Shown here: one piece after another, positions 1 to 64,000 of the stretch | Position numbering within the stretch: position 1 is the first letter of the stretch | How the letters are laid out: every line of letters starts with the position of its first letter | Assembly (NCBI GenBank): GCA_902557965.1 | Contig: CACECK010000001.1 | Location: 22,939 to 86,938 of the forward strand | From: an uncultured SAR86 cluster bacterium | GTDB taxonomy: Bacteria; Pseudomonadota; Gammaproteobacteria; Magnimaribacterales; D2472 | Direction of reading: 5' to 3' | Length of the DNA: 64,000 nucleotides | The notes under the pieces: model-generated | What the model saw: only the letters and a program-made list of their open reading frames with translations | What the model was told of the DNA's origin: nothing | Database searches by the model: none | Translations under genes and position numbers: made by a program

Positions 1-345
1 CTTTAAAGCATCACCTTTTGCATCCATTATTGCAAAATCTTTTAAAGTCACCTTGTTGGATGTGACCAAAAAACCTTGAGCGCCTGATTGTTGATTTTTA
101 AAATCAAGAATGGTCTCATTCATCCCTTCACCTTTAATTACTACATTATCAATATCAAGAGATAAACCGTCTTCAAAAGCATAATAACCTGATCTAATTG
201 TTAAAGTGTCGCCCTCGTTCATTATGATCATTGCTTCTTGCAGCCTTTCGTGAGCGTCTGGGCCAGGGTCTATAAAAAAGTCTTCTGAAATAGCATTTTT
301 AGAAAGCACTAATAAACTCACTATCAAAAAAAGCCTAGAAAACAA
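1..345 (-). CDS. 5' part of a secreted protein truncated by the window edge (possibly a parallel beta-helix repeat protein)
   Basis: The minus-strand frame stays open to position 1, so it is absent from the ORF track. My translation from the TTG at 345: MFSRLFLIVSLLVLSKNAISEDFFIDPGPDAHERLQEAMIIMNEGDTLTIRSGYYAFEDGLSLDIDNVVIKGEGMNETILDF... It has a signal-like N-terminus. There is no in-frame ATG after the stop at 382-384, so the start is uncertain. The family assignment is from memory only. Confidence 0.45.
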   Translation of the reverse strand, partial: MFSRLFLIVSLLVLSKNAISEDFFIDPGPDAHERLQEAMIIMNEGDTLTIRSGYYAFEDGLSLDIDNVVIKGEGMNETILDFKNQQSGAQGFLVTSNKVTLKDFAIMDAKGDALK

Positions 346-434
346 AAATTTATTTTTAATAATTGAAAAGATAGGGTTCCCCTATGTAATATCTTTATAT
401 TATTGTATTAGAAATGGTCTCCAAATCAAAAAAA

Positions 435-893
435 TTAATCAGCTGTTATTTCAACGACAATTTTTTTAGAAACTATAGGTAGATTATTAGCCGATGCATT
501 CTTTGGTTTTATTGGTGTGTGTTCATAGTTACCTAGTGCAAGTTGCAAAATATATTTTCCAGGGCTGAGGTTTAAAACAGCCTCTGTCTGACCTCCACCA
601 AAATGCAAAATATTTTTACCATAAGGTATAGGGTCTTTGCTGTTTGCAACAACATCGTATTCATTATTGATAATTAGATGATGGTGTCCGCTTACCATGC
701 ACTCCTCTATGTCCTCTACCAAGATTCCTGCTGGGCTAATTTGAATATTTTTTGATCCAAATTCAACTTTGAACTCTTTGGCATTTGACTTATGCCCATC
801 TTGCGGGCTAATAAAGAATAGCTCAACTTCGTCGCAATGATTATTTGCGTTAATTAGAGGAGCTAATAAAAACAGTAAAATTAATTTCTTCAT
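435..893 (-). CDS. secreted protein, DUF4399-like
   Basis: 152 aa with the signal-like N-terminus MKKLILLFLLAPLINA. The GHHHLIINN motif resembles the His-rich core I recall for DUF4399. Confidence 0.55.
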   Translation of the reverse strand: MKKLILLFLLAPLINANNHCDEVELFFISPQDGHKSNAKEFKVEFGSKNIQISPAGILVEDIEECMVSGHHHLIINNEYDVVANSKDPIPYGKNILHFGGGQTEAVLNLSPGKYILQLALGNYEHTPIKPKNASANNLPIVSKKIVVEITAD

Positions 894-895
894 AT

Positions 896-1729
896 TTAAT
901 TCTTAGTTGATGGTGGTCCAAAGAAGAAATAAAGTGCCTCATTAATATTTTGAGAATCTTTAATATTCTTTATCATTTCTAACCAGCCCATAAATGTAAT
1001 TTTAGTCGGATTATAAGTATTAACATTCTTCACAAGTCCAAATTTTACAGCTTCTTTTTCTGGCTCAAAAGTTCCAAACATTTTGTCCCATATTATTAAT
1101 AAATTACCATAATTTTTATCAATGTACTGATTATTGGAACCATGATGCACTCTGTGATGAGAAGGAGTATTGAAGATGAGTTCTAGTGGGCCTAATTTGC
1201 CGACAATCTGCGTATGACCTACTATCCCCCATAAAGTACTAATAACACCCGCAACAGCAATAATTGTTGGATCAAAACCCAGCAAGGGTAACGTCATAAA
1301 GAAAGGTATTTTTGATAATGGTCCAAACCATGCTTGCCTAAAAGAAACAGCAAAGTTCATTTCTTGGCTTGAATGATGACTCATATGAATAGCCCAAAGA
1401 AAATTAACTCTATGTGAAATCCTGTGATAAAAATAGAAAACTAAATCAATCATTACAAATGTTAACAACCATAACGCCCATACTGGAATTAATTCTGACA
1501 TGTTGAGCAATTTAAATTGAAAAAGATAAAAATGAAGTCCAAGCGTAGCTCCTTTTAAAGCAAACACCATCAAAATATTTCCAGTCAGAAGACCAATAGT
1601 GCATAAAGTATCTTCTTTTTTATAAAGGTTCTTGTTTGAGGCGGAAGAAAATAAAACTTCAAAGAGTATCATTGCCAAAACTATTGGCGCACCGACTGCA
1701 TAAATTTCATTTACGGTTAAATTTGTCAT
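896..1729 (-). CDS. fatty acid hydroxylase / sterol desaturase family membrane protein
   Basis: 277 aa and multi-TM. Three histidine boxes: HRISH, HMSHH, HHRVHH. Confidence 0.85.
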   Translation of the reverse strand: MTNLTVNEIYAVGAPIVLAMILFEVLFSSASNKNLYKKEDTLCTIGLLTGNILMVFALKGATLGLHFYLFQFKLLNMSELIPVWALWLLTFVMIDLVFYFYHRISHRVNFLWAIHMSHHSSQEMNFAVSFRQAWFGPLSKIPFFMTLPLLGFDPTIIAVAGVISTLWGIVGHTQIVGKLGPLELIFNTPSHHRVHHGSNNQYIDKNYGNLLIIWDKMFGTFEPEKEAVKFGLVKNVNTYNPTKITFMGWLEMIKNIKDSQNINEALYFFFGPPSTKN

Positions 1730-1778
1730 TTTACTTTTGATGAAGTGCTTTCAAAATCACATTATAATTCTTTCAAAA

Positions 1779-2138
1779 TTATTTTCTATCCTCAATATAT
1801 TTCAAAACTTCAATTGGAAGTTCAAAAGCATTTCTATGTAATTCCCATTTCTTAGAAATACTTTGAACTGATAATTTATCATACAGATGAGGAAATTTTC
1901 CTATTCTGTTGCCATCTGCTTCTTCATAAACTAGTGGTGAATCAAGTTTTTCTTCCTCTATCTGAAGAAGAATTACTTTATCATCTGACTTAAAATATAG
2001 ATCTAAAGTTAAAGCGAGCTGGGTTGATGATGAGAAATGAATAAAACCATCCTTGTTATCTAACGAAGTCTCTATTAGGCCAGATTTAACAGACTCATCC
2101 CATTCACTTATTGTGAGGACCTTATATAAATCAAACAT
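1779..2138 (-). CDS. DUF952 domain protein
   Basis: GFIHFSS and FPHLY motifs are typical of DUF952. I prefer the ATG at 2138 (MFDLYKV), which sits 1 nt after the upstream stop (TAAAATG). The track start at 2150 is also possible. Confidence 0.6.
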   Translation of the reverse strand: MFDLYKVLTISEWDESVKSGLIETSLDNKDGFIHFSSSTQLALTLDLYFKSDDKVILLQIEEEKLDSPLVYEEADGNRIGKFPHLYDKLSVQSISKKWELHRNAFELPIEVLKYIEDRK

Positions 2139-2139
2139 T

Positions 2140-2529
2140 TTAGACCTCAATAATGTTTTTTATTCCTTCTATAGATATCAACATTCCATGATGAATAGCA
2201 TCAGCAAATATTTCTGGGTCGATTTCTGTAGTCCACAAAAAACTACATGAATTGTCATCTATTGCATTTATCTGCATAGTTGCAAGATGATGCTTAATAG
2301 GAGTTCTTGTTTCAATTGCTGAATATTGAAGCTTCATATTATTATCATCATTCAATAGTATTTTTTCTTTTACCGTGCCCATTCCTTCCATTTCAAAAAC
2401 TCTGCAATCTTCTTCTAATCGAATTTCATCAACGGATGGCACCCAGTCACATCTTGATACGTCTGATAATATGGCCCAAAGCTTATCAGCAGAACAATTT
2501 AAAATCATTTCTTCTTTTAGCACTTTCAT
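2140..2529 (-). CDS. SRPBCC (Bet v1 / polyketide cyclase-like) family protein
   Basis: About 129 aa from the internal ATG (MKVLKEE...). The size and the pattern LWAILSDVSRCDWVP fit SRPBCC. The track ORF start at 2565 adds 12 unlikely residues. Confidence 0.55.
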   Translation of the reverse strand: MKVLKEEMILNCSADKLWAILSDVSRCDWVPSVDEIRLEEDCRVFEMEGMGTVKEKILLNDDNNMKLQYSAIETRTPIKHHLATMQINAIDDNSCSFLWTTEIDPEIFADAIHHGMLISIEGIKNIIEV

Positions 2530-2585
2530 AACTATATTATGTCTATAATTAAAACAAAGAATCAAATAAAATTTAAGGGGTCAAA

Positions 2586-3008
2586 ATGTTAGAAGAATAT
2601 CAATCAGTATTTCTAGGCCTATGGCTGGTTCTTGCAACTATTATTGTTCAAGCAATGGTCGCTATTAGAGTTCATAGAAGACAAAAAGGTGGTTATAACG
2701 TTGGCATTATAAAGCCAGAGCTAGGGCAATCCTCAATTGTTTTTAGAGCTCATAGAACTTTTCAAAATTCATTGGAAAACATAACACCTCTGATGGGCAT
2801 GGCCATAATAGCAACTTTATCAGGATATAGTTCAACCAAATTAACTGTAGTTGTATGGGTATATGCTATTGCAAGAATTGTTCATATGGTTCTTTACTAC
2901 AAAATAGCCACAGATAAAAATCCAAGTCCTAGAAGTATTTTTTGGGCAATTGGCTTTTTAACAAATTTATATCTTATGATTGATTTGGGTATTCACCTTA
3001 TTTTGTGA
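2586..3008 (+). CDS. MAPEG family membrane protein (glutathione-transferase-like)
   Basis: 140 aa with 3-4 TM segments. RAHRTFQNSLENITP and ARIVHMVLYY resemble conserved MAPEG segments. Confidence 0.65.
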   Translation: MLEEYQSVFLGLWLVLATIIVQAMVAIRVHRRQKGGYNVGIIKPELGQSSIVFRAHRTFQNSLENITPLMGMAIIATLSGYSSTKLTVVVWVYAIARIVHMVLYYKIATDKNPSPRSIFWAIGFLTNLYLMIDLGIHLIL

Positions 3009-3056
3009 ATAATAAGTCTAGAAAAAAATAATAATTTTTAATTACAAGGAGAAAAA

Positions 3057-3473
3057 ATGAAAAAATATATATTTGCATTTGTTTTAATGTTTGCGGTTTC
3101 TTCATACGCATTTGAGGTTACTGGAGACAGTTTTAAAGCAAAATTTAAAATTGACTCAATTACTGTTGGAAAACTAGAAAGTACAATTAACTTATCTAGC
3201 GCAGATACTGGTCAGTATGGAAAAGTCTATGTCTCATACACTTTGACATCAAATCCCAATATAACAACTTCAGGAACATGGACCGGTCATGGAAGAGGAA
3301 TAAGCCCTGATGGTGTTCTTGCAAGAGGAGATTTAATGGGTGTCTGGACGATGGAAGGAACAAAGATTCATGTGAAGTCAGTTGATAGCGTAAGTGATGG
3401 CGTGAACTTCTTGAGCGGAACTATTGATTTAGTTAAAGGCGAGATGGATGCAGAAGTATTTAAAGTAGAATAA
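3057..3473 (+). CDS. secreted hypothetical protein
   Basis: 138 aa. Signal peptide MKKYIFAFVLMFAVSSYA. GGAG lies 8 nt upstream of the ATG. No family recognised. Confidence 0.6.
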   Translation: MKKYIFAFVLMFAVSSYAFEVTGDSFKAKFKIDSITVGKLESTINLSSADTGQYGKVYVSYTLTSNPNITTSGTWTGHGRGISPDGVLARGDLMGVWTMEGTKIHVKSVDSVSDGVNFLSGTIDLVKGEMDAEVFKVE

Positions 3474-3486
3474 ATTGTTACTAACT

Positions 3487-3514
3487 AAAAAAAGCGGCTT
3501 TTGCCGCTTTTTTT
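3487..3514. terminator. bidirectional rho-independent terminator
   Basis: aaaaaaAGCGGCttttGCCGCTtttttt. A 6-bp GC stem is flanked by an A-run and a T-run, between convergent genes ending at 3473 (+) and 3513 (-). Confidence 0.7.
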
Positions 3515-3962
3515 ATAGCGATTTGATAAGTGTTTTTATGTTAGACATTATTCCAGGATTCTTTTCAAAGCTTTTTATTGAATCAACAGGCTTTGACCAA
3601 TTTTCTGCTGCGCTTGTAAAAAAATTGGAATCTACTTCAACCCAGCTCGAGTCATCTAAGGTTCCAGCTTTTACATATAAAATATGCGAAATTTCTTTCG
3701 CATAACTTAGAACACCTGAACCACATTCTGGACAGAATCCTCTCCTGACATGAGACCCAGCTGTTCCAGTGCTTTCAAAGTATTTTAAATCTCCTTCAAC
3801 AGTAATATGTTTTTTTGGTATAAATAAAATTGTTGCCTTACCTGAACCGGTTGTTCTCTGACAATCCTTACAATGACAATGATGAGCAGATATAACTTTG
3901 TCTTTATTTAATGAATAAGTGACTTTGCCACACTGACATTTTCCAGTTTGATTATTGTTCAT
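3513..3962 (-). CDS. GFA family protein (glutathione-dependent formaldehyde-activating / CENP-V-like)
   Basis: 149 aa. Cys clusters CQCG..., CHCKDCQ and FCPECGS are characteristic of the GFA fold. Confidence 0.85.
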   Translation of the reverse strand: MNNNQTGKCQCGKVTYSLNKDKVISAHHCHCKDCQRTTGSGKATILFIPKKHITVEGDLKYFESTGTAGSHVRRGFCPECGSGVLSYAKEISHILYVKAGTLDDSSWVEVDSNFFTSAAENWSKPVDSIKSFEKNPGIMSNIKTLIKSL

Positions 3963-3993
3963 AGTTTTATTCTACAGTAAACTCAGTAAGCTT

Positions 3994-4926
3994 ATGAATA
4001 AAGCAAAATTTCTCTTACTTTTTTTATTTATGCAAGTTAATCATTTAAATAGTCAGCTAGCTATTGGGAGCATTGAAGAATTTTTTATCGAGCATAATGC
4101 ATACGATAGAAGAATTCAGATTTACTATCCTTTTAGTAATCAAATTGATAAAAATACAAAATTTGTAATCATGAATGATGCTGAAGAACTCTTTTTAGAA
4201 GAAGATACTTGGCGAGGAAGGTCATGGAGAATTGATAAGACTTTTGAGGATTTAGCAAAGACTAATAAAAGTTTAAACATAGTAGTCATTGCTGTAAATA
4301 GTGCTAAAAAGCCAGGAAAAATTTTAAATAGTACTCGGCGCTACGCTGATTATTTTCCAAATGAATCTATTCTCTACTTTCAAGATGGCTTAAAAAAAGC
4401 TATCTATTCCGCTTTTATTGACCAAGAGAATCTCAATTATCCTAAGTTCTTAGCATCATCTTTGATACCAGAAATAGAGAAGAAGCTAAAAATAAAATTA
4501 AACAAAAACAACCTCGGTGTTATTGGGTCTAGCATGGGCGGATTATCGGCATTGAATACAGTGCTTGAATATCCAGAACTTTTTGGCTTTGCTGGCTGCT
4601 TGTCAACTCATTGGATAGGCATAAAGCCTTTTGAATATCTTACATTGCCATTGAGAAAAAAAATAAGCGCCGATGAAGATACTGTTAACGCAATTAAAAG
4701 GTATGTAGAGATTAATATTCATAAACTAAAAGATCACAAAATATATTTTGATCATGGAACCCGAGGATTAGACTACTTATACAGAGATCCTCAAATCAAC
4801 ATAAATAAAGTTTTTGAAGAAAATGATATTTTATTTAAAAGTGAGGTTTATAAAGGTCATGAACATGATCCAGTGGATTTCGGTAAAAGATTTAAGTCTA
4901 TTATCCTATATATGCTTGAAAGCTGA
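3994..4926 (+). CDS. secreted alpha/beta hydrolase, putative esterase family
   Basis: GSSMGG nucleophile elbow. A signal-like N-terminus (MNKAKFLLLFLFMQVNHLNS) follows the internal ATG at 3994, which I prefer over the track start at 3955. Confidence 0.7.
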   Translation: MNKAKFLLLFLFMQVNHLNSQLAIGSIEEFFIEHNAYDRRIQIYYPFSNQIDKNTKFVIMNDAEELFLEEDTWRGRSWRIDKTFEDLAKTNKSLNIVVIAVNSAKKPGKILNSTRRYADYFPNESILYFQDGLKKAIYSAFIDQENLNYPKFLASSLIPEIEKKLKIKLNKNNLGVIGSSMGGLSALNTVLEYPELFGFAGCLSTHWIGIKPFEYLTLPLRKKISADEDTVNAIKRYVEINIHKLKDHKIYFDHGTRGLDYLYRDPQININKVFEENDILFKSEVYKGHEHDPVDFGKRFKSIILYMLES

Positions 4927-4927
4927 T

Positions 4928-5320
4928 TTACTTTATCGAAAGAAGTGCACACAGTTTATGACCAGTTGGATCCCTTTGATATGCTAAGTACATCTTAAAT
5001 TTTCCATAATCTCTGATGCCAGGCGGCTCTTCAATAGAGGTTCCACCATTTTCAATTCCAGCTTTATGCCAGGCATCTCCTTGCTCAGTACTGTCGACAT
5101 TAAATCCAATTGTTCCACCATTTGCTACTGTTGCTGGATTCCCATCTATTGGTTCTGATATAGCAAAACTAGTATCTTTAAAATTATAAAAATATCTTTT
5201 TTCTCCTGTTCGGCTTGGATACATTCTTCCTGGCCTAGCCCCAAGCGCTTCAAATAACTTATCGTAAAACCTTCTAGATTCTTCAATATCATTTGTTCCT
5301 AGCATTACATGACTAAACAT
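4928..5320 (-). CDS. VOC (glyoxalase/bleomycin-resistance/dioxygenase) family protein
   Basis: 130 aa. The N-terminus MFSHVMLGTNDIEESRRFY is typical of the VOC fold. Confidence 0.8.
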   Translation of the reverse strand: MFSHVMLGTNDIEESRRFYDKLFEALGARPGRMYPSRTGEKRYFYNFKDTSFAISEPIDGNPATVANGGTIGFNVDSTEQGDAWHKAGIENGGTSIEEPPGIRDYGKFKMYLAYQRDPTGHKLCALLSIK

Positions 5321-5335
5321 ATTTGATCTCCTTGT

Positions 5336-6244
5336 TTAATAAATATAAATGAAGAGGAATGAAAATATTAGAGCAACTAGCCATAAAATTAAAGCAAATG
5401 AGAAATTTCTAATATTTATGGCTGATATTGATTTAATATTAATTTGAGTACCAATGCAAAAAAGTGCTCCAAGAATTAAAACATTGCTTAAAAGTTTTAA
5501 CATACCAGTTACTTCATTTCCTAAATTAAGTGTTGTGCCAAAAAATATTGCTAAAACAAAAAGTATGACAAAAAGTGGTGTCTGAGGTTTAGAATTTCCG
5601 TCTTTATAAAATATTCCAAGTACGACTATAAGAGGTATCAACCATAATGTTCTCAAAAGTTTGAGAGTCGCTGCTGTATCTAAGGCTCCATCTCCATATG
5701 CCATTGCCGCTCCAATGACAGAACCAGTATCATGTATTGCCATTGCAGTAAAAAAGCCAAATTGTTCAAAAGACATATCAAGATTTTTACCAATAATTGG
5801 GAATGCAATTATTGCAAATGCATTAAATAAAAAGATTATTCCTATGGATACCAGTAATTCTTTTGGCCTTACATTAATTACTTGCGAGACTGCTGCCATT
5901 GCGGTTGCTCCACAAATTGCAGTTCCAGAAGATATTAGGAGGCCCAATTTAAAATCAATTCTTAAAATTTTTGCCAATAATATTCCAACAAGAAATATGA
6001 TCAAAACATAGGCTGAAATATAAAAAAAATAATAAGAAGTTAGACTTATTACAGTTGAAGAAGAAATTGTAAGGCCAAGAATAACAATGCCTGTTTTTAG
6101 CAAGTTCCCCCCTGTTGCGTCTGGAATAAAATTCTTTGGCGGTCTTAAGGCAGTGGTAAAAAGAATACCTCCAATCAAAGCAAATATTGGAGAATTGGCT
6201 GCTACTGCAAGAAAAGCTATTGGAAGTCCAATATATAGGTGCAT
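5336..6244 (-). CDS. YeiH/UPF0324 family putative sulfate exporter
   Basis: 302 aa polytopic membrane protein. The SSGTAICGATAMAA segment is typical of UPF0324. Confidence 0.7.
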   Translation of the reverse strand: MHLYIGLPIAFLAVAANSPIFALIGGILFTTALRPPKNFIPDATGGNLLKTGIVILGLTISSSTVISLTSYYFFYISAYVLIIFLVGILLAKILRIDFKLGLLISSGTAICGATAMAAVSQVINVRPKELLVSIGIIFLFNAFAIIAFPIIGKNLDMSFEQFGFFTAMAIHDTGSVIGAAMAYGDGALDTAATLKLLRTLWLIPLIVVLGIFYKDGNSKPQTPLFVILFVLAIFFGTTLNLGNEVTGMLKLLSNVLILGALFCIGTQINIKSISAINIRNFSFALILWLVALIFSFLFIYIY

Positions 6245-7083
6245 TATAAGTGTTGAATTATTAATGTAGGTACGTTGTGGGTATGAGATTTTACTGTTGC
6301 TACAAGAGTATTTTCTTTCAAGCCAGCCTTAATATCTGAAACCTCAACCCCTTCAGATACTAGCCTTTTATGAGTATCCTCAATAGTCTCAACTTCCCAT
6401 GCTAAGCCCCATAAGGTATCTTTTGGTTTTTCATTATTTGATCTTTCTACTACTTCAATGGTTGTCTTATTTAATCTGAAAAATAACATCCTGCTATTCC
6501 AGTGCTCGATAGTTTTATCAAGCGCTAGTCTAATTTTAAAAACATCTCTATATATTTCTATGAAACTATCTGCATTATTGGTATTGATAACAACATGATC
6601 GAGTTTATTAATTGAATCTTTTGCATATTCTTTGTGTGAGGGCAGTTCGCCATCATGATGTTGAATAATAAATGAGAATAAACCACGAGTTAATTCTGGT
6701 GGCAAAAATAAGTTATGCCACTTTCTTACTTTGTTGGTCTCATTATCAGACCCTTCGCCTTCAGCTGGATCTGAGATCTGATATCCTTCTTGTTTAAGCT
6801 GCTGAACTGTTTGAAGCATGTCATCAACTCCAAAAACTATACCGGCTAATCCTTCTCCATTTTCTTGTATTAAATTTTTTATAAGCTCAGCACCAAGTCC
6901 TTCTCCATCTGAAGTTAAGAGTTCTAAATACGTATTCTTGAAATTAAATATTGAATTAGCAGTTCCAAGGCTTTTGTGCCTTCCTCTCCATACAGGATTA
7001 GTGCCAAGTATTTTTTTGTAATTTTTTTCAGCTTGATCTAAATCTTTAACGGCAATGATTAAATGATCTAAAGTTGAAATCAT
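6244..7083 (-). CDS. two-domain VOC/glyoxalase-like protein
   Basis: 279 aa. Begins LDHLIIAVKDLDQAEKNY. A second half (LDHVVINTNN...) repeats the fold. Confidence 0.7.
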   Translation of the reverse strand: MISTLDHLIIAVKDLDQAEKNYKKILGTNPVWRGRHKSLGTANSIFNFKNTYLELLTSDGEGLGAELIKNLIQENGEGLAGIVFGVDDMLQTVQQLKQEGYQISDPAEGEGSDNETNKVRKWHNLFLPPELTRGLFSFIIQHHDGELPSHKEYAKDSINKLDHVVINTNNADSFIEIYRDVFKIRLALDKTIEHWNSRMLFFRLNKTTIEVVERSNNEKPKDTLWGLAWEVETIEDTHKRLVSEGVEVSDIKAGLKENTLVATVKSHTHNVPTLIIQHL

Positions 7084-7964
7084 TATGATTTTTTACCAAA
7101 TTTAAATAAGCCTCGAACAAATGGAAGAATCCATATTATTTTTAAAAAGTTTCTTGGGAAGAGTCTGCTCATCAAATCATAAAAGTGGGCATCAATTCCG
7201 ATAAGTATTCTTTTATTTTTCTTTTTAATATTTTTTAGAATTACTTTTGCAGCATGTTCTGGGCTCGTGGGAGCATTATGTTTAAAGTTTATACCAGCCT
7301 CTTCTTTTGTTGCTGCATTAGCACCAAAAATAGCAGCACCTGCGTCGTCAGCTTCAAAGCTTTTAAATTTTGCAGACGAGTATATGTTTGTTCCAATGTG
7401 GCCAGGGAAAACACAATACACCTCTACTGGTGAATCTGAAACTTCCATCTCAAGTGCCAAAGATTCTGTAAATGCCTTAACTCCAAACTTGCCAACATTA
7501 TAAATGGATTGTTTAGGCACACTAAAGAGACCAAAAATTGAAGAAGTGTTAATAATTGCAGCCTCGGGTCTTTTTTCTAATAATGGTAAAAATACTGTGG
7601 TCATTTGGATAACTGAGTTCAAAAGAATGTCCAGCCCAAAATTCCAATCACCCTCATCAACTTCTTTTACTGATCCAACAATTGAAAGCCCTGCATTATT
7701 AAAAACCATGTCTATTTGGTTATGATGTGACATTACTTGGTTTGGCAAGTTGCTAACTTTTTCCCTGTTACTGATGTCAAAAGCATGAGTTGAAACAGCG
7801 ACATTTTTCTTTTCCAGCAATAACTTTGTTTCTGCTAATGAATCTGCATTCCAATCTACAAGAGCCAAGCTGCAGCCACTATCAGCTAACTCAACAGCCA
7901 AAGCTCTGCCAATCCCGGAACCTGCTCCGGTGATTAAGGCTACTTTTTCTTTAAAATCCTTCAA
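7083..7964 (-). CDS. SDR family oxidoreductase
   Basis: TGAGSGIGRA cofactor motif, NNAG, and the YNVGK catalytic YxxxK. Confidence 0.9.
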   Translation of the reverse strand: MKDFKEKVALITGAGSGIGRALAVELADSGCSLALVDWNADSLAETKLLLEKKNVAVSTHAFDISNREKVSNLPNQVMSHHNQIDMVFNNAGLSIVGSVKEVDEGDWNFGLDILLNSVIQMTTVFLPLLEKRPEAAIINTSSIFGLFSVPKQSIYNVGKFGVKAFTESLALEMEVSDSPVEVYCVFPGHIGTNIYSSAKFKSFEADDAGAAIFGANAATKEEAGINFKHNAPTSPEHAAKVILKNIKKKNKRILIGIDAHFYDLMSRLFPRNFLKIIWILPFVRGLFKFGKKS

Positions 7965-7974
7965 TTAAAAAATC

Positions 7975-8496
7975 TCAATCTTTTAGTTTCATTTGTCCAA
8001 CAAAATCTAATTTACCAATTTTAAGACCTTTCATTCTGAGCATGTCGTAAAAAGTGGTTAAATGGAAATAAAAATTTGGTAATGAAAAAGATAATATAAA
8101 ATCTGTTGCAGTGAAAGGCCAAGTTATTGACCCCATCTTAAAGATTACTTCCTGTCCTGCAAGGTTATCTATCTCAGATGAGTCTATGTTCTTGAGATTT
8201 TCTTCTGCCTCTTTAAGCATATCTCTACAGTTCTCAAAGTTTAGATTATCTGGCATCTTTGGAGGTCCAAATTCTCCTGTTCTTAAAGCGTCTAATGCGC
8301 CTACTGAATGATGCACTATGCTGAATACTTGGAATGTAAATGGAGACATGTCTTTGTAAAGTTGCATTTCAACAATTTCTTGTGAGTCAATATTGTTTTC
8401 TTTACAAAATTCCTCAGCTTTTTCAATGATATTTGATGCTGCTGATACCATTTGAATGTATGTCCCCAAAGAAACATTGCTTAATGAAGCGCTCAT
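7975..8496 (-). CDS. DUF1993 domain protein
   Basis: 173 aa. The C-terminal LPNFYFHLTTFYDMLRMKGLKIGKLDF matches the DUF1993 signature as I recall it. Confidence 0.7.
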   Translation of the reverse strand: MSASLSNVSLGTYIQMVSAASNIIEKAEEFCKENNIDSQEIVEMQLYKDMSPFTFQVFSIVHHSVGALDALRTGEFGPPKMPDNLNFENCRDMLKEAEENLKNIDSSEIDNLAGQEVIFKMGSITWPFTATDFILSFSLPNFYFHLTTFYDMLRMKGLKIGKLDFVGQMKLKD

Positions 8497-8509
8497 AGTG
8501 ATCTCCTTA

Positions 8510-8833
8510 TTAATTGGTCTTGTATATATTTACAATTGTTACACCTAGAACTATAAGAAATAATCCAACGATTGTCTGCCAATTTAATGTTTGTTTATAA
8601 AAAAAATAACTCAATATTGCTATAGAAAATATTCCTATGCCAGACCAAGAGGCATAAACTATTGATAAGGGAAGTTTTTGTGAGACGATTGCTAAAAGAT
8701 AGAAAGAAAAAGCATAGGCAGTCATTAAAACTATTGTTGGAACGATTTTTGTAAAGTTTTGTGAGGCAGGAAGCAACATAGTTCCACAAACCTCTAAGAT
8801 GATTGCGAAAAACAACAAAAAATACGTATTCAT
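8510..8833 (-). CDS. SMR family multidrug efflux transporter
   Basis: 107 aa with 4 TM segments. The conserved membrane Glu sits in ILEVCGT (EmrE/SugE-like). Confidence 0.85.
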   Translation of the reverse strand: MNTYFLLFFAIILEVCGTMLLPASQNFTKIVPTIVLMTAYAFSFYLLAIVSQKLPLSIVYASWSGIGIFSIAILSYFFYKQTLNWQTIVGLFLIVLGVTIVNIYKTN

Positions 8834-9363
8834 AAGTTATATTTACTAATGACTATATAGTATACAACCGATAGAATTGTGGTAATTAACATGACTATAG
8901 GTCCAATCATCTCAAACAGTGCAAACGTGCCTGCGCCTAATATAAATATATAACCTATTTCTTTTTTGCTATTAAGGTAACCCTCATTAAGTGCAGCCTT
9001 TAAAATGAAGTAATTTACAGGTAAATAAAGCAATATACCTGTTACGGCCCCAGGACTAAAATCTAAAAAATAAAAACTAAAAAAAACATGAAAAAAAGCA
9101 TTCACTACTTGTGTAGTCATCAGGAAAAATAAAATCACATGGGCGCTTGCCTTATTTTTTGTAATGGAATGTATAAAAACCCAAACTAGCAATAAAGCTA
9201 GCAGTCTTAAAAGAACCTCTTCCGTTGAAAGAGAATTATTATCCAGAAAGTATTTCAGCCTCCACTCTCTAAAATTAAAAATTATGTGTTCTTCAAAGTG
9301 ATGAATGGCATATATCAATGGTCCCAAAATTATTAAGTTTTTGAACTCTTTCATATGGAGCAA
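8830..9363 (-). CDS. HXXEE domain membrane protein
   Basis: 177 aa, multi-TM. HHFEEH motif near the N-terminus. Overlaps the downstream SMR gene by 4 nt. Confidence 0.6.
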   Translation of the reverse strand: MLHMKEFKNLIILGPLIYAIHHFEEHIIFNFREWRLKYFLDNNSLSTEEVLLRLLALLLVWVFIHSITKNKASAHVILFFLMTTQVVNAFFHVFFSFYFLDFSPGAVTGILLYLPVNYFILKAALNEGYLNSKKEIGYIFILGAGTFALFEMIGPIVMLITTILSVVYYIVISKYNL

Positions 9364-9437
9364 TATAAGAATTTAAAAGTGGTACGGCAGCATCCACCGA
9401 AATTTTGATTCATATTAGTTTTAAAAAAATCTAATAT

Positions 9438-9485
9438 TTATTTTGCGCAGCAAGAACACTCACAGCAATCACAACAATCACACAT
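9438..9485 (-). CDS. candidate micro-ORF encoding a 15-aa peptide with 9 Cys (MCDCCDCCECSCCAK)
   Basis: Hand translation of the minus strand: ATG at 9485, TAA at 9440-9438. An in-frame GTG at 9500 would give MYTCNMCDCCDCCECSCCAK. No clear SD. It lies in the 155-bp gap between the VOC gene and the HXXEE gene. Confidence 0.3.
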   Translation of the reverse strand: MCDCCDCCECSCCAK

Positions 9486-9518
9486 ATTGCAAGTATACAC
9501 TATTCAAATTGCTGAGCC

Positions 9519-9944
9519 CTATGTCAGTGATTTGTTAAAAATTTGACTGTCGTGCTTAAACGATTTGAATTCAAGGGCATTACCAAAGGGATCTTTAAAA
9601 AACAATGTTTTTTGCTCTCCAGGCTGCCCCTCGAACCTTAAATAAGGCTCAATAATAAAATTGATGCCACTAGATTTTAGTTTTTCTGAAAATATGTCGA
9701 ACTGTTTCCATTCAAGCACAATCCCAAAGTGAGGTATTGGCACATCTTTACCATCAACTTCATTAGAAAAGCTGTTTGATTCACCTATGTGACATACTAG
9801 TTGATGGCCAAAAAAATTATAATCAATCCAATGTTCGTCTGATCTACCTTCATTAAATCCTAATTTTAAGCCATAGAATTCTCTTGCTAACTCAATGCTG
9901 TTTACTGGAATTGCTAGATGAAATGGTCTTAGATTCATGATCAA
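9519..9944 (-). CDS. VOC family protein (glyoxalase/extradiol dioxygenase-like)
   Basis: 141 aa. FHLAIPVNSIELAREFY and the FKDPFGNALEF C-terminal motif. Confidence 0.75.
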   Translation of the reverse strand: MIMNLRPFHLAIPVNSIELAREFYGLKLGFNEGRSDEHWIDYNFFGHQLVCHIGESNSFSNEVDGKDVPIPHFGIVLEWKQFDIFSEKLKSSGINFIIEPYLRFEGQPGEQKTLFFKDPFGNALEFKSFKHDSQIFNKSLT

Positions 9945-9951
9945 TTATTTT

Positions 9952-10320
9952 TTATTCAGTCACGATTCCAATTTTAAGTCTCGCAATGGCGTTTCTTTCA
10001 TCTGAATCATTTAATGACCATGAACTATTTAATAGTCTTGTTGAGTATTGCTTGTTATATAAGAAAGGCATTATTAATTGAAAAAGGCCAAATGTGACCA
10101 AAGAAAAAATTAAATGGAATACACCAATTGATATTTCTCCTCTAAAAATAGGAACAAAGAAGCCAAAGAAAAAATAAGTCCAAGAGTACCCAACAAAACA
10201 ATTTTTTTGAATACCTGATTCATTATGCTTAACTTTAATTTTCTTTTGCCATCCAAGGACAAGGGTGCCAATTATCATAGGAGAAAAAATAAGAAGTAAA
10301 ATTGAAAATGTTAATGCCAA
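9952..10320 (-). CDS. hypothetical membrane protein
   Basis: 122 aa with 3 predicted TM segments. No confident family. Confidence 0.6.
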   Translation of the reverse strand: MALTFSILLLIFSPMIIGTLVLGWQKKIKVKHNESGIQKNCFVGYSWTYFFFGFFVPIFRGEISIGVFHLIFSLVTFGLFQLIMPFLYNKQYSTRLLNSSWSLNDSDERNAIARLKIGIVTE

Positions 10321-10401
10321 TGCTCACTCCTGCAAGCTCTGCCTTTAAAATTATTACAATTTGTAAAAACTGAAACGACTGGTTCTTTTATATTCATAAT
10401 T

Positions 10402-10812
10402 TTATGACTCTTTATTTGGATCCCATATCACCAAGTTTTTGGTTTTTAGTCTATTTACAACTAACTTGTATCTTGATTGCTCTTCCTTCCATTCCTTTAA
10501 CCATGTTGCGCCGTCTCTCTCTGCATCAACAAAGACTGCATTGGTAAATGCTAAGGGTAATATTACTGCAACGTGAATCGCTATACTTGCCACGGTATTA
10601 TAGTTAAAGAGCCCTAGATAGTTTGCTGCCAGAAATCCAAAGAACACACTCCATATAGTAAACAAAACTAACATAAAGTATGTCTGTAAACTTGGATCAG
10701 GTATGTGCCTTAGTGGATTATATCTAACGTCCATTACTCTTCTCCAGCCACTTACAAGTTTCATAACAGTTCTTCTGAATAAACTAGGTTTTTTTGTATT
10801 TGGTTCAATCAT
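10402..10812 (-). CDS. hypothetical membrane protein
   Basis: 136 aa. AGGAGG lies 4 nt upstream of the ATG. Two central TM segments. Confidence 0.65.
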   Translation of the reverse strand: MIEPNTKKPSLFRRTVMKLVSGWRRVMDVRYNPLRHIPDPSLQTYFMLVLFTIWSVFFGFLAANYLGLFNYNTVASIAIHVAVILPLAFTNAVFVDAERDGATWLKEWKEEQSRYKLVVNRLKTKNLVIWDPNKES

Positions 10813-10909
10813 CTTTCCTCCTTTTAAATCTTATAAACTCTTTAATGACATGCATACCAACAGCCATCCATGTCACTATAACCAAACTCCAAAACAATAT
10901 CTCAATCAT
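10805..10909 (-). CDS. candidate 34-aa single-TM protein overlapping the start of the downstream gene
   Basis: Hand translation: MIEILFWSLVIVTWMAVGMHVIKEFIRFKRRKDD. Its stop TGA (10807-10805) overlaps the ATG at 10812 (gATGATTGA). Too short for the ORF track. Confidence 0.3.
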   Translation of the reverse strand: MIEILFWSLVIVTWMAVGMHVIKEFIRFKRRKDD

Positions 10910-10984
10910 GTAAATTTAACAAATTTTTAATTCTTTTTTAAAATTTTTTGAAAGTTTTTTCTTTGAAAACCATTCTATCTTGTT

Positions 10985-11671
10985 TCATCGCCTTAATAGT
11001 ATAGCGATCCAACGACCAAGATTTAAAATATCAGCTAACGCTGCCGACACATAAGTGAGGGCTGCTGCTCTAAGAATGCGACTAACGGCTTTTTCGTTTG
11101 ACTGTGACACGTATTTCCCTTCCCTCAATATAGGAAGTGCTTTAGAAAAACTTGCATCAAATTCAATAGGTAAAGTTACCACATGAATCATCATGCGAGC
11201 TATAAAACCGGATAGCCCTAGAAAAAGTAATAAAGAAAATGGCATTGGATGTCGGGTAATAATACCAATCACTGGGGATAAAGAAATAATTGCTACACTC
11301 CAACGGGCCACTTTATCAACAACGGGAGCCATCTTTGTTCTGGTTGCCAGACGTTTATCACCTTGCTGATCCTGAATCGCATGTCCAACCTCATGAGCCG
11401 CGATAGCGATTGCGGTTAATGATTTAGATTCATAATGCTCTCGCAAAAGCCTAACTTTTTTTTCAATTGGATCATAGTGATCTCCTAGCTCAGTTACTTC
11501 GACCTCAACGTCTTTTAAAGAAAATCGCTCAATCAAGTGCTGTGCTAGCTCTCCGCCAGTACCTGGGATTTCAGGCTTTTCCAATGAATACCTCTTCATG
11601 ACCAACTTTACCCACAAAGATGGTCCAAATATTAGTGCTAAAACTACGAGCAAGCCCGCTGCTAAAAACAT
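10985..11671 (-). CDS. zinc metallopeptidase (membrane-associated, HExxH)
   Basis: 228 aa. HEVGHAIQ zinc motif. N-terminal TM and C-terminal TM segments, as in the putative neutral zinc metallopeptidase family. Confidence 0.8.
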   Translation of the reverse strand: MFLAAGLLVVLALIFGPSLWVKLVMKRYSLEKPEIPGTGGELAQHLIERFSLKDVEVEVTELGDHYDPIEKKVRLLREHYESKSLTAIAIAAHEVGHAIQDQQGDKRLATRTKMAPVVDKVARWSVAIISLSPVIGIITRHPMPFSLLLFLGLSGFIARMMIHVVTLPIEFDASFSKALPILREGKYVSQSNEKAVSRILRAAALTYVSAALADILNLGRWIAILLRR

Positions 11672-11691
11672 ATTTTATCCTCTTAAAAAAG

Positions 11692-11847
11692 TTATTCTTC
11701 TGATTTTATCTTTCTTAGATTCATCAAGGAAGCTGTTGCCAATATGACAAGCAATGAAATACCAAACTGCTTTTCATCAACAATTGAAACAACAAGGATT
11801 GCTGCTGCCCACATTATCGATTGAGAAATTAACAACTTTTTATTCAT
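11692..11847 (-). CDS. candidate 51-aa membrane protein
   Basis: Hand translation: MNKKLLISQSIMWAAAILVVSIVDEKQFGISLLVILATASLMNLRKIKSEE. Its ATG overlaps the stop of the upstream ORF (ATGA). Confidence 0.4.
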   Translation of the reverse strand: MNKKLLISQSIMWAAAILVVSIVDEKQFGISLLVILATASLMNLRKIKSEE

Positions 11848-12044
11848 TTATAATATTTTAATAAAACGTAATTGGCTATTAAGTCTAAAAAAATAAACCC
11901 TCCTAGTATCAACCACATAAATTCACCGCTATATACAGTAATTGTTAAAACTACAATAATTCCTATGACAAAAGCACGGATCCAAGAGTATTTTTTATAA
12001 AGTTTACTTTGAGTCCAAAAAAATTCTTTTAAAAAAATCGGCAT
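11844..12044 (-). CDS. 66-aa membrane protein
   Basis: Track ORF with two TM segments. It starts immediately after the repeat copy at 12051-12107. Confidence 0.5.
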   Translation of the reverse strand: MPIFLKEFFWTQSKLYKKYSWIRAFVIGIIVVLTITVYSGEFMWLILGGFIFLDLIANYVLLKYYK

Positions 12045-12050
12045 TATTTA

Positions 12051-12107
12051 TTTAAATCTCTGTTTTCTTCTACTCCACCGCCACTGATTAGTTTTAAAGA
12101 GTGATTT
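12051..12107 (-). repeat. glmS-3'-end-like repeat, copy 4 (core 12070-12087)
   Basis: The core ctactccaccgccactga reads tca gtg gcg gtg gag tag (SVAVE-stop) on the minus strand. Class-A flank aaatctctgttttctt at 12054-12069. Confidence 0.6.
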
Positions 12108-12480
12108 ACATATCTAGCAATGGATTTCTTCCCCATTTATTTTCATCTTCTTTTGCTGGAAGCATTAGTATAATTGAAATTACGAATAGCCCAATAATTG
12201 TAATGTAGGATAATTGCCACCATCCAGAAATACCTCTATCTTGAAGTCTTCTTGAGGTTATTGATGTAGCCGGAATAATAACTACGATTTGAAAAAGCGC
12301 TGAAAGTGGTCCATAACCAAATTCTTCACTAAATATTCCTGCCGGTGTTTCAAGCAATGCTAAAAAGAATGATATCAGAGATATAGAAAGTGTAAAATAC
12401 CAAAACTCGCTTCTGCATGCTCTTCCGCTAAAATTTTTCCAGTTTATAAAACCTGAAATAAATGATTCTTTAATATTCAT
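12106..12480 (-). CDS. DUF805 family inner-membrane protein (paralog 2)
   Basis: GRACRSEFWYF and SRRLQDRGISGWW motifs. The ATG at 12480 overlaps the upstream stop (ATGA), so I prefer it over the track start at 12498. Confidence 0.85.
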   Translation of the reverse strand: MNIKESFISGFINWKNFSGRACRSEFWYFTLSISLISFFLALLETPAGIFSEEFGYGPLSALFQIVVIIPATSITSRRLQDRGISGWWQLSYITIIGLFVISIILMLPAKEDENKWGRNPLLDM

Positions 12481-12902
12481 AGTGGATTTCTTCCCCATTT
12501 ATTTTCATCTTCCTTTGATGGCAGCATTAGAAAAATGAAAATTACAAAAATCCCAATAATAGTGAAATAAGATAATTGCCACCATCCTGAGATTCCTCTG
12601 TCTTGAAGTCTTCTGGAGGTTACAGATATAGAAGGAAATAAAATAATTGCATTAAATATTAAGGTTAATGGTCCAATAGGATTTCGTACACTTTGCCATT
12701 CTTTATCTCTAAACTCTATTCCATAGGAAAGTATAGTTGGAAAACCCTCAATGGATGCATAAAGAATTGCTTCGATAAAACTAATCAAAAAACCTGCAAT
12801 AAATAATGCTAAGCAAAAATACCAGAACTCACTTCTACGTGCCCTTCCACTGAAATTATTCCAATTATTAAAAACTGATATGCATGCCTCTTTTATGCTC
12901 AT
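12477..12902 (-). CDS. DUF805 family inner-membrane protein (paralog 1)
   Basis: GRARRSEFWYF and SRRLQDRGISGWW. The C-terminal ~55 aa are near-identical to the downstream paralog. Confidence 0.85.
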   Translation of the reverse strand: MSIKEACISVFNNWNNFSGRARRSEFWYFCLALFIAGFLISFIEAILYASIEGFPTILSYGIEFRDKEWQSVRNPIGPLTLIFNAIILFPSISVTSRRLQDRGISGWWQLSYFTIIGIFVIFIFLMLPSKEDENKWGRNPL

Positions 12903-13006
12903 AATTTTTTTAATTATTTATTGTGAAATCAAATTATATACTTTAGAAAAACACATATTGGTTTTTTAAGGTTCTAATCTATATAAGATTTGTATATTTT
13001 TAAAAG

Positions 13007-13099
13007 TTAGAAATCACTGTTCGAAACTACTCCACCGTCATTGAGTGTTTTCGTTTGCAGAATAAATTTCTTGTAGAAATTTATATATTTTTTGTCCAT
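13007..13099 (-). CDS. candidate 30-aa ORF embedded in the long repeat (MDKKYINFYKKFILQTKTLNDGGVVSNSDF)
   Basis: Conserved against the ORF at 14646-14744. Most nucleotide differences in the first 13 codons fall at third positions. No SD. Confidence 0.25.
   Translation of the reverse strand: MDKKYINFYKKFILQTKTLNDGGVVSNSDF
13011..13099 (-). repeat. glmS-3'-end-like repeat, long copy (core 13027-13044)
   Basis: 89 bp, with 74/89 identity (hand alignment) to 14656-14744. The core reads tca atg acg gtg gag tag (SMTVE-stop) on the minus strand. Confidence 0.8.
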
Positions 13100-13189
13100 A
13101 TAAAAAATTATACAATGATTTTAATTGTAACCTTTACTTCTCATATAATTAATGATAAGTTTACGTTACATTTTAGTGAGGAGAAGAAA

Positions 13190-13585
13190 ATGGGTCTTGA
13201 AATATTAATACCGGTATTAGGAATAATGACAGGAATAATAGTGCCTGTATCTGTCTTTGTTTGGTTATATTTTGAGAGCAAGGATAAAAACAAAACAATA
13301 TTAGAGATATCGAAAAATATTGATGATCCTTCAAAAATTGAAGACTTAATAAACATGCTTGACGATAGAAAAAAAGAACCAATTGATTATAGAAGAACTG
13401 GGGTTGTTACATTATTTACTGGTGTGGGTCTGTTTCTATTTGGTGTATTTTTTCTTGGATCAATCTTAAAAGGGGTTGGTGCATTGGTTGCTGCTATTGG
13501 TTTAGGACAAATAATTGCTGGTTATCTTTATCCGAACACAAGTGAAGAATTAACAAATGCTGTTGAAGATTTTGAAAAAAAATAG
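13190..13585 (+). CDS. 131-aa membrane protein
   Basis: Internal ATG preceded by GAGGAG (gtgaggagaagaaaATG). One N-terminal and two C-terminal TM segments. Ends in NAVEDFEKK. The track start at 13055 runs through the repeat and is unlikely. Confidence 0.6.
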   Translation: MGLEILIPVLGIMTGIIVPVSVFVWLYFESKDKNKTILEISKNIDDPSKIEDLINMLDDRKKEPIDYRRTGVVTLFTGVGLFLFGVFFLGSILKGVGALVAAIGLGQIIAGYLYPNTSEELTNAVEDFEKK

Positions 13586-13592
13586 GAGGGGG

Positions 13593-13802
13593 ATGATGAT
13601 CTATAAAAGAAATTTGGTTGTACATGTGGGTCTTTTAATAAGTTTACTAGGCATTGCCTTATATGATCCTTTGGGATCGATATATGAAGGTGCAGGATTG
13701 ATAGTTTTAGTAATTGGGTTAATTTGTTTGTTTGTTGGTAATAAAAATACAACTGAGTACGAATCAATTAATAGAGCAGTTGAAAACTTCGAAAAGAAAT
13801 AA
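13593..13802 (+). CDS. 69-aa two-TM membrane protein
   Basis: ATG preceded by AGGAGGGGG. Ends in RAVENFEKK, the same tail as the upstream protein. Confidence 0.6.
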   Translation: MMIYKRNLVVHVGLLISLLGIALYDPLGSIYEGAGLIVLVIGLICLFVGNKNTTEYESINRAVENFEKK

Positions 13803-13823
13803 GTTTGAGGAAATGAAATAACT

Positions 13824-14249
13824 ATGAATTTTTACATACGTTTTTTAATGTTATTTTTATGTGGAGTCGTGCAAGTCTTTTTTGCAATTCATCTTTTATT
13901 GGATTTAGGTATATTTCAACTTCCATCTGATCTAATGTTCATACCTGGGGTACTTATAATTTTAACTTCGATCGTTTTGGTATTATCTTATTACTATGGT
14001 AACGAAGAGATAAATAATAAACTTTATGACGAATATGCAGCAGATAGATTTTATAGATTAGGGAATTTAGGATACGCACTTAATGGCATAGGTTTATTTA
14101 TAATATTTAGCATTCAAGATTACCAAAACTGGGATATCCAAATCGCATCAAATATGATTTTACAAATTGCTGCTTATGCTTGGTTAGTTTTTGGAGTACT
14201 TTTAACATGGTTTGCGATTGGAGATTATCAAGAGTCCCAGCATGGGTAA
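13824..14249 (+). CDS. 141-aa four-TM membrane protein
   Basis: Track ORF with hydrophobic segments. Overlaps the start of the XRE gene by 8 nt. Confidence 0.6.
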   Translation: MNFYIRFLMLFLCGVVQVFFAIHLLLDLGIFQLPSDLMFIPGVLIILTSIVLVLSYYYGNEEINNKLYDEYAADRFYRLGNLGYALNGIGLFIIFSIQDYQNWDIQIASNMILQIAAYAWLVFGVLLTWFAIGDYQESQHG

Positions 14250-14460
14250 AAATCATTACAAACTTCTAAACAATCTTGAGCAATACAGAAAAAAAGCAGG
14301 TCTGACTCAACAAGAACTTTCAAATAACGCAGATGTTTCAAGGAAAAGTATCAATGCTATTGAAAATGGGATTTACGTGCCCTCAACTGTTCTAGCATTA
14401 AAAATATCAAAGATTTTTAATTGTAAAGTTGAAGATTTATTTGAACTGCCTAAGAATTAA
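14242..14460 (+). CDS. XRE family helix-turn-helix transcriptional regulator (72 aa)
   Basis: GLTQQELSNNADVSRKSINAIENGIYVPSTVLALKISKIFNCKVEDLF is a classic short Cro/C1-type HTH. This type is commonly encoded next to small membrane proteins. Confidence 0.85.
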   Translation: MGKNHYKLLNNLEQYRKKAGLTQQELSNNADVSRKSINAIENGIYVPSTVLALKISKIFNCKVEDLFELPKN

Positions 14461-14510
14461 TTCTGCAAACGAAACTATTCAACCGTCACTGAGTAGATTT
14501 GTTTGGTGCA
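14449..14510 (-). repeat. glmS-3'-end-like repeat, copy 2 (core 14475-14492) with class-B flank
   Basis: The core ctattcaaccgtcactga reads tca gtg acg gtt gaa tag (SVTVE-stop). The flank cctaagaattaattc (14449-14463) matches cctatgaattaattc next to the genuine glmS end. Confidence 0.6.
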
Positions 14511-14512
14511 TT

Positions 14513-14641
14513 TTATTCTTCCTTGTAATCGTCTGCGAGAATCCCCTTTTCTTTTAAAGTCTTTGTAAGTTTTTCTAGACGCACAAGTGCAACCACTCCG
14601 ACCATTCCAAACACAAAACCCATTACTGCCAACCCTTCCAT
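14513..14641 (-). CDS. candidate 42-aa single-TM protein
   Basis: Hand translation: MEGLAVMGFVFGMVGVVALVRLEKLTKTLKEKGILADDYKEE. AAGGA lies 9 nt upstream of the ATG. It fills the 0.2-kb cassette between two repeat copies. Confidence 0.45.
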   Translation of the reverse strand: MEGLAVMGFVFGMVGVVALVRLEKLTKTLKEKGILADDYKEE

Positions 14642-14645
14642 AATT

Positions 14646-14744
14646 CTATCCTTTTAAATCACTGTTCCAACTTACTCCACCGTCACCGAGTGTTTTCGAG
14701 TGACGAATAAATTTGTTATAAAAAGTAATATATTTTTTATCCAT
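14646..14744 (-). CDS. candidate 32-aa ORF embedded in the long repeat (MDKKYITFYNKFIRHSKTLGDGGVSWNSDLKG)
   Basis: Paralogous to the ORF at 13007-13099. Its ATG overlaps the stop of the 130-aa ORF (gATGGATAA). Confidence 0.25.
   Translation of the reverse strand: MDKKYITFYNKFIRHSKTLGDGGVSWNSDLKG
14656..14744 (-). repeat. glmS-3'-end-like repeat, long copy (core 14672-14689)
   Basis: 89 bp, with 74/89 identity to 13011-13099. The core reads tcg gtg acg gtg gag taa (SVTVE-stop). Confidence 0.8.
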
Positions 14745-15129
14745 CTAATTTATTTCTATTTTTCGGCAAGCAGAATATTAAAGTGATGATAAATGAAATT
14801 ATGGAAATTGGCATAGTAAATGCTAAGACATACATGGTTGTCTCAACCAATTGTGATGCTGTTCCATCAATCACATCATCAAATCTCCATGCCCAAGATC
14901 TATAGTGTAGACAGAAAGCAAACCCCCAAGCACCGCACAGAATACCTATAGCACTTGAGTCCTTGATAGTTAAATAACCTGCGGTTATTAGTAAGGCAAC
15001 GGCAATTAAGTCAGGTAAATATCCAGTAATTGTTTGTCCAAACTTTATCGTAAATAAGGTCTCGAGTGTAAAGTGAATAAGGGCAATAAAAATAGTAAAA
15101 ATAGAAAATTTATAAAGAAATGCTTTCAT
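14737..15129 (-). CDS. 130-aa four-TM membrane protein
   Basis: Track ORF. It is the first cassette downstream of glmS, and its start lies 27 nt after the glmS stop. Confidence 0.6.
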   Translation of the reverse strand: MKAFLYKFSIFTIFIALIHFTLETLFTIKFGQTITGYLPDLIAVALLITAGYLTIKDSSAIGILCGAWGFAFCLHYRSWAWRFDDVIDGTASQLVETTMYVLAFTMPISIISFIITLIFCLPKNRNKLDG

Positions 15130-15155
15130 ATCCTATGAATTAATTCGTCACCGAA

Positions 15156-16982
15156 TTATTCCACAGTGACTGATTTAGCTAAATTTCTTGGCTGATCAAT
15201 ATCAGTGCCTCTAAGAAGAGCTACCTCATATGAAAGAATTTGAAGGGGTATCGTATAAATTATTGGCGTTAGTAGAAAGTCGCATTTTGGCATATTTATC
15301 AGTTTTCCTGATTTAAGATCCATGGATATTGATGGATCTGAAAAGACATATAGAGTTCCACCTCTGGCTTTTACTTCCTCTAAATTTGAAACAAGTTTTT
15401 CAGCTATCTCACTTTCTGGAGCTAATGCTATTACAGGCATATTCTCATCTATTAATGCCAGTGGACCATGTTTTAATTCTCCAGCTGGATATGCTTCAGC
15501 ATGAATATAGGAAATCTCTTTCAGCTTTAATGCCCCCTCTTTTGCAATTGGATAAAAAATACCCCTTCCAAGGAATAAAGCATTATCTTTGTTAGCTATT
15601 TCTGGTGCTATTTCCAGTATCGTATCTTTAATTTTTAGAGTTTCTTCAATAGTATCTGGCAATGATCTCATTGCGGTTATAACTCTTGTTCTTAGTTTGG
15701 GGTTCATGTTTCTACTTTTTGCAAGAGATAAAGCTAGAAGCATTAGTGCAGCTAATTGCGTTGTGAATGCCTTTGTAGAAGCAACACCGATTTCAGGACC
15801 AGCATTCGTGAAAATTGAATAGTCTGATTCTCTTGCCAGTGAACTGGTAGGCACATTACAGATTGTTAAAGTTGATAAGTAATTTTTTTCTTTTGCGTAT
15901 CTTAATGCTGCAAGAGTGTCAGCTGTTTCACCTGATTGAGAAATGGTTATTAGCAAGGAGTCTTCATCGACATGAGGGTTTCTATAGCGATATTCAGACG
16001 CATAATCTATTTGAGTCGGTAGTTCTGAGATAGAAGAAAACCAATTTGCGGCAACTCTGCCTGCGTGCAAACTTGTTCCACAGGCTACGACTTGGATCCT
16101 TTTTACATTCTTAAAAATATCAGAAGAGCCAAGGCCAAAAATATTATCTAGTACATCGTCACCCCCGACCCTGCCATCAATAGTATTTAATATTGCTTGC
16201 GGCTGTTCATAAATTTCTTTCTCCATGAAATGCTTAAATTTACCTTTTGAGATTGCCTGGTCAGATATGTCTATCTTAGTGATCTCTCTTGAAGCTTCTT
16301 TTTTATTGCTGTCGTAAATAGTAAAGCCCTCTGCAGAAATTTGTGCAACATCACCATCTTCAAGAAAAATAAACTCATTGGTTAGCTGTCCAATTGCTAA
16401 AGGGTCTGATGCGGCAAGAAACTCATCTGTTCCAATCCCAATCAACAGCGGTGATTTATTTCTTGCAAGTACAATATTTGAATTGTCCTCTTTATCGACT
16501 ACTGCAATGGCATATGCGCCATCAAGTTTTTCTTTTGTGAGGTACATGGAATCAATTATTGAGTTACCTTTGCTAAGAAAAAAATCTAACATGTGAGCTA
16601 TTAGCTCAGAGTCTGTCTGGGATGTAAAAGAGTAGCCTTCAGTCTTCAAATAATCTTTAAGCTCTATATAGTTTTCAATAATTCCATTGTGAACGATATA
16701 AACCCTGTCTTTTGATTGGTGTGGGTGGGCATTTTCTTCAGACGGTTCCCCATGAGTTGCCCATCTAGTGTGAGCTATGCCGAGCTTACTTTTTGGCTTC
16801 TCTTGAATCATCTTATCCTCAAGTAACTTTACTTTTCCTAAAGTTCTGAGATGGGCTATCTGTTTATTTTGATGAAGCGCTATACCCGCAGAGTCGTATC
16901 CTCGATACTCCATTTTATGAAGTCCTTGAACAAGAAGCTTTCCAACATTTCTATTTGAAGCAGCAGCTATAATTCCACACAT
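15156..16982 (-). CDS. glmS: glutamine--fructose-6-phosphate aminotransferase
   Basis: 608 aa. N-terminal MCGI (catalytic Cys2), SIS domains, C-terminal AKSVTVE. Confidence 0.97.
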   Translation of the reverse strand: MCGIIAAASNRNVGKLLVQGLHKMEYRGYDSAGIALHQNKQIAHLRTLGKVKLLEDKMIQEKPKSKLGIAHTRWATHGEPSEENAHPHQSKDRVYIVHNGIIENYIELKDYLKTEGYSFTSQTDSELIAHMLDFFLSKGNSIIDSMYLTKEKLDGAYAIAVVDKEDNSNIVLARNKSPLLIGIGTDEFLAASDPLAIGQLTNEFIFLEDGDVAQISAEGFTIYDSNKKEASREITKIDISDQAISKGKFKHFMEKEIYEQPQAILNTIDGRVGGDDVLDNIFGLGSSDIFKNVKRIQVVACGTSLHAGRVAANWFSSISELPTQIDYASEYRYRNPHVDEDSLLITISQSGETADTLAALRYAKEKNYLSTLTICNVPTSSLARESDYSIFTNAGPEIGVASTKAFTTQLAALMLLALSLAKSRNMNPKLRTRVITAMRSLPDTIEETLKIKDTILEIAPEIANKDNALFLGRGIFYPIAKEGALKLKEISYIHAEAYPAGELKHGPLALIDENMPVIALAPESEIAEKLVSNLEEVKARGGTLYVFSDPSISMDLKSGKLINMPKCDFLLTPIIYTIPLQILSYEVALLRGTDIDQPRNLAKSVTVE

Positions 16983-16987
16983 ATTCT

Positions 16988-18343
16988 TTAATCCTTCTTT
17001 TTAGACCAGTTTTCTTTATTGCTTTGCTTGGCTCTTCCAAGGCCCAAGGCATTATCTGGAACATCTTTTGTGATTACTGATCCAGCTGCAACAGTTACAT
17101 TTGAGCCAATGGTTACTGGGGCAACAAGTGCAGAGTTGCTACCTATGAAGCTTTCATTCCCAATAGCAGTTTTATGCTTATCTTTTCCGTCATAATTGCA
17201 AGTAATAGTGCCTGCTCCAACATTAGTATTTTTGCCAATATTAGTATCACCTAAGTAAGTTAAGTGATTAGCTTTTGACCCCTCGCCAAGAACAATATTT
17301 TTTGTTTCAACAAAGTTGCCAACTTTTGCAGCTGCTTCTATTTGGCTACCCTCTCTTAATCTTGCATAAGGACCAACAACACATCCCTCGCCAACTTTTG
17401 CACCATCAATATGACAGAAGGCATCGATTTTTGAATTGCTTTCTATAGAGGTATTTTTGATAACACAATTTGGTCCGATTGAAACATTATCTCCAAGTTC
17501 AACATTTCCTTCTAAAATTACATTCACATCAATTGAGCAATCTTTTCCAGAAGTAACCTCTCCTCTAACATCAAGTCTAGATGGGTCTGAAACAGTAATT
17601 CCCATATCTAATATATCTTGAGCCTTCATTTCTCTAAAAATTCCCTCCAGTTCAGCAAGTTCTCTATGAGAGTTTGCCCCCTTCACTTCGTCATTTGAAG
17701 CTACATATGTGTTTATTTTAATACCTTTGTTACTCATTATAGAAACTATATCGGTTAAGTAAAATTCTCCAGCCGCATTATCATCTTTAATTTCTAACAA
17801 ACCTTCTTTTAAAAAATCTGTTCGTGCGCAAAGAACACCTGTAAATATTTCATTAATATTTTTTTCATCTTCAGTTGCGTCTTTTTCTTCAATGATTGCT
17901 ATTGCGTTTCCATCTTTGTCTTTACTTACTCTGCCATATCCAAATGGCTTGTCTAAAACAGTCGTTAATATTGATATACCATTATTAGAACTATCGATCA
18001 GCTCTTTAAGCGTATTTTCTTTAATAAGAGGTACATCTCCATATAAAACAAGTACTTTATCTGCTTCTGTTACTTCATCGATACCACATTTAACAGCATC
18101 ACCAGTTCCCTTTGGTTTTGGCTGTTCGCATGAAGTAATATCAAGGTTGAAATTCTTGGATTTGTCTAAAATTGATTCTTTGTCAAAACCAACAATGAGC
18201 GTTATTTTCTTGCTTATCTTGCCAGCCGTTTGGCAAATCATCTCAAGCATAGTCTTCCCGCCAATCCTTTGCAGGGACTTTGCTTTGTTTGATTTCATTC
18301 TAGAGCCCTCTCCTGCTGCTAGAACTATGGTGTGTACGTTCAC
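16988..18343 (-). CDS. glmU: bifunctional UDP-N-acetylglucosamine diphosphorylase / glucosamine-1-phosphate N-acetyltransferase
   Basis: 451 aa. LAAGEGSRMKS nucleotidyltransferase motif and a C-terminal left-handed beta-helix hexapeptide region. Confidence 0.97.
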   Translation of the reverse strand: MNVHTIVLAAGEGSRMKSNKAKSLQRIGGKTMLEMICQTAGKISKKITLIVGFDKESILDKSKNFNLDITSCEQPKPKGTGDAVKCGIDEVTEADKVLVLYGDVPLIKENTLKELIDSSNNGISILTTVLDKPFGYGRVSKDKDGNAIAIIEEKDATEDEKNINEIFTGVLCARTDFLKEGLLEIKDDNAAGEFYLTDIVSIMSNKGIKINTYVASNDEVKGANSHRELAELEGIFREMKAQDILDMGITVSDPSRLDVRGEVTSGKDCSIDVNVILEGNVELGDNVSIGPNCVIKNTSIESNSKIDAFCHIDGAKVGEGCVVGPYARLREGSQIEAAAKVGNFVETKNIVLGEGSKANHLTYLGDTNIGKNTNVGAGTITCNYDGKDKHKTAIGNESFIGSNSALVAPVTIGSNVTVAAGSVITKDVPDNALGLGRAKQSNKENWSKKKD

Positions 18344-18369
18344 TATTTATTTAAGGTTAAATAGATACC

Positions 18370-18783
18370 TTACTGTTTTTTGCGAAGTTTTTGAATAGTT
18401 TTCAACCTGGCAACAGCTTCAGCAAGCTGCGCTGATGCTTTGGCATAGTCAATAGAAGTATCTTTATTTGAAAGTTCTTTCTCAGCGATCTCTTTTGCTT
18501 TAATAGCCTCAGACTCATCAAGACTCTCAGCTCTTTCTGCTGTATCTGACAAAACAGTGACTAGGTCTGGTTGAACTTCTAAGAATCCTCCCGAACAGAA
18601 AAAAGCCTCTTCTTCGTTGCCGTTTTGAACTCTAACTGGCCCAGGAGCTAATCCAGTTAGTAGCGGGGTGTGTCCAGGTGCAATACCGAGTTCACCCAAG
18701 GTTCCAGTGGCAAAGACCATGGTTGCTTCTCCAGAGTAGATTTCTTCACTGGAAGACACTATGTTAATTTTAATAGTACTCAT
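18370..18783 (-). CDS. atpC: F0F1 ATP synthase subunit epsilon
   Basis: 137 aa. Position after atpD and typical epsilon sequence. Confidence 0.95.
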   Translation of the reverse strand: MSTIKINIVSSSEEIYSGEATMVFATGTLGELGIAPGHTPLLTGLAPGPVRVQNGNEEEAFFCSGGFLEVQPDLVTVLSDTAERAESLDESEAIKAKEIAEKELSNKDTSIDYAKASAQLAEAVARLKTIQKLRKKQ

Positions 18784-18785
18784 TT

Positions 18786-21057
<2,272 letters not shown>

Positions 21058-21066
21058 TATTCTTAA

Positions 21067-22611
21067 TTAAAAAGTTTGTGTCTTCTTAAAGTCTTCAACA
21101 AGAGATTTGAACTGAGCTTCAATGTCATCGTTCCAGTCGCCTGTAGAATTAATTTGTTCCTCAAGATCACCTTTTTCAGAAGTTAAATACCCATGCAGTG
21201 CTTTTTCAAAATCAAGAATCTTTTCAACTTCAACGTCAGCCATGTATCCTCTGTCAGCAGCAAACAAGCTTATCGCCTGCTGCGCTACACTCATTGGTGC
21301 ATATTGCTTTTGTTTTAAAAGCTCAGTAAAAGCTTTACCACTTGCCAGCTGTTGTTTTGTAGCATCATCTAGGTCGGATGCAAACTGTGAAAAGGCAGCT
21401 AACTCTCGATACTGAGCTAATGCTGTTCTTACTCCACCTGCTAATTTTTTCATTATTTTTGTCTGAGCTGAGCCACCAACTCTGGATACAGATAGTCCTG
21501 GGTTGATAGCAGGCCTTACGCCTGAATTAAATAACTCAGTTTCTAAATATATTTGACCGTCTGTGATTGATATTACATTGGTTGGAACAAAGGCTGATAC
21601 ATCACCAGCAAGTGTTTCAATAATCGGCAATGCAGTAAGTGAGCCAGTCTTTCCTTTTACTTTTCCGCCAGTAACCTGTTCTACGTAATCAGCATTTACT
21701 CTAGCCGCTCTCTCTAATAGCCTTGAGTGAAGGTAAAAAACATCACCAGGATAAGCCTCTCTTCCTGGAGGCCTTTTTAACAAAAGCGATACCTGTCTAT
21801 ATGCGACCGCTTGTTTTGAAAGATCATCATATACGATTAGCGCGTCTTCACCTTTATCTCTAAAGTATTCGCCCATAGTACATCCAGCATAAGCTGATAA
21901 GTATTGCATTGGAGCTGGATCAGCTGCTGTTGCTGAAACAACAATCGTATGTTCCATTGCTCCGTATTCTTCTAATTTTCTGACAACATTTGCTACGGTT
22001 GATTGTTTTTGGCCTATTGCAACATAGATGCATTTAATTCCAGTGCCTTTCTGATTAATTATTGCATCGATGGCTACAGCAGTTTTTCCTGTTTGTCTGT
22101 CACCAATAATAAGCTCTCTTTGACCTCTTCCAATTGGTACCATTGCATCAACAGACTTTAATCCAATTTGAACAGGTTGATCAACTGATTGACGAGCAAT
22201 AACACCAGGTGCAACAACCTCAACAGGTGAGGTATGCTCAGCACTTATTTCACCCTTTCCATCTATTGGGGTTCCTAAAGTGTTAACCACTCTTCCCAGC
22301 AAAGCCTCGCCAACAGGAACTTCTAGAACTTTGCCAGTACATACTGCTTTCTGGCCTTCAATTATTTCGAGGTAATCTCCAAGTACAACAGCACCAACAG
22401 AGTCCTGCTCAAGATTAAGAGCCATTCCTTTTGTGCCGTTTTCAAATTCGATAACCTCACCATACATAACATCTCCCATGCCATGAATTCTTACAATACC
22501 GTCAGATACACTAACGACAATGCCTTCGTTTTTTCTTTCCGCGGATAGATCTAAACCAGCAATCTTTTCTTTTAATACGCTGGAAATTTCTGATGGATTT
22601 AATTGGCTCAT
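21067..22611 (-). CDS. atpA: F0F1 ATP synthase subunit alpha
   Basis: 514 aa. GDRQTGKT Walker A. Confidence 0.97.
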
Positions 22612-22620
22612 ATTTTCACC

Positions 22621-23157
22621 TTAAAAATTTAATTGGTTTACAAGTTTTTTAACCTTTCCTCTTATGGAGAGATCAAGTGTTTCATCTCCTATCTTTATTG
22701 ATAGACCGCCCATCATTGATGGGTCTTTTGAAAAAAATATATTGGCGTCTTTGCCGTAAGTTGATTTTAGTTTTTGTTCTATATTGTCCTTGGCTTCTTT
22801 TCCAGGCTCTGCAGCAACAAAAACCTCTACTGACTTTTGTTCTTTGTGATGCTCTAATAGCTCTTGATAGATTGAATAGATGGTTTCAAGAAGATTTAAG
22901 CGTTTATTTTCAGCTAATATTTCTATAAGTTTTTTCGAGGTATCAGAAACGCTTGCCTCAAAAAGATTTGACAGAATGCTAATAACATCTTGCCTAGACA
23001 AAACAGGATTTTCTATTGTATTGATAACTTCCTCAGTTTTAGATGCCATTGCCATTATTTTTAAATCAACCGCCATTTCATCAATAGTATTTGACTCAAC
23101 AGCAGCAGAAAACAATGCTTTAGCATATGGTCTGGCTAGAGGAGTTAATTCAATCAT
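22621..23157 (-). CDS. atpH: F0F1 ATP synthase subunit delta
   Basis: 178 aa. ARPYAKALF N-terminus and operon position. Confidence 0.93.
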   Translation of the reverse strand: MIELTPLARPYAKALFSAAVESNTIDEMAVDLKIMAMASKTEEVINTIENPVLSRQDVISILSNLFEASVSDTSKKLIEILAENKRLNLLETIYSIYQELLEHHKEQKSVEVFVAAEPGKEAKDNIEQKLKSTYGKDANIFFSKDPSMMGGLSIKIGDETLDLSIRGKVKKLVNQLNF

Positions 23158-23160
23158 TAT

Positions 23161-23631
23161 TTATAATTCCTCAGCTGCTTTTTTGAGAATGTCTTCATGT
23201 TTCTCTTTTGAGATCTCATCGCCTAAGATTTTTTGAGTTGTATCAATAATAATGTCAGACATTTGTTGTCTTAACTCTTCTTTGGCTTTGTTGGTTTCAT
23301 TTTCAATAGTTGTTGCTGCAGAAGTTAATATCTTTTCTGCTTCTGCCTCTGCCTTAGATGAGGCATCTGTAACAATTTGAGATGCCCTTGCATTTGCTTT
23401 TTCTAAAATTTCAGCTGCTTCTGCTTTAGCCTGATTAAGCTCTTTATCAAAAGCTAGCTTTGCTTCTTCAAGAGAGTCATCAGCCTTCTTTGCAGCCTCG
23501 AGACCGTCTGAAATTCTTTTCTCTCTTTCTTTCATCATGGAGAGAATAGGTGGGTATACGTACTTCCAACATATTGCCACAAACACAATCATTACAACTG
23601 CTTGGGCAAGTAAGGTTGCGTTAATATTCAT
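23161..23631 (-). CDS. atpF: F0F1 ATP synthase subunit b
   Basis: 156 aa. One N-terminal TM then a long charged helix. Operon position. Confidence 0.93.
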   Translation of the reverse strand: MNINATLLAQAVVMIVFVAICWKYVYPPILSMMKEREKRISDGLEAAKKADDSLEEAKLAFDKELNQAKAEAAEILEKANARASQIVTDASSKAEAEAEKILTSAATTIENETNKAKEELRQQMSDIIIDTTQKILGDEISKEKHEDILKKAAEEL

Positions 23632-23652
23632 ATCTTAATAATTGTGTTTAAT

Positions 23653-23886
<234 letters not shown>

Positions 23887-23899
23887 CTATAAGTGAGGA

Positions 23900-24790
<891 letters not shown>

Positions 24791-25123
24791 TTATAGTTGG
24801 GCCTCTTTTTTTGACATCGGATTAGATGGATTCACAGATAGGTTAAAAATAACAAACATAGCTAAAGAATATAAGAAAACTTCTGGTAAATAAATGCCAG
24901 ATAGCATTAAAAAGGCTACAAACACAGACCATTTAGCTACCCAAATGTATCCAATCTTGATTACGTAGTCCTTAATTTTGCTTCCAATTAAATACACACA
25001 CAAGATAGTAGCCATATAACCTGCTGCCAACAGAGAAAAATATATATCTGCAACAGTTCCAGCTATGAAAACAAACGTGTTTAAAAAAAAGATTGGTTTA
25101 AATTTTTGAATGGTGTTTTTCAC
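24791..25123 (-). CDS. atpI: ATP synthase protein I-like small membrane protein
   Basis: 110 aa and hydrophobic, directly upstream of atpB. Assigned by position. Confidence 0.55.
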   Translation of the reverse strand: MKNTIQKFKPIFFLNTFVFIAGTVADIYFSLLAAGYMATILCVYLIGSKIKDYVIKIGYIWVAKWSVFVAFLMLSGIYLPEVFLYSLAMFVIFNLSVNPSNPMSKKEAQL

Positions 25124-25206
25124 ACTGCCGGCTATAGGGTTAATTAATTATAAGTTCTGGCGGGAATTATAGAAATATATCTATTTATTAACAAGGTGTT
25201 TGTTGT

Positions 25207-26046
25207 TTATTTTTTTAGCTTCTGGATTATGGAATCTAACTCATCTAACGTTTTGTAGAAAATGGACACTTTGCCTGCTTTTTTATTTTTTGTATCTATT
25301 TCTATTTTATGTCCAAAGCTTTCAGACATATCTCTTTCAACATTCAAAATGTCTGTATCTTTGGTGTTTTGTTTAATGTTTTTGCTGGTAGCTCTTTTTG
25401 AGGTTATTCCGCTTAAATCTTTTATTGACAATTTGTTCTTAACAATTCTTTTTGCTGTTTCCTCTGCTTCTTTTTTTTCCATTGATACTAAAAGTTTTGC
25501 GTGACCTTTTTCTATTTCCCCTTTTGAGAGCATTTCTAGAACTGGATTTGGAAGAGATAGTATTCTTAAAGAGTTTGCTATTGTGCTTCTTGCTTTTCCT
25601 GTTGATGTTGCTACCTCATCTTGTGTTAAGCCAAACTCTCTCTTGAGCCTGTCCAAACCCCTTGCTTCCTCAACAGGATTAAGGTCTTCTCTTTGCAGGT
25701 TTTCTATTAAAGCTGAAACAAGCGCATCTTGATCTTGTTTTTGATCAACTAGACATGGTATTGAAGTTAATCCAGCTTTTTTAGACGCCCTCAATCTTCT
25801 TTCTCCGGCTATCACCTCGAACTCATTTAGTCCAAGCTCTCTAACCAGAATTGGGGAAAGAACTCCCTGGTTTTTTATGGAATTTGTAAGCTCCTCAAGC
25901 TTTCCATCATCAAAATTTGACCTTGGTTGAAATCTTCCTGGCTTAATTTTCTCTAACTCTATTTCTTTTACTGTTCTTTGGTTGGGTGTTGTTTGGCCTA
26001 GAAGCGCATCAAGGCCTTTGTTTAGTATTTTTTTTTCTTCAGACAT
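25207..26046 (-). CDS. parB: ParB/Spo0J chromosome partitioning protein
   Basis: 279 aa. GERRLRA (ParB box) and an HTH segment. Confidence 0.95.
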   Translation of the reverse strand: MSEEKKILNKGLDALLGQTTPNQRTVKEIELEKIKPGRFQPRSNFDDGKLEELTNSIKNQGVLSPILVRELGLNEFEVIAGERRLRASKKAGLTSIPCLVDQKQDQDALVSALIENLQREDLNPVEEARGLDRLKREFGLTQDEVATSTGKARSTIANSLRILSLPNPVLEMLSKGEIEKGHAKLLVSMEKKEAEETAKRIVKNKLSIKDLSGITSKRATSKNIKQNTKDTDILNVERDMSESFGHKIEIDTKNKKAGKVSIFYKTLDELDSIIQKLKK

Positions 26047-26800
26047 ATTCGATCCTTCTAATAAGCTCTCCAGCCAGGGCTAAATATGCTTTGGCGCCAT
26101 ATGAATTCGGCATATATTTTATACCTGAAACACCATGACTTGGGGCCTCTGCAAGCTTTACGTTTCTTGGGATTAATGTATTGAAGACTAGCGACGGGAA
26201 GTGTTTCTCAAGCTCCTCTGAGACTTCTTTGGCTAAATTGTTTCTCATGTCAACCATTGTTCTAACAATACCCAAAACTCTATTCGTTGTCATGCTTTTA
26301 TTCGATAGTGTTTCAATTGTACTCATAAGTCCTGTTACTCCCTCAAGCGAGTAATACTCGCACTGCAGCGGTATGAGTGTTCCAGACGCACAAAAAAGAC
26401 CCTCTATGGTAAGTTGGTTTAGGGTTGGAGGGGTATCAATTATTGTATAGTCATACAAGTCGCCAAGTTCTTTTATGCTTGAGGATAAAAAACCTTGGTT
26501 GCCGTCGTTCCTAATAGCAACCTCTAGTGCGATTAGCTCTTCTCCACCAGGTATTACATCGTATAAGTCTGAGGTTTTTTGAATGCATTCTTTTATTGGT
26601 GTTTTTTCGAAATAATGAGAATAAAGAGTTTGTATTGTTTCAACTGGAACTCCTGTTGCTGTGGTCGCGTTACCTTGTGGATCAAGATCAATAAGAAGGG
26701 TCCTTCTTTTGGTTGCTGCTAGTGATGCAGCAAGATTAATTGCTGTGGTTGTTTTGCCCACCCCTCCTTTTTGGTTTGCAATTGCGATTACCTTATTCAT
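26039..26800 (-). CDS. parA: ParA/Soj chromosome partitioning ATPase
   Basis: 253 aa. Deviant Walker A NQKGGVGKTTT. Confidence 0.95.
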   Translation of the reverse strand: MNKVIAIANQKGGVGKTTTAINLAASLAATKRRTLLIDLDPQGNATTATGVPVETIQTLYSHYFEKTPIKECIQKTSDLYDVIPGGEELIALEVAIRNDGNQGFLSSSIKELGDLYDYTIIDTPPTLNQLTIEGLFCASGTLIPLQCEYYSLEGVTGLMSTIETLSNKSMTTNRVLGIVRTMVDMRNNLAKEVSEELEKHFPSLVFNTLIPRNVKLAEAPSHGVSGIKYMPNSYGAKAYLALAGELIRRIEYV

Positions 26801-27413
26801 TTTGATTTATCTTTACTAGGTGTCTTTCTGCTTTTTTATTGTCTAGTTTGATTATTTCATATGTTAGTTGTTTTGTATTTAATACTTCTAGCTCTTCTTT
26901 TAGTTTTTTTATAGTTCCTTTGAGCAACAGATATTTTGTTGAGGGTTTGGTGTTGTTTTTTGTAATGTTTATTATTTTTTCCGTGTTTGCAAAAGCTCTT
27001 GCGGTAATAATATCGTACTTCCCAATATTGTTGTTTTTACTTATGGTTGAGTTAATTATAAAAACGTTTTTAAGTGATAGTTCGTGAGCTGTTTTTTTTA
27101 AGAAATAACACTTTTTGCTGCTACTTTCGACAAGACAAACCTTGTTATTTGGTTTTAAAATTCCAATCAGGATTCCAGGAAATCCACCACCAGAACCAAG
27201 GTCGAGCACTGATTCTTTGTCTAAAATCTCTGAAGTTAAGGGCAGGCAATCAACAATATCTTTCTCAAAAACCTCTTTGGCGTTCTTTCTTACGAATATG
27301 TTATGTGTTTTGTTAAACTCTAGAGCGAGATCAATAAAGGTTGTTATTTTTTCCTCGTTTTTTTTACTAATATTGGGTGGTGTTATGTTTGTATCAAACA
27401 TTTTCTGATACAA
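26793..27413 (-). CDS. rsmG: 16S rRNA (guanine527-N7)-methyltransferase
   Basis: 206 aa. [14 protein letters not shown] motif. Position between parA and mnmG. Confidence 0.92.
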
Positions 27414-29241
27414 GGTCTCTTTTTTTGATATGTATTAAAATTAGGTTTATTGCTGCTGGGGTTACCCCTTCTATGGAAGAGGCGTCACCTATTGTTCTTG
27501 GTTGTCTGAGTGTAAGTTTTTCACAGACTTCGTTAGACAGGCCGTTTATGTTTTCATAATCTATATTGTTGGGTATTTTTTTATTGTTTTGTTTCTTGGT
27601 TTTGTTTATCTCTCTGATTTGCTTGTTAATATATCCCGCGTATTTGATTTCTGTAATTGCTCTTTGGTAGTGGTGTTTGTTGGTTTTGGTTGTTTTTAAG
27701 AGTTTTTTTTCATCTACGTCGTTTCTTGATAGAAGTTGGAAAATGCTTCTTTTTTCTTCCAGTTTGGTTTTTTTATTTTCTTTATTAATGAATGCTTTTG
27801 TTTTTGTTTTCTTTAGAATTGTTTCTACAAAGTCGGTGTATTCTTTTTCGTTTTTCAAATACCTTTCTTCTGTTTCTTTGCTAATTATTTGAATTTTTCT
27901 AGCCTTTTGAAGCAGTCTTTGTTCTGCATTGTTTTGAGAAAGCAAAAGCCTGTGTTCTGCTCTGCTTGTAAACATTCTATAGGGCTCTGTTATTCCATGG
28001 GATGTTAGGTCGTCTATCATTACGCCGATGTATGCTTCATCTCTTTCTAAAATCATTTCGCTCTTTTTTCTGATAGCGTTACTAGCATTGATTCCAGCCA
28101 TAAGCCCCTGGGCGGCGGCCTCTTCATAGCCGGTGGTTCCGTTTATTTGTCCTGCTAGATACAGGTTTTTAAAATACTTGGTTTCAAGTGTTTTGTGAAG
28201 GGTTCTTGGGTCTACAAAATCATATTCTACCGCATACCCGTATTCAGTTATTTCTGCTTTTTCAAGCCCTTTAATAGAATAAATGAATTGTTCTTGTGCT
28301 TTTTGTGGCAGGCTGGTAGATATCCCGTTTGGGTATACTAGGTCTGTGTCGATACCCTCTGGTTCTATAAAAATTTGGTGGCTTTCTTTGTCCTCAAATT
28401 TTTTAACCTTATCTTCGATTGATGGGCAATATCTTGGTCCTATTCCTTTGATGTCACCAGAATACATTGCTGACAGGTGGGTGTTATCTTTAATAATTTT
28501 ATGTGTTTTTTGGTTTGTTCTTGTTATGAAGCAGGAGACTTGTTTTTGGTGTTTTTTTGGTGGGTTGGCTAAAGACATCCATGGTGTTGGTTTTTCGCCT
28601 GGTTGTTCCTCCATTGTTGTAAGGTCTATGCTTGAAAGTTTAATTCTTGCTGGCGTTCCTGTTTTTAGTCTTCCCATCGGTAAATTCATAGAGTAGAGCC
28701 TTTTTGACAGTGGTATTGAGGAGAGGTCTCCTATTCTGCCCCCTTCTTTAATCTCATTACCTGTATACATCCTCCCATTAAGAAAGGTGCCTGTTGTAAG
28801 AATGACTTTTTTGGCAAGGTATGAGGTTTTGTTTGTTTTAACACCTTTAATAACGTTGTCATTTAAAACAAAATCTACAACTTCTTCGTTAATTATCTCA
28901 ATGTCTGTTTTTTTTAATATTTCTTGTACTGCTTTCCTATAAAGACTTCTGTCACATTGAACTCTTAGAGCTTGGACTGCGTCTCCTTTTCTGGTGTTGA
29001 GGGTTCTATATTGAATTCCTGAGCAATCGGTTGCAATAGCCATCAGTCCTCCCATGGCGTCTATTTCTCTTACTATGTGAGATTTTCCAAGACCCCCTAT
29101 TGCTGGGTTGCAAGACATTTGGCCGATTTTTGATACGTCCATTGTAATTAAAGCGCACTTCAAACCGGAGCGATAAACAGAATAAGCAGCCTCAGACCCA
29201 GCATGCCCACCCCCTATTACAATCACATCGAACTTATACAT
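27394..29241 (-). CDS. mnmG: tRNA uridine 5-carboxymethylaminomethyl modification enzyme MnmG (GidA)
   Basis: 615 aa. [15 protein letters not shown] motif. Confidence 0.96.
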
Positions 29242-29452
29242 AAATTAATAAACCAATAATATCTATATTATATACTTTTTGTTATTTCTATTAGGACAGT
29301 TATTTATGTTAATAACTGCTTGAAAGCCATACAAAATAACAAAAAAACTCAAAACAACTTATTTAATACGCTCTTAATTAAAACCCTCATAAGCCTTTAA
29401 TAAACTGTACATAAAAAATTATTTAAAAAAATAAGCACACAATACTAACAAG

Positions 29453-30766
29453 TTACTTACCAATACAAAACGAACTAAATATATCTCCAAGCAAAGAGTC
29501 TGAGAATTTTTTTCCTAATAACTCGTCTAGACCTGAGCGTGAGTTTTTTAAATCCTCAGCTACAAGCTCTAAAGTCTTATTATTTTTTAAACCAAGCAAT
29601 GCAGCCTTAAGATCTTTAGTAACGCCATCAAAAATTTTAACGTGTCTACCCCTAACTAAATAATTGGAATTTGTTTTTTCAATTTCATCATCTGAAAAAC
29701 TAACTACAGCTTTTTTTAGATCAGAAAAACCCAGTCCTGTTTTTGCAGAAACACAAAAATCAAACAACTTATAATTAGCCTCATTAACATCAATTTTATT
29801 TTGAACAACAAAAAGAGAACCGTCAGAACATCTTTTTTTAAACTCATCAACAACTTCTTCGTCATACTCTTCAAAAACCCCTATAACGACATCAGCATCC
29901 CCAAGCTGGCTTAAAGACATTTCGATACCCTTCTCTTCAATAACATCGTCAGTTTCCCGAACACCAGCCGTATCAAAAACAGAAAAAACACTGGTTTCAA
30001 AAAAAGCTTCCGAGCTGATCATGTCTCTAGTTGTACCAGGCCTGTCTGTAACAATAGCCCTTTCATAACCAACCAGCCTGTTAAAAACCGAAGATTTCCC
30101 CGAGTTCGTTGGGCCAACCAAAAACACATTTTTCTTACTAGAAAGATCTCTTTTGTTTGCGCACATAGACACAAACGAATTAAAGTCTTCCACAAGAAGG
30201 CCCAGGTCTGATATTAGCGATTCGTCCATAAAGACCTCGCCCTCATCTGAAAAATCGATTTCACCCTCAACCCGAACACGAGCATCGTTTATTCTATTAG
30301 AAAACCCCATAAGTTTTTCTGACAGATCACCAAACAAAGAAGAACCAGACAAAAACACCTCTTTAGAAGTCGTGCTTTCTATTAAATCTGACAAAGATTC
30401 CGCTTCATTCAAACTTATTTTTTCATTTAAAAAAGCCCTTTTGGTAAACTCACCAGGAGCCGCTTCATCAAAACCAACGTTTTTAAAAACATCCACAGCC
30501 AATGACATTATCCCAAGGCTGCCATGGGAATAAACCTCAAACGAGTCTTCACCCGTATAGCTTTCTGGACCCTTAAAGACAATTAACCCAACCTTGTCTA
30601 TTACAACACCCCCGTCATAAAAGTTTGACAAGTAAAACCTTCTGGGCTCAAAAAGATCTAAGCCAAACAAAGCTTTAATATGCTTGTGGCACCCCTTACC
30701 AGAAACTCTAAATATACATATAGCAGACTTAACCGGAGGGGTGGCTAGCGCATAAACAATAGACAT
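29453..30766 (-). CDS. mnmE: tRNA modification GTPase MnmE (TrmE)
   Basis: 437 aa. GPTNSGKSS P-loop, DTAG, and the C-terminal CIGK. Confidence 0.95.
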   Translation of the reverse strand: MSIVYALATPPVKSAICIFRVSGKGCHKHIKALFGLDLFEPRRFYLSNFYDGGVVIDKVGLIVFKGPESYTGEDSFEVYSHGSLGIMSLAVDVFKNVGFDEAAPGEFTKRAFLNEKISLNEAESLSDLIESTTSKEVFLSGSSLFGDLSEKLMGFSNRINDARVRVEGEIDFSDEGEVFMDESLISDLGLLVEDFNSFVSMCANKRDLSSKKNVFLVGPTNSGKSSVFNRLVGYERAIVTDRPGTTRDMISSEAFFETSVFSVFDTAGVRETDDVIEEKGIEMSLSQLGDADVVIGVFEEYDEEVVDEFKKRCSDGSLFVVQNKIDVNEANYKLFDFCVSAKTGLGFSDLKKAVVSFSDDEIEKTNSNYLVRGRHVKIFDGVTKDLKAALLGLKNNKTLELVAEDLKNSRSGLDELLGKKFSDSLLGDIFSSFCIGK

Positions 30767-30772
30767 TCTCGG

Positions 30773-32299
30773 TTACTCGAGAGGAGCATTGATTTTTTTA
30801 TACATATACGCTTGTTGTAAATATTGAACGCCCGTATTCACAACCATGTACAAACCCAATGCGGCAGGCATAAAAACAAAAAGGACAGAAAACATTATTG
30901 GCATATAGCGCATTATCTGTGCTTGTGTTGGGTCCATTCCAGCAGGCTGAGGATTAAGTCTTTGAGTTAAGGTCATCAAAATAGCAAACAGTATTGGGAA
31001 TATAAAATAAGGATCAGGAGCAGAAAGGTCAGCCCATATACCAAAAGAACTATGTCTTAATTCAACCATCTCACGCAAAGCAAAAAAGAAACCTATAAAA
31101 AAAGGCATTTGTATAAACATTGGCAAACAACCACCCAAAGGATTGGCCCCATGTTTTTTAAACAACTTCATGGTTTCAGCTTGTGTTTTTTGTGCGTCTC
31201 CCTTGTATCTCTCTTTGATTTCATTAAGCTCTGGAGTAATTTTTTTCATAGCAGCCATAGATGAAAAAGCTTTTGCAGTAACCGGCCAGAACACCAACTT
31301 AATTAATAAAGTAAAAATAACAATTGTTAATCCCCAGTTATCAACATATCCATTTATTTTGTCCATAACCCAAACCATTGGTTGGGCCAAAAACCAAAAC
31401 CACCCCATCTCAATTGAAAGCTCCAAACTGTCAGCTCTCACCATTAAATCCTTTCTGATTTTTGGACCTATAAATATTCTATGTTCGTGTTCATAAACCA
31501 ATGAACCAGCTGAAGAATTTTCAACTGTATAACCCATTCGGTATAGGCCATTTTCACCAGGCAAAGCATAGAAATTATAAATATTTTTATCGGTGCCCAA
31601 CAAAGCAGCAAAGAAATATTTCTGCACAAAAGCTATCCAACCAGATCTAGAGAGCGCTTCATAACCTCCCATATCATCAACCTGATTAAGCTTTATTGTT
31701 TCATAGGGCTCTTTGTCCGTGCTAACAGCAACACCCAAATAAGAACCATTATTCATCATTCCACCACTTAGGGCATCTTGCTTAAGATCTAGTGCCCTGC
31801 CACTGGTTCTATACAAACCCGCATATGATTTTCCTTTAACACCAGCCTCTGCGGCATCTACCACAGATATCTCATAAGGCGTGTCCGATAAAGCAATAGT
31901 CTTACTAACACCCAACAAACCATCTATGAGCTTTACGTAACCATCGCCAGAATCCAACAACACATATGATGGCGATGTGCCAGTGAAACCGCTTTTGAAA
32001 TAATAATTAAAAACAGACTCACTTCCAAAAACCCTAAAACCCAAAGAGCCTGAAACGTTTTCCACTGGATGTTTTTTTAATCGAGCTTCTGTGATTGAAC
32101 CAGTTTCAACAGAAACAACCAAGAAAAGCTCCTCGTTTTCTACAGCAACATAATTCTCACCCAACCCAACCTGGCTCATTGATTCTGCAACCATTAAATG
32201 GCTTTCAATGGCGGCAGCTTTTTTCCCTGAGGTCCACTCAAACAACAAAGCCCCTGAAAGAACCACAATCATCAACCAGTAAAAATTTCTTATATTCAT
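30773..32299 (-). CDS. yidC: membrane protein insertase YidC
   Basis: 508 aa. N-terminal TM, periplasmic domain, and a C-terminal 5-TM core (GCLPMFIQMPFF). Confidence 0.95.
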   Translation of the reverse strand: MNIRNFYWLMIVVLSGALLFEWTSGKKAAAIESHLMVAESMSQVGLGENYVAVENEELFLVVSVETGSITEARLKKHPVENVSGSLGFRVFGSESVFNYYFKSGFTGTSPSYVLLDSGDGYVKLIDGLLGVSKTIALSDTPYEISVVDAAEAGVKGKSYAGLYRTSGRALDLKQDALSGGMMNNGSYLGVAVSTDKEPYETIKLNQVDDMGGYEALSRSGWIAFVQKYFFAALLGTDKNIYNFYALPGENGLYRMGYTVENSSAGSLVYEHEHRIFIGPKIRKDLMVRADSLELSIEMGWFWFLAQPMVWVMDKINGYVDNWGLTIVIFTLLIKLVFWPVTAKAFSSMAAMKKITPELNEIKERYKGDAQKTQAETMKLFKKHGANPLGGCLPMFIQMPFFIGFFFALREMVELRHSSFGIWADLSAPDPYFIFPILFAILMTLTQRLNPQPAGMDPTQAQIMRYMPIMFSVLFVFMPAALGLYMVVNTGVQYLQQAYMYKKINAPLE

Positions 32300-32306
32300 T
32301 TCAAAA

Positions 32307-32612
32307 CTACTCTTTTGTAATTTGTTTTATTGCTATAGCAATTTCTGCCTCTGCCTGCATATATGATAACTCTGCAAAGGGCCTAAATACAGAAAAAACA
32401 TAATCACCACCCAAAACATCACCCAACCCATTCCGCCTAACAATTTCTTTTATTCTTCTCTTTGAGGCGTTTCTATCAACAGCTAACTTAAAGTATTTTT
32501 TCGATATAGATATTTCTAACCCATTTGATGAGACGGACTTTTTAAAAACTCTAAAATACTTATTTGAAAAAACCCTCTTAAGGTTTTGGTTGATTTTTTT
32601 TGGGTTTGACAA
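32307..32612 (-). CDS. rnpA: ribonuclease P protein component
   Basis: Position between rpmH and yidC, and a basic sequence (RNASKRRIKEIVR). The track ORF (to 32702) overlaps rpmH. I propose the in-frame TTG at 32612, just after the rpmH stop. The start is uncertain. Confidence 0.75.
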   Translation of the reverse strand: MSNPKKINQNLKRVFSNKYFRVFKKSVSSNGLEISISKKYFKLAVDRNASKRRIKEIVRRNGLGDVLGGDYVFSVFRPFAELSYMQAEAEIAIAIKQITKE

Positions 32613-32613
32613 A

Positions 32614-32748
32614 CTATGCGCTAAGAACTTTTCTGCCTTTCTTTCTTCTGTTAGATAAAACAGCTCTACCAGCTTTTGTAGACATCCTTGCACGAAAGCC
32701 ATGTGTTCTCTTTCTTTTAAGGTTGCTTGGTTGAAACGTTCTCTTCAT
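32614..32748 (-). CDS. rpmH: 50S ribosomal protein L34
   Basis: Hand translation: [44 protein letters not shown] (44 aa), the canonical L34 sequence. Too short for the ORF track. Confidence 0.95.
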
Positions 32749-32843
32749 AATTTTAAGGTCAAAAAATTGGTGAGAATTATAGCCTAATATATTTTTAAAA
32801 ACACAAAAATAAACAAATAAAGCAATTCTTTTTTATATACAAG

Positions 32844-32852
32844 TTATCCACA
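32844..32852 (+). promoter_or_regulatory. consensus DnaA box TTATCCACA in the rpmH-dnaA intergenic region
   Basis: Exact 9-mer match, 75 nt upstream of the dnaA start. A degenerate box (tgtagatat, 2 mismatches to TGTGGATAA) lies at 32873-32881. Confidence 0.7.
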
Positions 32853-32926
32853 GAAAATTCTAACCTTTATCCTGTAGATATCTTGTTAATTTTTTAATAG
32901 ACTATCTAACTTAATAGGAGATAATA

Positions 32927-34222
32927 TTGGAACTTTGGAATAAGTGCTCAGAAAAGCTAGAAAATAAATTATCGCAAGAGGACTTTAACACTTGGATCAG
33001 ACCATTAAAAGCAACCCAAGAAGAAAACACGCTAGAACTTTTAGCTCCAAATGATTTCATTTTAAACTATATAGAAAAAAATTTTTCTGAAGAAATACAA
33101 CAATTAGTTAAAGCAAACACGAAAAAGAACATAAGTCTAGTTTTTAAAACTCTTACAAAAGAAACATTTGTTGATAAATATAAAAATAATAGCAAAAACT
33201 CTGAAATTAAACTTGTAGAAAATTATACTTTTGATAGTTTTGTAGAAGGCAAGTCTAACCATCTTGCTCTAGCTGCAGCCAAGCAAGTCGCAGCAAATCC
33301 AAAGGGTGACTATAACCCACTCTTTATTTATGGGGGTGTGGGCCTTGGTAAAACCCATTTAATGCATGCGGTAGGCAATCAGATTTTAAACAATGAGCCC
33401 AACAAGAGAATTGTTTATGTTCACTCTGAAAAGTTTGTATCTGACATGGTAAAAGCACTTCAACTAGGGGCTATGAACGAGTTTAAATCTTATTACAGAA
33501 ATGCAGATGCTTTATTAATAGATGATATTCAGTTTTTTGCTGGTAAAGAGCAGTCACAAGAAGAATTCTTCCATACTTTTAATGCTCTTCTAGACAGAAA
33601 CAATCAAATGATATTAACCTGTGATAAATACCCAAAAGAAATAGACGGCTTAGAAGAACGACTAAAATCAAGACTTGGTTGGGGCCTACCTGTTGTAATC
33701 GATCCACCAGAGCTTGAAACAAGAGCAGCTGTTTTGTTAAATAAAGCAAACAGAATGGGTGTAATACTTCCAAATGACTGCGCTATTTATATTGCTCAAA
33801 GAATTAGATCAAACATAAGAGAATTAGAAGGTGCTCTAAAAAGGGTTGTTGCAAATGCAAGATTTACAAATCAAGAAATAGATTTAGCTCTTGTTAAAGA
33901 CGCACTTAAAGATCTTTTTGTTATTTCAGCAAAAATGGTTAGTGTTGAAAATATTCAGAAAACTGTTGCGGAATATTACAATATTAAACTTTCTGATTTA
34001 TTGTCCAAAAGAAGAAGTCGCTCAATCACAAGACCAAGACAAATGGCGATGGCATTAACTAAAGAGCTTACTAATCATAGCCTTCCTGAAATTGGAGAGG
34101 CATTTAATGGCAGAGACCACACAACAGTCCTACATGCTTGTAAAAAAATAAAAGATCTACGAAAAGAAAATCCATCTCATGAAGAGGATTATAGAAATCT
34201 CAACAGGGCACTTACAAATTAA
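32927..34222 (+). CDS. dnaA: chromosomal replication initiator protein DnaA
   Basis: 431 aa. TTG start. [10 protein letters not shown] Walker A and the C-terminal DNA-binding domain ([10 protein letters not shown]). Confidence 0.96.
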
Positions 34223-35325
34223 TGGATTTTTATATTTTAAAAGAAGAGGTTGTTAAGTCTCTTAATTTAACACTCGGCGTTGTTGAAAAAAGACAAACAC
34301 TTCCAATACTATCAAACGTTCTTATAGAGGTTGACGAATCATCGCTTAAGCTAACAGCGACTGACCTAGAAAGTGAAATTTCAACCACATCAACAATTTC
34401 AAACTTTAAAAGTGGGGGTAAAACAACAGCTCCAGCAAGAAAGCTAAGCGACCTTTGCAGACTTCTTCCTGATTTAACTGAAATCCATTTTTTTCTTGAT
34501 GGTGATAATCTAAAAATTGAAACTAGCTCAGGTAAATATAATTTATCAACACTACCAAGTGATGACTTCCCCATATTTGAAATAGAAGACACACAATCAC
34601 AGGTAAATATATCATCAGAAAATCTTAAAACACTGATATCTAAAACCGCCTTTGCAATGGGAAATCAAGATTGGAGACACTACCTTAATGGCCTTTTCCT
34701 TTCTATTGATGACAAAAACATTACATCTGTAGCGACCGATGCACACAGGCTTGCTCTCGCATCAGCTTCTCTAAACGAAGCCGCAGCAGAAACAATGAGC
34801 GGGATTGTTCCAAGAAAATCTATAAATGAAATAGGAAAGCTTGTTGGCGATAATACGGACAATGTTGTAATGAAAATATCTCAATCATCAGTTTTGGTTG
34901 AGCTAGGAGGCACTAAATTTGTAAGCAAACTGATCGAAGGAAAATTCCCTGACTATCAACAAGTCATCCCTTCAGGAGAAAGCTCACTTCTTCAAATCAA
35001 CAAAAAATTATTTTCAGAGAGCTTAAGCAGGGTTAGTGTTTTATCAAGCGAGAAATATAAAGGCGTAAGGATTGTCACCAAAGGTAATCTACTTAATATT
35101 TCTGCTAATAACCCTGAGAAAGAGCAAGGCGAAGAGAATATAGACTGCAAGTATTCAGGGGAAGATGTAGACATTGCCTTCAATGTTAACTATTTACAAG
35201 AAATACTTTCTACCTTGGACTGTGAACAAGTTGAAGTTAACTTTTTTGGTTCAGATAAGAGTTGCTTAATTACTGATACAGATAACAGCAACCTTAAATA
35301 TGTAGTGATGCCGCTTTTAATTTAG
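34222..35325 (+). CDS. dnaN: DNA polymerase III subunit beta
   Basis: 367 aa. Position after dnaA and the C-terminal motif VVMPL. Confidence 0.95.
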   Translation: MDFYILKEEVVKSLNLTLGVVEKRQTLPILSNVLIEVDESSLKLTATDLESEISTTSTISNFKSGGKTTAPARKLSDLCRLLPDLTEIHFFLDGDNLKIETSSGKYNLSTLPSDDFPIFEIEDTQSQVNISSENLKTLISKTAFAMGNQDWRHYLNGLFLSIDDKNITSVATDAHRLALASASLNEAAAETMSGIVPRKSINEIGKLVGDNTDNVVMKISQSSVLVELGGTKFVSKLIEGKFPDYQQVIPSGESSLLQINKKLFSESLSRVSVLSSEKYKGVRIVTKGNLLNISANNPEKEQGEENIDCKYSGEDVDIAFNVNYLQEILSTLDCEQVEVNFFGSDKSCLITDTDNSNLKYVVMPLLI

Positions 35326-35334
35326 TTATATAAA

Positions 35335-36411
35335 GTGTCATTTTCCAAGATTTCTATCAAAAGATTTAGATGTTTTGAGGAACTAAGTTTAGACCTGTCC
35401 CCAGGCGTAAATTTTTTTTATGGTGCTAATGGTTCTGGCAAGACAAGCATCCTCGAATCAATATTTATTTTCTCAAGCGGAAAGTCATTTAAAAGCTCTA
35501 ACATATCGTCCTTAATAAACTTTAAATTTGATAACTTTAACCTTAAAGCATTTGATTCCGAAAGGGGCTATATAGCAGAAATTAAAAAAGATATTAATAA
35601 ACCCATATCTGTTCAGCTGAATAACTCTAAGATTACTACAAGCAAACTCATAAGAGAATTCCCATGTTCGCCAATACATAACAATACTTTTTCTTTTGCT
35701 GATGCATCTCCAGACTTTAGAAGAAAGCTTCTTGACCGATCAATATTTATTGCTGATGATGGTTTTTCAAGTTCATGGTTTTCATTTTATAGGTCTTTAA
35801 AGCAACGTAATAGCCTATTGAAAAAAGGAGCTACGACACAAATCTCAGCTTGGAATGATGCCTTTATTAAAGAGGGAAATGCTATCTCAGCTTTAAGAGC
35901 TAATTTCTTTAAGCTCACCTTATTGGAATTTAATAACTTTCTAGACTTATTAAAACCTAGTAACGTTTTTAATTTTTTTAATGATATTAATATTTCATTT
36001 TTTGCTGGATGGGATGCTGATAGCAATCTTCAAGAAACGCTAGAGAAAAATTTTCAAATTGATACAAATAGAAAAACCACAACAAAAGGCCCCCATAAAG
36101 CAGATATAAAATTTTTAATTAATAATATTGATGCGCGTCAACTTTTATCTAGAGGTGAGCAAAAGTTTTTCTCAATATTGTGGTCTTGTTCACAACACGA
36201 AGTTCTAAAAAAACATTATGACCTTAGGCCTACACTAATAATAGATGATATTAAATCAGAGCTTGATGATAGGGTGTTCCAATTATTTATAGACTTACTA
36301 AAATACAATGAAAATCAGGTAATCTTTTCCTGTATAGATGATCATTTTAGTAGTAAAATAGAGCCTGAATTCAATGATTTTAAAAAGTTCCACGTGGAAC
36401 AATTAGGATAA
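35335..36411 (+). CDS. recF: DNA replication and repair protein RecF
   Basis: 358 aa. GTG start. GANGSGKTS Walker A and the SRGEQK signature. Confidence 0.93.
   Translation: MSFSKISIKRFRCFEELSLDLSPGVNFFYGANGSGKTSILESIFIFSSGKSFKSSNISSLINFKFDNFNLKAFDSERGYIAEIKKDINKPISVQLNNSKITTSKLIREFPCSPIHNNTFSFADASPDFRRKLLDRSIFIADDGFSSSWFSFYRSLKQRNSLLKKGATTQISAWNDAFIKEGNAISALRANFFKLTLLEFNNFLDLLKPSNVFNFFNDINISFFAGWDADSNLQETLEKNFQIDTNRKTTTKGPHKADIKFLINNIDARQLLSRGEQKFFSILWSCSQHEVLKKHYDLRPTLIIDDIKSELDDRVFQLFIDLLKYNENQVIFSCIDDHFSSKIEPEFNDFKKFHVEQLG
36386..36401. promoter_or_regulatory. candidate parS centromere site (AGTTCCACGTGGAACA)
   Basis: Contains the perfect 14-bp palindrome GTTCCACGTGGAAC. It matches 15/16 of the palindromic parS TGTTCCACGTGGAACA. 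It lies inside the recF 3' end, about 3.5 kb from the dnaA start. Confidence 0.7.
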
Positions 36412-39035
<2,624 letters not shown>

Positions 39036-39037
39036 TT

Positions 39038-40381
39038 TTATCTAATCTTATTGATAAAAAAGTTAGGGAGCTCACTAATTTTTAACCTAGTTTGGTCCAT
39101 AGTGTCCCTGTCTCTAATGGTTACAGTGTTATCCTCTAATGAGTCAAAGTCTACAGTAATACAAATAGGCGTACCTATTTCATCTTGCCTTCTATATCCC
39201 TTACCAATATTGCCTGTATTTTCAAGCATAACTCTTCCCAGGCCAAGATCTTGAAGTAAGTTTTTGGTACTCTTAGATAACGCAACAATTTCTTCATTAT
39301 TCTTCTTTAGTGGGATTATTGCTGCTTTGACAGGAGCTAAATGTGGCTTGAGCTTCAAAACAGTTCTTGTTTTTCCATCATCTAGATCTTCTTCTACAAA
39401 TGCTTCATTAAGTATTGCAAGAAAACCTCTTTCTACTCCAGCAGATGGTTCTATAACATACGGTACATACCAATCACCATGTTCATTTTGTACAGCAAGC
39501 TTAGAGTTCGAATTCCTATTATTTTTTACTTGAGATTTTATGCCTAATTCTTCTTGCTTTTTTGAATGGGACCCAAGATCAAAATCAGTTCTATTAGCAA
39601 TACCCTCAAGCTCTTCCAAGCCATGTGGAAAATTATACATTAAATCTACTGTTCTTTTAGAGTAATGGGCTAGTTCATCTTTAGGAACTTCATATAGCTC
39701 AATACTTTCTGTGGGTACACCTTGTTTTTCCCACCACTCTATTCTTTTTTGTACCCATGAATTAATACATTCCTCATCTTTCCCAGGCTCAACAAAATAC
39801 TCTAGCTCCATTTGTTCAAATTCTCTTACTCTAAAAATGAAATTTCTTGGCGTAATCTCGTTTCTAAATGCTTTACCAACTTGTGCTATACCAAAAGGAA
39901 TGCTTTTAGATGTTGAATCCACAACGTTTTTAAAGTTAGTAAAAATTTGCTGTGCTGTTTCTGGTCTAAGATATGCAAAATTTTCACCGTCATCCACCGG
40001 ACCAACATTTGTTTTAAACATTAAATTAAACATTCTAGGCTCTGTAAGATCCTCTGGTTTACATTCTTTTGGAATTTGATCAGCTCTAAACCTTTGATTG
40101 CATGATTTACAGTCAACCATTGGATCTGAAAATGTTTCCTCGTGACCTGAATACTTTAATACTAGTGGGTTTGTTAATATTGAAGAGTCTAGCCCCTCAA
40201 TATTGTCATTCTCATAGACCATACTACTCCACCACGCATTTTTTATATTATTTTTTAGTTCAACACCCAATGGACCATAGTCATATAAGCCCTGCAAGCC
40301 ACCATATATTTCACCAGATTGAAAAATAAAGCCTCTTCTTTTACAAAGAGCTACCAAATCATCCATATTTTTTGCTGTCAA
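39038..40381 (-). CDS. glyQS: glycine--tRNA ligase, homodimeric (alpha2, GlyQS) type
   Basis: 447 aa single polypeptide. [32 protein letters not shown] is typical of the alpha2 enzyme. TTG start at 40381, or the ATG at 40366. Confidence 0.9.
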
Positions 40382-40514
40382 ACTAAATCCTATGATAAAT
40401 TAGACATTTGTCCATTTAAATGTCAATAAAACCTAACATTAATATAATATTAGTCACCCTTTTATAAAAAGAATATATATTCTATGATTATAAAAGTATT
40501 ATCTAAAAATTACG

Positions 40515-41372
40515 ATGAAAATTCTTTTTTATTTTGTTTCTCTTGTTCCTAAGTCATTCTTTATAGCATTAGTTGATATCTACATGTTTTTGAGAGTCTA
40601 TAAATACTTACTTAGTTATAAAGTGACCCTAGAGAATATTAAAATAGCTTATCCAAAAAGAAATAAAAGTGATTTAGAGCTGCTTTCAAAACTTAGCATT
40701 AGGGAGTCCATTATCTCTGGTTTTGAATCAATATACACATGGGGTAGAAGTGACCATGAAGTAAATAACAAGATCTTGAGAATAGAAAATAACTTTTTAG
40801 TAAATAACCTTAAAGCAAATGGATTGATAACTGTGTCTTTCCACAATAGAAGTGTTGATATGTTGTTGTCCTGGATGAACTCTCAACAAACAACTCATAG
40901 TCTATATAAAAAAGTTAAAAACAAAGCGTTAAATCATTTTATAAAAAGTAGAAGAGAGTCTGGAAATTCAAAATGTTATGAAACAACAATTGGTGGCGTA
41001 AGACAAATATTTAAAGCTTTAAAAAATAAAAATATAATATGTTTTGCAGCTGATCAAGTTCCACAAAGAGGCTTGGGTGAACACATTAATTTTTTTAATA
41101 CAGCAGCTTACACCACTACTTTGGTGCAATCACTAGCCGTAAAAACCTTATCTCCTGTCATATATTTTTATATCCAAAATAATCAGGACAATAAATTATG
41201 TATTAATCTAAAACACTGTTCTGAAAGTATATATGATGATAGTAAGCACAAACTATTAGTAAACCAAGACATTGAGAATTTTATTAATAATAGGCCTTCA
41301 GATTATTCTTGGGAGTATAAAAGGTTTAAAAGAAGTAGCGGACTTGTTAAAGACCCCTATAAGGGATTGTAG
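40515..41372 (+). CDS. lipid A biosynthesis (Kdo)2-lipid IVA acyltransferase family protein (LpxL/HtrB-like)
   Basis: 285 aa. N-terminal TM. The pattern ADQVP..G.GE.INFF...AYTTT resembles LpxL/LpxM. The position is syntenic with an htrB-like gene in Pseudomonas (from memory). Confidence 0.65.
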   Translation: MKILFYFVSLVPKSFFIALVDIYMFLRVYKYLLSYKVTLENIKIAYPKRNKSDLELLSKLSIRESIISGFESIYTWGRSDHEVNNKILRIENNFLVNNLKANGLITVSFHNRSVDMLLSWMNSQQTTHSLYKKVKNKALNHFIKSRRESGNSKCYETTIGGVRQIFKALKNKNIICFAADQVPQRGLGEHINFFNTAAYTTTLVQSLAVKTLSPVIYFYIQNNQDNKLCINLKHCSESIYDDSKHKLLVNQDIENFINNRPSDYSWEYKRFKRSSGLVKDPYKGL

Positions 41373-42803
41373 TTATTTGCTCCAGAACATTGGAGTTAAG
41401 ATAACTAACAAGGTAAAGATTTCTAATCTTCCGAGCAACATTGCAAAAGCTAAAATACCTTTACTCGCTGAATTGATATTTGCATAATTTTCAGAAACTA
41501 TTCCTAGTCCAGGACCTAGGTTATTAAGGCATGCGCCAACTGCTGAAAAAGCTGACTCAAAATCAACCCCTGTTACAAGGACAAACAATAAAAGAATAAT
41601 AAACGAGATAATGTATATTGAGAAAAAGCCCCAAACAGATGTTGCAACTTCATCATTTACATTCTTTGTGCCTATCTTTAGCGATATAACTGAATTTGGA
41701 TGAATAATTCTCATTAAGTTTTTGTGAGCATGGTTAATCATTATTAGGACTCGCCATGATTTAACTCCACCCCCCACTGAGCCAGCACAGGCACCTATAA
41801 ATGCACCAATTAAAAGAATAAATGATATTGAGAAAGGCCATTCAGAGGAATTTGATATTGAAAAGCCTGTTGTTGTGAGCATTGAAACACTATGAAAAGC
41901 TAATTCTCTTAAATTTGGACCATAATTGCTTATATTTGAAATCATTGCACATATTATGAAAATAATAGCCAAAATACTCATAAAGAATCTAATCTCAGGA
42001 TCGTAAAAGTATTTAAGAGGTTTTTTCTTAAATACTGCAAAGTAATGTAATGTGAAACTAAAAGCAGACAAAAGCATGAAAGCAATACATATTGTTTCTA
42101 TAGCAATGCTATTAAAATGACCAATGCTATCGTTATGTGTAGAAAAGCCACCAATCGCAACAGTAGACATTGCATGCGATACAGCATCAAAAGAGCCCAT
42201 TCCACCGAGGTAGTAAAGAATGGCACATAATATTGTCAGCCCTAAGTATATTAGCCATAGAACTTGAGCTGTTTCTTTAATTCTCGGCGTTAATTTTTGC
42301 TCACCCATTGCCCCTGGAATTTCTGTCTTATATATTTGTCCCCCACCGATACCAAGCAGAGGCATTACAGCAATTGCCAAAACAATAAGGCCCATGCCAC
42401 CCATCCACTGAAGAAGTTGTCTGTAAAATAATAAAGATTCAGGAAGCGTATCTAAATTTGATATTACTGTAGCACCTGTAGTGGTTATTCCCGACATTGA
42501 CTCAAATATCGAATCAATTGCATTCATACCACTTAAATAGAAAGGAATTGATCCCGCAAAACATAAGACAACCCAAAACAATACAATAATTACAAATCCA
42601 TCTTTTTGAGACAGCTCATTATCTACCTTTCTTGTTGCAAGAAGACCAACTAAACCAATTAAACCTACACCCAGCAAGGTATATATAAATAATTCAGTAG
42701 CCCCATCATCAAATATCAATGAAATAATAATGGGAAAAATATATGAAAGGCTAAAAAATAAAACCAATATACTGAATAAGTTAACTATAGACTTTAGATT
42801 CAT
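41373..42803 (-). CDS. trkH: Trk system potassium uptake protein TrkH
   Basis: 476 aa polytopic protein with repeated pore-loop segments (TTTGF, GGFS). Adjacent to trkA. Confidence 0.9.
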   Translation of the reverse strand: MNLKSIVNLFSILVLFFSLSYIFPIIISLIFDDGATELFIYTLLGVGLIGLVGLLATRKVDNELSQKDGFVIIVLFWVVLCFAGSIPFYLSGMNAIDSIFESMSGITTTGATVISNLDTLPESLLFYRQLLQWMGGMGLIVLAIAVMPLLGIGGGQIYKTEIPGAMGEQKLTPRIKETAQVLWLIYLGLTILCAILYYLGGMGSFDAVSHAMSTVAIGGFSTHNDSIGHFNSIAIETICIAFMLLSAFSFTLHYFAVFKKKPLKYFYDPEIRFFMSILAIIFIICAMISNISNYGPNLRELAFHSVSMLTTTGFSISNSSEWPFSISFILLIGAFIGACAGSVGGGVKSWRVLIMINHAHKNLMRIIHPNSVISLKIGTKNVNDEVATSVWGFFSIYIISFIILLLFVLVTGVDFESAFSAVGACLNNLGPGLGIVSENYANINSASKGILAFAMLLGRLEIFTLLVILTPMFWSK

Positions 42804-44158
42804 TGATTTGTTTTAAATAAAACCTCAACCTCAGACATCATATCCTTGTTAGCTAAAAATATTATGAGATGATCATTTAGGCATAGTTCTACATCAGATT
42901 CAGGCATTATTAATTCTCCATGCCTTATAACAGCTCCTATTGAGGAGCCCTCTGGCAGATTAATCTCTTTAATCGACTTACCAAATAAAGGTGAAGTGTA
43001 TTCATTAGCATGAACAATACCTTCTATTGCTTCAGCCCCAGTATCCATTTTTAGCATAACGTCTTGGGCAACATCACTATCTCTTAAGTCTTGCAGCACA
43101 GACGATACGGTTAGCCTATATGGAGCAATATATATATCTATAAAACCAGGAACTAGACCTAGGTATGATGGATTATTAAGAATGATCATTGTTTTCTTTG
43201 CACCCATTTTTTTTGCAAGGAGAGAGGACATCAGATTTGTCTCATCATCATCAGTTAAGGCACAAAAAATATCTATATTAGATATGTTCTCACTTTTTAA
43301 AAGACTTTCATCAGTGGCTGATCCATGAAGAACAATTGTCTTATCTAATTTTTTGGATAAGTTTGAGCATCTTTCTTTATCTGATTCAATTAACTTTGTT
43401 TTATATTCATTTTCAATTTCTTTTGCCAGCGAAAAGCCAATTTTTCCTCCGCCAACAATCATTACCCTTGAATAACTCTCCTCATGATCTCTAAACTCAT
43501 CAACTATTTGATTTGTATTTTCTTCTGATGAAATGAAATAGACTTCATCATTTTCTTTAATAACAGTTTCGCCTGAAGGAATGAATGGTTTGCCTTTTCT
43601 ATATATGGATGCTACAAATGCATTAGTTTCTGGCATATCATCTTTAATTCCTTTAAGCTCCCGGCCAACAAGCTTGCCTTTTTTTTTGGCTTTAACACTT
43701 ACTAAATTTACCTTCCCATCAGCAAATTTTTCAATTTGATCCGCACCAGGATGAATGATTAGATCTTTAAGATGATTTTTAACCTCATTTTCAGGACTAA
43801 TAATAATATCTATTGTATTTTCAGTGTAGACATCTATGTCATCACCATAAGAAGAATCAGTAATTCTACAGATAGTCTTTTTTACATTAAATAATTTTTT
43901 AGCAACCTGACAAGCTATTATATTAACCTCATCATTGGAGGTTACTGCTATTACTGTAGTAGATTCGTCTGCTCCAGACTTTTTAATCGATAGTGGGTGT
44001 GAGGCATGACCTTCAATTGTCATGATATCTAGTTTTTCTTCAAGCACTCTCAAGGCATTTTTATCCTGATCAATCAGAGCAACATCGTAATTATTATTTA
44101 CAAGAGCTCTCGCAAGATTTCCCCCTACACGACCAGCACCTAAAATTAGTACTTTCAT
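42800..44158 (-). CDS. trkA: Trk system potassium uptake protein TrkA
   Basis: 452 aa. Two Rossmann/RCK repeats (ILGAGRVGG and IVGGGKIG). Confidence 0.92.
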   Translation of the reverse strand: MKVLILGAGRVGGNLARALVNNNYDVALIDQDKNALRVLEEKLDIMTIEGHASHPLSIKKSGADESTTVIAVTSNDEVNIIACQVAKKLFNVKKTICRITDSSYGDDIDVYTENTIDIIISPENEVKNHLKDLIIHPGADQIEKFADGKVNLVSVKAKKKGKLVGRELKGIKDDMPETNAFVASIYRKGKPFIPSGETVIKENDEVYFISSEENTNQIVDEFRDHEESYSRVMIVGGGKIGFSLAKEIENEYKTKLIESDKERCSNLSKKLDKTIVLHGSATDESLLKSENISNIDIFCALTDDDETNLMSSLLAKKMGAKKTMIILNNPSYLGLVPGFIDIYIAPYRLTVSSVLQDLRDSDVAQDVMLKMDTGAEAIEGIVHANEYTSPLFGKSIKEINLPEGSSIGAVIRHGELIMPESDVELCLNDHLIIFLANKDMMSEVEVLFKTNQ

Positions 44159-44214
44159 ATTGTGTAAATTAAACCTCTTTTGAATGAATTAAAAGACTTA
44201 TGGATAAATTTTTT

Positions 44215-45135
44215 TTATGAGAAAAATTCTTTGTAGGAGTTAAAAACATCAACCGCTGAGATTATTTTCTTATTTGGAAATTGTAAGTTAGTAATTACTA
44301 TCATTTTATCACATGTATTTATGTATATCCCAGTCTTATCAAGTAAAGAAATAGTGCCTGGCACACCCACACTTTGTTTATCAGATATATACATATCATG
44401 GATTTTTATTAATATTTTCTTATACTCAAATGTTGATTGTGGCCATTCTTTATATGCTCTAAAAGTATTAAAAATTAACTGGCTGGATTGATTAAAATTT
44501 ATCAATCCATCAATTTTTTTTATTTTTTTACAATAAGATGCCTTGCTTTCATCTTGATGATTAAGGCTAATGTTATTTGACTTCACATTACCTAAAACTT
44601 CGTTAAGTTTTTCGATCGATATTTTAGTTAACTTTTTTTCAAGCGAAATTTTATTATCATTGATTGATATATCACATTTAAAACTATCAATAATTTCGCC
44701 AGCATCTAAATCAGCATTCATCTTTATAAAAGTAACACCAGAGACAATATCACCATTTATCAATGAAGATTGAATAGGAGAGGCACCCCTATACTTCGGC
44801 AACAATGAAAAATGTATGTTTATGGGCATTAATTTCGGCTTTGATAAGAGCCAGTTAGGCAAGATCTTTCCATACGCCACTACAAGCAATATATCAATGT
44901 CTAAATCAGCAATACCATCCTTAAAATGTTTTGTATTTAAGTCATCTTCTTTAAAAGTAGGTATTAATGATTCTTTTGCCACCTTAGATACGAATGACTC
45001 AACAACTTCAGAGCCTCTTTTGCCCCTTTTATCAGACTGAGAAATAACTCCCTTAACATGAATATCTTCCAGATCTATTAATGATTTTAAAATTTGTGAA
45101 GAATTTTCAGGAGTTCCAGCAAATAATATATTCAT
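44215..45135 (-). CDS. fmt: methionyl-tRNA formyltransferase
   Basis: 306 aa. NIHFSLLPKYRGASPIQ motif. Downstream of def. Confidence 0.93.
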   Translation of the reverse strand: MNILFAGTPENSSQILKSLIDLEDIHVKGVISQSDKRGKRGSEVVESFVSKVAKESLIPTFKEDDLNTKHFKDGIADLDIDILLVVAYGKILPNWLLSKPKLMPINIHFSLLPKYRGASPIQSSLINGDIVSGVTFIKMNADLDAGEIIDSFKCDISINDNKISLEKKLTKISIEKLNEVLGNVKSNNISLNHQDESKASYCKKIKKIDGLINFNQSSQLIFNTFRAYKEWPQSTFEYKKILIKIHDMYISDKQSVGVPGTISLLDKTGIYINTCDKMIVITNLQFPNKKIISAVDVFNSYKEFFS

Positions 45136-45151
45136 TTTTAATTTAAATCTT

Positions 45152-45661
45152 TTATTTTCTGTTAAAATCTTTTAAAAGTCGGCTTCTTACTCTATCTCTT
45201 TTTAGAGCACTGACATAATCCACCATCAACTTACCTTCAAGATGGTCTATTTCATGTTGAATACATATAGTTAGCATTCCCTCTGGAGTAGTTGTATGCT
45301 GAATTCCGTCTAAATCTTGCCATTTAAGCTCAATACTATCCGGTCTTGTTATATTTTGATTAAATCCAGGTATTGAGAGACAACCCTCCTCAAACTCAAT
45401 TAAATTATGATCTTTATTAACGTTATATTCTGGATTCACAAACACCATAGGCTCATTTCTTTCTTCTGAGAGATCCATTACAACTAGTCTTATATGTTTA
45501 TCTACCTGTGTTGCAGCAAGCCCAATCCCATTTGCATCATACATTGTAAAAAGCATGTCTTCAGAAAGGTTTTTTAAACTTTTGTCGAATTTATCAACTT
45601 TTTTGGCTACAGTACGTAGTTTTGGATCAGGAAAAATTAAAATTTTTAATTTCTTAGACAT
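45152..45661 (-). CDS. def: peptide deformylase
   Basis: 169 aa. GIGLAATQ, EGCLS and HEIDHL motifs. Confidence 0.96.
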   Translation of the reverse strand: MSKKLKILIFPDPKLRTVAKKVDKFDKSLKNLSEDMLFTMYDANGIGLAATQVDKHIRLVVMDLSEERNEPMVFVNPEYNVNKDHNLIEFEEGCLSIPGFNQNITRPDSIELKWQDLDGIQHTTTPEGMLTICIQHEIDHLEGKLMVDYVSALKRDRVRSRLLKDFNRK

Positions 45662-45725
45662 AAATGACTATTTTTTATTATAATTTCGTGATTATAATCT
45701 AGTTAAATATTAAGAGTACAACAAT

Positions 45726-46226
45726 ATGACAAATTCAACCACACAAGTAGCTATAATAATGGGTTCTGACAGCGATTTACCTGTTGTTGAGGCCAGTTTT
45801 GCAGTTCTAGACTCATTTGGAGTCAAATATACAAAAAACGTTATGTCAGCGCACAGAACACCTCATGCTGTAATGGAGTTAATTAAAAACTCAGAAAATA
45901 ACGGGTGTAAGGTATTTATTGCCGCAGCAGGCATGGCAGCTCACCTTGCAGGGGCTGTTGCTGCGCATTCAACAAGACCAGTTATTGGCATTCCTATTGA
46001 ATCAGGTGGCATGGGGGGCATTGATTCTCTTCTATCTACAGCTATGATGCCTCCTGGAGTTCCTGTAGCGACTGTAGCAGTTGGTAAAAGTGGCGCTAAA
46101 AACAGTGCAATTCTTGCTGTACAAATACTAGCAACATCAGATGAGGATCTTGCACAAAAGCTAGTTGATTATAAAGAAAATATGAGAAAAGAAGTTCTTG
46201 AAAAAGATAAAAAACTTAACTCATAA
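45726..46226 (+). CDS. purE: 5-(carboxyamino)imidazole ribonucleotide mutase
   Basis: 166 aa. IIMGSDSD and AAGMAAHLAG motifs. Confidence 0.93.
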   Translation: MTNSTTQVAIIMGSDSDLPVVEASFAVLDSFGVKYTKNVMSAHRTPHAVMELIKNSENNGCKVFIAAAGMAAHLAGAVAAHSTRPVIGIPIESGGMGGIDSLLSTAMMPPGVPVATVAVGKSGAKNSAILAVQILATSDEDLAQKLVDYKENMRKEVLEKDKKLNS

Positions 46227-46787
46227 TTGAATAAAAATTCTTTAGATATTTCTTCATCAATTAGTTGGCTGGAATCTGGAAAAATACTCATTCATCCAAC
46301 CGAATCAATATGGGGATTGGGTTGCGATGCATTTAATGAACTAGCAATTGAAAAGATCTTTTCTATCAAAAAAAGAGAGCATAATAAAAGCTTTATTTTA
46401 CTATGCAAGTCTTTAGATTTTTTAAATTATTATATTGATGAAATTAATAGAGAAGACGAAATTTTATTAAAAAATAACTGGCCTGGACCAGTCACCTTTT
46501 TAATTAGATATAATAAAAATTTACCCGAACATCTGCACTCAGAAAATGGTAAAATTGCAGTTAGAGTAAGTAATCACTTACCGATCAAAGCCCTATTTAA
46601 AGGTTTTAATAATTTTATTGTTTCAACTTCTGCAAACCTTTCTGGAAAAAAAGTTTTAGATAATCCTCTTGAGATTTTAGATTTTTTTGAATCAGATGAA
46701 CTTGCATACTATGATGGTGAGCTTGGCCATAACAAAAGACCATCGAAAATAATAGACCTTGATTCTAAATCTATAATTCGTGATTAA
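46227..46787 (+). CDS. tsaC: L-threonylcarbamoyladenylate synthase (TsaC/YrdC type)
   Basis: 186 aa. TTG start. HPTESIWGLGCDA and STSANLSG motifs. Confidence 0.88.
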   Translation: MNKNSLDISSSISWLESGKILIHPTESIWGLGCDAFNELAIEKIFSIKKREHNKSFILLCKSLDFLNYYIDEINREDEILLKNNWPGPVTFLIRYNKNLPEHLHSENGKIAVRVSNHLPIKALFKGFNNFIVSTSANLSGKKVLDNPLEILDFFESDELAYYDGELGHNKRPSKIIDLDSKSIIRD

Positions 46788-46790
46788 ACT

Positions 46791-47696
46791 ATGATAAAAA
46801 AAACTGAAAAAAGGTTCCTTAATATTCAATCAGATATTATTGATAATTTCAGTTCACTTGAGGATAAAGAACATGCAGATATTTCTTTTGATGAATGGAC
46901 GCGTGATGAAGGTGGCGGTGGAATAACTTATGTTATTGAGAATGGAAAATTCTTTGATAATTGTGCTGTAAATTTTTCATCTATTAGTGGTGAAAAGCTT
47001 CCTAAAACTGCTTTGGCAAATAATCTCAAAAAAGAGGTAAAGTTTGGCTTCAGAGCAATGGGTGTTTCAGTAATATCTCATCCAAATAATCCCAACGTCC
47101 CAACAAGCCACATGAATGTCCGATTGTTTGGGATTCTTGATAAAAATAAAGATATTTGTGATTGGTGGATTGGAGGTGGATATGATTTAACACCCTATAT
47201 CCCCATTGAAGAGGATATTTTAAGCTGGCATGCAGAGGCTAAAGAATGTTTAAGTTTAATAAATCCTGATTTTTACAGTATTTTTTCAGAAAACTGCAAT
47301 AATTATTTCAAAATACCTCATAGAAATGAAAAAAGAGGGGTAGGTGGCATATTTTTTGATAACATTACTGATTTTTCCCTAGAAGATAGCGTCAAAATGC
47401 TTGAGTCTGTTGCTAACGCATACTTAAATTCATACAAAAACATTATTGAAAAACGAAAAAACCTTCATTTTGATGAATTGCAGAAAGATTTTCAGTTAAT
47501 TAGAAGGGGCAGATACGTTGAATTTAACTTAATTTATGACAGAGGGACTCTATTTGGACTCCAATCCAAGGGCAGAATTGAATCAATTTTAGCGTCTCTT
47601 CCATCAAAAACTAAATGGGCCTACAAGAAAACTGATAGTTACAAAAAAATGGAAAAAGAGCTTTTGCGCGCCATAAACAAGGATTGGAATGTCTAA
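46791..47696 (+). CDS. hemF: oxygen-dependent coproporphyrinogen III oxidase
   Basis: 301 aa. GGGGITYV, RGVGGIFFD and RGRYVEFNL motifs. Confidence 0.94.
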   Translation: MIKKTEKRFLNIQSDIIDNFSSLEDKEHADISFDEWTRDEGGGGITYVIENGKFFDNCAVNFSSISGEKLPKTALANNLKKEVKFGFRAMGVSVISHPNNPNVPTSHMNVRLFGILDKNKDICDWWIGGGYDLTPYIPIEEDILSWHAEAKECLSLINPDFYSIFSENCNNYFKIPHRNEKRGVGGIFFDNITDFSLEDSVKMLESVANAYLNSYKNIIEKRKNLHFDELQKDFQLIRRGRYVEFNLIYDRGTLFGLQSKGRIESILASLPSKTKWAYKKTDSYKKMEKELLRAINKDWNV

Positions 47697-48504
47697 GATA
47701 TTCAAGCTAGGCGTTGTTGGGGACCCAATAGAGCATTCTCTATCCCCATTTATTCATTCAAGATTTTCAAGACAAACAAATATAAATATTGAATATCTGC
47801 CATTCAAAGTAGCTCATGATGATTTTCTAAATTTTATAAATGATTTTTTTAAAGACGGTGCTGCAAGAGGTCTAAATATTACTCTTCCACATAAAAAACA
47901 AGCTTCAGTTATAGATGGAACAATTTCTAAGGAAGCTCGTTATATCAATGCAGTAAATACAATAGTTAAAGATGATAAAAAGATCTTCTTGTACTCTACT
48001 GATGGAGATGGTTTTCTAAATGATGTAAAACATAAGGGATTTCTTCTAAACGAAAAAAGAGTCTTAATAATTGGTGCTGGCGCAGCTGCAGAAAGTATCT
48101 TATATAAAGTTGCGCACAGTAAAACTAAAAAAATAACTTTATTTAATAGAACAGAAGAAAAAGCAGAAAAACTATCAAGAAAATATTCACAATTTTCAAG
48201 CATTGACTCTTTCATATCTCAAGAGCATGAATACGATATAGTAATTAATGCAAGCTCTGCTGGTCTAACTGGAAAATTTAGCCCTATTAATGAGTTAATA
48301 ACATCAGAGAATGCTATTTACTATGATCTAAATTATTCATTAGCAGAAACACCATTCTGCAAATGGGCCAAAGAAAATTCAAGAAACGTTTACGACGGGG
48401 CGGGAATGTTAGTAAATCAAGCCGCGCATTCATATAAAATGTGGTTTGGTGTTTTGCCAGATATAGATCCAGTTCTTAAAGATATTGAGGCAATGAGAGA
48501 ATGA
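47689..48504 (+). CDS. aroE: shikimate dehydrogenase
   Basis: 271 aa. GDPIEHSLSP, NITLPHK and GAGAAA motifs. Confidence 0.93.
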   Translation: MSKIFKLGVVGDPIEHSLSPFIHSRFSRQTNINIEYLPFKVAHDDFLNFINDFFKDGAARGLNITLPHKKQASVIDGTISKEARYINAVNTIVKDDKKIFLYSTDGDGFLNDVKHKGFLLNEKRVLIIGAGAAAESILYKVAHSKTKKITLFNRTEEKAEKLSRKYSQFSSIDSFISQEHEYDIVINASSAGLTGKFSPINELITSENAIYYDLNYSLAETPFCKWAKENSRNVYDGAGMLVNQAAHSYKMWFGVLPDIDPVLKDIEAMRE

Positions 48505-48713
48505 AGAGATTTGTTCAGTTTATTGCTGGAGCTATTTGTCCTGAATGCAAAAGCAAAGACACCATTGCATTAAATCCATCAGATGACGAAATATATTGTG
48601 TGAAATGTAATTTTATAGAGAAAAGACCTGAGCTTAAAGATATAAAAAAAGATGCAGAGATAAAAGTAATTAATATAGAAGATTTCAAAAAAAATAGGGA
48701 TAAAAATCAATAG
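48501..48713 (+). CDS. YheV-like zinc-ribbon protein
   Basis: 70 aa. CPEC...CVKC four-Cys ribbon. Confidence 0.65.
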   Translation: MKRFVQFIAGAICPECKSKDTIALNPSDDEIYCVKCNFIEKRPELKDIKKDAEIKVINIEDFKKNRDKNQ

Positions 48714-48843
48714 AAATTGATGTATCAAAAAGATATGATACGTACGAAAAATTTATAATTTACTTTGTTGTATATATAAAAATGACTTATAATGCATCAT
48801 AAGCTAATTATATTATTAAGACACACATACTTTTGGGCGGATA

Positions 48844-49992
48844 ATGTTTTTTAAACTTTTTAAAATATTGAAAGGGAAAGCTATTCCTTTTTATTTACTA
48901 TTGATATCACCTGCTCTTTCTGCAGATTGGTTTGCGTTAAATATGACGAGGGGTATTACTGATATAAGTAACGAAGTTTTTGAATTGCATATGCTTATAT
49001 TTTGGATATGCGTAGCAATTGGAGCACTTGTTTTTTCTGTAATGTTTTATTCTATGTGGGCGCACACAAAAGAGAAAAATCCAGTCCCAGCAAAATTTCA
49101 CGAAAACCACAAACTTGAAATTGCATGGACGATTATTCCTTTTCTTATTTTAATAGCCATGGCAGTTCCTGCATCAAAAACACTTGTAAAAATCTATGAT
49201 GATGAAGCTGGAGATATAAATATCCAAGTTACCGGATATCAGTGGAAGTGGCAATACAGGTACCTTGAAGACGACGTAAGCTTTTTCGCAAATTTATCAA
49301 CAGATCTAGATGAGATTTATAATCTAGTTCCAAAAGGTGAAAATTACCTTCAAGAGGTTGATGAGATGGTAGTAATTCCTGCTGGCAAGAAAATTAGATT
49401 CTTAATAACAGCAAATGATGTTATTCATTCATGGTGGATGCCTTCATTTGCAATCAAGCAAGATGCAATCCCTGGATTTGTAAATACAGCTTGGACTATT
49501 GTTGATGAGCCAGGCATATATAGAGGAAAGTGCACAGAACTTTGTGGAAAGAATCACGGATTTATGCCCATTGTTGTAAAAGTAGTCGAACAGGCTGAGT
49601 ACGAAGAATGGGTTTTCGGTAAGAGACAAGAAGCAATTAAACTGGCTGAATTGACTACCAAAGAATGGTCTGCAGAAGAGTTAGTTGCCCGAGGTGAAGG
49701 AATTTATGAAGTCAATTGCGTTGCATGTCATCAAACATCTGGCCAGGGGATTTCAGGAATATTTCCAGCTCTTGCCGGCAGTGATATCGTAATGAATAAC
49801 AAAGATAGAAATATTGAAATTTTAATGGAAGGTGTCCAAGGTGCAGCAATGAACTCATTTAGCTATTTATCTGAAGTTGAACTTGCAGCAGTAATTACTT
49901 ATACAAGACAGTCCTGGGGTAATGCAGACAAAGGTGACGGAGAAATTGTTATACCAAAGGACATTGTTGATTATAAGGAACCAAAAATTTAA
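48844..49992 (+). CDS. coxB: cytochrome c oxidase subunit II with C-terminal cytochrome c domain
   Basis: 382 aa. CuA site HSWWMP...CTELCGKNHGFM, plus a CVACHQ heme c motif. Confidence 0.95.
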   Translation: MFFKLFKILKGKAIPFYLLLISPALSADWFALNMTRGITDISNEVFELHMLIFWICVAIGALVFSVMFYSMWAHTKEKNPVPAKFHENHKLEIAWTIIPFLILIAMAVPASKTLVKIYDDEAGDINIQVTGYQWKWQYRYLEDDVSFFANLSTDLDEIYNLVPKGENYLQEVDEMVVIPAGKKIRFLITANDVIHSWWMPSFAIKQDAIPGFVNTAWTIVDEPGIYRGKCTELCGKNHGFMPIVVKVVEQAEYEEWVFGKRQEAIKLAELTTKEWSAEELVARGEGIYEVNCVACHQTSGQGISGIFPALAGSDIVMNNKDRNIEILMEGVQGAAMNSFSYLSEVELAAVITYTRQSWGNADKGDGEIVIPKDIVDYKEPKI

Positions 49993-50006
49993 ATTAGGAA
50001 GATACT

Positions 50007-51590
50007 ATGAGTGCAGTAATAGAAAATCATCATGAGGACCACCATCATGGCCCAGCTAAAGGAATAACCAGATGGTTATATACGACAAATCATAAGGATA
50101 TAGGGACCCTATACCTATGGTTTAGTTTTGCCATGTTCCTTATTGGTGGAGCTATGGCTATGGTTATAAGAGCTGAGTTATTCCAGCCTGGAATGCAAAT
50201 CGTCGAGCCTGAATTTTATAATCAAATGATTACATTGCATGGCTTGATTATGATATTTGGTGGTGTGATGCCAGCTTTTGTAGGACTTGCCAATTGGTTA
50301 GTTCCAATGATGATAGGCGCACCTGATATGGCTTTACCAAGAATGAATAATTTAAGCTTCTGGATTCTACCATTTGCATTCTTTATATTGTTATCTTCAT
50401 TATTTATGGAAGGTGGCGCTCCTAACTTTGGTTGGACATTCTATGCACCACTATCGACAACTTACGCACCTCCAAGTGTAACCTTCTTTATTTTTTCAGT
50501 GCATATTATGGGAGCCTCTTCTATTATGGGCGCAATTAATGTTGTAGTAACAATAATGAATATGAGAGCACCTGGCGTTGATTTAATGAAGATGCCATTA
50601 TTTGTGTGGTCTTGGTTAATAACAGCTTACCTACTTATTGCAGTAATGCCCGTTCTTGCTGGAGCGGTAACAATGATGTTAATGGATATCCATTTTGGGA
50701 CAAGTTTCTTTAATGCTGCCGGTGGAGGAGATCCAGTATTATTTCAACATATTTTTTGGTTCTTTGGACATCCAGAGGTTTACATAATGATCTTGCCAGC
50801 TTTTGGAATTGTTTCTCATATTATTGAAACATTCTCTAGAAAACAGCTCTTTGGTTATTCATCAATGGTTTGGGCAATGCTTTCAATAGCAATTCTATCT
50901 TTTGTAGTTTGGGCACACCATATGTTTACAGTTGGTCTCCCATTAGCAGCAGAGATATTCTTCATGTGGGCAACAATGCTGATTGCAGTTCCTACTGGAG
51001 TAAAAGTTTTCAACTGGGTAGCAACTATGTTCAGAGGCTCTATTACATTTGAAACACCTATGCTTTTTGCAATAGCATTTGTTGTTCTATTTACAATAGG
51101 CGGATTATCAGGATTAATGCTAGCAATTGTGCCTGCTGACTTTCAGTATCACGACACTTATTTTGTTGTAGCGCATTTTCATTATGTATTAGTGCCTGGA
51201 GCCATTTTTTCAATAATGGCAGCAGTCTATTATTGGATTCCAAAATGGTCCGGCAATATGTATGACGAAAGATTAGGAAAATTGCACTTCTGGCTTTCTT
51301 TTGCTGGTGTTAACATTACTTTTTTCCCACAGCATTTTATAGGCCTAGCAGGAATGCCAAGAAGATACCCCGATTATGCTCTTCAATTTGCAGACTGGAA
51401 TATGGTATCTAGTGTTGGCGCATTTTTATTTGGCTTCTCTCAAATACTCTTTCTATTTATAGTTTTAAAAACTGTTATGGGAGGAAAGAAGGCAACTGGA
51501 CAGGTATGGGAAGGAGCAAAAGGCCTTGAGTGGACAGTTGCATCGCCAGCTCCATATCATACTTTCTCAACTCCACCCAAGATTGATTAA
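50007..51590 (+). CDS. ctaD: cytochrome c oxidase subunit I
   Basis: 527 aa. WFFGHPEVY and the HHMF motif. Confidence 0.97.
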
Positions 51591-52147
51591 TGAATAAAGG
51601 CGCAAAAAAGACTCTAATAAAGCTCATTGTTGCTGTCCCTCTTATGTTTGCATTTGGTTTTGCGCTTGTTCCTTTGTATGATGTTTTTTGTGAAGTAACC
51701 GGCATTAATGGAAAAGTATTTCAATCAGAATACTCAGAAGACTTAGTTACCGCAGAAGGACGCCCTATAGCATTACAGTTTATTTCCACTAATAATGAGA
51801 ATATGCCTTGGACTTTCAAACCTTCAAAACAAGTAATGAAGATCGAAACAGGCGAATATCACAATGCAACTTTTTATGTAAAAAATACGACCAATAAAAA
51901 AATGACAGCCCAAGCTGTGCCGAGTGTTGCACCATCTAATGCTGCAGAGCATTTAAAAAAATTAGAATGCTTTTGTTTTGAACAGCAAGTTTTAATGCCA
52001 GGAGAGGAAGCACTACTACCAGTTAAACTATTGGTATCAAACGATCTTCCATCAAACATCAAGAACATAATTTTGTCATACACAATATTTGATATTACTG
52101 ACTATAATGAAGAAGTTATGGCTCATCATCAAATGGATATGGAGTAA
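51590..52147 (+). CDS. ctaG: cytochrome c oxidase assembly protein CtaG/Cox11
   Basis: 185 aa. CFCFEQQ copper motif. Confidence 0.92.
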   Translation: MNKGAKKTLIKLIVAVPLMFAFGFALVPLYDVFCEVTGINGKVFQSEYSEDLVTAEGRPIALQFISTNNENMPWTFKPSKQVMKIETGEYHNATFYVKNTTNKKMTAQAVPSVAPSNAAEHLKKLECFCFEQQVLMPGEEALLPVKLLVSNDLPSNIKNIILSYTIFDITDYNEEVMAHHQMDME

Positions 52148-52152
52148 AAAAT

Positions 52153-53067
52153 ATGAGTGGGGGAAGTTATTACGTACCAGATCAAAGCAGATTTCCTATT
52201 TTTATGGCCTTCTCTTTGTTCCTTTTGGTTATGGGGGCATCTAGTACAATAAATAACTTAGGAGATCCCTCAAGTAACTCAGTTTATATTCTCTATGCTG
52301 GTTTAGGATGCCTATTCTTAACATTATTTTTTTGGTTTAGGCAGGTTATAAAAGAACATCTAGCTGGCTTGGATTCAAATCAACTAAAGCAGTCATATGT
52401 CTATGGGATGGCTTGGTTTATTTTCTCAGAAGTAATGTTCTTTGCAGCTTTTTTTGGAGCGTTATTTTATGTCAGAACACTTTCAGTTCCATGGTTGGCT
52501 GGTGAGGGTGAAAAAGGAATCGGAATTGAGGCTATAGAGTTGTGGCAAGGCTTTGAATCAACATGGCCAGTTATTGTTACTCCTGACCAAGGAGATGGAT
52601 TTGTTCTTGCAGAGAAGAGCATGGCTTGGCCAGGTTGGGATCATGCTCTTGAGTGGTTACCACTTTGGAACACAATAGTTTTATTAAGCTCAAGCGTCAC
52701 AGTTCACTTTGCTCATCTGGGACTTAAGAATGGTAATAGAAAAAAATTCAATAGATTTTTGGGAATAACAGTCACTCTTGCTTTAATTTTTGTTGGTCTT
52801 CAAGCAGCTGAGTACTATGAAGCCTATGCACACTATGGACTAACTTTAAACTCTGGTATCTATGGATCAACCTTTTTTATGCTTACTGGATTTCACGGAT
52901 TTCATGTGATGATGGGTGGTATTATGCTGGCAATAATGTTGGCTAGGTCAGTTTTTGCTGGCCATTTTGAAGACCATGATCACTTTGGATTTGAGGCTGC
53001 CTCTTGGTATTGGCATTTTGTAGATGTTGTCTGGGTAATGTTATTCTTGTTTGTATATATTCTTTAA
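52153..53067 (+). CDS. ctaE: cytochrome c oxidase subunit III
   Basis: 304 aa. TGFHGFHV and WYWHFVDVVW motifs. Confidence 0.95.
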   Translation: MSGGSYYVPDQSRFPIFMAFSLFLLVMGASSTINNLGDPSSNSVYILYAGLGCLFLTLFFWFRQVIKEHLAGLDSNQLKQSYVYGMAWFIFSEVMFFAAFFGALFYVRTLSVPWLAGEGEKGIGIEAIELWQGFESTWPVIVTPDQGDGFVLAEKSMAWPGWDHALEWLPLWNTIVLLSSSVTVHFAHLGLKNGNRKKFNRFLGITVTLALIFVGLQAAEYYEAYAHYGLTLNSGIYGSTFFMLTGFHGFHVMMGGIMLAIMLARSVFAGHFEDHDHFGFEAASWYWHFVDVVWVMLFLFVYIL

Positions 53068-53286
53068 TTAAGAACCATCCCAAGGAACACTATTCCCTAA
53101 CTCACCAGTATAAAGACCAATAGCTACCAATGTTATCAGTAAAGCGGCGAAGAACACACGAAGACCAAGCAAGTAAACCGTTCTTTTTCTTCCTGTTTCA
53201 CCTTTGTCAACAAGTAAAAAGAATAGGCCGCCTGCAAGAGATAAAAGCAAAAGAGCAAGAACAATATAAATTAGAGTTGTTATCAT
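53068..53286 (-). CDS. twin transmembrane helix small protein (DUF2909-like)
   Basis: 72 aa with 2 TM segments. It sits on the opposite strand between coxIII and SURF1, as in other gammaproteobacterial cox clusters. Confidence 0.7.
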   Translation of the reverse strand: MITTLIYIVLALLLLSLAGGLFFLLVDKGETGRKRTVYLLGLRVFFAALLITLVAIGLYTGELGNSVPWDGS

Positions 53287-53320
53287 AATAAAATTTTAAT
53301 GCATATATACCTTAATAGAT

Positions 53321-54022
53321 ATGAAAAAGAATAGTTTTAAACCTGGAGTAAAGATAACAATTTTCTTTATTTTTTTTGCTGTTCTTTTTTTTTCATTAGG
53401 GGTGTGGCAGATTGAAAGAGGGCAAGCAAAAACAAAAATTCTAAATCAATTTAATAGCAATCTTAAAAAGTCTCCATCTTATATAGATAATAAATCTCAA
53501 AAATGGGACAGAGTTTATGTAAGTGGAACGTGGATGAGTTCCCAACAAATATTAATTGATAACGTAATACATAGAGGCATAGCTGGATTTAAGGTTATAA
53601 CCCCCTTGAAGATTGAGGGCTTAAATAAAATAATTTTAATCGATAGAGGCTGGATAAAGCAAAATGAATACAGAGATGATATTCCCGAAATAAATATAGT
53701 AGAACAAAACGAAACTGTAAGTGGCATTCTTGAATTACCTGAGCTAGGCCTTGTACTTTCTGATAATCTTGTGACAGATGAATGGCCAAAAATCTCTCAA
53801 ACAAAAAATTTTGACACCATTTCTAAGGAGTACGATTTAGAGCTTTATCCAATGATACTTTTAGCTGATCCAGTTCATAAAAATAGCCTAGAGTATATTA
53901 AAATCACACCTACTAACATGACTCCGATTAAGCACTATGGATATTCATCTCAATGGTTTTTAATGTTCATAGTTTTATGTTTAATGTATATTTGGTACGG
54001 GTTTAAAAGAAATGAAAAATAA
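53321..54022 (+). CDS. SURF1 family cytochrome oxidase biogenesis protein
   Basis: 233 aa. LGVWQIERGQAK and DRGWI motifs, with TM segments at both ends. Confidence 0.88.
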   Translation: MKKNSFKPGVKITIFFIFFAVLFFSLGVWQIERGQAKTKILNQFNSNLKKSPSYIDNKSQKWDRVYVSGTWMSSQQILIDNVIHRGIAGFKVITPLKIEGLNKIILIDRGWIKQNEYRDDIPEINIVEQNETVSGILELPELGLVLSDNLVTDEWPKISQTKNFDTISKEYDLELYPMILLADPVHKNSLEYIKITPTNMTPIKHYGYSSQWFLMFIVLCLMYIWYGFKRNEK

Positions 54023-54563
54023 GACATTCCTCGCAATTATTTTATTAACACCTATTTTAGTTGTTGTAATCTCTTCAATATATTTTTCAATGGGAATGTC
54101 ACCGGATGGGACAAGGAACAATGGAATATTTTTTAAGAGCTATTTTGATTTCAACCAATTTAAAAATAAAGATGGCGACCAAGATTTAATTAAATTTGAA
54201 GATGGAAAATGGATACTTTCAGTGTATGTTACAGACATAGATAAAAGTGAAGAATCTATTTATTTGATGAGACAACTTAACGTGGCTCTAAACAGAGATA
54301 TAAATAAATTAAAAAGAGTAATTTTTTATTCGAATAAACTTTTAGAACCTCAGGTATCAGATATTAAAAATAAATATCCAAGAGTTAAAATTATCGAAGA
54401 TCAAAACGGTGTTTTATTAAATGTGTTGCAAAAGAACTCTAAGATTAATTTTAATATTGAAAACCCAATTTTTATTATTGATCCTTATGGAAGAGCGGTT
54501 ATGTATTTTGAACCAGGTTCTGATCCTAAGCTGATGTTAAAAGATTTAAAGGTGCTAATTTAA
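54012..54563 (+). CDS. membrane-anchored hypothetical protein of the cox cluster
   Basis: 183 aa with an N-terminal TM. Conserved position between SURF1 and ctaA. No family recognised. Confidence 0.6.
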   Translation: MKNKTFLAIILLTPILVVVISSIYFSMGMSPDGTRNNGIFFKSYFDFNQFKNKDGDQDLIKFEDGKWILSVYVTDIDKSEESIYLMRQLNVALNRDINKLKRVIFYSNKLLEPQVSDIKNKYPRVKIIEDQNGVLLNVLQKNSKINFNIENPIFIIDPYGRAVMYFEPGSDPKLMLKDLKVLI

Positions 54564-55546
54564 TGAATAGTATTAAACATTTATCGTTTGCAGGGATATG
54601 CATGGCATTTATTGTAATTGCACTTGGAGCATGGACTAGATTGGTTGATGCTGGACTTGGATGTCCTGATTGGCCTGGTTGTTATGGATTTATAGTTTTT
54701 CCAACCAATGAGGCTGAAATAGCAATTGCTGAGAGTAGATTTCCTATGTTTCCATATGACATTAACAAAGCTATACCTGAAGTAGTCCATAGATATTTTG
54801 CAGCAGCGCTAGGAGTATTCGCTATCTTCTTGGTATATCTATCTTTCAAAAAAACAAAGGACAGAGGAATTAGAGGATGGTCTTCTTTCCTATTGTTTTT
54901 TATATGCTGCCAAGGATTATTTGGTTATTTGACCGTTAGCCTTAAATTATTACCGATAATAGTAACAGCACATTTGTTTGGAGGCTTTACTACATTAACC
55001 TTATTTTATTTCATTTACTTAAAATCAACAGACTTCCAAGTATTTAATCAAATAAATATATCAAACTTAAGACTTATAGCTGGAGTTGCATTTGTTGCTC
55101 TAATTTTTCAGATATTTTTGGGTGTCTGGACTAGCACAAATTATGCCTCTTTAGCATGCGCAGATTTTCCAACTTGCCAAGGATCATATCTCCCAGATAT
55201 GGATTTCAAAAGTGGCTTTAACCTAAATCAAGAAGTTGGACCTAATTATTTATATGGGCTATTAGACAACCCAGCTAGAGTTGCTATACATTACTCTCAC
55301 AGAGTTTCTGCGTTGCTAGTAACCCTTATTTTCCTGATGCTAATGTCAAGATTATGGTTTTCGGATGCAGCTCCGTTAGCTTCTACGCTAGGTATACTTT
55401 TATTAACACAAATCACCCTTGGAATAATTAACGTTGTATATGTACTTCCACTTTATGTAGCCATTGCTCATAATTTAGTCGCTGCTTGTCTTCTATTAGC
55501 CACGTTTACTGTTAATTTTCTTGCTTGGAAGAATGACACTACTTAA
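54563..55546 (+). CDS. ctaA: heme A synthase (COX15/CtaA)
   Basis: 327 aa, 8 TM segments. GLGCPDWPGCYG and HR..A motifs. Confidence 0.9.
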   Translation: MNSIKHLSFAGICMAFIVIALGAWTRLVDAGLGCPDWPGCYGFIVFPTNEAEIAIAESRFPMFPYDINKAIPEVVHRYFAAALGVFAIFLVYLSFKKTKDRGIRGWSSFLLFFICCQGLFGYLTVSLKLLPIIVTAHLFGGFTTLTLFYFIYLKSTDFQVFNQINISNLRLIAGVAFVALIFQIFLGVWTSTNYASLACADFPTCQGSYLPDMDFKSGFNLNQEVGPNYLYGLLDNPARVAIHYSHRVSALLVTLIFLMLMSRLWFSDAAPLASTLGILLLTQITLGIINVVYVLPLYVAIAHNLVAACLLLATFTVNFLAWKNDTT

Positions 55547-56402
55547 AAGCTATTATCAACTTTGTAAACCTAATGTGGTTTACATGATGTTGATTTGTGC
55601 TTTTGTCGGAATGTTATTAGCAGAGCCTTATGTAAGTTCATATATATATTTATTTACTGCACTACTTGGCATTGCTCTATGCGCTGCTTCGGCAGCAGCC
55701 ATAAATCAAGTTTTTGACAGAGAAACAGATGCGGCAATGACTAGAACTGATCAAAGACCGCTTCCTCAAGGAGAGCTTTCTGCGACTCACGCTTCGATAT
55801 TTGCCCTAGTGATAGGCATTTTAGGCGCGATTATTCTATATTTTTTTGTTAATACATTAACAATGATGCTTACAATAATATCGCTTATAGGATATGCATT
55901 TATTTACACGGTATATCTCAAAAGAGCTACTCCACAAAATATAGTTATAGGAGGTCTTGCAGGCGCAGCTCCTCCGCTGCTTGGCTGGTCGTCAATCACT
56001 AACACCATTGATCCACATGCTCTACTACTTGTGTTAATAATATTTGTTTGGACACCTCCTCATTTCTGGGCATTAGCTATATACAGAAAAGATGAATACG
56101 CAAAAGAGTCTATCCCAATGTTGCCAGTTACCCATGGAGTTGAGTTTACTAAACTACAAATTGTCTTATATACAATTATTTTATTTATTGTGAGCATTCT
56201 TCCATATGTTGTTCTTATGTCTGGAATGATTTATTTGATATCAGCGCTAATACTAAGCAGTGTGTTCTTGTATTATTCTATAAAACTTTTTTTTACTAAA
56301 GAGAACGACATAGCAATGAAGACATTCCAGTTCTCTATTTACTATATATTTCTTATTTTCATAGCTCTGTTGGTAGACCACTTTTTAATTACTTCTGTAT
56401 GA
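55533..56402 (+). CDS. cyoE: protoheme IX farnesyltransferase (heme O synthase)
   Basis: UbiA-type motifs (NQVFDRETDAAMTRT). I prefer the ATG at 55533 (MTLLKSYYQLCKP). The track TTG at 55521 is also possible. Confidence 0.93.
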   Translation: MTLLKSYYQLCKPNVVYMMLICAFVGMLLAEPYVSSYIYLFTALLGIALCAASAAAINQVFDRETDAAMTRTDQRPLPQGELSATHASIFALVIGILGAIILYFFVNTLTMMLTIISLIGYAFIYTVYLKRATPQNIVIGGLAGAAPPLLGWSSITNTIDPHALLLVLIIFVWTPPHFWALAIYRKDEYAKESIPMLPVTHGVEFTKLQIVLYTIILFIVSILPYVVLMSGMIYLISALILSSVFLYYSIKLFFTKENDIAMKTFQFSIYYIFLIFIALLVDHFLITSV

Positions 56403-57031
56403 CAATCAGGAAAAACATATTAATTATTTTTGTCTTTATAGGTACTTTATTAGCTTTATTCATTAATAAACTAACCACACCAAGGACGCTAAGCACAAAT
56501 GAGCTTCTAATAAATGGATTATTTTTATTTGAACAACCAAAAACAATATCTGACTTTGTATTTTATTCTGAAAATAATAGGGAATTTACAAAATCAGATC
56601 TACTGGGAAAATGGACACTAATGTATTTTGGCTTTACCAGATGTCCTGACGAATGCCCAACAACTATGTATCAGATTTCAAAACTAATTAAAGTCCTAGA
56701 TGAAAAAGATTTTCCTCTTGACAATAAGCAATGGGTTTTAATTTCTATTGATCCAGAGAGGGATTCGACAGCTGATATAAGCAAATATGCAAAAGGGTTT
56801 AATGATAGATTTATTGGTGCAGTTAACAGTAGGGCAATGTTAATAAATGTTGCAACCCAACTTTCTGTAAATAATGTTATGCCTAATAAAGATGATGCAG
56901 ATCACTCCCACCTAGATAATCATGTAAACAATATTATTCTAATGGATCCAAATGGTGACTTTGCAGGAGTATTTAGACCGCCTTTTGATATAGCGAGACT
57001 TTCTTTAACTTATCAGTCAGTTACTCAGTAA
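56399..57031 (+). CDS. SCO1/SenC family copper chaperone
   Basis: 210 aa. N-terminal TM, FGFTRCPDECP CxxxC motif and a downstream His. Confidence 0.9.
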   Translation: MTIRKNILIIFVFIGTLLALFINKLTTPRTLSTNELLINGLFLFEQPKTISDFVFYSENNREFTKSDLLGKWTLMYFGFTRCPDECPTTMYQISKLIKVLDEKDFPLDNKQWVLISIDPERDSTADISKYAKGFNDRFIGAVNSRAMLINVATQLSVNNVMPNKDDADHSHLDNHVNNIILMDPNGDFAGVFRPPFDIARLSLTYQSVTQ

Positions 57032-57040
57032 GAAATTTAT

Positions 57041-57832
57041 TTAGAGTTTCTTAAATAAAAGAGTCATTCTGTCACTTTCACCGATATTTAAATATTTCTC
57101 TTTATCCTGCTCTTTAAGACGAAGAACTGGAGGCAATGTCCAAACTCCTCTTGGATAGTTTTTAGTATCCTTAGGATTTGCATTGATTTCAGATTTTGAA
57201 ACTAGTGTAAATCCATGTTTTTTTGCAGTTTCTATCGCATATGCTTCTGTTACGTAACCTGTTTTCTTCATTTCTTCAAGACTGGTTCCCGGATCAGCTC
57301 TATGCTCAACCACTCCCAATACACCTCCTTTTTTTAAAGCTTTGTGCGCGTTGGAAAAGATTATATCTATTTGAGGCCCAATCCAATTATGTAAGTTTCT
57401 AAAAGTTAATACAGCATCTAAGGTTTCCTTATCAGCTAGTTTCGAACTTAGGTCAACTATTGAGACATTTTTATACATAGGATTTTCATTAATCTTCTTT
57501 TCAAAATTATTTCGCATCCGAATATAAAAATCTCTATCAGAATTTTTATCAAAATGCGCTGCGGTTAGTATTCCAGGGCTATGAATATAATTAGCAAGGA
57601 TTTCTGTATACCATCCACTACCTGGTGACAGCTCTACAACTTTCATGTCTTGTTTAATCTCAAAAAAACTTAATGTTTTGTATGGGTTTCTATATTGATC
57701 TCTTGCAACATTTTTTGGGCTTCGATCTTGACTGTTAATCGCATCTTCAAGCGAATGCGCTGATGTAAAGGGAGTCATAAAAAATATTATGTTTAGAAAC
57801 GATAAATACGTGTAAGTTCTATAATTTTTCAC
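57041..57832 (-). CDS. class I SAM-dependent methyltransferase with signal-like N-terminus
   Basis: 263 aa. VVELSPGSGWYTEILA (motif I-like) and LKKGGVLGVVEH. Confidence 0.65.
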   Translation of the reverse strand: MKNYRTYTYLSFLNIIFFMTPFTSAHSLEDAINSQDRSPKNVARDQYRNPYKTLSFFEIKQDMKVVELSPGSGWYTEILANYIHSPGILTAAHFDKNSDRDFYIRMRNNFEKKINENPMYKNVSIVDLSSKLADKETLDAVLTFRNLHNWIGPQIDIIFSNAHKALKKGGVLGVVEHRADPGTSLEEMKKTGYVTEAYAIETAKKHGFTLVSKSEINANPKDTKNYPRGVWTLPPVLRLKEQDKEKYLNIGESDRMTLLFKKL

Positions 57833-57844
57833 AATGTTCTCATA

Positions 57845-58843
57845 TCACATTGTAATGATTACTTTACCTTTTGCCTTTCTATCTTTTAAATGCGCAATTG
57901 CACTTGATCCATTTTCAAGTGTAAAAGAATCTGAAACTTCTGGATTTATTTTTCCTTCGGTATGAAGATTAAATAGTTCTTGAAAATTACTCTTATTTTC
58001 TTTGGGATTCATACCTACCCACGCACCCCAAAAAACGCCTACAATTTTCATCCCTTTTAATAATGCTAAATTAATTGGAATTTTTGGAATTTCACCTGCG
58101 GCAAAACCTATCACTAAGTATCTTCCATCCCACGCAGTTGCTCTGATGCACGGCTCTGAATAACAGTCGCCTATTGGATCATAAACAACGTTTGCTCCGA
58201 CACCGCCGGTCAATTCTTTTATCTTAGAAGATAATTCTTTTTGTTGATCTCTATCAAGTTTTCCAGTTGGATAAATAAAGACTTCGTTAGCACCATGTTT
58301 CTTGCATAGATCAACTTTCTCTTGAGTTGACGCTGCTGCTATTACTTTTGCACCCATTGCTTTTCCAAGCTCAACTGTTGCCAAGCCCACGCCACCTGCT
58401 GCTCCAAGAACTAACAAAGTTTCACCTTCTTTTAATTCAGCTCTTTGTTTAAGTGCATACAAGGATGTGCCATATGTCATTGGAAGTGCTGCGGCTGTTT
58501 CAAAATTCATTGTATCGGGTATTTTCATTACAGAGTTTTCATGTGCAACAGTTTTTTCAGCAAATGCTCCTAGACCTGTCATTGCAAAAACCCTATCACC
58601 AATTTCAAAGCTTTCTACGCCTTCTCCTATTTCTATAATAGTTCCTGCAGACTCCCCACCAGGAGAGAAGGGAAGTTCAGGTTGGAATTGATATAGACCT
58701 TGAATCATAAGAACATCTGGAAAATTTACACTTGCGGCTTTATTTTCAATCAACACATGTCCGGGGAGTACCTCAGGATCTGGCACATCATTTACCTGAA
58801 GTTTATCTGGCATTCCTAATTCTACACACTGTAACGCTTTCAT
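57845..58843 (-). CDS. NADPH:quinone oxidoreductase / MDR family zinc-type alcohol dehydrogenase-like protein
   Basis: 332 aa. GAAGGVG nucleotide-binding motif and GroES-like N-terminus. Confidence 0.85.
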   Translation of the reverse strand: MKALQCVELGMPDKLQVNDVPDPEVLPGHVLIENKAASVNFPDVLMIQGLYQFQPELPFSPGGESAGTIIEIGEGVESFEIGDRVFAMTGLGAFAEKTVAHENSVMKIPDTMNFETAAALPMTYGTSLYALKQRAELKEGETLLVLGAAGGVGLATVELGKAMGAKVIAAASTQEKVDLCKKHGANEVFIYPTGKLDRDQQKELSSKIKELTGGVGANVVYDPIGDCYSEPCIRATAWDGRYLVIGFAAGEIPKIPINLALLKGMKIVGVFWGAWVGMNPKENKSNFQELFNLHTEGKINPEVSDSFTLENGSSAIAHLKDRKAKGKVIITM

Positions 58844-58852
58844 AATTTCTCC

Positions 58853-60355
58853 TTAAAGGCAGTCATTGTAATTTTTAACATATTCGTTCATTTCATTATC
58901 TGTGTTTATTGGCATGTTTTCTAGCTTGTGTAATGATAACTCTGCTTCATTTTTTATAGTATCAAAATTAATATTTTTGCCATTTCTGAGCTTAGCCATC
59001 ATCTCATTAGCTTTGATAATTCCGTGTTCTTGATAAGAAAGAGACGGAATAGACCCCTTTTCATAATTACTTACATAATTAATAGCTTGTATCAGCTCCT
59101 CACTATTTTTCATGCATTGAGCTAGAATTTTCAAATCATCAAAAACCTTTATTCTTTCTTCATGTAAATTTACGTTTGATCCTTTTATAGATATCTCTGT
59201 TTCTTTATCTCTTCCACGATACACAGCTGCAATATCATTTTTATCTATTTCTAGTTTTTCCTCATTTGATATTTTTGAGCTTGGAGAAACTAAACAATAA
59301 AGAAGAAATAAATCTAAAAATCTTACATGATGTTTTGAAATACCTAAAGGCTCATTTGGATCAATATCAACTCCTCTAATCTCAAGGTATTCAATTCCAT
59401 GCTTTTTAAGTTGATCATAAGGTCTTAGCTCGTTCTCAGAGGCTCTTTTTGGCCTTATAGAGTCGTAGTACTCATTTTCTATCTGGATTATTCCATCAGA
59501 GATTTGATGATAGTCTCCATCAGCATCTAATAATCCTTTATCTTGAAAGTTTTTGTACGGAACTTTTATAGCTGTTTTTATTTTTTCTAAAAACTCTTGA
59601 AGAGAATTATATTTAACGTTCAGGTTTTTTTGCGCATCACTAACATAACCAATATCACTCATTCTTAGCGATGTCGCATATTCTAAAAACATGTCACTTT
59701 CACTTAATTCATAAAGTTGATGCTTTCTGTTCTTAACAAATGATTTGTCTACAATGTTAGTTTGCCCAAACTCACTTAAGATGAACCAAAACAGTCTCTT
59801 AAAGTTTCTAATAAGACCTAAATAAGCTTCATCAAAACTTTCTTGTGAGGATTGTTGAGTTAATTTTGAGATAGAGGCAGTATCTAATGAAAAATTATAG
59901 TGCATACCAGAAACACATTGCATTGTTGAACCATACCTTACTTTAAGCCCTCTTCTATAGACATGCTTAAGAAGTCCGATATTGCTTTGATGATAGTAGC
60001 CCAGATTTATATCAGATTCATTTTCTATATATGGAGGCATAGAAAAAGGCCATAGCATTTCATCCTCATCAATATTACTTGCTACAAACTCATGTAGCCC
60101 AGAAAGGAAATCAAACAAGTCATCAATTTTATTATAAACAGGCGTTACTAGTTCTAATTGTGCCTCTGCAAAATCAGTTGTTATAAATCTATTTGTCAGA
60201 GCCGAGCCAAGTGACTTTGGATGAGGTTTCTGAGAAATTTGAGCATCTTGATTTACTCTAAAAAATTCTTTTTCAATACCCCTGCTAATAACCAGTTCGT
60301 CAAAAAATTTTTTGTCTTGTAAATCCTTTAACCTATTTTTTAGGTCATTATCCAT
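58853..60355 (-). CDS. gshA: glutamate--cysteine ligase (proteobacterial type)
   Basis: 500 aa. [10 protein letters not shown] and the [12 protein letters not shown] motif. Confidence 0.92.
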
Positions 60356-61895
60356 CGAATCCGGGGCCAGCAGACACTATTTCAGGACTCACATCAAACT
60401 TATTAAAATTTTGTTGGAACTTAGCAATTAGATCGTTAAGATACTTATGATATTCATCTTTATTTTCCCAAGTATCGATTGGATTAAGGAGGCTCGAATC
60501 AACTCCTTCTATTTTTAAGGGTACTTCAAGATTCAAACCAGGTATCTTTATAGTCTCTACATTATCTAAGTCACCGTCTTGAATGGCATTAACTATTCTT
60601 CTCGTAGTCGGAATTTCGAATCTAGAACCAACTCCATATGGGCCGCCAGTCCATCCAGTATTTACTAAAAATACTTTAGAGCCAAAGTTATTAACTCTTT
60701 TCATTAGTAAGTCTGCATAAACATTTGCTGGTCTTGGAAAGAAGGGCGCACCAAAACACGTTGAAAAAGTCGATGCTATATCAGATTCAGAGCCCATTTC
60801 AGTTGAACCTACTTTAGCGGTGTATCCGCTTAGAAAATGGTATGCAGCTGACTCTTTAGATAGTATCGATACCGGAGGTATGACACCAGTCAGGTCACAT
60901 GTTAAAAATATAACAGTTTTAGGTTCGCCTGCTGAGTTGCTTGCTACTGCATTTTCTATGTGAGACCTTGGATAACAACATCTACCATTCTCAGACAATG
61001 AAGTATTCGAATAATCAGGCTCATTATTTTCTAGAAACACATTCTCAATAACACTTCCATGTTTTATTGCCTTAAAAATTACTGGCTCATTTTCTTCAGT
61101 CAGATCTATTGTTTTAGCGTAACAACCACCCTCAAAATTAAATACAGAACCAGGACTCCAGCCATGTTCATCATCACCAATTAGAGAGCACTTAGGATCA
61201 GCAGATAGAGTTGTTTTACCAGTGCCAGATAAGCCAAAAAATAGTGCAACGTCACCATTTTTATTCACGTTAGCAGAACAATGCATGGGCAGAACATCTT
61301 TTTCAGGCAGCAAAAAGTTTTGAACAGAAAACATAGACTTTTTCATCTCGCCAGCATATTTCATGCCAGCGATAATGACCTTCTTTTTAGCAAAATTAAT
61401 AATTACACAGCTTTCAGAATTTGTTCCGTCTTCTTCTGGTATACACTTAAAATTTGCAGCAGACATTATTTGCCACTCTTGCTTGTTAAGTGAATTATAA
61501 ATTTCTGGACAAACGAATATTAGTCTTGCAAAAAAAGAGTGCCATGCAGTTTCTGTAGTGATTTTAACTGGTAGATAATGCTCAGCATGGGAACCAACAT
61601 GAACACTTGAAACATATCTATCATTCTCTGAAAGATAACCCTCAACTTTATCCCAAAGCGTATCAAATTTATTTTCTTCAAACGGCTTATTAACTTCGCC
61701 CCAGTCTATTAGCTTAGTTGTTCCAGGCTCATCAACAATAAATCTATCATCAGGACTTCTTCCAGTTCTTTCTCCAGTATTTGTTGCCAATGCCCCATTG
61801 CTGGCAATGATGCCTTCACCATTTTCAACAGCAGCAGTTATCAGTTCTTCGTTACTGAGTTTTAGCTCAGTTGATGTATTGGAAATTGTGTTCAT
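60348..61895 (-). CDS. pckA: phosphoenolpyruvate carboxykinase (ATP)
   Basis: 515 aa. [11 protein letters not shown] kinase-1a motif and RSPDDRFIV. Confidence 0.96.
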
Positions 61896-61901
61896 TTTTT
61901 A

Positions 61902-61986
61902 CTAACAAATATTATAGGTACTTGGGGGGAATAATTATATATATGTGGAGGAAATAATTATGTACCTATAATACTTACTTTGTTAG
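61902..61986. promoter_or_regulatory. long interrupted inverted repeat directly upstream of pckA
   Basis: Left arm ctaacaaatattataggtac (61902-61921). Right arm gtacctataata-cttac-tttgttag (61962-61986). That gives 12 + 8 bp of perfect pairing with a 5-nt bulge around a 40-nt loop. Each arm contains TATAAT. Confidence 0.5.
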
Positions 61987-62117
61987 TTACAAACTAAATT
62001 GCTATGTAGCATAGTAAAATATAAAGCGGGTTTAAAGTCAATTTAATTAAAGAAAGCTTTAAATTTAGGGTTTATTGACATTATATTGTGTAGTTATACT
62101 ACAAAATAGACTAAAAA

Positions 62118-62609
62118 TTAATGCTTAAATAATTTTCTTAAATTCAGGAAGAAGTAAATAATAAAGAAAATTAAGCCCCATTCGGCAAAATTTAATATGA
62201 AACGCATTCCATCTTCTGCACAGCTTGGACCACCGCCTAGTGTTTTTCGAATACCCTCAATAACTCCAAAATAATCTACCATAGTATGAAAAGGCATCCC
62301 ACATCCACTTAGTTGTGACAACTCATTAACAGATAAATTCTGTATGTATATTTGTTTAGAGGTTACAAAAATGCCAGCAAATGCTGACAGCATGGTAACT
62401 AGATAACTTAAATTGTTTTTAAAAAAATGACCAATAAGAGATGTTAAGAGCACCAACCCAAAAGCATATCTTGTAAGAATACACATAGCACATGCTTGTA
62501 AAAAGAAAATCTGATCTAAAGCATATGCAAAGATTATAATTAAACCTGCAGATATAGCAGAGGCTATTTCAAAATAGTTTTGATAAACTTCTTTAATGAG
62601 TTTTAGCAT
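62118..62609 (-). CDS. dsbB: disulfide bond formation protein B
   Basis: 163 aa, 4 TM segments. CAMC in the first periplasmic loop and a second Cys pair (CG...C) later. Confidence 0.85.
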   Translation of the reverse strand: MLKLIKEVYQNYFEIASAISAGLIIIFAYALDQIFFLQACAMCILTRYAFGLVLLTSLIGHFFKNNLSYLVTMLSAFAGIFVTSKQIYIQNLSVNELSQLSGCGMPFHTMVDYFGVIEGIRKTLGGGPSCAEDGMRFILNFAEWGLIFFIIYFFLNLRKLFKH

Positions 62610-62662
62610 TTTAAATTATTATAAAAACCAAGAACCAATAATATACTAAATTATATTTAACT

Positions 62663-64000
62663 ATGAAAGACAGAATTTTTATAATAGACGGCTCCTCTTA
62701 TCTTTATAGAGCCTATCATGCCATGCCACCTTTAAGCACGTCCTCTGGTCAGCCAACTGGCGCAGTAAAAGGTGTAACTAATATGCTGATGAATTTAAAA
62801 AAAGACAGTGAGGGCTCTTCAATAATTGTCGTTTTTGATGCAAAGGGAAAAACTTTTAGAAGTGATATTTATTCAGAATATAAAGCTAATAGACCTCCCA
62901 TGCCTGATGAGCTTAGAGATCAGCTTGTCCCAGTAAAGTCAATTTGCCGCGCTATTGGATTTCCATTGATAGAGATTGAAGGTGTTGAAGCTGACGATGT
63001 TATTGCAACCATAGCAAATATGGCAAAAAAAGAAAATTATAAATGCGTTATATCATCTTTGGATAAAGATTTGATGCAGCTTGTTGAAGATCCACACACA
63101 ACAATGATGGACACTATGAAGCATAAAATTTTTAATGAAGAAGGTGTGTTCGAAAAATTTGGTGTAAAACCAAATCAAATAAGAGACATGCTCGCATTAG
63201 TTGGGGACACTTCTGACAATATACCTGGAGTTCCAAAAGTAGGACAAAAAACTGCAGCTAAATGGTTGGCTGAATATGGTGATTTAAAAACAATAAAACA
63301 AAATGCAGAATCAATAAAAGGTGTCGTTGGAGACAACCTTAGAAATTCTCTTGATGACCTGGATAGGAATGTTGAACTGGTATCATTAAAAAATGATGTT
63401 GATATAGGTTTAAAGCTTCAGGACCTTCTTACATTTAGTCCAGATGAGGAAGAGTTAAACAATTTGTTTGCTGATCTTGAGTTTAAGGCAGTTGATAAAA
63501 AACAAGAAAAAGGAGCCCCTAAGAAAAATTCAAACTATGAAACTGTCCTAGATGAAAAGAGTCTAAAAAATTGGATTCAAAAAATTAATAAATCAAAAAC
63601 ATTTGCAATAGATACCGAAACTGATTCTGTAAATACAGTATCAGCTAATCTTATAGGAATTTCTCTTTCTGTTTCTGAAAATGAAGGATGCTATATACCA
63701 ATTGCTCATTCCTATGATGGCTGCCCTAAACAATTGAGTTTAGTTTATGTTGTAGATACGCTTGGACCAGTATTAGAAGAAAATCAAGATAAGGCAATAG
63801 GGCAGAACCTCAAATTTGACATACCTATTCTTGCCAGACATGGGATTAAGTTAACAAAATTCTTGGCTGATACCATGCTAATGTCATACGTACTAAACAG
63901 TACAGCTACTCGTCACGGCATGGATAGGCTTGCTGATTATTATTTAAATTACACAACAACTAAATATACCGATGTAACAGGAACAGCGTCAAAGCAGATA
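62663..64000 (+). CDS. polA: DNA polymerase I, N-terminal part (continues beyond window)
   Basis: The frame stays open from the ATG at 62663 to the window end. MKDRIFIIDGSSYLYRAYHAMPPL is the 5'-3' exonuclease N-terminus. LVGDTSDNIPGVPKVG and the start of the 3'-5' exonuclease domain (FAIDTETDS) follow. Confidence 0.93.
   Translation, partial: MKDRIFIIDGSSYLYRAYHAMPPLSTSSGQPTGAVKGVTNMLMNLKKDSEGSSIIVVFDAKGKTFRSDIYSEYKANRPPMPDELRDQLVPVKSICRAIGFPLIEIEGVEADDVIATIANMAKKENYKCVISSLDKDLMQLVEDPHTTMMDTMKHKIFNEEGVFEKFGVKPNQIRDMLALVGDTSDNIPGVPKVGQKTAAKWLAEYGDLKTIKQNAESIKGVVGDNLRNSLDDLDRNVELVSLKNDVDIGLKLQDLLTFSPDEEELNNLFADLEFKAVDKKQEKGAPKKNSNYETVLDEKSLKNWIQKINKSKTFAIDTETDSVNTVSANLIGISLSVSENEGCYIPIAHSYDGCPKQLSLVYVVDTLGPVLEENQDKAIGQNLKFDIPILARHGIKLTKFLADTMLMSYVLNSTATRHGMDRLADYYLNYTTTKYTDVTGTASKQI

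Follow-up and report, generated by a model that had tools for sequence, protein, structure and literature searches.

On the evidence of its sequence, the micro-ORF at positions 9438..9485 (minus strand) of the window, the whole 64-kb stretch of SAR86 DNA analysed here, is a real, unannotated gene carried across marine SAR86 bacteria. It encodes the 15-residue peptide MCDCCDCCECSCCAK, eight residues of which are cysteine. The reading that we favour, with a probability of roughly 0.55, is that of an independently transcribed leaderless micro-gene whose peptide acts in trans, most likely as a metallothionein-like thiolate ligand. Mechanistically, a strong -10 element located 6 nt before the ATG would make the A of the AUG the first transcribed nucleotide, and the leaderless mRNA would then be translated into an acidic 15-residue peptide of the form M-C-D-C-C-x-C-C-E-C-x-C-C-x-K. 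If the initiator methionine is removed, as expected before cysteine, 14 residues with 8 thiols would remain. The entity under selection would be the peptide itself, working in trans in the cytoplasm, putatively as a minimal metallothionein-like chelator or buffer for Cu(I), Zn, Cd and Hg or, equally possibly, as a sacrificial thiol scavenger.

The coding sequence runs from an ATG at 9485-9483 through 15 codons to a TAA at 9440-9438, with its cysteines arranged as C-x-CC-x-CC-x-C-x-CC, and the minus-strand letters quoted for 9438-9500 in the initial annotation agree exactly with the sequence. The ORF listing of the window gives the frame as 9438..9500(-), with a GTG start and the translation MYTCNMCDCCDCCECSCCAK. 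This 20-residue product from a GTG at 9500, also proposed in the initial annotation, has to be rejected: a GTG at -15 occurs in just 5 of 160 sequences, and position -13 is variable. Upstream in-frame starts are not conserved; 83 of the 160 have none, and 26 sequences have an in-frame stop at most 6 nt upstream. The cysteine content, previously put at about 60%, is indeed high, but the exact figure is 53% for the ATG form (8/15), 45% for the GTG form (9/20) and 57% (8/14) if the initiator methionine is removed. Similarly, the nine TGY codons counted within 12 are eight in the densest 12-codon run, the ninth cysteine belonging to the non-conserved upstream extension. Across the six frames of the 64 kb this run ranks first (8/12, with a runner-up of 6/12); in 100 second-order Markov simulations the maximum number of cysteines per 12 codons was 4 in 34 runs, 5 in 62, 6 in 3 and 7 in 1, and never reached 8.

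A pattern search of related genomes and marine metagenomes, as had been proposed, found the frame and its cysteine codons conserved. With codons Cys12, Cys13 and Lys15 left unconstrained, this degenerate search matched 59 species-level genomes, with one match per locus and genome, and at least 120 marine metagenome contigs, while viral contigs gave no match. All 59 genomes are SAR86 or unclassified marine Gammaproteobacteria/Pseudomonadota MAGs, and within these searches the micro-gene appears to be restricted to the SAR86 lineage of marine Gammaproteobacteria. The 183 copies fall into 34 variants that share the consensus given above and have exactly 15 residues in 168 cases; the three Cys-Cys pairs are invariant across copies, and hydrophobic or aromatic residues are absent from all 34 variants. 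Loci anchored on the neighbouring HXXEE gene, a set unbiased with regard to the peptide, showed the micro-gene in additional lineages, where D3 and E9 are preserved. Neither paralogues nor divergent copies were found in the flanks of the loci. At least one SAR86 lineage (L007) lacks the micro-gene in 6.5 kb spanning the complete island, so that the gene is dispensable or relocated there.

At the Cys, Lys, Glu and Asp codons variation is limited to third positions, and at the Cys and Lys codons it is of the synonymous type only. L002 encodes an identical peptide with four nucleotide differences, all synonymous and at third positions of the Cys frame. At the codons that the search had left free (12, 13 and 15; 148 unique sequences), positions 1 and 2 are invariant and position 3 reads C/T 92/56, C/T 139/9 and A/G 50/98, respectively; in the same set the stop codon interchanges among TAA, TAG and TGA, and the flanks have an entropy of about 1.1-2.0 bits per column. 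Start and stop are fixed in the sense frame only, with a stop at codon 16 in 141/153. Synonymous sites also carry a strong, position-specific bias (codons 2-4 T-ending, codons 7-10 and 13 C/G-ending), which shows an added mRNA-level constraint beyond our best explanation. Selection for an open 5' end was considered as the source of this bias and discarded, the effect being weak (z +0.35); the lower MFE is due to the extra G/C content.

Could the tract be something other than a gene? TRF detects within the coding sequence a 9-bp tandem repeat TGT-GAT-TGY of 3.1 copies (9455..9482, minus strand), which encodes (CDC)(CDC)(CEC); every antisense frame is open across it, the synonymous sites are biased at the nucleotide level, and the ORF has been recorded by no gene caller. 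That the ORF arose by chance in this 9-bp repeat or (CAN)n tract, or that the tract is a conserved element of non-coding RNA or DNA whose letters happen to read as Cys codons, is nevertheless highly improbable. Repeat copy number and core length are constant in the 183 copies and in the unbiased HXXEE-anchored set, the third-position-confined variation and interchanging stop codons speak against it, as does an ATG and stop conserved in the sense frame alone, and the cysteine density was not reached in the simulations. Moreover, the consensus RNA fold has an energy of -2.7 kcal/mol with 0 compensatory pairs, leaving no conserved structure in or after the ORF, and an Rfam search returned nothing relevant and no leader family. 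The chance frame in a (CAN)n low-complexity tract, one of the readings offered by the initial annotation, is thus refuted, as 59 genomes and over 120 metagenome contigs keep the frame, start, stop and length. Of the warning signs it had named, length polymorphism of the repeat was not seen, and orthologous regions conserve the frame, start and stop instead of breaking them by indels or stops.

Other frames in the region were set aside. In the hydrophobic +1 frame (VIVV...), the differences between the window and L002 are all non-synonymous, and start and stop are not conserved; in L005 a gene caller annotated this frame as a 44-aa ORF overlapping the micro-gene. The antisense frames, all open because the tract has no stops, do not have conserved boundaries, including the one that shares third positions with the sense frame. 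A second 20-codon uORF (9351-9413), which overlaps the start of HXXEE, is interrupted by stop codons in L076, L129 and L160. The micro-gene product is absent from a 15-billion-protein collection, and searches of Pfam, NCBIfam and PDB (E<=10; four reading-frame versions, 20-27 aa) found no matches, with low power for such short queries. The SAR86 'non-coding RNA' of Dupont et al. is unrelated, being sited in a carbohydrate-metabolism region.

Upstream of the ATG, a -10 promoter hexamer TATACT (9492..9497, minus strand) occupies positions -12..-7, counted from the A of the ATG. Of 160 unique sequences, 155 have a -10 box at precisely this distance of 6 nt from the ATG, as TATAAT (81), TATACT (61) or a close variant, and TATA[AC]T-N6-ATG has only 2 occurrences in the 64-kb window. 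The adjoining extension T-A-G-T-g (9498..9502, minus strand) is conserved as well: positions -17..-13 read T-R-G-T-n across the family, the T at -17 being present in 135 of 148 sequences, the G at -15 in 111 and the T at -14 in 120. The L190-L204 lineage has a canonical extended -10, TGcTACAAT. No conservation extends upstream of -18. The 6-nt spacer that separates the -10 box from the ATG (ttgcaa... t; 9486..9491, minus strand) is fixed in length and variable in sequence, with an entropy of 1.4-1.95 bits at columns -6..-1 and no Shine-Dalgarno (SD).

The genome otherwise uses SD sequences; taking the best candidate start per window gene, the median anti-SD duplex energy is -5.75 kcal/mol, as against +0.1 kcal/mol for the micro-ORF. 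The initial annotation had noticed the missing SD and lowered its confidence for it; the observation holds, whereas the penalty falls away, since the conserved -10 box would place the transcription start at the AUG. From promoter geometry, transcription is predicted to start at the A at 9485, and the fixed TATAAT/TATACT-N6-ATG with no SD implies a leaderless mRNA, for which an SD would not be needed. Leaderless mRNAs are rare in Gammaproteobacteria. Contigs beginning exactly at the ATG, which might hint at transcript ends, yielded none that was convincing.

The micro-gene sits in an island of shuffled cassettes, with no gene family consistently adjacent. In the window it occupies, as initially described and as Pfam and the coordinates confirm, a 155-bp gap after a VOC/glyoxalase gene (9519..9944, minus strand; PF00903), ahead of a same-strand pair formed by an HXXEE membrane protein (8830-9363, minus strand; PF13787; probable ATG at 9354) and an SMR transporter (8510-8833, minus strand; PF00893). 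The distance to HXXEE, given before as 75 nt, is 74 nt from the TTG at 9363 but 83 nt from the ATG at 9354, the start supported by relatives. HXXEE and SMR may be co-transcribed in the window genome but are variable cassettes. The VOC/glyoxalase gene belongs to a variable cassette: it lies within 8 kb of the micro-gene in only 4 of 59 genome loci and is unlinked in most genomes. HXXEE is directly downstream in 13 loci and directly upstream in 20. MerC occurs no further than 8 kb away in 22 of 59 genomes and adjoins the micro-gene in 22 loci. In L190-L204, MerC directly follows the micro-gene, and the block that they share includes PepSY_TM and HupE/UreJ. The cassettes of the island hold small detoxification, transport and thiol-related genes (MerC, SMR, HXXEE, glyoxalase/VOC, cupin), and the MerC-type association, which is one of the island, could be passive linkage. 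No metal-sensor or regulator family recurs next to the micro-gene (MerC is a transporter), and no conserved operator was found.

This arrangement bears on a different explanation, a cysteine-responsive leaderless attenuator of the 'Cys ribulon' type, in which scarce Cys-tRNA would stall the ribosome and thereby alter the downstream gene on the same transcript. Its architecture would be that reported by Canestrari et al. (2020, bioRxiv 10.1101/834739), with the predicted leaderless start and Cys-Cys codons, of which the ORF has three pairs. In 131 of 145 loci (90%) the next gene shares the strand of the micro-gene, at a median distance of 74 nt, and some spacers of 36-37 nt have no evident terminator hairpin, which makes co-transcription likely. 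SAR86 also relies on exogenous reduced sulfur, and the synonymous sites are constrained, a feature that in Ms5788A reflects RNA pairing. The downstream genes themselves, however, belong to some 29 unrelated families in 60 genomes, among them MerC, BD-FAE hydrolase, HXXEE, NosD-like, methyltransferase and bPH, and none acts in Cys or sulfur metabolism. In 7 of the 60 genomes the next gene is convergent (L024 confirmed by eye; n=14 convergent loci, with a gap of 32-57 nt in 8), and there an attenuator would have no cis target.

The RNA between the micro-gene and its neighbours also argues against attenuation. The spacer to HXXEE measures 83, 88 or 36-37 nt depending on the genome, so that neither its length nor its sequence is conserved even ahead of the same gene. 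A small hairpin, GGUGGAUGCUGCCGUACCACU, followed by a U-run (9378..9398, minus strand) lies in this spacer, is specific to the 83-nt-spacer subgroup and is absent where the spacer is 36-37 nt (L018, L033, L128); it may be a weak terminator, outside the conserved unit. Family-wide, terminator-like hairpins are present in 14% of loci versus 5% of shuffles, and a general terminator is lacking. Base-pair probabilities between the Cys tract and the 140 nt downstream do not exceed those obtained after shuffling the downstream sequence (mean z -0.19), downstream structure is not in excess (MFE z -0.41), and the whole-spacer fold in the window gives z -0.15. In addition, the search found one match per genome and not a multi-operon regulon, and a stalling sensor needs neither an invariant Lys15, nor a fixed 15 codons, nor purely polar variable positions. 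An attenuator is for these reasons unlikely. The same holds for the Cys-codon leader that the initial annotation had envisaged as controlling the HXXEE/SMR pair, the ORF being constant while the downstream gene changes.

A trans-acting thiolate peptide is accordingly favoured over a cysteine-sensing attenuator on account of the variable and convergent neighbours, the lack of downstream structure and the lack of excess Cys-tract pairing. Support for action in trans comes from the conservation of K15, which the search had left unconstrained, of length and, among the unbiased loci, of D3 and E9, and from the absence of hydrophobic or aromatic residues in the variants. A tiny metallothionein-like peptide, already among the first proposals, is the best fit by composition and context, while homology to known metallothionein families was not found. 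The peptide has the composition of a metallothionein: it is small and very high in cysteine, with C-x-C and C-C motifs and no aromatics. SAR86 is without sulfate assimilation and depends on exogenous reduced sulfur (Dupont 2012); eight cysteines in a 15-mer thus imply strong selection on the thiols. A bolder version, in which SAR86 would carry the smallest gene-encoded metallothionein (14 mature residues, 8 thiols), leaderless and serving as a lineage-wide cytoplasmic sink or buffer for Cu, Zn, Cd or Hg together with island-encoded transporters such as MerC, is one that we advance tentatively, as we think it somewhat less likely to be right than wrong.

The same conservation would serve other roles in trans: a redox or electrophile scavenger, an Fe-S or persulfide carrier, a cysteine or sulfur store, or a RiPP-like substrate of enzymes encoded elsewhere. 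Among the enzymes of the island are families in which thiol cofactors are common, glyoxalase/VOC for example, and SAR86 imports glutathione (Dupont 2012). Against this, no modifying enzyme or partner gene is conserved beside the micro-gene, and the sequence data do not separate such roles from metal binding. For a RiPP precursor in particular, 15 residues are too short for the usual leader-plus-core layout, with no room for a leader, and no modifying, transport or immunity gene is consistently adjacent. We give this group of roles a low probability and retain the metallothionein-like ligand as the preferred reading.

SAR86 is among the most abundant bacterial lineages of surface-ocean heterotrophs and has been known from genomes since 2012, and yet the micro-gene has stayed unannotated; its absence from the 15-billion-protein collection means that a conserved 48-nt gene can escape every annotation of a globally abundant lineage. 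Metal binding by the peptide would, if real, push down the size limit of metallothionein-like proteins and provide an easily synthesised molecular player for marine Cu, Cd, Hg and Zn speciation and bacterial quotas. As the smallest metallothionein, it would tie the trace-metal economy of SAR86 cells to their reduced-sulfur economy. If it were a cysteine sensor, the leaderless polycysteine attenuator principle would extend from Actinobacteria to a sulfur-auxotrophic marine gammaproteobacterium. Either way, the fixed TATAAT-N6-AUG, with its predicted start, would make the micro-gene a clean, testable case of leaderless expression in Gammaproteobacteria.

Among known systems, the closest in architecture are the mycobacterial leaderless polycysteine sORFs (Ms5788A/Rv0815A and others) that make up the 'Cys ribulon' of Canestrari et al. 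Both are unannotated, SD-less and rich in consecutive Cys codons, with a start at the mRNA 5' end that was measured there and is predicted here; as a rule each is the first ORF ahead of genes on its own strand, and conservation is in each case within a single lineage. The mycobacterial sORFs, in contrast, precede cysteine-metabolism operons at several loci per genome, and their Cys-codon RNA pairs with the downstream SD, whereas SAR86 has one match per genome, neighbours that are variable, unrelated and sometimes convergent, and no detectable pairing or structure of this kind. The SAR86 peptide also keeps its non-Cys residues and its length, and the phylum differs (Gammaproteobacteria). The SAR86 gene shares with the ribulon a leaderless start, as judged by promoter geometry, and at least two consecutive Cys codons, but neither a Cys/sulfur operon downstream nor a Cys tract that sequesters a downstream ribosome-binding site.

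Classical leaders such as trpL, hisL, leuL and pheL resemble the micro-gene as very short ORFs enriched in codons for one amino acid and placed upstream of same-strand genes; they are, however, SD-led, fold into a terminator/antiterminator pair and precede the matching biosynthetic operon, and the micro-gene shows none of these features. Phytochelatins and synthetic (Glu-Cys)n are short acidic-Cys peptides that chelate Cd, Hg and Cu via thiolates, and the SAR86 peptide resembles them in its D/E-Cys alternation. Natural phytochelatins are products of enzymatic synthesis from glutathione and contain gamma-Glu bonds, while the SAR86 peptide would be ribosomally encoded and has Cys-Cys pairs.

With metallothioneins (SmtA/BmtA, Pseudomonas MTs, MymT, fungal Cu-MTs), whose properties we compared as described in PMC7387436, the peptide shares small size, extreme cysteine content, C-x-C and C-C motifs and the lack of aromatics. 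Its spacer residues are likewise acidic or small polar, and buffering of thiophilic metals or reactive species would be plausible. Unlike SmtA, it lacks a His ligand as well as any zinc-finger-like fold element, and unlike bacterial MT loci it has no adjacent metal sensor among the neighbour families seen. Its cysteine fraction of 53-57% is roughly double that of a usual metallothionein. Bacterial metallothioneins have about 50-80 residues, and the SAR86 peptide is far smaller; among the very small fungal Cu-MTs that of Neurospora crassa has about 25 residues with 7 cysteines, and the SAR86 peptide is shorter even than the smallest fungal metallothionein.

The minus-strand sequence quoted for 9438-9500 in the initial annotation matches the window exactly, and the neighbours are those it described: a VOC/glyoxalase gene upstream, and HXXEE (PF13787) and SMR (PF00893) genes downstream, all on the minus strand. 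The ORF at 9438..9500(-), listed with a GTG start, encodes MYTCNMCDCCDCCECSCCAK. Its cysteine content had been somewhat overstated: the densest 12-codon stretch holds eight Cys codons rather than nine, and Cys makes up 8/15 residues (53%) when translation starts at the ATG (9485) and 9/20 (45%) when it starts at the GTG, not about 60%. No other stretch in any of the six frames of the 64-kb window (34% GC) is as dense, and 0/100 second-order Markov simulations attained eight Cys codons per 12. The tract itself is a 9-bp tandem repeat (TGT GAT TGY) present 3.1 times, which yields CDC-CDC-CEC. The runner-up in density (6/12), at 25576-25611(+), lies antisense to a 279-aa gene (25207-26046(-)) and is most likely due to chance.

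Relatives of the HXXEE protein number in the hundreds in marine metagenomes, and the contigs of several were fetched and scanned for Cys-dense frames. In the related locus L002, the micro-gene lies upstream of HXXEE with a different upstream neighbour and encodes an identical peptide; its four nucleotide differences from the window all fall on third positions of the Cys frame, and each would be non-synonymous in the +1 frame. Two other loci, L004 and L005, carry the variant MCDCCSCCECTCCSK 1.7 kb from HXXEE, ahead of a BD-FAE hydrolase gene. The next search took codons 1-10, back-translated with degeneracy, as its pattern and covered species-representative genomes, marine metagenome contigs and viral contigs. 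It matched 59 genome stretches, one match each, all from the SAR86 cluster or from unclassified marine Gammaproteobacteria/Pseudomonadota MAGs, and at least 120 metagenome contigs; the viral contigs gave zero matches. The conservation of frame and Cys codons that the initial annotation had proposed to look for in relatives and metagenomes is thus present. To remove ascertainment bias on Asp3 and Glu9, further HXXEE-anchored loci were rescanned with relaxed settings (at least 5 Cys, ORF of at most 45 aa). This revealed the micro-gene in two further lineages, as MCDCCKCCECSCCS between DUF6607 and MerC and as MCDCCDCCECSCCSK after a DUF481 gene, with both acidic residues intact in each. The micro-gene is widespread, not universal, since one lineage (L007-L010) has the complete island without a copy within the 6.5 kb examined.

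Among the matches listed and the first set of HXXEE-anchored loci, 183 copies represent 34 peptide variants, with a length of exactly 15 aa in 168 copies and the consensus M-C-D-C-C-[DSKNT]-C-C-E-C-[STAND]-C-C-[SAPTDG]-K. None of the 34 variants contains a hydrophobic or aromatic residue. As the search pattern fixes codons 1-5 and 7-10, we took the unconstrained positions as informative. Across 148 unique sequences among the matches listed, codons 12 and 13 are invariably TGY, with third positions C/T of 92/56 and 139/9, codon 15 is invariably AAR (A/G 50/98), and the stop codon interchanges between TAA, TAG and TGA, while the flanks show an entropy of about 1.1-2.0 bits per column. Because one antisense frame shares the third positions of the sense frame, periodicity alone cannot tell them apart, and all six frames were therefore tested. 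Start and stop are conserved in the Cys frame alone, with the stop at codon 16 in 141/153 sequences among the matches listed; the other five are either closed or lack conserved boundaries where they are open. The 9-bp repeat number does not vary in any copy. A chance frame in a low-complexity tract, one of the readings first offered, is refuted by this constant repeat number and these frame-specific boundaries, and we regard it as very improbable that the micro-gene is not a gene. Judging from the substitution pattern, it is protein-coding with the 15-mer as its product. The 20-aa form starting at GTG does not hold up: among 160 unique sequences in the matches listed, GTG occurs at -15 in 5, no upstream in-frame start whatsoever exists in 83, and in 26 the 6 nt before the ATG include an in-frame stop. 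As to existing annotation, a collection of 15 billion proteins contains no N-extended form of the ORF. By the same substitution pattern, a 44-aa ORF annotated by a metagenome gene caller over the micro-gene in the +1 frame of L005 (3271-3405(+), GTG ATT GTT ...) is spurious.

A near-invariant hexamer occupies -12..-7 from the A of the ATG, being TATAAT in 81 and TATACT in 61 sequences among the matches listed, and its spacing to the ATG is exactly 6 nt in 155 of 160 unique ones. It is preceded by T-R-G-T-n, which in one lineage gives TGcTACAAT, a canonical extended -10. The six bases between hexamer and ATG are among the most variable columns, and the -35 region is weak. By the established spacing of promoters, a -10 box whose last base is at -7 places the transcription start on the A of the AUG, so we infer a leaderless mRNA, for which this evidence is strong but indirect. 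The missing Shine-Dalgarno sequence had been noted correctly (anti-SD duplex energy +0.1 kcal/mol; about half of the window's genes, in a crude set, have an SD core of at least 4 nt), but with a leaderless start it no longer lowers confidence. TATA[AC]T-N6-ATG occurs only twice in 64 kb. The sole other occurrence, at 48756-48800(-), likewise stands ahead of a 15-codon ORF, MMHYKSFLYIQQSKL, in the intergenic stretch preceding the gene at 48844; it may be chance or mark another leaderless micro-ORF.

In SAR86 genomes the micro-gene is a positional ortholog, located downstream of a Zn_peptidase_2 gene (10985-11671(-) in the window) and upstream of a Glyoxalase_3 gene (6244-7083(-)). These bound a cassette island (6244-11671), nearly all on one strand, in which HXXEE, MerC, SMR, cupin, DUF6249, BD-FAE, VOC, SDR and SnoaL genes are shuffled between genomes. 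Counted inside 8-kb loci, MerC is found in 22/59 genome loci, SMR in 21/59, DUF6249 in 16/59, HXXEE in 15/59, cupin in 13/59, SDR in 10/59, BD-FAE in 7/59 and VOC in 4/59; MerC directly adjoins the micro-gene in 22 loci among the matches listed. In one SAR86 lineage (L190-L204, e.g. L190 5489-12492) the micro-gene lies between DUF6607 and MerC, directly upstream of MerC, and encodes a 14-aa peptide without the C-terminal Lys. The block continues with PepSY_TM, a 363-aa protein, DUF3604, rotamase and HupE/UreJ, possibly a metal-handling theme. Near the island, the two overlapping genes at 12106-12498 and 12477-12902(-) are tandem paralogues with a common N-terminal motif, ...NFSGRA(R/C)RSEFWYF...; this motif recurs in a 28-codon fragment at 10311-10397(-), possibly what is left of a gene.

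Among known systems, the nearest is that of the mycobacterial leaderless polycysteine sORFs, which lie upstream of cysteine-metabolism operons and in which the RNA of the Cys codons base-pairs with the ribosome-binding site downstream, except when ribosomes stalled on these codons prevent it (Canestrari et al. 2020, bioRxiv 10.1101/834739). By analogy, the micro-gene could be a cis-acting, Cys-sensing leader for the gene that follows, a role we consider unlikely. The immediate downstream genes of 60 genomes belong to about 29 different families, including MerC, BD-FAE hydrolase, HXXEE, a NosD-like beta-helix protein, a heme-motif protein, a methyltransferase and a bPH protein, none of them for cysteine or sulfur metabolism. 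The next gene is convergent in 7/60 genomes and in 14/145 loci overall among the matches listed; inspection of L024 by eye showed the micro-gene as a monocistronic unit flanked by two gene ends, 32 nt from its convergent neighbour. Neither the structure of the 140 nt downstream (mean z -0.41) nor their pairing with the Cys tract (mean z -0.19) exceeds that of shuffled sequence, as is also the case for the structure of the intergenic RNA around the micro-gene in the window (z -0.15), and no Rfam family matches. RNAalifold gave a consensus of only -2.7 kcal/mol with zero compensatory pairs; terminator-like hairpins occur in 14% of loci vs 5% of shuffles. The spacer before HXXEE measures 83, 88 or 36-37 nt depending on the genome, and the degenerate search finds a single match per genome. 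Given these neighbour, folding, spacer and copy-number results, membership in the attenuator class fails on three defining features, and the proposed leader for the HXXEE/SMR pair is disfavoured with it. Moreover, conservation extends to Lys15, to the acidic residues and to the precise length, indicating selection on the peptide itself. The micro-gene is a coding unit that is conserved, gives a single hit per genome and has a promoter of its own; purifying selection acts on its peptide whatever the neighbours.

Within the 83-nt spacer, one subgroup only carries a hairpin (GGUGG...CCAC plus a U-run, 9378-9398(-)) that may be a weak terminator or local regulatory stem. The arms read GGTAG/TACC or AGGTA/TACCT in relatives (L001 1-21; L129, L160), changes that may be compensatory, and the hairpin does not occur with the 36-37-nt spacer. 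A candidate coupling uORF at 9351-9413(-) (20 codons, MNQNFGGCCRTTFKFLYCSI), with its stop overlapping the HXXEE ATG (ATATGA), keeps a same-length counterpart in L002 and L147 but is probably not real, as stops break it in L076, L129 and L160.

Synonymous sites also show a strong bias that differs by position. Among 54 genome copies, codons 2-4 end in T in 53-54, codons 7, 8, 10 and 13 are TGC in 81-98% (vs 39% genome-wide), Glu9 is GAG in 93% (vs 31%) and Lys15 is AAG in 70% (vs 24%). The first 12 nt are slightly more open than in synonymous recodings (z +0.35), and natural sequences are more stable overall (z -1.39) owing to extra G/C content alone. This additional constraint could stem from leaderless initiation, tRNA-Cys anticodon decoding or an RNA role.

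Mechanistically, transcription would start at the AUG, the leaderless mRNA would be translated and the initiator Met would be removed, Cys at the second residue being permissive for methionine aminopeptidase. The predicted product, acidic and 14 residues long, carries eight thiols (C-x-CC-x-CC-x-C-x-CC) and would act in trans as a thiolate peptide. Vicinal Cys pairs are typical of Hg/Cu-handling proteins. On account of its composition, these pairs and the detoxification and MerC context, we favour, at a probability of roughly 0.55, either a metallothionein-like peptide of minimal size that chelates or buffers thiophilic metals, or a sacrificial thiol scavenger; the same conserved peptide serving in some other trans-acting role is a minor possibility. 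SAR86 takes up no sulfate, has no assimilatory sulfate reduction and imports glutathione (Dupont et al. 2012), so cysteine is costly to these cells. The metallothionein-like peptide first suggested survives in part: the Cys-rich 15-mer is conserved, but metallothionein families, NCBIfam models and PDB chains gave no match, in searches to which such short queries lend little power. Full-text literature searches returned no paper tying SAR86 to a metallothionein, and none on a small, cysteine-rich, leaderless bacterial protein with a link to metals. The micro-gene differs from the leaderless polycysteine sORFs in failing the defining tests of the attenuator, and it is akin to them in kind, not homologous, as its peptide is to metallothionein-like peptides.

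What the first reader, a model, noticed from the sequence alone, without database searches (positions are those of the whole stretch)
12045..15175. Four extra diverged copies of the glmS 3' terminus partition the region downstream of glmS into a tandem cassette array
The genuine glmS end on the + strand is 15156-15173 ttattccacagtgactga. On the minus strand this reads tca gtc act gtg gaa taa, i.e. SVTVE-stop.

Four further copies lie in the same orientation:
- 14672-14689 ttactccaccgtcaccga (SVTVE-stop)
- 14475-14492 ctattcaaccgtcactga (SVTVE-stop)
- 13027-13044 ctactccaccgtcattga (SMTVE-stop)
- 12070-12087 ctactccaccgccactga (SVAVE-stop)

Each is about 12-14/18 nt identical to the genuine end. 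They resemble each other more closely (minus-strand consensus TCrGTGACGGTGGAGTAr). That consensus uses less AT-biased codons than the resident gene.

The copies cut 12.0-15.2 kb into blocks of about 0.2-1.4 kb, each holding 1-4 small ORFs. KSVTVE is the near-universal GlmS C-terminus, and the glmS 3' end and its downstream flank form the classical attTn7 insertion hotspot.

Duplicated 3' ends of a target gene bordering cargo are the scar left by site-specific integrative elements that rebuild their target gene, as with tRNA-targeting islands. Here such scars are stacked in tandem. I see no integrase, transposase or tnsABCD-like ORF anywhere in the 64 kb. The array is therefore either a fossil or is mobilised in trans. 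I am not aware of a described glmS-terminus-duplicating cassette array of this kind.
Basis: partly seen in the sequence, partly recalled or inferred. Interest (0 to 1): 0.8.

Follow-up and report, generated by a model that had tools for sequence, protein, structure and literature searches.

The report
Serine-recombinase gene-cassette array at glmS
In the abundant marine bacterium SAR86, the last codons of the essential gene glmS serve as a docking site where small mobile gene cassettes are stacked one after another, each leaving a copy of the gene's end; the enzyme responsible, a large serine recombinase, is found in related genomes but not in this one.

Summary
Five same-orientation copies of the 18-nt glmS terminus (TCN GTN ACN GTN GAR TAR, SVTVE-stop) lie at 12070-15173. 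None occurs elsewhere in the 64 kb, where shuffles predict 0.02.

The window is from SAR86. In about 30 SAR86 genomes the interval between glmS and a zinc-metallopeptidase gene is hypervariable, from 0.5 to over 7 kb. It holds 0-7 extra cores: 50 exact extra copies inside the arrays against 0 in 1.1 Mb outside.

Each cassette carries inverted-repeat arms next to its cores. Together they form a roughly 54-bp imperfect palindrome centred on the AC of the Thr codon. Linkage analysis, a 99.97%-identical occupied/empty genome pair, and identical cassettes found in more than 8 contexts all place the exchange point at that AC.

Autonomous 6-10 kb elements carrying a large serine recombinase (LSR) sit directly after glmS in relatives and use the same core. 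This glmS-targeting LSR clade extends to other taxa.

The window's four cassettes have no recombinase. They are most likely mobilised in trans. This works like SCCmec arrays or an integron, but with a different recombinase family and target. I found no published description.

The parts
15156..16982 (-). glmS (608 aa), the target gene. It is the conserved proximal flank of the array.
   Evidence: ORF. Pfam GATase_6/7 + SIS in relatives. 74-94% identical to GlmS of about 30 SAR86 genomes.
15156..15173 (-). core0, TCAGTCAC|TGTGGAATAA. These are the working last five codons plus stop of glmS, an attL-type junction. The left half comes from the chromosome and the right half was supplied by cas1.
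   Evidence: The right half TGTGGAATAA travels with cas1 in all 10 contexts of the identical cas1 protein.
14690..15155 (-). Cassette 1. P' arm ttcggtgacgaattaatt (15138-15155); 130-aa membrane-protein ORF with no Pfam hit (14737-15129); P arm aatttattcgtcactcgaaaacac (14690-14713).
   Evidence: The identical protein is on at least 10 contigs with 3 kinds of upstream and 8 kinds of downstream neighbour. Junctions fall at AC.
14672..14689 (-). core1, TCGGTGAC|GGTGGAGTAA. Left half belongs to cas1 and right half to cas2.
14493..14671 (-). Cassette 2, with a 42-aa ORF (14513-14641). Its two arms do not match each other (a' on one side, h-type on the other).
   Evidence: 92% identical, core to core, to L013 12491-12699, where both arms are a-type. 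Absent from L193, which is otherwise cas1-cas3.
14475..14492 (-). core2, TCAGTGAC|GGTTGAATAG. The right half belongs to cas3.
   Evidence: GGTTGAATAG plus tttcgtttgcagaatt is constant in 9 of 10 contexts of cas3; L176 carries TGTAGAATAG.
13045..14474 (+). Cassette 3, with four ORFs on the strand opposite to glmS: DUF6249 (13190-13585), 68 aa (13596-13802), 141 aa (13824-14249) and an XRE-type HTH (14242-14460). It is flanked by a 28-nt inverted repeat, 13041-13068 / 14455-14482.
   Evidence: I1; arms 19/24 complementary. The identical XRE protein occurs in 150 index blocks and in many array contexts, including directly after glmS in L180.
13027..13044 (-). core3, TCAATGAC|GGTGGAGTAG. Position 4 is G>A, so it reads SMTVE.
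12088..13026 (-). Cassette 4, with two tandem DUF805 genes (12477-12902 and 12106-12498). Both arms are a-type.
   Evidence: D1, D5; arms 14/24. L016 14008-14393 has the same cassette with a single DUF805 gene.
12070..12087 (-). core4, TCAGTGGC|GGTGGAGTAG. The central dinucleotide has mutated from AC to GC, so this is probably an inactive, fossil site.
11672..12069 (-). Distal segment with two small membrane ORFs (66 aa at 11844-12044; 51 aa at 11692-11847). No further core was detected.
   Evidence: The 51-aa ORF is conserved next to the peptidase gene in L005, L007, L009, L004, L025 and L028.
10985..11671 (-). Zinc-metallopeptidase gene (Zn_peptidase_2), the conserved distal flank of the hypervariable interval.
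   Evidence: Pfam PF04298 for the homolog in L087.

Best explanation
The 18-nt repeats are the centres of recombination sites for a clade of large serine recombinases (LSRs) whose chromosomal target (attB) overlaps the last codons of glmS.

A mobile unit in circular form carries a roughly 54-bp imperfect palindrome: P arm - TCNGTN-AC-NGTNGARTAR - P' arm. The LSR cuts at the central AC of the Thr codon and joins the circle to the glmS end. The unit's right half-site then supplies the last codons and stop of glmS (N GTN GAR TAR). The previous glmS end is pushed distally, behind the unit's P arm. Repeated events stack units in one orientation, giving glmS-core-P'1[cargo1]P1-core-P'2[cargo2]P2-core and so on.

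Autonomous units are 6-10 kb and encode the LSR as their last gene, plus a Rep-like protein. The window holds only four short units (0.18-1.4 kb) with 1-4 genes of mostly unknown function (DUF805, DUF6249, an XRE regulator, small membrane proteins).

What is shown: the site anatomy, the exchange point, the independent assortment of cassettes, and the association of the LSR with the same site.

What is inferred: that the LSR supplied in trans by rare helper elements excises and re-inserts the recombinase-less cassettes; and that cassette genes, 86% of which are co-oriented with glmS, are expressed by read-through from glmS.
For: 1. Specificity. 50 exact extra SVTVE-stop 18-mers lie inside the SAR86 arrays (68.8 kb). 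There are 0 in 1.1 Mb of flanks on both strands and 1 in reverse orientation. 50 non-SAR86 glmS loci have no extra copies.

2. Variation among cores falls at codon third positions. The GlmS C-terminus KSVTVE is present in 28/29 diverse taxa.

3. Arms. Each cassette has x' after its upstream core and the reverse complement x before its downstream core. 47/91 cassettes reach at least 12/20 complementarity, against about 10% of mismatched controls. Arms flanking one and the same core are at control level. The two half-site consensuses superimpose, with the symmetry centre between A7 and C8.

4. Exchange point. Core positions 3 and 6 are linked to the left arm only (0.83 against a baseline of 0.32; 0.51 against 0.25). 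Positions 9-18 are linked to the right arm only.

5. L012 and L087 are 99.96-99.98% identical over 15 kb. They differ by a 6.8-kb LSR element: attB TCAGTCAC|TGTAGAGTAG, attL TCAGTCAC|AGTGGAATAA, attR TCCGTTAC|TGTAGAGTAG.

6. The LSR has Resolvase + Recombinase + Zn_ribbon_recom domains and conserved YxRVST and DRLSR motifs. Its element lies directly after glmS in L024, L083, L087, L101, L107, L118, L123 and L195. The identical LSR P0039 keeps the same P arm and TCCGTTAC next to four different right halves.

7. attP-like junctions (LSR - P - core - matching P') occur in L104, L125, L147, L128, L131 and L170.

8. Cassettes without a recombinase assort independently. The cas1 protein, 100% identical, is in at least 10 contigs with a constant unit [TGTGGAATAA...TCGGTGAC] and variable neighbours. 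The same holds for cas3. L193 equals the window minus cas2, with an exact junction. Cassette families shuffle between genomes.

9. Cassettes with e/k-type arms share their inner arms with LSR-bearing elements.
Against: - No LSR is found in the 64-kb window. Only 1 of about 30 SAR86 species representatives has one within 10 kb of glmS.
- No cognate LSR was found for the common arm types a, b, c, d, f, g and h.
- By established knowledge, LSRs normally recombine attP with attB only and need a directionality factor to excise. Here the targets are hybrid sites with many different right arms, so a relaxed, CcrAB-like specificity has to be assumed.
- cas2 has mismatched arms, and core4 has lost the AC.
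- No free circular form of a small cassette was observed. Arm-plus-core patterns are absent from viral contigs.
- Promoter and terminator scans are uninformative, so read-through expression is untested.
- No experiment exists.
Confidence: 0.8

Rival explanations
1. Fossil scars only. The small cassettes are decayed leftovers of autonomous LSR elements that lost their backbone. They no longer move, and their different arrangements between genomes come from homologous recombination between arrays.
For: Most genomes lack an LSR. core4 has lost its central AC, core3 carries a non-synonymous change, and cas2 has mismatched arms. cas3 is a mosaic whose content differs between genomes.
Against: cas1 and cas3 proteins are 100% identical across 10 or more contexts each, with junctions exactly at AC and with both arms retained. 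The linkage profile switches sharply between core positions 6 and 9, which homologous exchange within an 18-nt core would not produce. Both half-sites sit only a few nt to about 50 nt from cargo ORFs in compact units. Median unit length is 608 nt.
Confidence: 0.12
2. Another recombinase present in every cell (for example XerC/D acting on dif-like palindromes, as in pdif modules or IMEX elements, or an unrecognised enzyme) moves the small cassettes. On this view the LSR elements merely share the same hotspot.
For: Each site is a palindrome with a central region. The cassettes lack any recombinase. Arm sequences covary rather than being conserved.
Against: LSR-bearing elements use the same core, the same exchange point and the same arm architecture. 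The site is about 54 bp, with 22 nt between the arms, not an 11-6-11 dif-type layout. All cores are in direct orientation, unlike the alternating orientation of pdif modules. The window and related loci were not screened for tyrosine or Xer-type recombinases, so this rival is not excluded on that ground. Some cassette arms match LSR-linked arms in their inner 11 nt, GTTTAAACTTA: L018 13809 and L097.
Confidence: 0.06
3. Tn7-like or CAST transposition into attTn7 downstream of glmS.
For: By established knowledge, glmS is the classical Tn7 target.
Against: The junction is inside the glmS Thr codon, not about 25 bp downstream of the stop. The window's interval has no ORF longer than 176 aa. The recombinase found at this site in relatives is an LSR. 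The repeat is an 18-nt copy of the target gene, not a 5-bp duplication.
Confidence: 0.01
4. The repeats are chance matches or a generic REP-like element.
For: None beyond the AT-rich, repeat-prone sequence context.
Against: Shuffles of the window expect 0.02 matches. There are 0 copies in 1.1 Mb outside the arrays against 50 inside.
Confidence: 0.01

Closest known systems
SCC / SCCmec composite islands of staphylococci (CcrAB or CcrC large serine recombinases; attB at the 3' end of rlmH/orfX). From my own knowledge of the literature.
   Same: - The recombinase is a large serine recombinase.
- The target is the last codons of a conserved housekeeping gene, which the element restores.
- Every unit is bounded by direct repeats that copy the gene's end, and has terminal inverted repeats.
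- Units accumulate in tandem, including recombinase-less units that depend on a recombinase supplied in trans.
   Different: - The LSR is not a Ccr equivalog: CcrB scores 81 bits against a cut-off of 900.
- The target is glmS, not rlmH.
- The host is a streamlined marine gammaproteobacterium.
- Units are far smaller (median 0.6 kb, mostly a single gene) and up to 7 lie in 4-5 kb.
- There are many distinct arm types.
Integrons (IntI tyrosine recombinase, attI, attC cassettes)
   Same: - Arrays of mostly single-ORF cassettes that lack a recombinase.
- Cassettes are co-oriented with an upstream transcribed gene (68 of 79 cassettes that contain an ORF).
- Each cassette carries its own palindromic recombination site, variable in sequence but constant in architecture.
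- Cassettes shuffle between genomes.
- Some cargo matches candidate anti-phage genes.
   Different: - There is no intI next to the array; the flanks are glmS and a peptidase gene.
- The recombinase class is different (serine, not tyrosine).
- In the array the palindrome halves are split across the two ends of a cassette, rather than forming an attC at one end.
- The conserved core is a coding sequence of the target gene.
Tycheposons and their island arrays in Prochlorococcus (bioRxiv 10.1101/2020.12.28.424599)
   Same: - The host is an abundant marine bacterium with a streamlined genome.
- Integrative elements insert repeatedly at one site.
- They push older elements inward and leave partial copies of the target as dividers.
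- According to that preprint, 27 of its 937 integrase-carrying elements use an LSR instead of a tyrosine recombinase.
   Different: - Their targets are tRNA genes; the window has none.
- Most tycheposons use tyrosine recombinases.
- The SAR86 units are mostly tiny recombinase-less cassettes with paired arms.
Phage and ICE serine integrases (phiC31, Bxb1, A118, TP901-1 type). From my own knowledge of the literature.
   Same: - Domain architecture.
- att sites of about 40-50 bp that are imperfect palindromes around a non-palindromic 2-bp crossover.
- Conservative integration into a gene.
   Different: Those systems move one large element between a single attP and a single attB. They are not known to build arrays of short cassettes.
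Tn7 / attTn7
   Same: glmS serves as a safe-harbour landmark.
   Different: The mechanism, the position of insertion and the proteins involved all differ.

Membership tests
Large-serine-recombinase integrative elements | Recombinase with Resolvase catalytic domain + Recombinase domain + zinc ribbon, and a catalytic Ser/Arg motif | tested here: met
   L024 551-aa ORF: PF00239 6e-24, PF07508 1e-11, PF13408 3e-4. YxRVST and DRLSR are conserved in 23 homologs. This was found in relatives, not in the window.
Large-serine-recombinase integrative elements | att sites are imperfect palindromes of about 40-55 bp centred on a non-palindromic 2-bp crossover | tested here: met
   The half-site consensuses superimpose around A7|C8. 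Linkage switches between positions 6 and 9. attB/attL/attR triplet.
Large-serine-recombinase integrative elements | Conservative insertion shown by an occupied/empty pair | tested here: met
   L012 against L087, 99.96-99.98% identical flanks with a 6.8-kb insert. L193 against the window for cas2.
Large-serine-recombinase integrative elements | Recombinase gene present in the element or in the genome under study | tested here: not met
   No LSR in the 64-kb window. The rest of the genome is not available.
Large-serine-recombinase integrative elements | Recombination activity of the enzyme on these sites | not testable with these tools
   Needs in vitro or in vivo assays.
SCC elements | ccrAB or ccrC recombinase genes | tested here: not met
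   NCBIfam CcrB 81 bits (cut-off 900), CcrA 60 (700), CcrC 45 (900).
SCC elements | Integration at the 3' end of rlmH (orfX) | tested here: not met
   The target is glmS.
SCC elements | Direct repeats copying the target-gene end at each boundary, terminal inverted repeats, and tandem composites that include recombinase-less units | tested here: met
Integrons | intI tyrosine recombinase with attI adjacent to the array | tested here: not met
   The array flanks are glmS/glmU and a Zn-peptidase gene in all loci. The recombinase seen at the site is an LSR.
Integrons | attC site (R''-L''...L'-R' with GTTRRRY) at the 3' end of each cassette | tested here: not met
   The conserved element is the SVTVE-stop 18-mer. 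The palindrome halves lie at opposite ends of each cassette.
Integrons | Mostly single-ORF cassettes co-oriented with an upstream promoter | tested here: inconclusive
   68 cassettes are co-oriented with glmS, 11 are opposite and 12 have no ORF. The promoter scan is uninformative.
Tn7-like transposons | Insertion a fixed distance downstream of the glmS stop with a 5-bp duplication; tnsABCD genes | tested here: not met
   The junction is inside the Thr codon. The window interval has only ORFs of 176 aa or less.
Tycheposons | Integration at tRNA genes, leaving partial tRNAs | tested here: not met
   No tRNA or tmRNA in the window. The repeats are glmS ends.

The most novel reading that the evidence does not exclude
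SAR86, and other lineages carrying this LSR clade, possess a serine-recombinase analogue of the integron. It would be a chromosomal platform at the last codons of glmS that captures, stacks and reshuffles single-gene cassettes. Each cassette carries its own palindromic attP-like site. Movement is driven in trans by rare LSR helper elements, and expression comes by read-through from glmS. The array would serve as a population-level store of small membrane, surface and anti-phage genes.
Probability: 0.5. Interest if true: 0.85.

Novelty: new variant of a known kind. Interest (0 to 1): 0.75.

Why it matters
SAR86 is one of the most abundant heterotrophic bacteria of the surface ocean. Its genome is streamlined and few mobile elements have been recognised in it.

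A defined, sequence-predictable hotspot where short cassettes are exchanged would explain part of its flexible genome. It would also give a direct handle for population genomics: the cores can be used as anchors to read cassette content from metagenomes.

It would add a second, mechanistically independent cassette-array system beside integrons, and a Gram-negative marine counterpart to SCC elements.

The glmS-targeting LSR clade has a short, near-universal target (KSVTVE-stop). That makes it potentially useful as a broad-host-range integration tool.

Tried and rejected
- Rfam scan (gathering thresholds) and tRNA scan of the whole window found nothing, so the repeat is not a known RNA family or a tRNA fragment.
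- Translating the copies upstream in the glmS frame shows no GlmS-like sequence beyond 5-6 codons. They are att cores, not gene fragments (my reading).
- The 30-32 aa ORFs that run through the cores (MDKKYI...) are in a different frame. They reflect a conserved b-type P-end module, not a peptide gene.
- A viral-contig scan with the single L024 LSR found nothing.
- The viral-contig scan with the LSR alignment returned only distant relatives, the best of which is an integrated element.
- Arm-plus-core patterns of types a and b are absent from viral contigs.
- Promoter and terminator scans were at chance level.
- Literature searches gave nothing relevant: SAR86+glmS, SAR86+serine recombinase, glmS+serine recombinase, large serine recombinase+glmS, SAR86+genomic island+integrase, integron-like+serine recombinase. 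One further search failed on syntax.
- I did not screen the whole window for tyrosine recombinases.

Full report
**Observation.** Dinucleotide-preserving shuffles give 0.02 on average. The window has no Rfam family hit and no tRNA. The repeat is real, local and oriented.

**Organism and generality.** GlmS of the window is 74-94% identical to that of about 30 SAR86 genomes. In these genomes glmS and a zinc-metallopeptidase gene (window 10985-11671) are conserved flanks. The interval between them varies from 0.49 kb (L011) to 7.3 kb (L024).
- The interval contains 0-7 extra copies of TCN GTN ACN GTN GAR TAR, all in the glmS orientation.
- Counting exact matches only, 50 extra copies lie inside the arrays (68.8 kb). 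None lies in 1.1 Mb of flanking sequence on either strand, and one is in reverse orientation.
- Fifty glmS loci from other phyla have no extra copy.
- Differences among copies fall at codon third positions.
- KSVTVE-stop ends GlmS in 28 of 29 diverse taxa.

**Site anatomy.** The similarity is not limited to 18 nt. Directly after each core comes an arm of about 16-20 nt, and directly before the next core comes its reverse complement.
- There are many arm types, for example AAATCACTGTTYAAAYYTAA, AATTCTGCAAACGAAAACAC and GTAGACACCTTTATACAC. The two arms of one cassette nevertheless match each other: 47 of 91 cassettes reach at least 12/20, against about 10% of control pairings.
- The two arms around one and the same core do not match.
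- Left and right half-site consensuses superimpose when mirrored between core positions 7 and 8.
- An excised unit would therefore carry a roughly 54-bp imperfect palindrome centred on the AC of the Thr codon.
- In the window the arm complementarity is 19/24 for cas3 and 14/24 for cas4. cas1 matches with a 1-nt indel. cas2 does not match.

**Exchange point.** Three independent lines agree.
- Sites that share only the left arm agree at core positions 3 and 6 (0.83 and 0.51, against baselines of 0.32 and 0.25) but are at baseline from position 9 on. Sites that share only the right arm show the reverse pattern.
- L012 and L087 are 99.96-99.98% identical over 15 kb and differ by one 6.8-kb insert. 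The sites are attB TCAGTCAC|TGTAGAGTAG, attL TCAGTCAC|AGTGGAATAA and attR TCCGTTAC|TGTAGAGTAG.
- The identical recombinase protein P0039 occurs on four contigs, with an identical P arm and TCCGTTAC followed by four different right halves.

**Recombinase.** The insert in L087, and similar 6-9 kb units in L024 and L083, start right at the glmS core. Each ends with a 550-aa ORF that stops about 25-45 nt before the distal core.
- The ORF has Resolvase, Recombinase and zinc-ribbon domains and conserved catalytic motifs.
- It matches PHROG 95 'integrase' at 2e-67.
- It scores far below the NCBIfam cut-offs for CcrA, CcrB, CcrC and XisF.
- The units also encode a weak Rep ORF2/G2P-like protein.
- There are 376 homologs at E<1e-10 in the scored candidates.
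- In 80 metagenomic loci with homologs at 31-74% tblastn identity, about two-thirds have an SVTVE-stop core just downstream of the gene. Several also have glmS at the other end of a 7-10.5 kb unit: L101, L107, L118 and L123.
- More distant serine recombinases, below about 30% identity, do not have such a core.
- Contigs L104, L125, L147, L128, L131 and L170 show the LSR followed by P-core-P' with matching arms, as expected for a free circle or a tandem copy.
- One such unit is listed in IMG/VR (L195).

**The window's cassettes are independent modules.** Homology of the window with about 25 relatives ends at 15156/15157.
- L002 encodes the identical GlmS protein, yet diverges after core position 8 into a different cassette.
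- cas2 equals L013 12491-12699, core to core.
- Parts of cas3 equal L012/L087 (98%) and L028 (92%).
- cas4 equals a single-gene version in L016.
- Exact-protein look-ups show the cas1 protein on at least 10 contigs. The unit [TGTGGAATAA-arm...arm-TCGGTGAC] is constant. Upstream is glmS or one of two other cassettes, and there are eight different downstream partners.
- cas3 is found directly after glmS (L180) and after several other cassettes.
- L193 is glmS-cas1-cas3 with the junction TCGGTGAC|GGTTGAATAG. That is the window minus cas2.
- Clustering of all cassettes shows the same shuffling across genomes.

**Cargo.** Units have a median length of 608 nt. The longest ORF is co-oriented with glmS in 68 cassettes and opposite in 11.
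- In the window the cargo is two DUF805 proteins, a DUF6249 protein, an XRE regulator and small membrane proteins with no family match.
- Across genomes most cargo has no Pfam hit. The rest includes MORN repeats, TM2, T5orf172, HNH-HIT, NucS-like nucleases and methyltransferases.
- A few cargo proteins give strong matches to PADLOC candidate defence genes.

**Interpretation.** The array is best explained by repeated LSR-mediated insertion at an attB that overlaps the glmS terminus.
- The incoming unit supplies the last codons, so glmS stays intact.
- The anatomy, the exchange point, the modular assortment and the LSR association are shown by the data above.
- Trans-mobilisation of the recombinase-less cassettes by the LSR is inferred. 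It rests on shared architecture, the shared exchange point, shared inner arms for some types, and the recent spread of identical cassettes.
- Points against: there is no LSR in the window or in most genomes; no cognate LSR was found for the common arm types; classical serine integrases are strict about their partner sites; and no circles of small cassettes were seen.
- core4 has GC in place of AC and is probably dead.

**Comparison and novelty.** The system works like SCC/SCCmec composite islands and, at the cassette level, like an integron. It also resembles tycheposon arrays of Prochlorococcus. It fails the defining tests for each family: there is no Ccr equivalog, no rlmH target, no IntI or attC, no tRNA target and no Tn7 features. 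Searches of the held literature found no description of it. I rate it a new variant of a known kind.

Noticed in passing
window 12106-12902: The two DUF805 genes of cassette 4 are a tandem duplication (155-nt and 88-nt repeats at 84% and 77% identity; the ORFs overlap by 22 nt). L016 has the same cassette with a single copy.
   Followed up: partly
window 13011-13103 and 14656-14748: A 93-nt module, 83% identical between the two copies, sits at the P end of the b-type cassettes (cas1 and cas3). It extends well beyond the arm and contains a 30-32 aa ORF (MDKKYI...) that reads through the core in another frame. The same module is seen in L012, L019, L028, L175 and L188. Its function is unknown; it could be an extended recombinase-binding region or a promoter for cas3.
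   Followed up: partly
L002 2777-2830; L007, L016, L023, L025, L027 (e-type cassettes): Cassettes with e-type arms carry a GC-rich hairpin (CCCGCATTCTGCGGGG) about 25 nt inside the P' arm and a complementary CCGCAGAAATAGTGG near the P arm. This gives roughly 44-nt terminal inverted repeats. LSR-bearing elements with the same inner arms have CTCTTATTAATCCTCCATGAACTCTCTAT there instead.
   Followed up: no
window 14493-14518, compared with L013 12660-12682: The same 42-aa cassette has an a-type P arm in L013 but an h-type arm (AATGCACCAAACAAATCTAC) in the window. Homologous cas1 cargo likewise carries different but self-complementary arm pairs in the window, in L001/L003 and in L008. Arms can therefore be replaced, or co-evolve in pairs, by an unknown route.
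   Followed up: partly
L014 12054 (reverse strand): This is the only exact core found in inverted orientation inside an array (TCAGTGACTGTAGAGTAA). It may mark an inverted cassette.
   Followed up: no
L091 10018-12368: A 12.4-kb metagenomic contig with one LSR element carries a second pair of genes, a small resolvase plus another 570-aa LSR, about 3 kb downstream of the first attR.
   Followed up: no
L153, L154, L159, L161, L162: In a more distant LSR subgroup (32-34% identity) the glmS 3' end lies convergent, directly after the LSR gene. The recombinase therefore sits at the glmS-proximal end of the element, in the opposite layout.
   Followed up: no
L150 10094-12548; L158 6457-7059; L086 2588-3836; L098 2401-6709: Multi-core arrays downstream of the LSR also occur outside the SAR86A-like group, so cassette stacking is not confined to this lineage.
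   Followed up: partly
alignment A2 (72 cassette ORFs from L004-L029): A few cargo proteins match PADLOC candidate defence families very strongly (PDC-S02 1e-140, PDC-S57 2e-74). Others are nucleases (T5orf172, HNH-HIT, NucS-like, Endonuclease VII-like).
   Followed up: partly

What the first reader, a model, noticed from the sequence alone, without database searches (positions are those of the whole stretch)
12054..15146. Two alternating flank classes around the cores, one with a perfect GAATTAATTC palindrome, suggest two element types or nested insertions
On the glmS-distal side of the cores there are two alternative flanks.

Class A follows the cores at 14672, 13027 and 12070:
- aaatcactgttccaac (14656-14671)
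- aaatcactgttcgaaa (13011-13026)
- aaatctctgttttctt (12054-12069)

Class B follows the genuine glmS end and the 14475 core: cctatgaattaattc (15132-15146) and cctaagaattaattc (14449-14463). These are 14/15 identical, contain the palindrome GAATTAATTC, and sit 9-11 nt from the core.

Two blocks start with a class-B flank and end with the 89-bp long repeat: 15155 down to 14690, and 14474 down to 13045. They therefore share both ends. Their cargo is unrelated and oppositely oriented, with one minus-strand ORF in one and four plus-strand ORFs in the other. That is what two members of one mobile element family would look like.

The overall pattern is [core-B-element-long repeat-core-A-cargo] twice, then [core-A-cargo].

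On the minus strand the first ORF of four blocks starts just downstream of the core stop: 27 nt after the genuine glmS stop, about 30 nt at 14672 and about 25 nt at 12070. The fourth starts about 125 nt downstream, at 13027. This resembles promoterless cassettes read through from glmS.
Basis: seen in the sequence. Interest (0 to 1): 0.6.

Follow-up and report, generated by a model that had tools for sequence, protein, structure and literature searches.

The report
Serine-recombinase gene cassettes stacked behind glmS
The two "flank classes" are the left and right halves of recombinase docking sites that bound small mobile gene cassettes, which large serine recombinases have stacked one after another into the last codons of glmS in the abundant marine bacterium SAR86. 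The result resembles an integron but uses a different enzyme, and I found no description of it in the searchable literature.

Summary
Downstream of glmS (15156-16982, minus strand) lie four degenerate copies of its last 18 nt (SVTVE-stop). They bound four blocks of 466, 179, 1430 and 939 bp.

The class-B flank mirrors the part of the "long repeat" next to the core.

In 30 SAR86 genomes and about 120 metagenome contigs, such arms pair within a cassette, not across a junction. The symmetry is centred on the invariant AC of the Thr codon. Variable core positions before AC travel with the upstream arm, and those after it with the downstream arm.

This is the architecture of a large serine recombinase (LSR) att site. 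Elements carrying an LSR sit directly after glmS in four genomes. A free 9.5-kb circular element carries the joined site.

Arm classes map to LSR lineages: class A to P0141, class B to P0121/P0122, and class G to P0130.

The window itself has no LSR, so its cassettes are non-autonomous. The insertions are serial, not nested. The closest analogue is the staphylococcal SCC. I rate it a new variant of a known kind.

The parts
15156..16982 (-). glmS, the target gene. Its last 18 nt (15156-15173, TCAGTCACTGTGGAATAA) form the glmS-proximal att core. The inferred crossover dinucleotide AC is at 15166-15167.
   Evidence: ORF list. Homologous glmS found in 30 SAR86 loci at 73-94% identity. Coordinates rechecked.
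14690..15155 (-). Cassette E1 (466 bp). L arm of class B1 at 15137-15155 (TTCGGTGACGAATTAATTC). A 130-aa membrane ORF at 14737-15129. R arm of class B1 at 14690-14714 (AAATTTATTCGTCACTCGAAAACAC), with a conserved R-end extension to 14748.
   Evidence: Arms are inverted repeats, 13/14 in the best window. The same 466-bp cassette occurs in L127, L190, L191 and L213 with different neighbours. Pfam gave no hit for the ORF.
14672..14689 (-). Core 1 (TCGGTGACGGTGGAGTAA), a degenerate copy of the glmS 3' end encoding SVTVE-stop.
14493..14671 (-). Cassette E2 (179 bp). L arm of class A at 14656-14671 (GTTGGAACAGTGATTT). A 42-aa ORF at 14513-14641. R arm of class G at 14493-14514 (AAAATGCACCAAACAAATCTAC). 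The arms are mismatched, so this is a hybrid cassette.
   Evidence: Own-arm complementarity is only 7/14. L011 carries the same ORF with matched class-A arms. The R arm plus half-core is identical to the attP left half of the circular P0130 element.
14475..14492 (-). Core 2 (TCAGTGACGGTTGAATAG).
13045..14474 (-). Cassette E3 (1430 bp). L arm of class B2 at 14454-14474 (TTTCGTTTGCAGAATTAATTC). R arm of class B2 at 13045-13069, with the R-end extension to 13103. The cargo is on the + strand: DUF6249 at 13190-13585, two small membrane ORFs at 13557-13802 and 13824-14249, and an HTH_3 regulator at 14212-14460 whose stop codon lies inside GAATTAATTC.
   Evidence: Arms 14/14 and 16/17 complementary (I3, 22, 58). 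Pfam hits for DUF6249 and HTH_3. Shorter versions of the cassette occur in L010, L017, L026 and L085, always in this orientation.
13027..13044 (-). Core 3 (TCAATGACGGTGGAGTAG).
12088..13026 (-). Cassette E4 (939 bp). L arm of class A at 13011-13026 (TTTCGAACAGTGATTT). Two tandem DUF805 genes at 12477-12902 and 12106-12498. R arm of class A at 12088-12107 (AAATCACTCTTTAAAACTAA).
   Evidence: Inverted repeat I25. Arms 11/14. Pfam DUF805. A homologous cassette occurs in L014.
12070..12087 (-). Core 4 (TCAGTGGCGGTGGAGTAG), the most distal core. Its crossover dinucleotide is mutated from AC to GC, so it is probably inactive.
11672..12069 (-). Terminal block. Class-A-like L arm at 12054-12069 (AAGAAAACAGAGATTT), then a 66-aa ORF (11844-12044) and a 51-aa ORF (11692-11847). 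No R arm or core precedes the conserved flank.
   Evidence: The 51-aa ORF recurs just before the Zn-peptidase gene in L002, L003, L005 and L007, and as cargo of a class-B2 cassette in L226.
10985..11671 (-). Zn_peptidase_2 gene, the conserved chromosomal flank that closes the array.
   Evidence: Pfam 3e-60. Present in 17+ SAR86 loci at 0.4 to 7.3 kb from the glmS stop.

Best explanation
The flanks are half-sites of large-serine-recombinase (LSR) attachment sites.

Each cassette is a unit of the form [core positions 9-18 + L arm ... cargo ... R arm + core positions 1-8]. When circularised it carries a dyad-symmetric attP of about 58 bp. The two arms are inverted repeats lying 11-28 nt either side of an AC dinucleotide. 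The inner 18 nt mimic the last five codons and the stop codon of glmS.

An LSR exchanges strands at AC between this attP and the glmS 3' end. The incoming element supplies a new ...VE-stop tail, so GlmS stays intact. The old tail is pushed downstream as a "core".

The new glmS-proximal junction keeps the glmS half-site plus an element-type half-site. It can therefore be used again, which stacks cassettes in tandem.

Classes A, B and G are the recognition arms of different LSR lineages. The window holds no LSR, so its four cassettes are non-autonomous and would need a recombinase supplied in trans.

Shown: the architecture, the crossover interval, all four att forms, and the link between LSRs, arm classes and glmS. 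Inferred: catalysis by these LSRs, trans-mobilisation, and expression by read-through from glmS.
For: 1. Arms pair within cassettes. The best 14-nt inverted-repeat score averages 10.25 for a cassette's own arms, against 8.46 for random pairs and 8.38 across junctions. 56 of 115 cassettes have at least 12/17 complementary arm positions, against 7% in the null.

2. The dyad is centred exactly on AC. Complementarity at positions 11-28 is 0.576 in register, against about 0.30 when shifted by 1-2 nt.

3. Crossover mapping on 132 junctions. Core positions 3 and 6 co-vary with the upstream R arm (0.68 and 0.42, baseline 0.32 and 0.27). Positions 9, 12, 15 and 18 co-vary with the downstream L arm (0.49 to 0.83, baseline 0.30 to 0.50). 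The reverse associations are absent. The window's E1 cassette always carries TGTGGAATAA with its L arm.

4. LSR-bearing elements bounded by the same cores and arms lie directly after glmS in L022, L081, L085 and L219. Pfam finds Resolvase, Recombinase and Zn_ribbon domains. The nearest solved structures are the SPbeta, TP901-1 and phiC31 integrases.

5. A joined attP sits inside a 9.5-kb circular LSR+Rep element, recovered as circularly permuted contigs from different samples.

6. Empty versus occupied site: L028 against L027.

7. Arm class follows LSR lineage: A with P0141, G with P0130, B1 with P0121, B2 with P0122, D with P0001/P0008, K with P0043.

8. Within class B, the variable hexamer of the R arm matches the L arm in 36 of 37 cassettes.
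Against: - No LSR is encoded in the 64-kb window. Only 1 of 30 SAR86 loci fetched through glmS had one.
- Trans-mobilisation of recombinase-less cassettes is inferred from their varied contexts. Homologous recombination between arrays could also shuffle them.
- E1's arms are 2 nt out of register, E2's arms are of different classes, and core 4 has lost the AC. Part of this array is therefore probably fossil.
- Classical phage LSRs do not reuse a hybrid site as a target. Reuse is argued here only by analogy with SCC.
- No biochemical or transcript data were available.
Confidence: 0.8

Rival explanations
1. An integron-like system. A tyrosine recombinase of the IntI type would insert cassettes at an attI next to glmS, and the flanks would be attC-type hairpin sites.
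For: The layout looks like a cassette array: short, mostly single-gene units, co-oriented in 39 of 45 cases, with the ORF starting just after the boundary. Arm sequence varies while symmetry is kept.
Against: - Arms are complementary within a cassette, across its whole cargo, not across the junction where an attC would sit.
- The exchange maps to the centre of the dyad, not to one edge of it.
- No XerD-like tyrosine recombinase was detected by tblastn in the window or in 80 loci. That test is weak.
- LSRs, not tyrosine recombinases, sit at the ends of the autonomous members.
Confidence: 0.04
2. Tn7-like or CRISPR-associated transposons using the classical attTn7 site downstream of glmS, with the flanks as transposon ends.
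For: glmS is the classical Tn7 target (general knowledge). The elements have terminal inverted repeats.
Against: - Insertion occurs inside the coding region, at the Thr codon, not downstream of the stop.
- The boundaries are 18-nt degenerate copies of the gene end, not 5-bp target duplications.
- Array ORFs are small membrane proteins, DUF805, DUF6249 and an HTH regulator, with no Tns-type proteins.
- The autonomous members encode an LSR plus a rolling-circle Rep.
Confidence: 0.02
3. The arrays were built by LSR elements, but the small recombinase-less blocks are not mobile units. They would be deletion remnants of larger elements, shuffled among genomes by homologous recombination between the repeated cores and arms.
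For: - Class-D cassettes keep R ends that resemble the 3' end of the LSR gene.
- L141 and L226 show fusions of LSR units with cassette bodies.
- E2 is a hybrid and core 4 is mutated.
- LSRs are rare near glmS.
Against: - Cassettes keep matched arms in exact register, even at 70-250 bp.
- The same cargo exists with either B1 or B2 arms, and both ends have changed together.
- Core halves stay linked to their arm, as expected for excision and reintegration at AC.
- Cores of 18 nt with variable third positions are poor substrates for homologous recombination.
Confidence: 0.13
4. The inverted arms act at the RNA level, for example as processing or terminator stems that bracket each cassette within a glmS read-through transcript.
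For: Compensatory variation of the arms. Cassettes are co-oriented with glmS.
Against: - The arms lie up to 9 kb apart in LSR elements.
- The same arms flank the cassettes whose cargo runs in the opposite direction.
- Variation comes in discrete classes that track recombinase lineage, rather than as free base-pair swaps.
- The terminator scan was at chance level and Rfam gave no hit.
Confidence: 0.01

Closest known systems
Staphylococcal cassette chromosome (SCC/SCCmec, CcrAB/CcrC) and the Enterococcus cassette chromosome
   Same: LSR-driven insertion into the 3' end of a conserved housekeeping gene, with the reading frame preserved. The att sites are two degenerate inverted half-sites around a central dinucleotide, and one half-site overlaps the gene. 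Tandem composite arrays occur, as do recombinase-less elements bounded by att sites. The SCC features are taken from 10.64898/2026.03.31.715619.
   Different: - The target is glmS, not rlmH, and the central dinucleotide is AC, not GA.
- The host is a streamlined Gram-negative marine lineage.
- The LSRs are only distantly related to characterised ones.
- Cassettes are tiny (about 70 bp to 2 kb, usually one ORF), numerous and mostly co-oriented.
- Many arm classes are tied to many LSR lineages.
- The autonomous members are 6-9.5 kb circles with a rolling-circle Rep.
Integron gene-cassette arrays
   Same: A fixed chromosomal platform that accumulates short, mostly single-gene, co-oriented and probably promoterless cassettes. 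These appear to be drawn from a shared environmental pool. Recombination sites vary in sequence but keep their symmetry.
   Different: The recombinase is a serine, not a tyrosine, enzyme. The site is split evenly between the two cassette ends, with exchange at its centre. There is no attC hairpin at junctions. The platform is the coding end of glmS, and the recombinase is carried on mobile members rather than fixed beside the array.
Tycheposon islands of Prochlorococcus (10.1101/2020.12.28.424599)
   Same: Streamlined ocean bacteria. Site-specific elements with integration and replication modules pile up in tandem at one site, leaving partial copies of the target and building a hypervariable island. 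A minority of those elements carry LSRs.
   Different: Tycheposons target seven tRNA genes, mostly through tyrosine recombinases. Here no tRNA is involved, the target is a protein-coding gene end, and most units are recombinase-less micro-cassettes.
Marine virion-encapsidated integrative mobile elements (VEIMEs) with serine recombinases (PMC9618062)
   Same: Small marine elements that encode a serine recombinase plus replication genes. The 6-9.5 kb LSR+Rep elements found here may belong to that world.
   Different: The main text of that paper mentions neither a glmS target nor SAR86. No capsid or terminase genes were seen in the elements examined here. Membership was not tested.

Membership tests
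Large-serine-recombinase (serine integrase) integrative elements | The recombinase has Resolvase catalytic, Recombinase and zinc-ribbon/coiled-coil domains. | tested here: met
   L022 LSR: Resolvase 6e-24, Recombinase 1e-11, Zn_ribbon 3e-4. L141 LSR: Resolvase 6e-14, Recombinase 2e-13. PDB hits to the SPbeta, TP901-1 and phiC31 integrases. This holds for related loci only; no LSR lies in the window.
Large-serine-recombinase (serine integrase) integrative elements | An att site of about 40-60 bp with imperfect dyad symmetry about a central non-palindromic dinucleotide. | tested here: met
   Symmetry is centred on AC: 0.576 in register against about 0.30 when shifted. A perfect example is L094, with 17-bp arms 10 nt either side of AC.
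Large-serine-recombinase (serine integrase) integrative elements | Strand exchange at the central 2 bp, giving hybrid attL and attR sites. | tested here: met
   Linkage switches between core positions 6 and 9. The same R arm plus TCCGTTAC is followed by four different right halves in L085-L088. This is a sequence inference, not biochemistry.
Large-serine-recombinase (serine integrase) integrative elements | All four site forms exist: attP, attB, attL and attR. | tested here: met
   attP lies within the circular element L220-L225. The empty attB is seen in L028 against the occupied L027. attL and attR occur throughout the arrays.
Large-serine-recombinase (serine integrase) integrative elements | Demonstrated catalytic integration and excision. 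| not testable with these tools
   This needs recombination assays.
SCC-type cassette chromosome | Insertion into the 3' end of a conserved gene with the ORF preserved, tandem composites, and recombinase-less members. | tested here: met
   Every core encodes SVTVE-stop. Arrays hold 1 to 10+ units. Most units lack an LSR.
SCC-type cassette chromosome | Ccr-family recombinases and the rlmH (orfX) target with a GA crossover. | tested here: not met
   The target is glmS and the crossover dinucleotide is AC. Relatedness to Ccr proteins was not tested. This is an analogue of SCC, not a member.
Integron | An IntI tyrosine recombinase beside attI. | tested here: not met
   tblastn with XerD found nothing in the window or in 80 loci. 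That is a weak test. The genes next to the array are glmS and Zn_peptidase_2.
Integron | attC hairpin sites at cassette junctions, with exchange at the R' core. | tested here: not met
   Complementarity across junctions equals the random level, 8.38 against 8.46. The exchange is at the centre of the dyad.
Tn7-like transposon at attTn7 | Tns proteins, insertion downstream of the glmS stop, and a 5-bp target duplication. | tested here: not met
   Insertion is within the Thr codon, and the repeats are 18-nt gene-end mimics. There are no Tns-type ORFs in the array.
Tycheposon | A tRNA-gene target with partial tRNA repeats, and a lineage-specific tyrosine recombinase. | tested here: not met
   No tRNA in the window. 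The recombinases are LSRs.

The most novel reading that the evidence does not exclude
SAR86 and related marine gammaproteobacteria may run an integron analogue built on serine recombinases. A population-wide pool of hundreds of single-gene micro-cassettes would each carry a split attP that mimics the glmS C-terminus. Several co-evolving LSR lineages, carried on small circular Rep-encoding elements, would capture, stack and exchange these cassettes in trans. The cassettes would be expressed by read-through from glmS. The arm classes would then be a specificity code matching cassettes to recombinases.
Probability: 0.5. Interest if true: 0.8.

Novelty: new variant of a known kind. Interest (0 to 1): 0.68.

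Why it matters
[quoted passage not shown] This locus gives a concrete, testable mechanism for a hypervariable region in that lineage. It would also explain why many SAR86 assemblies break right after glmS.

The finding extends the SCC principle (a serine recombinase, the end of a housekeeping gene, and recombinase-less cassettes) to a Gram-negative marine clade and to integron-sized units.

It also provides sets of natural LSRs paired with their attP and attB sites. These all target the same conserved gene end but use different arm specificities, which is of interest for genome-engineering tools.

Full-text searches turned up no paper that links SAR86, glmS and serine recombinases.

Tried and rejected
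- Promoter and terminator consensus scan of 11600-15400: counts at chance level, uninformative.
- Rfam at gathering thresholds and the tRNA scan of the whole window: no hits.
- Viral-contig scan with the L022 LSR: no relatives.
This is only a weak exclusion of tyrosine recombinases.
- I first suspected that the roughly 1-kb class-D cassettes encode the integrase. They instead encode secreted or repeat proteins.
- I considered a hairpin or attC-like reading of the arms. I rejected it because the pairing is within cassettes and the variation is class-wise, tracking LSR lineage.
- I considered that E3 arose by inversion between cores. I rejected it because the same cassette has the same orientation in L010, L017, L026 and L085.
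- L141 first looked like a class-B LSR element but proved to be a fusion with a cassette body. L227 and L226 then gave the cleaner link between this LSR lineage and class B.
- Literature searches for SAR86+glmS, SAR86+serine recombinase, serine recombinase+glmS+attB, and the SAR86 isolate paper found nothing relevant.

Full report
**Observation**

glmS lies at 15156-16982 on the minus strand. glmU and the atp operon lie upstream. Reading downstream on the minus strand, the last 18 nt of glmS (TCAGTCACTGTGGAATAA, encoding S-V-T-V-E-stop) recur in degenerate form at 14672-14689, 14475-14492, 13027-13044 and 12070-12087. A 19-nt consensus finds these four copies, against 0 matches in shuffled sequence.

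GAATTAATTC occurs three times in the window against 0.23 expected. The ORF-start distances are also correct.

The two ends of each block are inverted repeats of each other.
- E3 (13045-14474) starts with TTTCGTTTGCAGAATTAATT and ends with AAATTTATTCTGCAAACGAAAAC (repeat I3).
- E1 (14690-15155) starts with TTCGGTGACGAATTAATTC and ends with AAATTTATTCGTCACTCGAAAAC.
- E4 (12088-13026) starts with TTTCGAACAGTGATTT and ends with AAATCACTCTTTAAAAC (repeat I25).

The class-B flank is therefore the mirror image of the long-repeat segment next to the core. The "long repeat" itself is a composite. It consists of the R end of a class-B cassette, a core, and the L arm of the following class-A cassette.

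**Organism and generality**

A scan with the GlmS protein returned 30 SAR86 loci at 73-94% identity. Nearly all carry arrays of 1 to 10 or more glmS-end cores downstream of glmS. Each unit has the form [core] L arm ... R arm [core], and the arms fall into many sequence classes.

The Zn_peptidase_2 gene (window 10985-11671) is the conserved distal flank. Its distance from glmS ranges from 0.4 to 7.3 kb among genomes. L028 is an empty site, and L027 carries one 2-kb cassette at the same place.

**Geometry of the site**

Across about 115-124 putative cassettes, arm complementarity is high within a cassette and at background level across junctions or between random pairs. 56 of 115 cassettes have at least 12/17 complementary arm positions, against 7% in the null.

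The symmetry is centred exactly on the invariant AC of the Thr codon. Complementarity is 0.576 in register and about 0.30 when shifted by 1-2 nt. The inner positions 5, 6 and 8 are also mirrored. A joined site therefore reads, for example, aaatcactgtttaaac-TTAATCAGTG-AC-TGTAGAGTAA-gtttaaacagtgattt.

**Crossover mapping**

I used 132 junctions. The variable third-codon positions before AC (3 and 6) co-vary with the upstream R arm. Those after AC (9, 12, 15 and 18) co-vary with the downstream L arm. The reverse associations are absent.

One R end (P0039) is followed by four different right halves in four contigs. The window's E1 cassette always carries TGTGGAATAA with its L arm and TC(A/G)GTG-AC with its R arm in five contexts.

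Downstream cores still encode SVTVE-stop despite synonymous variation. This is expected if every core has served as the glmS tail at some time. I infer that selection acts on the GlmS C-terminus.

**The recombinase**

No recombinase lies in the window. In L022, however, a 6-kb unit with matched arms carries a 551-aa large serine recombinase at its R end, together with a rolling-circle-type Rep. Elements carrying homologous or related LSRs lie directly after glmS in L081, L085 and L219.

There are two LSR families, about 28% identical to each other, and each splits into lineages. Their nearest solved relatives are the SPbeta, TP901-1 and phiC31 integrases.

Two 9.4-kb contigs from different samples are circular permutations of one molecule. 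That molecule carries an intact joined site: AAATGCACCAAACAAATCTAC-TCAGTG-AC-TGTAGAGTAG-ATTTGAATGGTGCATT. Its left half is identical to the R end of window block E2.

**Arm classes follow LSR lineage**

| Arm class | LSR lineage | Evidence |
|---|---|---|
| A | P0141 | L219, |
| G | P0130 | |
| B1 | P0121 | L227, |
| B2 | P0122 | L226, |
| D | P0001 / P0008 | |
| K | P0043 | L094, |

Classes D, K and H each also have recombinase-less cassettes with the same arms.

A metagenome scan with the class-B R end found about 70 sites followed by a glmS-type core. The variable hexamer of the R arm matches the L arm in 36 of 37 cassettes (TGCAAA with TTTGCA/C; GTCACT with GGTGAC). At least eight different cargos share these ends.

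I read the covariation as both half-sites having to fit the same recombinase dimer. I do not read it as base pairing.

**Interpretation for the window**

The array holds four serially inserted, non-autonomous cassettes:
- E1 has class-B1 arms.
- E2 has a class-A L arm and a class-G R arm, so it is a hybrid.
- E3 has class-B2 arms.
- E4 has class-A arms.

A terminal block with a class-A-like L arm follows. The newest cassette is presumably the one nearest glmS, because all four mapped LSR elements are glmS-proximal.

Parts of the array look fossil. E1's arms are 2 nt out of register, E2's arms do not match, and core 4 has GC instead of AC.

Cassette ORFs are co-oriented with glmS in 39 of 45 non-redundant cases (roughly p = 3e-7, ignoring relatedness among cassettes). 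They usually start 18-42 nt after the core. That fits read-through expression but does not prove it. The class-B HTH cassette is the consistent exception, and it carries its own regulator.

**Comparison and novelty**

The nearest known system is SCC/SCCmec. It shares LSRs, insertion into a gene 3' end, half-sites around a central dinucleotide with one half-site inside the gene, tandem composites, and recombinase-less members. The present system differs in target gene, host, unit size and the multiplicity of specificities, so it is an analogue and not a member.

Integron, Tn7 and tycheposon membership each fail on defining features.

No paper in the searchable library links SAR86, glmS and serine recombinases. 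I rate the finding a new variant of a known kind.

Noticed in passing
window 14690-14748 and 13045-13103 (minus strand); also L141 4720-4775 and L226 about 3975-4030: About 35 nt lying inward of (cargo-side of) the R arm are conserved in all class-B elements, including the LSR-bearing ones. The sequence is ATG(G/A)AYAAAAAATATAT..TTYTAYAASAAATTTATTC. It can be read as a mini-ORF, M(D/N)KKYIxFYxKFI..., that runs across the att core, and the copies differ by several synonymous changes. Its function is unknown; it could be an extended recombinase or accessory-factor site, a promoter, or a leader peptide.
   Followed up: partly
window 12070-12087: The most distal core reads TCAGTGGCGGTGGAGTAG. The inferred crossover dinucleotide AC has become GC, so this junction is probably no longer recombinogenic.
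   Followed up: partly
window 9950-10820; L021 16775-17206: Variable content continues beyond the Zn-peptidase gene. A DUF805 N-terminal fragment at 10313-10418 is 71% identical to the starts of the two E4 genes. The 136-aa ORF at 10402-10812 is present in only 4 loci and is followed by a degenerate core in L021. The peptidase gene may itself sit inside an older, decayed array.
   Followed up: partly
L097 and L098, 10001-11910: An LSR 35% identical to the L022 enzyme lies in a 2.58-Mb genome that is not SAR86-like and carries metal-resistance and NACHT cargo. It is followed by an SVTVE-stop core, a class-A-like arm and a 42-aa MEGL... ORF that is 69-71% identical to the window's E2 ORF. The system therefore seems to extend outside SAR86. 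Whether glmS lies upstream there was not checked.
   Followed up: no
L094 1-16130: A tandem array of three related 7.1-kb LSR+Rep elements. Their junctions have perfect 17-bp arms 10 nt either side of AC.
   Followed up: partly
L001, L006, L013, L016, L018, L020, L029, L030 (contig ends): Many SAR86 assemblies break between 78 bp and a few kb after glmS. This is consistent with the array being a hotspot for assembly breaks.
   Followed up: no
L009 13752-14608; L023 19319-20802: The HTH-DUF6249 gene module of cassette E3 also occurs beyond the Zn-peptidase gene in some genomes, without recognisable class-B arms. The relation between the chromosomal copy and the cassette copy, and which came first, is open.
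   Followed up: no
L025 15401-16498 and 13994-14131: Some cassette ORFs run into the downstream core and use its SVT(V/E)E-stop as their own C-terminus.
   Followed up: no
L096 5212-6344; L219 9408-10004; L220 2175-2771: Small serine recombinases (about 195-198 aa, Resolvase + HTH_7) accompany family-2 LSR elements. One also occurs just inside a class-B L arm, in the cassette that follows a family-1 (P0043) LSR element in L096. Their role is unknown; they could be invertases, resolvases or directionality factors.
   Followed up: no
window 12106-12902: Cassette E4 carries two tandem DUF805 paralogues, 84% identical over 155 nt near their 3' ends, with overlapping stop and start regions.
   Followed up: no

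What the first reader, a model, noticed from the sequence alone, without database searches (positions are those of the whole stretch)
13007..14744. Two 89-bp long repeats share a conserved 30-32 codon ORF that runs across the glmS-like core
13011-13099 and 14656-14744 align without gaps at 74/89 identity (hand alignment). On the minus strand both open with ATG and encode:
- MDKKYINFYKKFILQTKTLNDGGVVSNSDF
- MDKKYITFYNKFIRHSKTLGDGGVSWNSDLKG

In the first 13 codons, 5 of 6 nucleotide differences fall at codon position 3. Four are synonymous (D, I, F, Y) and one is N/K. This looks like purifying selection on a peptide rather than only on a DNA site. A rough binomial chance estimate is about 0.02 before correcting for frames.

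The reading frame differs from the one that gives SVTVE-stop, so the same 18 nt is read two ways. A truncated relative follows the 14475 core region (ATG CAC CAA ACA AAT CTA CTC AGT GAC GGT TGA, MHQTNLLSDG).

The ORF could be a small element-encoded protein such as an excisionase-like factor. It could also be the remnant 5' end of a lost gene, or purely an arm-type DNA site.
Basis: seen in the sequence. Interest (0 to 1): 0.6.

Follow-up and report, generated by a model that had tools for sequence, protein, structure and literature searches.

The report
Mini-gene inside mobile cassette ends
The two repeats are the matching end-pieces of two small mobile gene cassettes stacked behind the glmS gene of a SAR86 marine bacterium, and each end-piece carries a conserved mini-gene of about 30 codons that overlaps the DNA site where a serine recombinase most likely joins the cassettes.

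Summary
In detail: 74/89 identity without gaps, both ORFs as written, and 5 of 6 early differences at codon position 3.

The repeats are the right-end modules of two integrase-less cassettes. These sit in a four-cassette tandem array at the 3' end of glmS. The same kind of array occurs in 30 related SAR86 genomes. There, related elements carry large serine recombinase (LSR) genes that end 20-50 nt from the same arm and core.

Each module has three parts:
- About 12 codons (22 in a longer class) evolve as protein.
  - Set 1: 37 substitution events, split 9/4/24 by codon position, permutation p=3e-4.
  - Set 2, independent: 72 events, split 19/6/47, p=3e-8.
  - The crude nonsynonymous/synonymous ratio is about 0.17, and no event creates a stop.
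- About 9 codons also serve as the recombinase half-site and left half-core. Here variation shows no wobble bias.
- The tail is supplied by whichever cassette lies downstream.

A profile search found 343 such ORFs in marine metagenomes, none listed longer than 89 aa and none with a known family. About 13% of copies are frameshifted.

The peptide's function is unproven. It may be an accessory peptide, a ribosome relay across the junction, or both.

The parts
14646..14744 (-). Mini-ORF copy D (32 codons plus stop), MDKKYITFYNKFIRHSKTLGDGGVSWNSDLKG. It is the right-end module of cassette Y.
   Evidence: Member of a 343-protein family.
13007..13099 (-). Mini-ORF copy B (30 codons plus stop), MDKKYINFYKKFILQTKTLNDGGVVSNSDF. 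It is the right-end module of cassette X.
   Evidence: Near-identical copies at the end of the same cassette in L010, L017 and L026, with different tails.
14709..14744 (-). First 12 codons of copy D. This part evolves as protein. The predicted amphipathic helix begins here.
   Evidence: Codon-position and synonymous excess in the homologous region of other copies. AlphaFold helix at residues 3-19.
13064..13099 (-). First 12 codons of copy B, the protein-constrained part.
14690..14708 (-). P arm of cassette Y (ATTCGTCACTCGAAAACAC). It is the inferred recombinase half-site and encodes I-R-H-S-K-T. It is the inverted repeat of the Y P' arm at 15137-15156, with one bulged base.
   Evidence: Seen directly in the sequence. 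Arm region shows no wobble bias.
13045..13063 (-). P arm of cassette X (ATTCTGCAAACGAAAACAC). It is the inverted repeat of the X P' arm at 14455-14475.
   Evidence: I1: 28 nt, 86% complementary; 19/20. The same arm follows the stop of the recombinase gene in L105, L139 and L090.
15157..15173 (-). Core at the real glmS 3' end (TCAGTCACTGTGGAATA, S-V-T-V-E-stop). This is the attL-like junction.
14673..14689 (-). Core D (TCGGTGACGGTGGAGTA), the junction between cassettes Y and Z.
14476..14492 (-). Core C (TCAGTGACGGTTGAATA), the junction between cassettes Z and X.
13028..13044 (-). Core B (TCAATGACGGTGGAGTA), the junction between cassette X and the DUF805 cassette.
12071..12087 (-). Core A (TCAGTGGCGGTGGAGTA), the last junction of the array.
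14690..15156 (-). Cassette Y: P' arm, a 130-aa membrane protein gene (14737-15129, no Pfam hit), then the mini-ORF and P arm.
   Evidence: The same cargo occurs with X-type arms in L001, L116 and metagenome contigs.
14493..14672 (-). Cassette Z, with a 42-aa ORF (14513-14641). Its two arms are only weakly complementary.
   Evidence: 92% identical copy in L011.
13045..14475 (+). Cassette X. Its cargo lies on the + strand: DUF6249 protein (13190-13585), two small membrane proteins (13557-13802, 13824-14249) and an XRE-type HTH_3 regulator (14212-14460). The mini-ORF diverges from this operon on the minus strand.
   Evidence: Found in L006, L009, L010, L017, L023 and L026 at different positions.
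12088..13027 (-). Cassette with two tandem DUF805 genes (12477-12902, 12106-12498). Arm complementarity is 15/20.
15156..16982 (-). glmS. Its last six codons are the attachment core.

Best explanation
The two 89-bp repeats are homologous right-end modules of two different integrase-less cassettes, Y and X. These belong to a tandem cassette array built by large-serine-recombinase (LSR) integration into the last codons of glmS in SAR86 bacteria.

Each module is a small gene with three zones:
1. ATG plus about 11 codons (about 21 in a longer class) under purifying selection for amino-acid sequence. They are predicted to form a short cationic, aromatic amphipathic helix.
2. About 9 codons that also serve as the LSR P half-site and the left half of the crossover core. 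These are constrained as DNA.
3. A C-terminal tail and stop codon supplied by whichever cassette or flank lies downstream. Every recombination event therefore rewrites the tail.

Shown:
- the repeats and ORFs;
- the family of copies;
- the coding-type substitution pattern;
- the cassette anatomy of direct cores plus cassette-specific inverted arms;
- LSR genes abutting the same arm and core in relatives.

Inferred:
- that the LSR is the enzyme acting on these sites, crossing over at the central AC of a ~56-bp dyad-symmetric attP;
- that the ORF is actually translated;
- what the peptide does.

My ranking of its role:
- about 30%: a sequence-specific peptide acting for the cassette, most plausibly on the LSR reaction or on cassette retention;
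- about 25%: some other peptide function, for example envelope-active like much of the cargo;
- about 25%: mainly a ribosome relay across the att junction, like integron ORF-11;
- about 20%: no present function.
For: Repeats, ORFs and frame.

Family: 9 copies in 30 SAR86 genome loci, always on the glmS strand and reading into a core. There are 343 profile hits (best E=1e-17) among 5.8e9 proteins. The 120 listed are 29-89 aa. All share the N-terminal ~21 aa and diverge after the core.

Coding signal:
- Arm-anchored set of 24 variants: 37 events, split 9/4/24 by codon position. In the ORF frame they are 17 synonymous, 20 nonsynonymous and 0 stop-creating. The other five frames give 4-10 synonymous and 1-16 stop-creating. 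Permutation p=3e-4.
- Independent long class of 13 variants: 72 events, split 19/6/47, p=3e-8, with 36 synonymous, 36 nonsynonymous and 0 stops.
- The arm and half-core codons of the same sequences show 7/2/2, so no wobble bias.
- Crude per-site nonsynonymous/synonymous ratio is 0.16-0.18.
- Start-codon variants are GTG and TTG.
- Length classes differ by 21 or 30-33 nt.
- Homology between cassettes with at least 12 different cargoes begins at the ATG.

Cassette system:
- 80 cores in 31 loci, all at or downstream of the glmS end and all in one orientation.
- A cassette's own two arms are inverted repeats (at least 15/20) in 22/50 cassettes. The figure is 0/50 across junctions and 8% for random pairs.
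- Empty versus occupied site: L009 versus L010 share the same distal flank.
- LSR domains Resolvase plus Recombinase (plus Zn_ribbon_recom in L116 and L022) are found in L105 (identical gene in L139, near-identical in L090), L116, L022 and L291. The gene stops 20-50 nt before the arm and core in three lineages.

Structure: AlphaFold helix at residues 3-19, with pLDDT 83 over the first 10 residues.
Against: - No expression data exist.
- Most copies lack a Shine-Dalgarno sequence.
- 7 of 52 motif-bearing copies are frameshifted, and a few have lost the start (L115, L124).
- Only about 18% of cassettes in the genome sample carry the ORF, so it is not needed for cassette existence.
- Nine of the 13 long-class sequences were retrieved through protein hits. 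This biases toward intact, conserved ORFs, although it cannot create a 47:6 ratio of position 3 to position 2.
- The window itself has no LSR, and only 1 of 31 genome loci has one within 10 kb.
- The four LSR-bearing elements lack the ORF, which argues against an essential recombinase cofactor.
- The AlphaFold model has only moderate confidence (mean pLDDT 65).
- No recombination was observed directly.
Confidence: 0.72

Rival explanations
1. The ORF is a pure translational relay, like integron ORF-11/ORF-18. Ribosomes finishing the upstream cargo gene would re-initiate at the abutting ATG. They would then translate through the att junction and stop near the first gene of the next cassette, keeping it expressed. 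On this view the peptide itself does nothing.
For: - The ORF spans the crossover point and takes its stop from the downstream cassette, exactly as ORF-11/ORF-18 do (PMC8876359).
- Its ATG overlaps or abuts the upstream cargo stop: window copy D -8, L285 -8, L287 -4, L290 -1, L288 0, L291 +6.
- Its stop overlaps or abuts the next start: L288 -4, L289 -4, L287 +2, L291 +6, window copy D +5.
- Most copies have no Shine-Dalgarno sequence of their own.
Against: - The amino-acid sequence is under purifying selection, with ratio ~0.17 and invariant K4, F8, F12 and I13. By contrast, amino-acid changes in ORF-11 have little effect.
- In cassette X the ORF has no co-directional upstream gene.
- ATGA-type coupling to the next gene occurs for 11/70 gene families, and start-frame offsets are 15/27/28 (p=0.11). 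Neither is clearly above chance.
- Only 38/54 junctions have any ORF of at least 10 codons reading into the core.
Confidence: 0.25
2. The conserved 36 nt upstream of the arm is only a DNA-level site, such as an accessory protein-binding site, an outward promoter or an extended recombinase site. On this view the ORF is an accident of the one frame that stays open through the core.
For: - Only one frame can cross the core, so a shared frame is trivial.
- Fortuitous through-core ORFs exist: copy A, 12044-12136, starts inside a DUF805 gene, and MHQTNLLSDG at core C is another.
- About 13% of copies are frameshifted.
- The region is AT-rich with -10-like hexamers. Cassette X has TGTATAAT 7 nt upstream of the ATG.
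Against: - Three-base periodicity of substitutions (p=3e-4 and 3e-8) and a synonymous excess occur only in the ORF frame.
- No event creates a stop. Third-position changes at the Tyr codons are all T/C.
- The block of homology starts at the ATG.
- The recombinase-bearing elements L105 and L291 keep the arm without this block, so it is not needed for the site itself.
- A 7-bp dyad seen in one variant is broken without compensation in others.
- The promoter scan shows no excess over shuffles.
Confidence: 0.1
3. The ORF is the leftover 5' end of a longer gene. That gene was either split by integration and re-formed in the excised circle, or was lost.
For: - Recombination at the core does truncate and rewrite the reading frame.
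- Some database ORFs run 70-89 aa into the next cassette.
Against: - None of the 120 hits listed (of 343) is longer than 89 aa or has a Pfam domain.
- The reconstructed circle junction of cassette X gives only ...DGGVVSFAELILRQFK-stop, and that of Y gives ...DCGIIR-stop (tails of this kind).
- The long tails belong to particular downstream cassettes and are unrelated to each other.
- Coding-type variation has accumulated among copies that are all short.
Confidence: 0.04
4. The cassettes move as folded single-stranded hairpins, either integron attC-like or by an HUH/rolling-circle enzyme. The conserved core would sit in the loop, and the arm covariation would reflect base pairing.
For: - Arms differ between cassette types yet stay complementary within a cassette.
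- The same cargo (Y) occurs with two different but internally matched arm pairs.
Against: - LSR genes abut the arm and core in three lineages.
- A ~50-56-bp dyad-symmetric site with a central crossover is the standard anatomy of serine-recombinase att sites (PMC6222049).
- Related LSRs (59% identity) go with related arm types, which explains matched arms as two half-sites for the same dimer.
- The crossover lies in the middle of the site, not at the base of a stem.
- No IntI or HUH gene was noticed in the arrays. Only the longest ORFs were Pfam-scanned, so this point is weak.
Confidence: 0.05

Closest known systems
Staphylococcal / enterococcal cassette chromosome elements (SCC, SCCmec, ECC) moved by Ccr large serine recombinases
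   Same: - Integration into the 3' end of a conserved housekeeping gene (rlmH there, glmS here).
- About 50-bp direct repeats at each junction.
- Inverted repeats that give dyad symmetry in the excised att site.
- Highly variable cargo.
- Tandem composite arrays and recombinase-less cassettes (PMC6222049; composite and pseudo-SCC from general knowledge).
   Different: - The host (SAR86) and the target gene differ.
- Cassettes here are very small, 0.2-2 kb, with 1-4 genes.
- The LSRs were not tested for membership of the Ccr clade.
- No conserved mini-ORF overlapping the att half-site is described for SCC, to my knowledge.
Integron attI1 small ORFs (ORF-11, ORF-18, ORF-17) and short ORFs inside attC
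   Same: A short ORF spans the recombination crossover, and its stop codon is supplied by the inserted cassette. Its length therefore depends on the neighbour. It works by termination-reinitiation coupling (PMC8876359).
   Different: - Those peptides are regarded as non-functional, and amino-acid substitutions matter little. Here the first 12-22 codons are under clear purifying selection.
- The enzyme is a tyrosine recombinase acting on folded attC, not an LSR.
- The integron ORF sits in the platform (attI), not at the end of each cassette.
Tycheposon-driven genomic islands of Prochlorococcus
   Same: - Successive site-specific integrations at one conserved site push older elements outward.
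- They leave repeated partial att copies and integrase-less remnants.
- This occurs in a streamlined marine genome (bioRxiv 10.1101/2020.12.28.424599).
   Different: - Targets are tRNA genes.
- 910 of 937 of those elements use tyrosine recombinases.
- Elements are larger and often carry replication modules.
- No att-embedded mini-ORF is reported.
Recombination directionality factors of serine integrases (e.g. TP901-1 Orf7, SPbeta SprB; from general knowledge)
   Same: These are small, family-less proteins encoded close to attP or int. They act on the integrase.
   Different: - Known examples are about 58 aa or longer (from memory) and are encoded by the integrase-bearing element.
- The constant part here is 21-32 aa.
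- The ORF is absent from the four LSR-bearing elements seen.
Tn7-family insertion at attTn7 downstream of glmS
   Same: It uses the conserved glmS 3' end as a safe chromosomal landing site.
   Different: - Tn7 inserts downstream of the stop codon with a 5-bp duplication, by TnsABCD transposition.
- Here the crossover is inside the last codons.
- Each element brings a replacement S-V-T-V-E-stop core.
- The enzyme is a serine recombinase.

Membership tests
Protein-coding small ORF | Substitutions concentrated at codon position 3 and synonymous in one frame only | tested here: met
   Short class: 9/4/24 by codon position, 17 synonymous against 4-10 in the other frames, p=3e-4. Long class: 19/6/47, p=3e-8. 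Per-site ratio ~0.17.
Protein-coding small ORF | Start codon conserved or replaced by another start | tested here: met
   Start is ATG in 18 of 22 in-frame variants, with GTG (L097, 4 contigs) and TTG (L151). It is lost in L115 (ATT), and in L124 on a reading of the sequences. Three contigs use an ATG two codons upstream.
Protein-coding small ORF | Frame preserved (no frameshifts or stops; indels in multiples of three) | tested here: inconclusive
   Length classes differ by 21 and 30-33 nt, and L110 has an in-frame 21-nt deletion. However, 7 of 52 copies carry 1-2-nt shifts (L109, L111/L096, L121/L116 and others).
Protein-coding small ORF | Direct evidence of translation | not testable with these tools
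   No Ribo-seq, proteomic or transcript data were available.
LSR integrative element array (SCC-like) | Large serine recombinase (Resolvase + Recombinase + zinc-ribbon domains) encoded by members of the element family | tested here: met
   L105:4483-6198, L116:5077-6795, L022:16176-17831 and L291:1-1397. None is present in the window itself.
LSR integrative element array (SCC-like) | Insertion at one conserved chromosomal site with a direct repeat of the att core at every junction | tested here: met
   80 cores, all at or after the glmS stop and all in one orientation. Empty site in L009 versus occupied site in L010, sharing the same distal flank.
LSR integrative element array (SCC-like) | About 50-bp att site with dyad symmetry around a central crossover | tested here: met
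   Own-arm complementarity in 22/50 cassettes against 0/50 across junctions. Homology breaks after TGAC. The reconstructed X site is symmetric around AC.
LSR integrative element array (SCC-like) | Excision to a circle and re-integration catalysed by the recombinase | not testable with these tools
   Only inferred, from the same cassette lying in different neighbourhoods.
Recombination directionality factor / excisionase | Homology to a known Xis/RDF family | tested here: not met
   No Pfam domain on any hit. No PHROG or NCBIfam match at E<=1.
Recombination directionality factor / excisionase | Encoded by the integrase-bearing element | tested here: not met
   In L105 and L291 the arm follows the LSR stop directly, without the ORF. 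L116 and L022 likewise lack it.
Recombination directionality factor / excisionase | Changes the direction of recombination by binding the integrase | not testable with these tools
   Needs biochemistry.
att-spanning relay ORF (integron ORF-11 type) | ORF crosses the crossover point and receives its stop from the neighbouring cassette | tested here: met
   Tails differ after the core for identical heads.
att-spanning relay ORF (integron ORF-11 type) | Peptide sequence unimportant | tested here: not met
   Purifying selection on residues 2-13 or 2-22.
att-spanning relay ORF (integron ORF-11 type) | Coupled to the downstream start more often than chance | tested here: inconclusive
   11/70 ATGA overlaps; start-frame offsets 15/27/28, p=0.11.
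Lambda-type arm-type integrase-binding site | Tyrosine integrase with an arm-binding domain, and repeated arm sites evolving as DNA | tested here: not met
   The recombinases found are serine recombinases. The 36-nt block evolves with codon periodicity.

The most novel reading that the evidence does not exclude
The mini-ORF would encode the smallest known accessory factor of a large serine recombinase. It would be a 21-32-aa amphipathic helix that integrase-less cassettes use to exploit or restrain a helper recombinase. Its gene is written into the cassette's own att half-site, so it can never be separated from the site. Each recombination rewrites its C-terminus, giving different isoforms in the excised and integrated states.
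Probability: 0.12. Interest if true: 0.85.

Novelty: new variant of a known kind. Interest (0 to 1): 0.6.

Why it matters
SAR86 is one of the most abundant heterotrophic bacterial groups in the surface ocean, and its flexible genes are poorly explained. This finding gives a concrete and testable account of one such region.

- The island behind glmS appears to be a stack of tiny cassettes. They are most likely exchanged by large serine recombinases at a ~56-bp site whose core is the last six codons of glmS.
- I found no description of this system in the literature I could search.
- Within it, one family of cassette ends carries a mini-gene that overlaps the recombinase half-site. It is under clear protein-level selection, yet its tail changes with every rearrangement.
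- This dual-use arrangement resembles the integron ORF-11, except that here the peptide is selected.
- If the peptide acts on the recombinase, it would be a new kind of hitchhiker control element.
- The matched sets of recombinase, attP and attB would also be compact new parts for genome engineering.
- If the ORF only relays ribosomes, it extends to a serine-recombinase system a principle known from integrons.

Tried and rejected
- **Hairpin models.** I first read the matched but variable arms as evidence for a folded single-strand site (attC-like or HUH origin-like). I dropped this once LSR genes were found abutting the arm and core. Matched arms are then simply the two half-sites of one dimer.
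- **Integrase in the window.** Pfam scans of 27 ORFs downstream of glmS found none. tblastn of the LSRs against the window found nothing. The candidate 390-430-aa ORFs in the genome loci did not look like recombinases on reading their sequences, but they were not Pfam-scanned.
- **Viral contigs.** An arm-pair pattern gave 0 hits. The 15-mer core gave only chance coding matches.
- **Known families.** There was no Rfam match in 11500-15400 and no PHROG or NCBIfam match for the peptide.
- **Promoters and terminators.** The scan gave no excess over shuffles.
- **Exact look-up of window peptide D.** It is not on record.
- **Downstream translational coupling as a designed feature.** Not significantly enriched.
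- **General rule that translation must reach every core.** Only 38/54 junctions have an ORF of at least 10 codons reading into the core.
- **A 7-bp dyad (ATAAAAA/TTTTTAT) inside the first codons.** It is broken without compensation in other variants.
- **L291 reading corrected.** I initially read L291 as an LSR element carrying the mini-ORF. Reading the DNA showed a core between the LSR and the acetyltransferase cassette, so that claim was withdrawn.
- **Literature.** Searches on SAR86/glmS/island, LSR/glmS and tycheposons found no prior description.


Full report
**Observation.** Window 13011-13099 and 14656-14744 align without gaps at 74/89. The repeat finder gives 93 nt at 83%. In the first 13 codons, five of six differences are at codon position 3, and four of them are synonymous. 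The ORF frame is offset from the frame that reads S-V-T-V-E-stop. It is the only frame open through the core, because the other two hit TAA/TAG or TGA.

**Where it sits.** The window is from a SAR86-clade gammaproteobacterium. Its glmS (15156-16982, minus strand) is 73-94% identical to that of 30 SAR86 genomes. A 17-nt core resembling the last codons of glmS (consensus TCAGTGACGGTGGAGTA) occurs four more times downstream of glmS. These lie at 14673-14689, 14476-14492, 13028-13044 and 12071-12087, against none expected by chance. In the window and the 30 SAR86 loci there are 80 such cores. All are on the glmS strand and at or after the glmS stop, and none lies in the 10 kb upstream. Core variation falls mainly at the third positions of the S-V-T-V-E-stop codons. 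The variable region ends at a conserved Zn-peptidase gene (window 10985-11671). That gene lies 0.4 to 7.3 kb from glmS in different genomes. L009 shows an almost empty site. L010 has the same distal flank after its last core.

**Cassette anatomy.** Each segment between two cores begins with a right arm (P') and ends with a left arm (P), and these two are inverted repeats of each other. Own-arm complementarity reaches at least 15/20 in 22 of 50 cassettes. It does so in 0 of 50 pairs across a junction and in 8% of random pairs. Arm sequence differs between cassette types. The same cargo (Y) is found with two different but internally matched arm pairs. The same cassette X (DUF6249, two small membrane proteins, XRE-type HTH) occurs in six other genomes at different positions. 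Its homology to them breaks inside the core, after TGAC.

**The recombinase.** The window's array has none. In related contigs, however, large serine recombinase genes (Resolvase plus Recombinase, with a Zn-ribbon domain in two of them) lie inside the arrays. They are at L105:4483-6198 (identical gene in L139, near-identical in L090), L116:5077-6795, L022:16176-17831 and L291:1-1397. In three lineages the gene stops 20-50 nt before a P arm and core. L105 has exactly the arm of cassette X, and L291 has the arm of the long mini-ORF class. The reconstructed excised site of X is TTCTGCAAACGAAA-AC-ACTC-AATG-AC-GGTG-GAGT-AG-TTTCGTTTGCAGAA. It is about 56 bp and dyad-symmetric around a central AC, where the breakpoints map. 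This is the standard anatomy of serine-recombinase att sites (PMC6222049). It explains the matched arms as two half-sites for one dimer, without any hairpin. I therefore dropped my earlier attC-like and HUH ideas. That the LSR acts on these sites is an inference from adjacency and site anatomy.

**The mini-ORF family.** Nine copies occur in the 31 genome loci, always at the end of a cassette and reading into a core. A profile of these found 343 proteins in 5.8 billion (best E=1e-17). The 120 listed are 29-89 aa with no Pfam domain, and all are from marine metagenomes or SAR86 genomes. They share M[DE][KE]KYI[TNK]FYKKF + arm-encoded residues + (S/N)D and diverge after the core. In 82 aligned sequences K4, F8, F12 and I13 are invariant, and M1, Y5, I6 and Y9 are at least 90% conserved. 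A longer class carries an in-frame insertion of about 10-11 codons.

**Coding test on set 1.** Set 1 was retrieved by DNA, anchored only on the arm and left half-core, so it is blind to the first 12 codons. It comprises 82 metagenome contigs, pooled with the copies in the genome loci and the window. Among 24 distinct variants, parsimony gives 37 substitution events in codons 2-13, split 9/4/24 by codon position. In the ORF frame these are 17 synonymous, 20 nonsynonymous and none stop-creating. The other five frames give 4-10 synonymous and 1-16 stop-creating events. Permutation p=3e-4.

**Coding test on set 2.** Set 2 is the long class, with 13 variants from genome loci and look-ups. It gives 72 events in codons 2-22, split 19/6/47 (p=3e-8), with 36 synonymous, 36 nonsynonymous and no stops. 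The arm and half-core codons of the same sequences give 11 events split 7/2/2, so no wobble bias. The crude per-site nonsynonymous/synonymous ratio is 0.16-0.18. Start-codon variants include GTG and TTG. Homology between cassettes with at least a dozen different cargoes begins at the ATG. Against this, 7 of 52 motif-bearing copies are shifted by 1-2 nt, two have lost the start, and one is inverted. Set 2 also has some ascertainment bias. Overall, the head of the ORF evolves as protein, the middle as a recombinase site, and the tail is whatever lies downstream.

**Function.** AlphaFold on the 82-sequence alignment predicts one helix, residues 3-19, with pLDDT 83 over the first ten residues and falling after that. 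By inspection of the sequence, the aromatic residues fall on one face of that helix and the lysines on the other.

The ORF is tightly packed:
- Its ATG overlaps or abuts the upstream cargo stop in most co-directional cases.
- Its stop lies within a few nt of the next start in 4 of 5 annotated loci.

This matches the integron ORF-11/ORF-18 precedent (PMC8876359). But several points argue against a pure relay:
- Coupling to the next gene is not clearly above chance.
- Cassette X has no upstream co-directional gene.
- Peptide-level selection is not expected for a pure relay.

An excisionase or directionality role is not supported by homology. The recombinase-bearing elements also lack the ORF, and only about 18% of cassettes carry it. 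I therefore commit only to this: it is most likely a translated, selected small peptide belonging to the cassette end. Its role is ranked as in the best explanation.

**Comparison and novelty.** The array works like SCC/ECC cassette chromosomes (LSR, 3' end of a housekeeping gene, ~50-bp repeats, dyad symmetry, recombinase-less cassettes). It also resembles tycheposon islands in its accretion logic. I found no paper describing it in SAR86 or at glmS. The att-overlapping mini-gene under protein-level selection is a new variant of the att-spanning small ORF known from integrons.

Noticed in passing
window 12044-12136 (-): A third through-core ORF, MGKKSIARYVNHSLKLISGGGVEENRDLNK. Its ATG lies inside the 3' end of the DUF805 gene (12106-12498) in another frame. 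It shares only the core with the mini-ORF family and looks fortuitous.
   Followed up: partly
window 12106-12498 and 12477-12902 (-); repeats at 10313-10418, 12396-12501 and 12818-12923: Two tandem DUF805 paralogues form one cassette (155-nt repeat at 84%). A 106-nt repeat spanning their start regions has a third copy (71%) at 10313-10418, outside the array (D1/D2).
   Followed up: no
L014:14426-15523; L024:12460-13683: Some cargo genes run into the core and use it for their stop. One ends ...GYGYSVTVE-stop in the glmS frame. Another ends ...KSLFKLNQ-stop at the core's TGA.
   Followed up: partly
L093, around 3983-4100 (- strand of the locus): A tiny cassette of about 80 bp. Here the whole mini-ORF head plus arm is present in inverted orientation next to the upstream core, followed by a second bare arm and core. 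It may be an 'empty' or inverted module.
   Followed up: no
L105:365-952 and L116:4503-5087: A small serine recombinase (Resolvase + HTH) lies in the same elements as the large one. In L116 it is immediately upstream of the LSR gene. Its role (multimer resolution or inversion) is unknown.
   Followed up: no
L116:~7270-7345 and L121: Loss of one A in the A-run of codons 3-4 shifts the mini-ORF into the glmS frame. This gives MDKNILLFIRNLFCKRKHSVTVG-stop, which ends at the core's own stop codon.
   Followed up: no
window 13100-13125 (-): In cassette X an extended -10-like TGTATAAT lies 7 nt upstream of the mini-ORF ATG. It is conserved in L010, L017 and L026 and in metagenome copies, which suggests a leaderless transcript. 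The consensus promoter scan did not flag it.
   Followed up: partly
window 11692-11847 (-) and many loci: The 51-aa membrane protein MNKKLLISQSIMWAAAILVV... lies in the window's conserved distal flank. In other genomes it is the first gene of a cassette directly after a core, with ATGA overlap to the through-core frame.
   Followed up: no
window 16988-24790 (-): By gene order and ORF sizes this looks like an atp operon followed by glmU and then glmS on one strand. That is an ordinary arrangement as I recall it from E. coli, and it was not checked with Pfam.
   Followed up: no
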